Position numbers and translations under genes: made by a program | Shown here: positions 1 through 16,713 of the stretch, piece by piece | Layout: each line of letters starts with the position of its first letter | Numbering within the stretch: position 1 is the stretch's first letter | From: Myxococcota bacterium | Lineage (GTDB): Bacteria > Myxococcota > UBA4151 | Length of the DNA stretch: 16,713 nucleotides | Assembly (NCBI GenBank): GCA_036338695.1 | Contig: JAYZBQ010000036.1 | Coordinates: forward strand, 1-16,713 | Direction of reading: 5' to 3' | The notes under the pieces: generated by a model | What the model saw: the letters and a program-made list of their open reading frames with translations, nothing else | Database searches by the model: none | What the model was told of the DNA's origin: nothing

Positions 1-1736
1 GCGATCTGGAACAAAATACCCGTGGCTGCGGTGCCTTCGTGGTCCATGCCCTGACCGTGTAAGAAGTAGAGCACCGGGTAGTCCTCATTGGCGTATTCAG
101 GGTCATGGTAGCCTGGAGGCAGCACGTAGCTGTAGCTCTGCTCACGCCCGAGCGTCTGGCTCATGTACGTAGCTTGGCCGATGTAGCCGGGGTCACCCAC
201 GGGGCTGCGGCGGTAGCTCAAGTCGGCGCGCGGCCAAAAGCCTTGGGCGATGCTCATGATCAACTGAATGCGGCTGATCACCTGCGGCACCGTACCCACG
301 TGGTTGCCGTCGCCGGCTGCGATCAGATTCGGCGTGGGGTCAAGCGAGCCGTAGCGCATATAACTGTACTGCTTGAGCTTGTTGCCGGAGATGACGTTGG
401 GGTTGAAGCTCGAACCCTCGGCAGCGAGTTCGTCAAAGTCGTGAAACTCTTGGGTCGCCTCTTTGCCCAAGCGCGCTTGCAGCCTTGCCCACAAGCGGTT
501 CGAGGTAATCGCCGTATTGAGGAAGTCCCGGACCCCCGCGTCCATGTAGATGGTCAGGCGCTCGAGTTGCTCGTCGCTGATGCTCTCGATCATCGAGCCC
601 GGGTCATTCTTACGCGTGTTCCGCCGCCCTGGGCTCTCATCGTAGGCGTCGTTGCCTTCACCCAAGTCACCGGTGCCTTCGACGCCGTCAAGACCGTAGT
701 CGTCGAAGGGCTCACCATCGTCCCATTCCCAGTTGCCTTCCAAGCCGGCGGGGTTGTTGAACATATCAAAGTCATCGCCATTAGGGTCGGGGTTGGTGAC
801 TGGGTCGTAGCCAGGCTCATCCGCATTGGCTAAGCCGTCTGGTCCCACATCGCTGTAGCGCTCGTAACCGTTGACCACGATTGGCTCGGCATAATCGCGC
901 CGACCGTTTCGATTAAGGTCCACCGCCAGCAAAATACCGACCGGCTGCGTGCGCGGGGTGTCGGGCAGAATCCGTCCAAGCTCAGCCTCGGGCGTACCGT
1001 CGGGGTCGTCGTGGCGACCATCGCAATAGGTGATGACGGGGTACTCGCCGCGCGGGTTGTATTCGGCGTTGTAGACGTTTTCAAAGACGAGCGGGTTGGC
1101 GCAGCGCTCTTCCGCCGGTTGCGACCACCAAGCCTTGGTGATCCCCGGAGCCGCCCAGGGCAATTCCTCGTTAGGTGGGTTAAACGCATTGCCCATGCCT
1201 TTGATGATATCATGAAAACTATCCATCAGGCGCTGTCGGTTGAAGCTACCGCCACGACCGCCGTCCGGACCACGCCACCAGTTGTTGTAATCCGAGACCG
1301 ACTCATAAATCGGCGCTGCGCCGTCCGGGTAGGCGGTCTCTGGCGCTACATTGGATTCGGGCAGGACCGCTGCGTTGGGCTGATCGGTATACAGGCCACA
1401 GAAGGCTTCGACGTTATCAAGGTCATTGCCTTGCGCCATCAACGCTTCTAGGCGCTCAAGGCTGCAGAATCCGCCTAACCAGCCCCGTTCGACCATGCGC
1501 GAAAAACTGCTCAGATCGACCAGAGGGCCGCCCATAATTCCGATAAAATCGAACTTTTCCGGGTATTTTAAGCCGAACATCGCCGAAGCGCCGCCGCCCA
1601 TACTCACGCCCGTGACGGCTCGCCAGGTGTAGCGCCGGGTCGGCTCTGGCTCTGGCTCTGGCTCGCTCGAACAGCCGGTCAGGCCGCCCATGAGCAGCCC
1701 GACTAGGACACCGGCGGCGAGGTTTTTCCTTTGCAC
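1..1736 (-). CDS. Lipoprotein with esterase-type alpha/beta-hydrolase motifs in permuted order and Asp/Gly-rich insert (3' end outside window, >=578 aa)
   Basis: Manually translated open frame from GTG at 1736 to the window edge: MQRKNLAAGVLVGLLMGGLTGC (lipobox LTG-C22), EPEPEPEP linker, RAVTGVSMGGGASAMFGLKYPEKFDFIGIMGG (Ser45, nt 1602-1604), LTIYMDAGVRD (Asp404), GDGNHVG (His479), SQTLGREQSYSYVLPPGY...YPVLYFLHGQG (res ~528-563). Start codon inferred from the signal peptide; an in-frame ATG at 1796 overlaps the rpmG start and is less likely. Confidence 0.88.
   Translation of the reverse strand, partial: MQRKNLAAGVLVGLLMGGLTGCSSEPEPEPEPTRRYTWRAVTGVSMGGGASAMFGLKYPEKFDFIGIMGGPLVDLSSFSRMVERGWLGGFCSLERLEALMAQGNDLDNVEAFCGLYTDQPNAAVLPESNVAPETAYPDGAAPIYESVSDYNNWWRGPDGGRGGSFNRQRLMDSFHDIIKGMGNAFNPPNEELPWAAPGITKAWWSQPAEERCANPLVFENVYNAEYNPRGEYPVITYCDGRHDDPDGTPEAELGRILPDTPRTQPVGILLAVDLNRNGRRDYAEPIVVNGYERYSDVGPDGLANADEPGYDPVTNPDPNGDDFDMFNNPAGLEGNWEWDDGEPFDDYGLDGVEGTGDLGEGNDAYDESPGRRNTRKNDPGSMIESISDEQLERLTIYMDAGVRDFLNTAITSNRLWARLQARLGKEATQEFHDFDELAAEGSSFNPNVISGNKLKQYSYMRYGSLDPTPNLIAAGDGNHVGTVPQVISRIQLIMSIAQGFWPRADLSYRRSPVGDPGYIGQATYMSQTLGREQSYSYVLPPGYHDPEYANEDYPVLYFLHGQGMDHEGTAATGILFQI
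1642..1664 (-). repeat. In-frame hexamer microsatellite (GGCTCT x ~3.8 on + strand) encoding the (EP)4 linker
   Basis: ggctct ggctct ggctct ggctc; translates to EPEPEPEP two residues after the predicted lipidated Cys. Confidence 0.85.
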
Positions 1737-1759
1737 ACAGCCCGAAGCGCTGATACCCG
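1731..1759 (+). promoter_or_regulatory. Putative sigma70 promoter for rpmG
   Basis: TTGCAC (1731-1736), 17 nt, TACCCG (1754-1759) preceded by TG (extended -10 geometry), then a GC-rich discriminator-like tract. The -10 is imperfect. Confidence 0.4.
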
Positions 1760-1794
1760 CCGCTCCCGCTTTCAAAGAATATTGAGGTTTCGTC

Positions 1795-1950
1795 ATGCGT
1801 GAACTCATCAAACTCGTCTCCACCGCCGGCACGGGCTACTACTACACCACCGACAAGAAGCGTGCACAGGGCGTTGGGAAACTTGAAAAGAAGAAGTACG
1901 ACCCGGTGGTCCGCAAGCACGTGCTCTTCAAAGAAGCGAAGATCAAATAG
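1795..1950 (+). CDS. rpmG: 50S ribosomal protein L33, zinc-independent (no Cys) type, 51 aa
   Basis: [51 protein letters not shown], with the L33 signature IKLVS.AGTG..YTT.K...[24 protein letters not shown] Shine-Dalgarno 7 nt upstream. Below the ORF-track size cutoff. Confidence 0.97.
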
Positions 1951-1952
1951 CT

Positions 1953-1985
1953 TACGATGGGGCGTTTGTCCCATGTATTATTTCT
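1953..1985 (+). terminator. Putative intrinsic terminator after rpmG
   Basis: Stem ATGGGGC/GTCCCAT (one G-U) with GTTT loop, extended by TAC/GTA, followed by TTATTTCT. Confidence 0.55.
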
Positions 1986-2083
1986 GTGACGGCTCTCGCG
2001 AGGGGTTGACCTTGGCGGGAGCTTTGTCCTTTTGAGGCGAAGAGTCGCCGACGCACGTTCGGCGTAAACAGGAGATCGGGCTA

Positions 2084-3181
2084 ATGGCTGATTTCACGAT
2101 GGGTGTTGAAGAGGAATTCTTTATCCTCGACCCGGAGAGCCGGGCGCTGGCGCCTGGCTATATGGACATGGTCGCTGCTGCCGCGATGGACCCGGAAAGC
2201 ATCGAGCTTAAAGAGGAACTGCACACCTCCGTCGTCGAGGTCGGTACCGGGGTTTGTGAGCACATCGATCAAGCTCGCCTCGAGGTCGCCGCCAATCGGC
2301 GCGCCGCCTCGGCGGTGGCCGAGAAGGTGGGGCTTCGGATCGGCGCCGTCTCAACGCACCCTTTTAGCCGCTGGGAAGATCAGGGGATCACGCAAGGACC
2401 GTATCAGACCCTGACGGACGGGCTGCAAGATACGCTGCGCGCCAACTTGATCTGCGGGATGCATGTCCACGTTGGCGTCGACGATCCGGACGAGCGCGTG
2501 GCGGTGGCGAATCAAGCGCGCTACTTCCTGCCGCATTTGCTGGCGCTGAGCTGCTCGTCGCCGTTTTGGCAGGGGCGCGACACCGGCCTCGCCTCGCACC
2601 GAGCGGAGCTTTTTAAGCGCTTACCCCGGACGGGCGTGCCCAGCCGTTTTCGCTCGTGGCGGGAGTATCAAGACTTTATCGACACCTTGGTTGAGCAAGA
2701 GTGCATCGACAGCGGCCGACGCTTGTGGTGGGATCTACGCTGCTCGGTGACGTACCCGACCATCGAGTTTCGCATCTGCGACCTGCCGATGACGGTCAAC
2801 GAGACGATCTGGATCTCGGCTTTGATCCAGTCGCTGGTCGCGCGCCTGACCGAGCTGCACCGTAAGAACTGGGCTTGGCGCCGCTACCCGACCTCCTTCA
2901 TCCAGGAGAACAAGTGGCGGGCGCTGCGCTACGGCGTCTCGGGAACGATGATCGACTGGGGACGTCGTCATCAGAAGCCCTTTACGGAGCTGATCGATGA
3001 GCTGATCGAGTTCGTGGACCCAGCGGCGCGACGGCTCGGCTGTCTCCATGAGGTGCATGGGATCCGCAAGATCCTCGAGCACGGCTGCGGCGCCGATCGA
3101 CAGCGCAAGGCGTACGCAGAGCGGGGTGGGATGGCCGGCTTGGTCGACTACATCGTTGAGCAGACGGTCGCAGGCACTTGA
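2084..3181 (+). CDS. ybdK: YbdK-family carboxylate-amine ligase (glutamate--cysteine ligase family 2, GCS2)
   Basis: Motifs FTMGVEEEF, EELHTSVVEVGT, STHPFS, CGMHVHVG, LALSCSSPFWQGRDTGLASHR, WWDLR, TIEFRICD, ENKWRALRYG. AGGAG RBS upstream. Physiological substrate uncertain. Confidence 0.93.
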   Translation: MADFTMGVEEEFFILDPESRALAPGYMDMVAAAAMDPESIELKEELHTSVVEVGTGVCEHIDQARLEVAANRRAASAVAEKVGLRIGAVSTHPFSRWEDQGITQGPYQTLTDGLQDTLRANLICGMHVHVGVDDPDERVAVANQARYFLPHLLALSCSSPFWQGRDTGLASHRAELFKRLPRTGVPSRFRSWREYQDFIDTLVEQECIDSGRRLWWDLRCSVTYPTIEFRICDLPMTVNETIWISALIQSLVARLTELHRKNWAWRRYPTSFIQENKWRALRYGVSGTMIDWGRRHQKPFTELIDELIEFVDPAARRLGCLHEVHGIRKILEHGCGADRQRKAYAERGGMAGLVDYIVEQTVAGT

Positions 3182-3555
3182 TCGTCCAATTCTTCAGCCG
3201 GTTTGGGGTCAAGCGGACGCGCCGCAGCTTGTACGCACTGCTTGCGTTTCTGATCGCCTGTGTGGTGGTTCCGGGCTTAGGCGGGATGATCTACGACCGG
3301 TTGCTCAAAGAGGCGCCGACGGTCGACTGCGCCGCTGAGCTCAAAGCGGTCGGCGCGGCGCGAACCGTGTTGTCGAACCGCAGCATGGCAGACACCGAGC
3401 TGGATCTGACCGAGGACTGGCTCAAGCTGAGGCAGCGCAGCGTGGTGCTCAGGCGCCAGTGTAAGCAGCGTAAGGGCTTTGAGCGCCGCGTCGTCGAAGA
3501 GGATGAGCGCGTCCGGCGCGGGCTGGCGGCGCATCGAGTGCAGCGCAACCTCTAG
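3178..3555 (+). CDS. Hypothetical single-pass membrane protein, 125 aa
   Basis: TTG start overlaps the ybdK stop (TTGA). Basic N-terminus, hydrophobic segment LYALLAFLIACVVVPGLGGMIY, then a helical charged tail. Fills the gap before the tRNA terminator. Confidence 0.65.
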   Translation: MIVQFFSRFGVKRTRRSLYALLAFLIACVVVPGLGGMIYDRLLKEAPTVDCAAELKAVGAARTVLSNRSMADTELDLTEDWLKLRQRSVVLRRQCKQRKGFERRVVEEDERVRRGLAAHRVQRNL

Positions 3556-3569
3556 TTGGCCAACAGCGC

Positions 3570-3608
3570 AAAAAAGCAAACCGGCCGCCTCGACTGAGGC
3601 GACCGGTC
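3570..3608 (-). terminator. Intrinsic terminator of tRNA-Lys
   Basis: Minus strand: GACCGGTCGCCTC-AGTC-GAGGCGGCCGGTT then TGCTTTTTT, immediately after the tRNA CCA end. Confidence 0.88.
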
Positions 3609-3684
3609 TGGTAGGTCGTACAGGATTCGAACCTGTGACCATCGGATTAAAAGTCCGGTGCTCTACCAACTGAGCTAACGACCC
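3609..3684 (-). tRNA. tRNA-Lys (anticodon TTT)
   Basis: GGGTCGTTAGCTCAGTTGGTAGAGCACCGGACTTTTAATCCGATGGTCACAGGTTCGAATCCTGTACGACCTACCA; 76 nt cloverleaf, anticodon loop CT-TTT-AA, GGTTCGAAT T-arm, encoded CCA. Confidence 0.97.
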
Positions 3685-3700
3685 TCAGCGGGTGTGGCGG

Positions 3701-3730
3701 CATATCGAGGAAAGGTGGGCCATGTGTCAA
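3701..3730 (-). promoter_or_regulatory. Putative sigma70 promoter for tRNA-Lys
   Basis: Minus strand perfect TTGACA (3730-3725), 18 nt, GATATG (3706-3701), then GC-rich CCGCCACACCC before the tRNA. Confidence 0.55.
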
Positions 3731-3764
3731 GCGCGACCTTTCGCAAGCTCTGCATAAAAAACAC

Positions 3765-3794
3765 TTGGCGCTTTCCTTGTTTTCGCCCTAAACG
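3765..3794 (+). promoter_or_regulatory. Putative sigma70 promoter for tRNA-Glu
   Basis: A-tract (ATAAAAAA) upstream, TTGGCG (3765-3770), 18 nt, TAAACG (3789-3794), GC-rich discriminator, tRNA starts at 3806. Confidence 0.5.
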
Positions 3795-3805
3795 GCGTTG
3801 CCGCT

Positions 3806-3880
3806 GGCCCGTTCGTCTAGCGGTTAGGACACTGGCCTTTCACGCCGGTAACACGGGTTCGAACCCCGTACGGGTCACCA
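3806..3880 (+). tRNA. tRNA-Glu (anticodon TTC)
   Basis: GGCCCGTTCGTCTAGCGGTTAGGACACTGGCCTTTCACGCCGGTAACACGGGTTCGAACCCCGTACGGGTCACCA; 75 nt, anticodon arm CTGGC-CT-TTC-AC-GCCGG, encoded CCA. Confidence 0.97.
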
Positions 3881-3918
3881 GCAACGGGTTGGCGTTTGCC
3901 AGCCCGTTGCGCTTTTTT
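3881..3918 (+). terminator. Intrinsic terminator of tRNA-Glu
   Basis: 13-bp stem GCAACGGGTTGGC/GCCAGCCCGTTGC (one G-U), GTTT loop, then GC-TTTTTT. Confidence 0.92.
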
Positions 3919-3938
3919 GTCTGAGAAGGAGGCGCAGC

Positions 3939-5636
3939 GTGGGGGGCATCTCAGAGATTTGGCGAGCGCGCGGTGAGGTCGATGCGCTGCGGCTGCACGA
4001 GGCTGAGCAGCTCGGGCTGGCGCCGGTCGTCACAGAGGTGGTGGCGGCGCGTACCACCGGCGACCTCAGCGCTTTTTTGACCCCGAGCGTGCGGCAGCTG
4101 CCGTCGCCGGATCTGCTGCCCGACATGGACACTTCCGCCCAGCGTCTCGCTGACGCCGTGCAGGCTGGCGAGCGTGTGACCGTCTTTGGAGACTACGACG
4201 CGGACGGCTGCACCGCCTCGGCGGTCCTTTACCGCTTCCTTAGCCAGTTGGGCTGCCCCGTGCAGGTACGCCTGCCGCATCGGCTCAAAGACGGCTACGG
4301 GCTCGCCGCCTCGATGGTCGACCAGCTGGCTGCGGGCGCAGATGTTTTGATCACGGTCGACTGTGGAGCCACCGCCTTCGAGGCGCTCGAGCGTGCGCAG
4401 GCGCTCGGTCTACCCACCATTGTCTGCGATCACCACAGCGTAGCCGACTCCATCCCGCCGGCTGTGGGCGTCATCAACCCGAAGCGGGCGGATAACAGCT
4501 ACCCGCCGGGCGAGCCCGCCGCCGTCGGGGTGGCATGGAATCTTGCGCTCTGGACGCGCAAGGTCCTGAGAGACCGCGGCTATTTTCGTGACGGAGCGGA
4601 GCCTGATGTCGAGGCGTTGCTCGCGCTCGTAGCGGTCGGGACGGTCGCCGACATGGTACCCCTGACGGGCGCCAACCGAGTCTTTGTCCGGCGCGGGCTG
4701 CGGGAGCTTGAGCGCACGCCATTCGTCGGTCTCCACGTGCTCAAGGAGGGCGCTCGAGACGCCGAGCTCACCGAGCGCAGCCTCGGTTTTGACGTGGCGC
4801 CTCGGCTCAACGCTGCCGGTCGCCTGGCTGATGCGGACCTCGCATTTCGGTTGCTGGTGACGGATGATCCGACCGAGGCGCGTGCGCTGTACGAGCAGTT
4901 GGACGCGCTCAACGCCGACCGACGAAAGCTGCAACGCGACACCGTGGGCGAGGTGATGCGCCGAGTGCGTGAGGTCGAGCAGGTGCCAGACTGTATCGTC
5001 GCCTACGATCCGCAATGGCATCCGGGCGTCGTTGGTTTAGCAGCGGGTCGGCTGGTCGAGCATTACCACCGCCCAGCGGTCGTGATCGGGATGCAGGGCA
5101 AGGGCTCGGCGCGTGCGCCTGAGGGGGTCAACCTAGTGGCGGCGCTGCGCAGCGCACAGGGCGAGCTCGAGCGTTATGGAGGCCACCACGCAGCGGCGGG
5201 TCTCACGCTCAAAGCCGAGGCTCGACTGGCGCGTCTGCGCGCAGAGCTCAACCTGGCGGTGCGTGAACAGCTCGGCGAGGTAGGTCACCAAAAGGTCGTG
5301 CTCTACGACGCCGAGCTGCCCCCGTGGGAGGCGCACCTCGGCGTGGCGCAGCAGCTGCGGCAGGTGGCGCCCTTTGGGATGGCGAACCCTGTCCCCGTTT
5401 TGTTGGCGCGGCGCCTGACCGTGCTCCAGCGTAAAGACTACAAGAGCGACTTTACGCGCTTTGCGGTCGCCGCGCCCACTCAGCAGCGACAGATCTGGAT
5501 GGATGGTTTTCGCATAGGACGGGCGGCGGATAGGGGAGCCGTAGTGGATGTGCTCTATGAGGTGCAGATCGATCGGTATAAAGGGGAGCTGCAGGCGCGT
5601 CGGCGAGTGATCGCACTCCGGGAGGCGCAGGCGTGA
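3939..5636 (+). CDS. recJ: Single-stranded-DNA-specific exonuclease RecJ
   Basis: DHH-family motifs FGDYDADG, ITVDCG, CDHH, GTVADMVPL, PRLNAAGRL, WHPGVVGL, GKGSAR, YGGHHAAAG, APFGMANP. AAGGAGG RBS before the GTG. Confidence 0.96.
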   Translation: MGGISEIWRARGEVDALRLHEAEQLGLAPVVTEVVAARTTGDLSAFLTPSVRQLPSPDLLPDMDTSAQRLADAVQAGERVTVFGDYDADGCTASAVLYRFLSQLGCPVQVRLPHRLKDGYGLAASMVDQLAAGADVLITVDCGATAFEALERAQALGLPTIVCDHHSVADSIPPAVGVINPKRADNSYPPGEPAAVGVAWNLALWTRKVLRDRGYFRDGAEPDVEALLALVAVGTVADMVPLTGANRVFVRRGLRELERTPFVGLHVLKEGARDAELTERSLGFDVAPRLNAAGRLADADLAFRLLVTDDPTEARALYEQLDALNADRRKLQRDTVGEVMRRVREVEQVPDCIVAYDPQWHPGVVGLAAGRLVEHYHRPAVVIGMQGKGSARAPEGVNLVAALRSAQGELERYGGHHAAAGLTLKAEARLARLRAELNLAVREQLGEVGHQKVVLYDAELPPWEAHLGVAQQLRQVAPFGMANPVPVLLARRLTVLQRKDYKSDFTRFAVAAPTQQRQIWMDGFRIGRAADRGAVVDVLYEVQIDRYKGELQARRRVIALREAQA

Positions 5637-5642
5637 TGGCAT

Positions 5643-6296
5643 ATGGTGATGTGGGCCTGGTTGCTGCTGTCCTTATCGGAGGCTCCGAGCGAGTTTCTTA
5701 GGGCTTGGTCTGCCAGCGATTTTGCCGCGGCTTGCCGCTACCTCGACGCCGTTGACAAACCGCTGATCGACGCGCAGTGGCGCGCGCTCGCCGTCAGCGC
5801 ACGGATGCGCTGTGGCAAGGATGCGCTCGCTCAAGGGCGATGGCTGGAGGCTCGGGCGCACCAGCGCGCCTGCGCCGAGTTGAATAGCTCACCTGAGCGC
5901 TGCGTTGAACTCGGGGAGATGATTCAAGGCTGGGAGGCGCTCATGGCGGCACGACAAGGCACGCTCCGTTCCGCTGTCGAGAAGGCGACGCAGGTCCCGA
6001 CCGAGCGCTGGCCCTCGGCGCTACCGGTCGAGCTCTTGCGCATGGGCGGTGATGCGCTGCGCAAGCGACAGGTCGAAGAAGCGCAGGCGACGGTGACGCT
6101 GCTTGAGGCGCGGGCGCCAGACACCTTTGGCTTAGCCGAGCTACGCAGCGCGTTGTGGTGGGCGACGCAAGGGACCGTTGTGGCCTTTCGGATTGCGCTG
6201 GTAGGGTTCATGTTGCTGCTGGCGTTGACCCTTCGTTCCTTGCTACGGACGCGGCGCCGAGCCAAAGTGTTGCTTGGCGCGGAGATGCAGTCGTGA
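5643..6296 (+). CDS. Hypothetical membrane-anchored helical protein, 217 aa
   Basis: Starts 6 nt after the recJ stop. Short hydrophobic N-terminus, helical body with 4 Cys, C-terminal TM (VVAFRIALVGFMLLLALTL) followed by basic RSLLRTRRRAK. Stop overlaps the next start (GTGA). Confidence 0.7.
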   Translation: MVMWAWLLLSLSEAPSEFLRAWSASDFAAACRYLDAVDKPLIDAQWRALAVSARMRCGKDALAQGRWLEARAHQRACAELNSSPERCVELGEMIQGWEALMAARQGTLRSAVEKATQVPTERWPSALPVELLRMGGDALRKRQVEEAQATVTLLEARAPDTFGLAELRSALWWATQGTVVAFRIALVGFMLLLALTLRSLLRTRRRAKVLLGAEMQS

Positions 6297-6841
6297 ACGC
6301 AGCGATGCTCAGCATGGTCGTGACGAGTTTGGTGCTCGGTTCCACACAGGGGCGCTTGTTCCTCAACAACGTCCCGATCGATGGTGTTCGGGGTCAGCAG
6401 TTTACCAACGCCACGGTGCGTATCGATGACCAGGGGCGTGTCTTCATCGACGCCCCGGACTACGAGGTGGCGCCGCCTGCCGAGACGGTTCGGCTCAAGC
6501 CTGCCCGCCTTGCGCCCGGGGAGGGCGCCATGGTGATCTTCCAGAGCCAGGCGCACGGCAAGACAGAGATCAACGTCGAGGTCACGGTCAACGGGGTCAA
6601 GGTGGCTGATGAGGTGGACCCGATGCAGTCGGTTCACGACCTCATGGCGCACCTCAAAGCCGGCTCCAATCAAGTCGAGGTCAAGCTCGGTCGTAACGGC
6701 GGTGCCGGCGCGATGGAGGTCGTGATCGGCCTTGGTGGAATCCGCGACAGCCGCATCGAGCTCACCGATACCTTGGTCTCGGAGAAGGTCGATTTGCCGC
6801 GTAACGGCATGAAGGTCTTCGCTCTCGAGCTCACCAAGTGA
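6293..6841 (+). CDS. Secreted beta-rich hypothetical protein (~182 aa) directly upstream of tgl
   Basis: Start reassigned from 6155 to GTG 6293 (GTGA overlap), which gives a signal-like N-terminus. Beta-rich sequence LFLNNVPIDGVRGQQFTNATVRIDDQGRVFIDAPDYEV ... VEVTVNGVKV ... LKAGSNQVEV. Resembles, from memory only, the gene preceding tgl in myxobacteria. Confidence 0.8.
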   Translation: MNAAMLSMVVTSLVLGSTQGRLFLNNVPIDGVRGQQFTNATVRIDDQGRVFIDAPDYEVAPPAETVRLKPARLAPGEGAMVIFQSQAHGKTEINVEVTVNGVKVADEVDPMQSVHDLMAHLKAGSNQVEVKLGRNGGAGAMEVVIGLGGIRDSRIELTDTLVSEKVDLPRNGMKVFALELTK

Positions 6842-7650
6842 TGACGCGCCTCGCCCTGGCTGGGCTGGCGCTGTCGTTGGCTGCTTGTGGCGGGCACGCC
6901 AAGCGTCAGCGTATGGCCGAGATCAAGCAGGATCTCGGCGCCGCGCTGATCGAAAAGCAACAGTACCGACAGGCTCTCGTCGAGCTTCGTAAGTCGATCG
7001 AGCTCGATGGCGACAACGCACGCACGCACTATCACCTCGGTTATGTCTATCTCTATGGCTTCAAGAAGCCGAAAGAGGCGGAGGCGGCCCTCCGGCAGGC
7101 GCTGAAGGTATCGGACGAGGTCTACAGCGAGGCGCACAACCTGCTCGGGTTGGTGCTTAATGAGCAGAAGCGCTACGACGAAGCGGTGGTACAGTTTGAG
7201 CAAGCGCTGACGAACATCTTGTACACGACGCCGCAGTTCGCCGAGCAGAACCTAGCCCAGACGCTGATTCTCCAGGGAAAGGTCGAAGAGGGGGTGCGGC
7301 GGCTCAAGCGATTGCTTCGGCGTGTGCCGAACCTCTGCGGCGCCTACATCTCCTTGCTAAGGGTCGGTCTGGAACGCGGCGACTCCGCGATGTTGGCTGC
7401 CTACGACCCGCCCTTTATGAAAATGTGCGTCCGGCCCGAGGAGATCGCTTCCCGTATTGACCCGCTGGTCTTGCGTAGCGCGTACCGGCGGGCCGTCGCT
7501 CGCTGTCAGCGGCGTCAGGACGAGCAGTGTGCGTTTGAGCTCGCGACCGAGTGCACCAAGCGAGTCGCTCGCACCGTGGGGGACTCTGGACCGCCGTGCC
7601 CGTCCGCCAAAGCCCCAAAGCCGAGCGCAGGTTTTGGTGGCTCAGACTGA
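6841..7650 (+). CDS. tgl: TPR lipoprotein, type IV pilus secretin pilotin Tgl (PilF/PilW family)
   Basis: Lipobox LAA-C and consecutive TPRs. TNILYTTPQFAEQNLA and PNLCGAY match my recollection of Myxococcus Tgl (NDMLYPTPFIAQGNLG, PNFCLGY); Cys-rich C-terminal half. ATG at 6841 overlaps the upstream TGA; GTG 6838 is an alternative start. Confidence 0.82.
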   Translation: MTRLALAGLALSLAACGGHAKRQRMAEIKQDLGAALIEKQQYRQALVELRKSIELDGDNARTHYHLGYVYLYGFKKPKEAEAALRQALKVSDEVYSEAHNLLGLVLNEQKRYDEAVVQFEQALTNILYTTPQFAEQNLAQTLILQGKVEEGVRRLKRLLRRVPNLCGAYISLLRVGLERGDSAMLAAYDPPFMKMCVRPEEIASRIDPLVLRSAYRRAVARCQRRQDEQCAFELATECTKRVARTVGDSGPPCPSAKAPKPSAGFGGSD

Positions 7651-8362
7651 CACGCAGGAGGCGATCCGGGCGGTCGTCCTGGGGCGTGTTCCTTATGGCG
7701 ATCACGACCTGATCCTACCGGTTTTGAGCGCAGATGTCGGTCGATTCAGCGTCTACGCTCGCCGGCCTCGCAGCAAATCGAAGGGCTGGCACGCGCTGCT
7801 TGTGCCAGGGAACACCCTCGATTTGAGGCTCTCGGCGCGGCGGCGCGGAGAGCTCTTTACGTTGAGTCAAGTGGACTTGGTGGCGGATCGAAGCGGGGCG
7901 ATGAGCGACCCGCTTGCGTTGGCGCGGGCGGCTTATCTTCTCGAGCTGGTCAGCGTCTCGACCCGAGATGGGATCGTTGCGCCCTCACTGGCGCACGCGC
8001 TCGAGTGCGCGTTGGACGCGCTCGGGGAGCCTCAGACCAGTCGCTGGATGGAGCTTCAGACCCTGCGCCACCTAGGGGTGGAGCCGGATCCAGACGCCTG
8101 CAGCCGCTGCGGCGCGAGCCTCAGTGAGGGCGCTGCGCTGGACCCGCACGGTCAAGGTCTCAACTGCCGCACCTGTGCGCCCCGTGGTCGCCACTACAGC
8201 CGCCCGGTGCTCGAGCGCCTGCGGGATCTCGCTGAGACCGTCGTACCGCTCGGCGGTCACAGCGACCATGATCTCGGCGTCCTGCTCGGTCGGGCGCTGC
8301 GGCTTCAGGTCGGCGTTTTGAAGTCGGCTGCGGTGGCGGCGGCCTTGCGATCGAGCCGCTAG
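7637..8362 (+). CDS. recO: DNA repair protein RecO (zinc-finger type)
   Basis: Start reassigned to GTG 7637 (TTG 7634 possible). AVVLGRVPYGDHDLILPVLSADVGRFSVYAR is the RecO OB-fold start; also AAYLLELV and the CSRC...CRTC zinc finger. Confidence 0.9.
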   Translation: MAQTDTQEAIRAVVLGRVPYGDHDLILPVLSADVGRFSVYARRPRSKSKGWHALLVPGNTLDLRLSARRRGELFTLSQVDLVADRSGAMSDPLALARAAYLLELVSVSTRDGIVAPSLAHALECALDALGEPQTSRWMELQTLRHLGVEPDPDACSRCGASLSEGAALDPHGQGLNCRTCAPRGRHYSRPVLERLRDLAETVVPLGGHSDHDLGVLLGRALRLQVGVLKSAAVAAALRSSR

Positions 8363-9138
8363 CGGCCGCGAACCTGCTGGCGGGGCGTCTTCATCGCTTC
8401 CAGTCGGAACATATACCACTGCTGACCATAGCCGGTCATGTTCATTCGCTTCCCGTTGCGGACGGCGTCGAGGTTGCGCGCCAGGTTGTCGTCCTTTTTG
8501 TCCATGGCGTCGTGCCCACGATTGAGCACCTCGAGGGCGTCGGCGCGACGGTCCTCGGATTTCCGACCATCTTTCGCGTTGAGCAAGCACCAAGCGTAGC
8601 AGGCGTAGAGTAGACCCTGCTTCTTCTTATTAAAGCGGATGCACTCGTCAAATGCGTCTCGCATGGCGCTGAAGTTGCCCTCTTTGTACAGCAAGACGCC
8701 GAGCATCGCCCGCGTGGTCCACTGACGCACAAACCCGGTTTTGAGATACGGTTTAGCCTCGGTGTAGCGCTCGGACATGAACAACAGGTTACCGATCTGC
8801 GCGTCGAGCTGCGAGCGCACGCCCCACTGCCACTGACCGATGTCATAGCCTTTCCGGAGCTCGGCGATCGACTGGTCGATCGCTCGGCTGATCGACTGCT
8901 TGGCGGCGCGCGGGTTGCGCGCTTGTCCGCGGCTCTGTCGCTCCGCCGCCGTCATGATCTGCCCCACGCGGGCGCTGATCACTTCGACCTTCTTGATCGA
9001 GCGTCGCAGGAGGATGAAGTAGCCGCCGAGGAGGACCAGCAGCGCGGGGATGATGCCGTAGGTCCAACCACCCAAGCCAACCCCCGCCAGGATGCCGATG
9101 AGCGTCGCTGCGCCTGTCGCGATGAGAAAGTTGTACAC
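8359..9138 (-). CDS. Hypothetical membrane protein with two N-terminal TM helices and TPR-like helical domain (~259 aa)
   Basis: Start reassigned to GTG 9138 (MYNFLIATG...), with GAGG upstream. Two hydrophobic segments, then TPR-like AQIGNLLF..., AMLGVLLYKEGNF..., LYACYAWCLL. Stop overlaps the recO stop (CTAG). Confidence 0.82.
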   Translation of the reverse strand: MYNFLIATGAATLIGILAGVGLGGWTYGIIPALLVLLGGYFILLRRSIKKVEVISARVGQIMTAAERQSRGQARNPRAAKQSISRAIDQSIAELRKGYDIGQWQWGVRSQLDAQIGNLLFMSERYTEAKPYLKTGFVRQWTTRAMLGVLLYKEGNFSAMRDAFDECIRFNKKKQGLLYACYAWCLLNAKDGRKSEDRRADALEVLNRGHDAMDKKDDNLARNLDAVRNGKRMNMTGYGQQWYMFRLEAMKTPRQQVRGR

Positions 9139-9166
9139 GTTGGTTCTCGCCCTCAATTTCAGCGGA

Positions 9167-9195
9167 GCCTTAGAGCCGTAGCGGCGAGCGTTCAA
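9167..9195 (-). promoter_or_regulatory. Putative sigma70 promoter for the TPR-like membrane protein
   Basis: Minus strand TTGAAC (9195-9190), 17 nt, TAAGGC (9172-9167). The ORF track's TTG 'start' at 9195 coincides with this -35. Confidence 0.45.
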
Positions 9196-9286
9196 GCGCT
9201 AAGCGGCATCAGCCGCACACGCAAGGTATGAGCGGGCTTGACCAACGGCCCCTTTCACCATTTAGGGAAGATGTCGTCGTGAGGTC

Positions 9287-12200
9287 GTGTCCGTGCTCGA
9301 GTTGCCGCGCTCCATCGGAGATTGGACTGTTCATCGCCGCCTAGGATCGGGCGGTATGGGTGTGGTCTTCGAGGTGAGCCGAGGCGACGGCCCACGCCGC
9401 GCCCTCAAGCTCATGAACATCGTCGACACCGAGAGTAAGGTCCGCTTTGAGCGCGAGTTTCGTGCGCTGAAGCGGCTCAAGCATGACAACGTGGTCGAGG
9501 TGTTCGAGGCGGGGCAACATGAGGGGCGTCCGTACTTTACGATGCAGCTGGTCGACGGGGTGCCGCTCGACGTCTTCGTGGGCGCTGCCTCGGGGGGCGC
9601 GGATCAAGCCACGCAAGAGAGCCCACGCGAACTCAACGAGTTTAGCTTGGTGCACGACCGCCCCGACGAGTTCGGCGTCTGGGGCGAGCAGGCTCCAGCC
9701 GAGCAAGTCGAGCCGCTCGCCGAGGTCGAGCAGGCGCTGATCAACGCGCCGGAGCGCCTCAAGCGTGTGCAGAAGGCTTTTGTGCAGATCCTCCGAGCGC
9801 TTGCGCACATCCACGATCACCGGATCATTCACCGTGACCTCAAGCCCGCCAACGTCATGGTCACGAGCGACGGTGACGTCCTCTTGATGGACTTTGGTAT
9901 TGCGGTGGACAGCGAAGAGGATCACGCCGTGGTCGACACCGGGCAGCTGGTGGGGACCTTTGCCTACATGAGCCCAGAGCAGCTGCGCGCCACGGATACG
10001 GACCTCCGCAGCGACCTTTACGCCCTCGGGGTGATGCTGTTTGAGCTCCTGTCGGGGCGGCGGCCATTTGAAGCCGACTCCCCGGCGGCTGCCATCTACC
10101 AGCACGTGTTTCAGCTGCCCCCTGACCTGGGTACCTTGAACCCCGGCGCGCCGGATGAGCTGGTCAAGTTGACGATGCAGCTGCTGAGCAAGGCGCGCGG
10201 CGATCGCCCCGCCTCGGCGTGGGATGTGCTGTTTCGTTTTGGGGAGGAGCCCAATCGACTTCGGGCGATCAATGTGTTTCGCCCAGACCTCATCGGCCGG
10301 GCTGACGAACTCAAGACTCTAACTGGTGAGCTTGAGCTGGTCAGCCAGCGTCAGTTCCGGGCAGCTCATTTGGTGATCGGTCCGGCGGGTGTCGGTAAGT
10401 CCCGTTTACTCGAGGAGCTGTGGGAGCGCGCGCGCGGCCACGGGTTCCGCATCGTTCGTTTGAGCGCGCCTGAGCCGCTTGAAGCCCCCTACAGTTACCT
10501 CAACCCGCTCCTCGAGCTGGTCCTCGAGATCGCCCGAGAGCAACCCCTGCTCGGGCGGCGGCTCCTGCGCGACGACGCCGCCGTGGTGGCACGCATCGCC
10601 CCGCGCCTGACGGAGCTCGACCTGCTCGAGATCACCCAAGCCGAGGCGCTGCCACCAACCGAGGAGCGCCGCCGCGCCAAGCAGGTTTTGTGGCGCGTGA
10701 TCCATCGGCTGAGCCGGCAAGAGCCTCTCATGTTCATCTGCGATGACCTTGAGAAGTCGGATCTGTTGTCCTTGGACGTCTTGCATCACGTCTCGGATCA
10801 GCTCGCCAGCGCCGCAGCGGGCGGTGAGCCGGACCTGAAACCCGGTAGCTTGATGTTGGTGGGGGCGTGGCGAGAGGGCGAGCGCGCCGACCTCCTGGCG
10901 CAGCAACAGAGCGTCCAACGGATCACGCTGGGTCCGTTCGATGACGACGAGTTACGCCAGCTGGTCACAGCGTGTCTTGGCAGCGCGCCCGGTAACACGG
11001 TGATGCAGCACATGCGCGAGAGCACCCAAGGCGTCCCGTTGGTTTGCATCGAGATGCTCCGTGCGCTGGCGGAGCACTATGCGCTTGAGCGGCACGGTGT
11101 CGGCACCTGGGAGCTCAAAGACGACCTCGAGTCGACCTCGGTGTTTGGTGGGGACGGACAAGATAAGCCGCTCGATGGCTTGGTCGAGAAGCTCTTCGAG
11201 AGCTTACCAGAGGCGGCAGGGCAGGTGCTCGGCGCGGCCGCGCTCAACCGGCGTCGGTTCCGGCTCTCGCAGATCGGGTCGCTGCTCGAGGCGGTCGGGA
11301 TCGACCTGTCGGAGGATCAACGGCTCGACGCGATCGATCATTTGGTGCGGCATGGCATGTTGGTGGAAGCCATGCGCCAGCGCGATGGCTACCACGTGGC
11401 CTACAGCAACTTGGCTCGCCACGCTCGGCGACGCTTGAGCGATGAACAGTATCGGCTGGGTCACGCTCACCTCGCTACGGCGTGCGCTCAGGAGCGAGAG
11501 CTCAACATCGATGAGCTCTTATTCCATGCGATCCGTGGGCATCAAGATGAGCTGACGCTTGAATATCTACCGGATCAAGCTCTGCTTTTCGCTGAGCTCG
11601 GTGACGCCGGCGCGGCGGTCTCGGCGTATGAGGCGTGGCTCGATGTGTACACGCGCCGCACCGAACCAGCCCCCGTGGAGGCTGCGTCGGGTTATTCGCT
11701 GGCGTTGCGCAACGTAGGGCGCCCGGATGAGGCTGAGCGCGTGGTCGTTGAGGCGCTCAAGCGTGACGGTTTATCGCTCGAACAGGACACCGAGCTCCAG
11801 ATGCGCTACATGAGCCTGCTGGGCGATCGCGGCGAGGGTGAGGAGGCGCTGCGTCGCGCCGAGGTGCTCGATGCGCGCCTTGAGCGCATTGGGGCGCTGT
11901 TAGCTGCTCGCCTTCAACAGGCGCGCACGAGCATCCTGCAGCGATTCGGTGACGCCGAGCAGGCGCGCCAAGCGGCGCATGACTCGGTGCGCCGGATGGA
12001 CGAGATGGAGGTCGAGCGCGGGCGCGCCAAAGCCTTGCAGTTGGTCGCGCTCACCGAGGAGCGGTGCGGTAACCTCAAGCAAGCGCTCGTCTCTTTTGAT
12101 GAGGCGATCGCGGCGGCTCGAGCGGTCGGTGATGAGTTTAATCTCATGGTCTCCTTGGTCAACGTCACGGGGACGCGGTTGCGGTCAGGTGATCTCGATG

Positions 12201-12766
12201 GCGCCGAGCGGATCGGCCTCGAGGCGCTTGAGACGGCTCAGCGCCTGAACGTCTCTCGAGCCGAGGTGATCGCTCGCGCCAACCTCGAGTGGATTGCGCT
12301 CGAGCGCGCCCCGTCGGCGGCGCTGGTGGATCGGCTCGAGCGAATGCTTCAGGTGCTTTCGGAGAGCGGGAACGGTTTCGCCGAGCCCGAGGTTCGGTTC
12401 CATCGGGCGCGCTGTTTGACGATCCTCGGTCGGCGAGAGGAGGCGCTTGCGGACGCAGAGATTGGCGCTGAACTTGCGAAGCGCAGCCGCCTTGAGCGGG
12501 ATCATTTGCTGTGCAAGGCGCTCGAGGCGCGCTTGATCGGCGATCTCGAGGGGTTCGACGAAATTATTGGTGGTCTTGAAGAGCTTAAAGCCAGCGATGA
12601 AGCCTTGTTGGCGCGCGAGTTCTTTGGTCAAGCTCTTGAAGAATCGGGTGATCCTGAGCGTGCACGGGTTGTGTGGATGCAGGCTCTAGAATCCGCCGTG
12701 GATCAAGGGTACGGAACAGCGGCCGGGCGTCTTCGTATTTTACTCGATGAGGTGGGGGGGCAATGA
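9287..12766 (+). CDS. Hanks-type Ser/Thr kinase fused to STAND-class (AAA_16-like) NTPase and C-terminal TPR-like repeats
   Basis: Kinase motifs LGSGGMGVV, ALK, HRDLKPANV, DFG, GTFAYMSPE, DLYALG. NTPase LIGRADEL, Walker A GPAGVGKS (10379-10402), Walker B LMFICDD, GxP (TQGVPL). Helical TPR-like C-terminal third; no TM seen. Confidence 0.92.
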   Translation: MSVLELPRSIGDWTVHRRLGSGGMGVVFEVSRGDGPRRALKLMNIVDTESKVRFEREFRALKRLKHDNVVEVFEAGQHEGRPYFTMQLVDGVPLDVFVGAASGGADQATQESPRELNEFSLVHDRPDEFGVWGEQAPAEQVEPLAEVEQALINAPERLKRVQKAFVQILRALAHIHDHRIIHRDLKPANVMVTSDGDVLLMDFGIAVDSEEDHAVVDTGQLVGTFAYMSPEQLRATDTDLRSDLYALGVMLFELLSGRRPFEADSPAAAIYQHVFQLPPDLGTLNPGAPDELVKLTMQLLSKARGDRPASAWDVLFRFGEEPNRLRAINVFRPDLIGRADELKTLTGELELVSQRQFRAAHLVIGPAGVGKSRLLEELWERARGHGFRIVRLSAPEPLEAPYSYLNPLLELVLEIAREQPLLGRRLLRDDAAVVARIAPRLTELDLLEITQAEALPPTEERRRAKQVLWRVIHRLSRQEPLMFICDDLEKSDLLSLDVLHHVSDQLASAAAGGEPDLKPGSLMLVGAWREGERADLLAQQQSVQRITLGPFDDDELRQLVTACLGSAPGNTVMQHMRESTQGVPLVCIEMLRALAEHYALERHGVGTWELKDDLESTSVFGGDGQDKPLDGLVEKLFESLPEAAGQVLGAAALNRRRFRLSQIGSLLEAVGIDLSEDQRLDAIDHLVRHGMLVEAMRQRDGYHVAYSNLARHARRRLSDEQYRLGHAHLATACAQERELNIDELLFHAIRGHQDELTLEYLPDQALLFAELGDAGAAVSAYEAWLDVYTRRTEPAPVEAASGYSLALRNVGRPDEAERVVVEALKRDGLSLEQDTELQMRYMSLLGDRGEGEEALRRAEVLDARLERIGALLAARLQQARTSILQRFGDAEQARQAAHDSVRRMDEMEVERGRAKALQLVALTEERCGNLKQALVSFDEAIAAARAVGDEFNLMVSLVNVTGTRLRSGDLDGAERIGLEALETAQRLNVSRAEVIARANLEWIALERAPSAALVDRLERMLQVLSESGNGFAEPEVRFHRARCLTILGRREEALADAEIGAELAKRSRLERDHLLCKALEARLIGDLEGFDEIIGGLEELKASDEALLAREFFGQALEESGDPERARVVWMQALESAVDQGYGTAAGRLRILLDEVGGQ

Positions 12767-14592
12767 TTCAGTCGCGCAGTTGCCCAAGTTGTTTGCGGCG
12801 CGTGGAGGTCAGCCAGTTCAAGCTCGGCGACCGCGTGCGATGCCCCTATTGCAAGTCCGAGTTTCAGATTCAGCCGCAGATGCGCGGCGCGCCGGTCGCC
12901 AACGGCGACGCAGACCAGCGCCATCGCCAGACCAACCCCCGACCACGGCTTCCCAAGACAGGGAGCATGGAGCGTCTTCAGGTCGAGGGTTACGAGCGCT
13001 TCGAAGAGGTCGGTAAAGGGGCGATGGGGAAGGTCTACAAAGCCTACCAGTCCAAGCTGCGCCGAAAAGTGGCGCTGAAGGTGCTGGCCTTGGAGCACGC
13101 CGACAAGTCCGGTTTCGTGGACCGGTTCCGTCGCGAGGCGGCGACGGGCGCACGCATCACGCACCGCAACGTCGTGCGGGTGTACGACATCCTCACCGGC
13201 AAGTCGTACGACCGGGAGGGCGTCAGCACCGAAGTGCACGTGATCTCCATGGAGTTCGTCGACGGACCGCACCTACGCCAGCTGAACCAGAGCGAGGTGC
13301 GTGGGAACCTGCCCAAGGCGCTCGATTATTTCCGGCAGATCTGCTCCGGGGTCGCCGCCGCACACGAGCAGGGTGTCGTGCATCGTGACCTCAAGCCTGA
13401 GAACATCATGCTCGATCGTGAGACCAACGTCCTCAAGGTCGCTGACTTCGGCCTTGCGTACTTCGTCGATCGAGATGAGCGAGACGCCGTCTGGGACACC
13501 AAAACGCGCATGACCATGGGGACGGTGGCTTACATGCCGCCGGAACAAGGGCGTGACGCCAAGCGAGTGGTCGAGTCGGGTGACGTCTACTCCTTGGGCA
13601 GAATGCTGTATGAGATGATCACGGGGTCGCTCCCGGACGGCTCGTTCTCGGCTGCCTCGACGATCGTGCGTGAGCTCCCGGAGAGCATGGATCGCTTGAT
13701 CGAGAAGTGCCTGGAGCCCAAGCCTGAGCGCCGCTATCAGAGCGCCGGCGAGCTGCTCGAAGCGTTCGACGCCTGCACCGCAGAGCTCGAGAAGCCCGAG
13801 GACGATGAGCCGGTGGCTGAAGAGGTGCCGGAGGTTCCACAAGATGAGCCGGAGATCCCTCAGCGACGCGTCGAGGCGGTCCAGCAGGTAGCCCCCGTGT
13901 TGCGGCCGCCGGCCGGCCCTATCCCCTTGCTGCAGCGTTATCCGCTGTGGGCTGTGGTGGGTCTTCCGTTGCTCGCAGGGCTCGTCTTAGGGGCTTGGCT
14001 CTTTGGCGCCAGCGCGCCCGAGGCAACGGAAGGGGTCTGGCTGCTCGATGGAGCCCACGAGCGCAGCATTGCGCCGCATACCGTGCTCGACGGTTACCCA
14101 GAGGCGACCGGCGGCTTATGGCGACGTAAAGAGCGTTATCTGGACCACCCGGGCGCCGCAGGTGCCGCCACGGTCGCACAGTCGAGCCCTGCGCTGGCGC
14201 TCGGTGATGAGCTCGGTGTCGGCGCGCTGGAGATCGAGCGGCGCTTGGAGTGGGAGGCCGAGGGCGACGCGGCGTTGCGGGCCACCAAGCTGGGCTCGGT
14301 GGAGCGTTGGGTGGCGGTCGGCTTTGAGACCGAAACCGGCCGGAGCTGGGTTGGGATCGACGCCGCAGGCGACTGTTATGTCAGCGAGGCGGGGGTCAGG
14401 CGCCCCTGCGGCATCGGGCGGCAGGTGGTGTCACCGGCTCGAATTCAACTTCGCGAAGTCAACGGGAAGGTGCGCGTCACGATCGACAACACGGACAACC
14501 TCCCTGAGTCACTCAATGCGCCCACAGGGGCCGCCCGGTTGCTGGTTTTGTGTCAGAATCAGTTCTGCCGATTTGACCCGAAGAGACGCTAG
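12763..14592 (+). CDS. Membrane Ser/Thr kinase with N-terminal zinc ribbon and C-terminal extracytoplasmic beta domain
   Basis: CPSC...CPYC N-terminus; VGKGAMGKVY, VALK, HRDLKPENI, DFG, GTVAYMPPE, DVYSLG; acidic/Pro linker; TM (LWAVVGLPLLAGLVLGAWLFGA). ATGA overlap with the upstream kinase. Confidence 0.92.
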   Translation: MIQSRSCPSCLRRVEVSQFKLGDRVRCPYCKSEFQIQPQMRGAPVANGDADQRHRQTNPRPRLPKTGSMERLQVEGYERFEEVGKGAMGKVYKAYQSKLRRKVALKVLALEHADKSGFVDRFRREAATGARITHRNVVRVYDILTGKSYDREGVSTEVHVISMEFVDGPHLRQLNQSEVRGNLPKALDYFRQICSGVAAAHEQGVVHRDLKPENIMLDRETNVLKVADFGLAYFVDRDERDAVWDTKTRMTMGTVAYMPPEQGRDAKRVVESGDVYSLGRMLYEMITGSLPDGSFSAASTIVRELPESMDRLIEKCLEPKPERRYQSAGELLEAFDACTAELEKPEDDEPVAEEVPEVPQDEPEIPQRRVEAVQQVAPVLRPPAGPIPLLQRYPLWAVVGLPLLAGLVLGAWLFGASAPEATEGVWLLDGAHERSIAPHTVLDGYPEATGGLWRRKERYLDHPGAAGAATVAQSSPALALGDELGVGALEIERRLEWEAEGDAALRATKLGSVERWVAVGFETETGRSWVGIDAAGDCYVSEAGVRRPCGIGRQVVSPARIQLREVNGKVRVTIDNTDNLPESLNAPTGAARLLVLCQNQFCRFDPKRR

Positions 14593-14693
14593 GTTTTTCG
14601 GGCAGACGGTGAATGCTCGGCAGGGTTTGAGCGTCGGCGGTTAGGATTGCCGGCCGCGTACAACTGTGCCACACGCGGCCCCAGGAGGTCGCT

Positions 14694-15752
14694 ATGGGTT
14701 ACAAATCCCTCCTCATTGCGCTGGGCGTTGGTCTCGCCGCCCCGTCGGCGCTCGCCACCCCGCTCGATTCGCTCTTTAGCGATGAGTCGGTTGAGGTCCG
14801 CGCCGATGAGCGCCTGTTCACCCTGATGCTGCTGATGAATGGAATGGGCTGGTCCGAGGCTGCGGACTATGGTCCCGCGCCGCTCAAGACGCCGCAGTAC
14901 AAAGGGCTTCGTAAGGATCTAATCGAGAAGCTACGCACCTACCGTGAGCGCTACCTTCCAAACGCAGTCTTGAATCGTGCGCAGCGGTTCGTGACAGAGC
15001 ACCCCGGCTCGCTCAAAGACTACATTGAGGCGTGCTTGCACATGGCGCGCGCCCCCGACTTCACGTTTCAAAAGACGCTCCCCAAGACGCTCACGAAGCT
15101 CAAAGGGCTCGACGAGCTCTTGCGCGCCGCATGGAAGGGCGCCCGGGTTGGTGTGCTGATGGGGCGTTACCAAGAGGGTTTGGTCGAGGGGCAGCAGAAG
15201 TTGCTGTCTCAGATCGATCAGCGAACCAAGCCGTTGGTGCGGATGCTCAAGGCGAAGGCCGAGGTGGCTAAGGCGAGCGCCCCAGCCGCTAGCGATGGGG
15301 ACGATATGGGTGACCTGTTCGGCGGCGATGATGACGACTCGGGCGATGAGGGCACGGCGACGGCTGACGACGCGACCGCTGAGCTTGAATCGGTGGCGGT
15401 GACGCTCGCCCCGCTGTGGGTGCACGGCGAGGCGCTCTCCGTTCAATACGCCGATCGGTTCGAGCTCGTGTTTGGCGGCGCGCGGGGTGACGGCACTGCG
15501 GTAGCACACGCTGTGGCCTTGGTCCGTCTGCGAGCCGCTGCCGGGCTTGCGCGTAAACCGGTCACTGAGGCGCAGCAGCGCGCTGCCTGGGGTCTGGTTG
15601 CCGCCGCCACCGGTCGGCAGGGTCCGGACACGCTGGCGCCCTATCCCGCTTGCACGCAGGCGATCGCCGAATGGCGCCAGACCAAAGCGCCCCTGACCGA
15701 GGGAAGCCAAGCGGCGGACTTGCTGAAAACCTGCGAAGCGAAAGGGAAGTGA
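14694..15752 (+). CDS. Secreted hypothetical protein, 352 aa
   Basis: AGGAGG RBS; Sec signal MGYKSLLIALGVGLAAPSALA; helical body with an internal acidic low-complexity loop; ends 2 nt before guaB. Confidence 0.82.
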   Translation: MGYKSLLIALGVGLAAPSALATPLDSLFSDESVEVRADERLFTLMLLMNGMGWSEAADYGPAPLKTPQYKGLRKDLIEKLRTYRERYLPNAVLNRAQRFVTEHPGSLKDYIEACLHMARAPDFTFQKTLPKTLTKLKGLDELLRAAWKGARVGVLMGRYQEGLVEGQQKLLSQIDQRTKPLVRMLKAKAEVAKASAPAASDGDDMGDLFGGDDDDSGDEGTATADDATAELESVAVTLAPLWVHGEALSVQYADRFELVFGGARGDGTAVAHAVALVRLRAAAGLARKPVTEAQQRAAWGLVAAATGRQGPDTLAPYPACTQAIAEWRQTKAPLTEGSQAADLLKTCEAKGK

Positions 15753-15754
15753 CG

Positions 15755-16713
15755 ATGAGCCACGAGGAGCCACGCCTGGCTTTGACCTTTGACGACGTCT
15801 TGCTCGTCCCGCAGGCTTCATCTGTTCATCCGGCAGACGTCAACCTGTCGACCAAAGTGACGCGCTCGCTCGATCTGAGCATCCCGATCCTCTCGGCGGC
15901 GATGGACACCGTCACGGAGGCGCCGATGGCGATCGCTATGTCGCAGCAGGGCGGTCTCGGCATCATCCACAAAAACCTCCACCCGCAGCGTCAAGCGGCG
16001 GAGGTTCGGCAGGTCAAGAAGTACGAGTCTGGGATGGTGACGGACCCGTTCACCTGCGGACCGAACCAGAAGCTCGGCGAGGTCGTTGAGTTGATGCAGA
16101 GCCGCGGGATCTCAGGGGTGCCGGTGGTCGATGGTCAGTCCTTGGTTGGTCTGTTGACCCGGCGCGACATCCGCTTCGTCGACGACATGAACGAGCCGGT
16201 CAGCTCGTTGATGACCACCGACCTGGTCACGGTCCGTGAAAATGTCACCGAGGAGCAGTGTCGCTCGCTGTTGCATCGCCACCGGATTGAGAAGCTTCTC
16301 GTGACCGACGAGTCTAACCGCTTAGTCGGCCTCATTACGCTCACCGATATCCTCAAGCGCGAGACGCTGCCCGGCGCAGCCCGTGATGAGCGAGGCAGCC
16401 TTTTGGTCGGCGCCGCCGTGGGTGTGAGCGATGACGTGCGCGTCGCCCTGCTCGCCGAGGCTGGAGTCGATGTGCTGGTGGTCGACACAGCGCACGGACA
16501 CAGCGCCGCCGTCGGTCAAGCGGTCGCTCGGTACAAAGAGGCGCACCCCGAGGTGCAGTTCATCGCAGGGAACATTGCCACGGCTGCTGCTGCTCGGGAT
16601 CTGATCGCCGCAGGCGCCGACGCGCTCAAGGTCGGCATCGGCCCGGGTTCGATCTGTACGACACGGATGGTCGCTGGCGTCGGGGTCCCACAGATAACGG
16701 CGATCATGGACGT
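15755..16713 (+). CDS. guaB: IMP dehydrogenase with CBS pair (3' end outside window)
   Basis: Manually translated: [19 protein letters not shown]..., [25 protein letters not shown] region (ISGVPVV, IEKLLV), [14 protein letters not shown], catalytic loop [13 protein letters not shown]. Not in the ORF track because it runs off the edge. Confidence 0.97.

What the first reader, a model, noticed from the sequence alone, without database searches (positions are those of the whole stretch)
1..1736. Circularly permuted esterase-type alpha/beta-hydrolase lipoprotein, missed by the ORF track
Seen: the nucleophile elbow GVSMGG (Ser45) lies only 23 residues after the lipidated Cys. It is followed by KYPEKFDFIGIMGG, then much later IYMDAGVRD (Asp404) and GDGNH (His479). 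Only after these come SQTLGREQSYSYVLPPGY and YPVLYFLHG (res ~528-561). Established: in the Fes/XynZ-type 'putative esterase' family (Pfam PF00756), the S..LG....VYLPPGY...YPVLYLLHG block (beta1-beta3, oxyanion region) precedes GxSxG. Natural permutation of this fold is known from type II PHB depolymerase catalytic domains, but those motifs read differently. Inference: this is an independently permuted, membrane-tethered serine hydrolase with an intact Ser-Asp-His triad, possibly an uncharacterised family with an unknown (polymer or prey-derived) substrate.
Basis: partly seen in the sequence, partly recalled or inferred. Interest (0 to 1): 0.78.

Follow-up and report, generated by a model that had tools for sequence, protein, structure and literature searches.

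The report
Circularly permuted Myxococcota esterase lipoprotein
The window's first gene, cut off by the contig end, encodes a predicted lipoprotein whose two halves match the ordinary "putative esterase" family in swapped order; hundreds of Myxococcota homologs share this natural circular permutation, which likely arose separately from the only well-known case (type-2 PHB depolymerases), and its substrate is unknown.

Summary
The minus-strand ORF 3..1832 runs off the contig start. It has every quoted motif at the quoted place.

- **Swapped order:** Pfam PF00756 hits it in two swapped pieces (ORF 66-104 = profile 111-150; ORF 558-605 = profile 1-45).
- **Exact junction:** a 62-sequence family profile matches the canonical CE1 feruloyl esterase BT_4077 at E 9e-20. 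Profile 539-676 aligns to chain 23-142 and profile 55-86 to chain 145-176.
- **No second domain:** homologs end 38-120 residues after the HG motif, and 0 of 118 have a later GxSxG.
- **Conserved catalytic residues:** Ser, Asp, His and His-Gly are kept in every homolog that spans them.
- **Structure:** an AF2 model (pLDDT 91.8) is colinear only with the permuted P. funiculosum PHB depolymerase (Z 16.5). Canonical hydrolases match one half or the other.
- **Not a type-2 PHA depolymerase:** these are permuted PF10503 proteins and score about 1 bit against the family profile, so the permutation is probably independent.
- **Insert:** a conserved 325-residue insert at the lid position is confidently predicted but matches no solved fold.
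- **Distribution:** the family occurs in 99 of 301 sampled genomes of the phylum.

Substrate and triad geometry remain untested.

The parts
3..1796 (-). Partial coding sequence, about the first 88% of the gene for the permuted esterase lipoprotein. The 3' end (about 84 codons, judged from the same-genus homolog P0001) is lost at the contig start. The ATG at 1796 is the likely start because it matches the start of P0001.
   Evidence: (P0001 residues 2-597 align to C36 1790-3 at 86.6% identity)
1671..1736 (-). Predicted lipoprotein signal peptide: an RK n-region, the hydrophobic stretch LAAGVLVGLLMGG, and the lipobox LTGC with Cys54 at 1673-1671.
   Evidence: Sequence inspection. A lipobox-like motif occurs in the first 80 residues of 100 of 120 homologs by a permissive regex. 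No dedicated signal-peptide predictor was available.
1638..1670 (-). Acidic Pro/Glu-rich tether SSEPEPEPEPT between the lipidated Cys and the first core strand.
   Evidence: Sequence. Also present in P0001-P0003. Model confidence is low to medium in this stretch.
1521..1637 (-). Strand beta5, the nucleophile elbow GVSMGG (Ser77, 1604-1602), helix alphaC and strand beta6. This stretch matches PF00756 profile positions 111-150.
   Evidence: Ser aligns with the nucleophile position of BT_4077, where the S150A entry reads GLAMGG. Ser is present in 117 of 120 homologs; the other 3 are gaps in fragments.
558..1532 (-). A 325-residue insert at the canonical lid position, between beta6 and beta7. It has four invariant Cys and Asp/Asn/Gly-rich loops that resemble Ca-binding loops (for example DLNRNGRRDYAE). 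It belongs to no Pfam family and matches no solved fold.
   Evidence: 0 Pfam families in the middle piece; A2, 66 sequences; pLDDT 89.4, pTM 0.88; Foldseek best E 2.3; 0 of 48,161 chains with Z>=2.
183..557 (-). Strand beta7 with the acid in MDAGVRD (Asp436, 527-525), strand beta8 and the GDGNH loop (His511, 302-300), helix alphaF, and the linker that joins the old C-terminus to old strand beta1.
   Evidence: Secondary structure of the model. Asp is kept in 119 of 120 homologs and His in 119 of 120. This part plus the elbow superposes on the second half of canonical esterases, e.g. 1jt2 162-284 with 121 residues at rmsd 2.4.
3..182 (-). Start of the transposed N-terminal module: the beta1-beta2 hairpin (SYVLPPGY), strand beta3 YPVLYFLHG with the oxyanion His592-Gly593 (59-54), and the beginning of helix alphaA. 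It matches PF00756 profile positions 1-45/46. Strand beta4 and helix alphaB lie beyond the contig end.
   Evidence: ORF 558-605 = profile 1-45; C36:15-161 = profile 1-46; alignment to BT_4077 23-142; model 527-671 on the first half of CE1 esterases, rmsd 2.0-2.5.

Best explanation
The minus-strand ORF at window 3-1796 is about the first 88% of a gene whose product matches the PF00756/CE1 esterase family in swapped order (nucleophile-elbow half first, beta1-beta4/oxyanion half last). It is predicted to fold into a single circularly permuted alpha/beta-hydrolase core that likely acts as a lipid-anchored Ser-His-Asp carboxylesterase.

Shown by the sequence and the searches:
- The motif order is GxSMGG, then DAGxxD, then GxGxH, then HG.
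- Pfam and PDB matches are swapped, and the junction is exact. The family's C-terminus aligns up to residue 142 of the canonical esterase BT_4077, and its mature N-terminus aligns from residue 145.
- No second domain is present in full-length homologs.
- The four catalytic positions are strictly conserved.
- The family is found in about one third of the sampled genomes of the phylum.

Predicted from AlphaFold models of the same-genus homolog and of the window's own insert:
- One compact core has Ser after beta5, Asp after beta7, His after beta8 and His-Gly after beta3.
- Its connectivity matches the P. funiculosum PHB depolymerase.
- A 325-residue insert at the lid position has no solved structural relative.

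Inferred:
- The protein is exported and lipidated at Cys54, and it hangs on a Pro/Glu tether.
- Three disulfides (six invariant Cys) and Ca-binding-like loops stiffen the insert, which would form the substrate-binding cap.
- Ser77 attacks an ester carbonyl, with His511/Asp436 as the relay. The backbone amides after Ser77 and near His592-Gly593 would form the oxyanion hole.
- The permutation likely arose by tandem duplication of a CE1-like esterase gene followed by trimming of both ends. This would be separate from the event that produced type-2 PHA depolymerases.

The substrate is unknown. My best guess is an acylated glycan or another extracytoplasmic ester polymer.
For: Swapped order:
- PF00756 matches ORF 66-104 to profile 111-150 and ORF 558-605 to profile 1-45.
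- In homologs the C-terminal piece reaches profile 114-116, while the N-terminal piece starts at 112-113.
- phmmer of P0001 against PDB aligns 544-620 to 7xrt 35-105 and 56-85 to 145-174.
- The A1 profile against PDB gives 7xrt_A E 9.4e-20, with profile 539-676 on chain 23-142 and profile 55-86 on chain 145-176.

No second domain:
- The closest homologs are 640-700 aa.
- The tail after HG is 38-120 aa (median 101.5) in 118 proteins, and 0 of 118 have a later GxSxG.
- Longer forms carry non-esterase N-terminal extensions.

Conservation:
- Ser 117/120, Asp 119/120, His 119/120, His-Gly 118/120.
- Every exception is a gap or misalignment in one of four fragments.

Structure:
- The model has pLDDT 91.8 and pTM 0.89, and the catalytic residues sit at canonical strand ends.
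- 2d80_A gives Z 16.5, rmsd 3.9, 247 aligned residues, model 55-667 colinear with chain 30-338. The next best is Z 9.0.
- The same result came from 48,161 representatives searched without Foldseek.
- Canonical hydrolases align either to model ~50-524 (their second half) or to ~527-671 (their first half) at rmsd 2.0-2.5.

Independence from type-2 PHA depolymerases:
- NF050059 (type 2) gives no hit on 5 members or on the own genome.
- Three Myxococcota type-2 enzymes match PF10503 positions 5-89 with their C-terminal part.
- Two of the three score 0.9-1.0 bit against the A1 profile, and the third gave no hit.
- hhalign probability is 21%.
- G082, G208 and G179 carry both gene types.

Distribution:
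- 491 hits in the protein search.
- 213 of 304 candidate stretches in genome contigs encode a relative.
- 99 of 301 genomes and 64 of 137 genera have a match.
Against: - The window's own 3' end is missing and was not recovered. The end of this particular gene is inferred from the same-genus homolog P0001, which is 86.6% identical and syntenic.
- Model coordinates are not exposed, so no Ser-His-Asp distance was measured. The triad rests on conservation, secondary-structure position and superposition ranges.
- Pfam does not align the Asp/His segment.
- The models are predictions made without templates, and no experiment exists.
- The breakpoint is the same as in type-2 PHA depolymerases, and the best structural match is the permuted depolymerase 2d80. 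A single ancient permutation followed by strong divergence is therefore not excluded.
- Gene neighbourhoods give no clue to the substrate.
- The Ca-binding sites and disulfides are read from sequence patterns only.
Confidence: 0.85

Rival explanations
1. The family shares one ancient permutation event with type-2 extracellular PHA/PHB depolymerases. It would be a divergent polyester depolymerase, for example acting on prey or environmental PHB.
For: - The element order is identical: lipase box, Asp, His, oxyanion His. This is how passages of PMC2666664 define type-2 depolymerases.
- The only solved structure colinear with the model is the P. funiculosum PHB depolymerase, at Z 16.4-16.5.
- Model residue 55 aligns to chain 30. 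If the first ten residues are ungapped, Ser64 falls on Ser39, the residue mutated in entry 2d81 'S39A'.
- The type-1 depolymerase model NF050058 gives weak swapped hits, E 3e-5 to 5e-3.
Against: - The type-2 model NF050059 gives no hit.
- The A1 profile gives about 1 bit on two real Myxococcota type-2 enzymes and no hit on the third, against 73.6 bits on a canonical CE1 esterase.
- hhalign probability is 21% and covers the elbow only.
- Type-2 enzymes derive from PF10503; this family derives from PF00756.
- The motifs differ: G[IL]SSGG and LHGC in type 2 against GVSMGG and LHGQG here.
- Identity to 2d80 is 15% at rmsd 3.9. Identity to the CE1 halves is 19-28% at rmsd 2.0-2.5.
- No PHB-binding domain or linker was seen.
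- Three genomes carry both families.
Confidence: 0.1
2. A truncated first esterase domain is followed by a second, complete canonical domain beyond the contig edge, so there is no permutation.
For: The window's own 3' end is not available.
Against: - The same-genus homolog P0001 is colinear with the window to its first base and ends 84 residues later.
- 0 of 118 homologs have a GxSxG after the HG motif, and their tails are 38-120 residues.
- The N-terminal elbow, Asp and His are strictly conserved.
- The model builds one core from both ends.
Confidence: 0.01
3. The protein keeps the permuted fold but is not a hydrolase of carboxylic esters. It could be an acyltransferase like the antigen-85 mycolyltransferases of the same Pfam family, or a peptidase or thioesterase.
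For: - PF00756 includes acyltransferases and thioesterases. Antigen 85, MPT51, mycoloyltransferase A and S-formylglutathione hydrolases are among the structural and sequence matches.
- S9 peptidases match the second half at Z 7-8.5.
Against: - The best sequence matches are CE1 feruloyl/acetyl-xylan esterases.
- The peptidase matches are generic to the fold and of low identity.
- Nothing in the data favours a particular acceptor or thioester substrate.
Confidence: 0.12
4. The swapped order is an assembly or gene-calling artefact of this contig.
For: The gene sits at a contig end of a 99-contig draft assembly.
Against: - The same order is found in 120 listed proteins from many sources and in 78 loci from independent assemblies, several on contigs of 1-7 Mb.
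- Synteny with L007 (GCS2 ligase, RecJ) is intact.
Confidence: 0.005

Closest known systems
Canonical PF00756 'putative esterase' / CAZy CE1 feruloyl and acetyl-xylan esterases, e.g. Bacteroides thetaiotaomicron BT_4077 (7xrt) and the C. thermocellum XynZ esterase domain (1jjf/1jt2)
   Same: - These are the closest relatives by sequence. The family profile scores E 9.4e-20 on 7xrt, and PF00756 scores above its gathering cut-off.
- They share the GxSMGG elbow, the LPPGY...YPVLYxLHG block, and an acid and His after beta7 and beta8.
- Both halves superpose at rmsd 2.0-2.5.
   Different: - The order of the two halves is swapped, with new termini between helix alphaB and strand beta5 (chain residues 142/145 of 7xrt).
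- A 325-residue insert sits at the lid position.
- A lipoprotein signal is present.
- No NCBIfam naming model fits.
Type-2 catalytic domain of extracellular short-chain PHA/PHB depolymerases (NCBIfam NF050059), including the Penicillium funiculosum enzyme (2d80/2d81), the textbook circularly permuted alpha/beta hydrolase
   Same: - The chain connectivity and breakpoint are the same: strands beta1-4 moved to the C-terminus (passage of PMC3531081) and the oxyanion element lies C-terminal to the triad (passages of PMC2666664).
- It is the best and only colinear structural match, at Z 16.5.
   Different: - No detectable sequence relation beyond the elbow.
- Type-2 enzymes are permuted PF10503 proteins, not PF00756.
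- The motifs differ.
- Type-2 enzymes lack the 325-residue insert.
- The family here has no PHB-binding module.
Alpha/beta hydrolases with permuted or reversed peripheral strands beta1/beta2 (e.g. 3fle, 2z8x, 1lgy), as listed in the 2024 classification paper PMC11878206
   Same: Natural rewiring of the alpha/beta-hydrolase sheet (passages).
   Different: Those cases concern only the two edge strands. Here the whole beta1-beta4 module, with helices alphaA and alphaB and the oxyanion motif, is transposed.

Membership tests
Pfam PF00756 (Esterase, 'putative esterase'; includes CE1 feruloyl esterases, esterase D, antigen 85) | Profile match above the curated gathering score | tested here: met
   45.8 bits against a cut-off of 22 for the window ORF, and 46.3 bits for P0001. 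The match is in two stretches.
Pfam PF00756 (Esterase) | Colinear domain order: beta1-3/HG oxyanion block, then the GxSxG elbow, then Asp, then His | tested here: not met
   The order is elbow (profile 111-150) first and profile 1-45 last. The same swapped order is seen against PDB members. The protein is a circular permutant of the family rather than a colinear member.
Pfam PF00756 (Esterase) | Catalytic Ser in GxSMGG, plus an acid, a His and the HG oxyanion motif | tested here: met
   Ser 117/120, Asp 119/120, His 119/120, HG 118/120, with the exceptions being gaps in fragments. Their positions after beta5, beta7, beta8 and beta3 are seen in the model. Triad distances were not measured.
Type-2 extracellular dPHAscl (PHB) depolymerase, NCBIfam NF050059 | Profile match above the curated cut-off (280 bits) | tested here: not met
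   No hit at E<=10 for 5 family members. No hit at E<=0.001 in the own genome. True members in the phylum score 352-371 bits.
Type-2 extracellular dPHAscl (PHB) depolymerase | Lipase box N-terminal, oxyanion element C-terminal to the triad (permuted connectivity) | tested here: met
   Motif order. The model is colinear with 2d80 at Z 16.5. The definition comes from passages of PMC2666664.
Type-2 extracellular dPHAscl (PHB) depolymerase | Hydrolysis of PHB / presence of a polymer-binding module | not testable with these tools
   No Pfam domain other than PF00756 was found at E<=1, apart from a sub-threshold Hydrolase_4 hit (E 0.08-0.11) on the same elbow. Activity needs an assay.
Bacterial lipoprotein (signal peptidase II substrate) | N-terminal signal peptide ending in a lipobox [LVI][ASTVI][GAS]C | tested here: met
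   RK n-region, hydrophobic core and LTGC at ORF 51-54. A lipobox-like motif occurs in 100 of 120 homologs by a permissive regex. No LipoP/SignalP-type predictor was run.
Circularly permuted protein (sequence-based definition: the N-terminal part is similar to the C-terminal part of a relative, and vice versa) | Both reciprocal similarities are significant against the same relative, with adjoining end points | tested here: met
   7xrt_A: profile 539-676 aligns to chain 23-142 (stretch E 3.7e-14) and profile 55-86 aligns to chain 145-176 (stretch E 0.0016). The definition is quoted in passages of PMC13552848.

The most novel reading that the evidence does not exclude
The alpha/beta-hydrolase fold has been circularly permuted at the same alphaB/beta5 junction at least twice: once in PF10503 (type-2 PHB depolymerases) and once in PF00756. 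The second event founded a phylum-wide Myxococcota family of surface-tethered serine esterases. Their 325-residue, disulfide- and Ca-stabilised cap is a new fold that defines a new substrate specificity.
Probability: 0.55. Interest if true: 0.72.

Novelty: new variant of a known kind. Interest (0 to 1): 0.62.

Why it matters
- **Rare evidence quality.** Natural circular permutations backed by clear sequence evidence are rare. In the alpha/beta-hydrolase superfamily, one of the largest enzyme folds, the case usually cited is the type-2 PHB depolymerase.
- **A preferred rewiring site.** A second, apparently independent permutation at the same junction, with an exact seam against a solved canonical esterase, would show that this junction is a preferred place for rewiring. 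It would also give a clean natural model for the duplication-and-trimming route.
- **Annotation.** Colinear profile methods see only pieces of these proteins. Sources therefore label them 'hypothetical protein', 'putative esterase' or 'FrmB'.
- **The insert.** It is a large, conserved, confidently predicted domain with no solved relative, placed where substrate specificity is usually set. The family is a good target for structure determination and for finding a new esterase activity in predatory or social Myxococcota.

Tried and rejected
- **Missing 3' end.** tblastn of P0001 against the whole assembly found only C36. An exact 50-base pattern from the window start found nothing in metagenome contigs. 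The gene end was not recovered.
- **Tandem-duplicate intermediates.** The 756-908 aa homologs have N-terminal extensions with no esterase match (9 scanned of about 30 long ones; 3 read). The 'longer' length class was not searched, and open frames up to 1238 aa seen were not examined.
- **Permuted forms without the insert.** The 'shorter' search gave 22 hits, all fragments covering 8-54% of the query. None was found with this word-based search.
- **Identity of the insert.** No Pfam family in the middle piece. Foldseek against PDB gave a best E of 2.3. VIA-align against 48,161 chains gave none with Z>=2. The TSP3/EF-hand-like reading of the Asp-rich loops is by eye only.
- **Gene context.** I picked 30 of 78 loci, and my ORF picker found the target gene in 23 of them. 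I scanned 92 neighbouring proteins. ABC ATPase lies downstream in 5 of 23, EF-G upstream in 4 of 23, a TPR protein downstream in 3-4 of 23, and the rest are unrelated. In L007 the gene stands alone, between a divergent GCS2 ligase gene and a convergent gene. No substrate clue emerged.
- **NCBIfam.** Only hits far below the cut-offs.
- **ESM Atlas.** Only PF00756 'esterase' clusters.
- **Own-genome canonical PF00756-like proteins.** L002, L003 and L006 give no hit to the family profile. L003 is a 787-aa canonical-order hydrolase.
- **Earlier scan notes.** None.
- **Triad distances.** No model file is available to scripts, so they were not measured.
- **Literature.** Searches for a permuted PF00756/CE1 esterase returned only the PHB depolymerase case, engineered lipase permutants, CE4/SGNH cases and peripheral-strand permutations. 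Within that library I saw listings and the quoted passages only.
Full report
**1. What is in the window**

All six frames were listed with open ends. A 610-codon ORF lies on the minus strand at 3..1832 and has no stop before the window's first base. The window is the first 16,713 bases of contig C36 of a 99-contig, 3.36-Mb assembly (93.6% complete), so the contig end cuts the gene.

- lipobox LTGC at 51-54
- GVSMGG at 75-80 (Ser77)
- IYMDAGVRD at 428-436 (Asp436)
- GDGNH at 507-511 (His511)
- LPPGY at 571
- YPVLYFLHG at 585-593

The likely start is the ATG at 1796, which lines up with the start of the closest homolog. ATG 1808, GTG 1832 and GTG 1736 are in the same frame and remain possible.

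**2. The rest of the gene**

tblastn of the closest full-length homolog against the whole assembly hit only C36. P0001 residues 2-597 align to bases 1790-3 at 86.6% identity. An exact 50-base pattern from the window start found nothing in metagenome contigs. The last ~84 codons of this organism's gene were therefore not recovered.

The end has to be read from relatives:
- P0001 is 681 aa. It is encoded at locus L007, and an identical protein is encoded in a same-genus genome, G010.
- L007 has the same neighbours as the window: a divergent GCS2-type ligase gene, then RecJ.
- After the point where the window stops, P0001 continues for 84 residues and ends.

**3. Is there a second domain?**

The protein search returned 491 hits, of which the best 120 were listed. 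Most are 630-715 aa and some are 720-908 aa. I aligned the 120:
- The tail after the conserved His of the HG motif is 38-120 residues (median 101.5) in the 118 proteins that span it.
- None of the 118 has a GxSxG in that tail.
- The longer proteins are longer at the N-terminus. Nine of them were scanned, and only PF00756 was found, again with the elbow piece before the profile-1 piece. The three I read have non-esterase N-terminal regions.

**4. Swapped order at the sequence level**

Pfam:
- PF00756 scores 45.8 bits on the window ORF against a cut-off of 22.
- Scanned in pieces, ORF 66-104 matches profile 111-150 and ORF 558-605 matches profile 1-45. The 389-residue middle piece matches nothing.
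- A six-frame search of the genome gave the same two pieces.
- In full-length homologs the C-terminal piece runs to profile 114-116 and the N-terminal piece starts at 112-113.

Solved structures:
- P0001 aligns 544-620 to residues 35-105 of the B. thetaiotaomicron feruloyl esterase BT_4077 (7xrt), and 56-85 to its residues 145-174.
- A profile of 62 family members (A1) gives E 9.4e-20 on 7xrt. Profile 539-676 aligns to chain 23-142 and profile 55-86 to chain 145-176.
- The family's C-terminus and its mature N-terminus therefore abut within two residues on a canonical enzyme. This is the signature of a true circular permutation of one ancestral domain.
- The Ser of GVSMGG aligns with the position that reads Ala in the S150A entry 7xrv.

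**5. Conservation**

In the 120 homologs:
- Ser is present in 117.
- The second Asp of DAGxxD is present in 119.
- The His of GxGxH is present in 119.
- His-Gly is present in 118.
- Six Cys are present in 116-120.

Every exception is a gap, or in one case a misalignment, in one of four fragmentary proteins (P0024, P0025, P0052, P0084).

**6. Predicted structure**

AlphaFold2 on P0001 with alignment A1 gave pLDDT 91.8 and pTM 0.89. In the model:
- Ser64 follows strand 58-63 and precedes helix 65-76 (the nucleophile elbow).
- Asp423 follows strand 414-420.
- His498 lies between strand 476-481 and helix 502-518.
- His579-Gly580 follow strand 574-578.

These are the canonical sites after beta5, beta7, beta8 and beta3.

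VIA-align on Foldseek's best 1000 chains:
- The P. funiculosum PHB depolymerase 2d80 is first, with Z 16.5, rmsd 3.9 and 247 of 318 residues. Model 55-667 is colinear with chain 30-338.
- The next best is Z 9.0.
- Canonical hydrolases align in one of two ways. Some align to model ~50-524 with their second half (1jt2 162-284, 121 residues, rmsd 2.4). Others align to model ~527-671 with their first half (6rzn_B 127-262, 109 residues, rmsd 2.0).

A Foldseek-independent pass over 48,161 representatives gave the same picture, and no other colinear match.

**7. Relation to the known permuted hydrolases**

From the literature (passages only):
- The ESTHER paper describes the P. funiculosum enzyme as having strands beta1-4 permuted to the C-terminus (PMC3531081).
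- The PHA depolymerase database paper defines type-2 catalytic domains by an oxyanion element C-terminal to the triad, and lists the P. funiculosum enzyme among them (PMC2666664).

The connectivity here is therefore already known. I then tested whether the family belongs to that lineage:
- NCBIfam holds a type-2 model, NF050059. It gave no hit on five family members at E<=10 or on the own genome.
- A survey of 301 genomes of the phylum found true type-2 enzymes (352-371 bits) in three genomes, G082, G208 and G179. All three also carry the family studied here.
- The catalytic domains of those three enzymes match PF10503 positions 5-89 with their C-terminal part. Type-2 depolymerases are thus permuted PF10503 proteins.
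- Against the A1 profile, with the same database size as the PDB search, two of the three score 0.9-1.0 bit (E ~ 8-9 x 10^2) and the third gave no hit. BT_4077 scores 73.6 bits.
- hhalign of A1 against the three gives 21% probability, over the elbow only.
- PF10503 does not hit the window protein at E<=1.

Two permuted families, each with its own canonical parent family, point to two separate events at equivalent positions. A single ancient event followed by strong divergence cannot be excluded. I put independence at roughly 0.65.

**8. The insert**

Between beta6 and beta7, the usual lid site (passage of PMC11878206), lie about 325 residues (window 558-1532).
- An alignment of the window segment with 65 locus-derived segments has 44% mean column identity (A2).
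- It contains invariant Cys and Asp/Asn/Gly-rich loops such as D-x-N-x-N-G-x-x-D-x-x-E.
- Its own AlphaFold model has pLDDT 89.4 and pTM 0.88 and is loop-rich.
- Foldseek found nothing better than E 2.3.
- VIA-align found no chain with Z>=2 among 48,161.

I read the loops as Ca-binding and the six Cys as three disulfides. Both readings are inference from sequence patterns.

**9. Distribution and context**

- In genome contigs, 213 of 304 candidate stretches encode a relative. The 78 loci kept are almost all titled Myxococcota, Myxococcales, Kofleriaceae, Haliangiales, Polyangia or 'Deltaproteobacteria' MAGs.
- In an even sample of the phylum, 99 of 301 genomes have a match at E<=1e-30. That is 81 of 255 high-quality genomes and 64 of 137 genera, and 4 of 5 genomes in the window's own family excluding G000. 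Several genomes carry 2-3 copies.
- Neighbours vary in the 23 loci examined and suggest no pathway.
- Source names are 'hypothetical protein', 'putative esterase' or 'S-formylglutathione hydrolase FrmB'.
- NCBIfam has no fitting model.

**10. Mechanism proposed**

- Shown: the motif order, the exact seam, conservation, and absence of a second domain.
- Predicted: a single permuted core with a cap.
- Inferred:
  - Sec export, lipidation at Cys54, and a Pro/Glu tether.
  - Ser77-His511-Asp436 catalysis, with the HG region and the residue after Ser forming the oxyanion hole.
  - Substrate selection by the Ca- and disulfide-stiffened insert.
  - Origin by tandem duplication of a CE1-like esterase gene and loss of both outer ends.

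The substrate is unknown. An acylated glycan or another extracytoplasmic ester is my best guess, because the nearest relatives are CE1 feruloyl and acetyl-xylan esterases. A polyester is a minority possibility.

**11. Novelty**

Five literature searches found no report of a permuted PF00756/CE1 esterase. They found only the PHB depolymerase case, engineered permutants, CE4/SGNH cases and peripheral-strand permutations. I saw listings and the quoted passages only, and most subscription journals are not in the library. I rate the finding as a new variant of a known kind: known connectivity, in a new parent family, with a new insert.

Noticed in passing
window 558-1532 (-): The 325-residue insert is confidently predicted (pLDDT 89.4) yet has no chain with Z>=2 among 48,161 PDB representatives. 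The tool's own notes say unmatched models usually reach a best Z of 7-8. Its loop-rich, Asp/Gly-rich nature may explain this. It could be a new Ca-binding cap fold.
   Followed up: partly
window 2084-3181 (+): A divergently transcribed GCS2-family carboxylate-amine ligase (PF04107, E 1.7e-58). The same gene is the neighbour in the same-genus locus L007.
   Followed up: partly
window 3609-3684 (-) and 3806-3880 (+): tRNA-Lys(ttt) and tRNA-Glu(ttc) are arranged divergently between the ligase gene and recJ.
   Followed up: no
window 9287-12766 (+) and 12763-14592 (+): Two adjacent Ser/Thr protein kinase genes whose ends overlap by 4 bases. The first is 1159 aa and has an AAA_16 ATPase domain after the kinase.
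   Followed up: no
window 5643-6296, 6155-6841, 8359-9195 (-), 14694-15752: Four ORFs of 217-352 aa with no Pfam family at E<=1e-5. Two of them overlap each other (5643-6296 and 6155-6841), so at least one may not be a gene.
   Followed up: no
G192:C5:9924-11246 and 13628-14950; G157:C62:11862-13172 and 14440-15750: Tandem or near-tandem copies of the permuted esterase gene occur in some genomes of the phylum. The two G192 copies have identical scores. Such pairs are the raw material for the duplication route to permutation.
   Followed up: no
L085, L086, L087 (G082, G208, G179): True type-2 PHA depolymerases (352-371 bits on NF050059) were found in only 3 of 301 sampled genomes of the phylum. 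Their C-terminal part matches the N-terminal part of PF10503, which shows the known permutation directly at the sequence level.
   Followed up: partly
L003 661-3024 (-) (G000:C44): A 787-aa predicted lipoprotein in the same genome has a canonical-order alpha/beta-hydrolase domain (LSLHG, then GHSMGG, then GTADD, then GAGHWW) flanked by large unassigned regions. It is not related to the permuted family by the A1 profile.
   Followed up: partly
P0024 (505 aa, on a 322-kb contig): A family member that stops before the C-terminal beta1-beta4 module although it is not at a contig end. It could be a frameshift, a pseudogene or a split gene.
   Followed up: no
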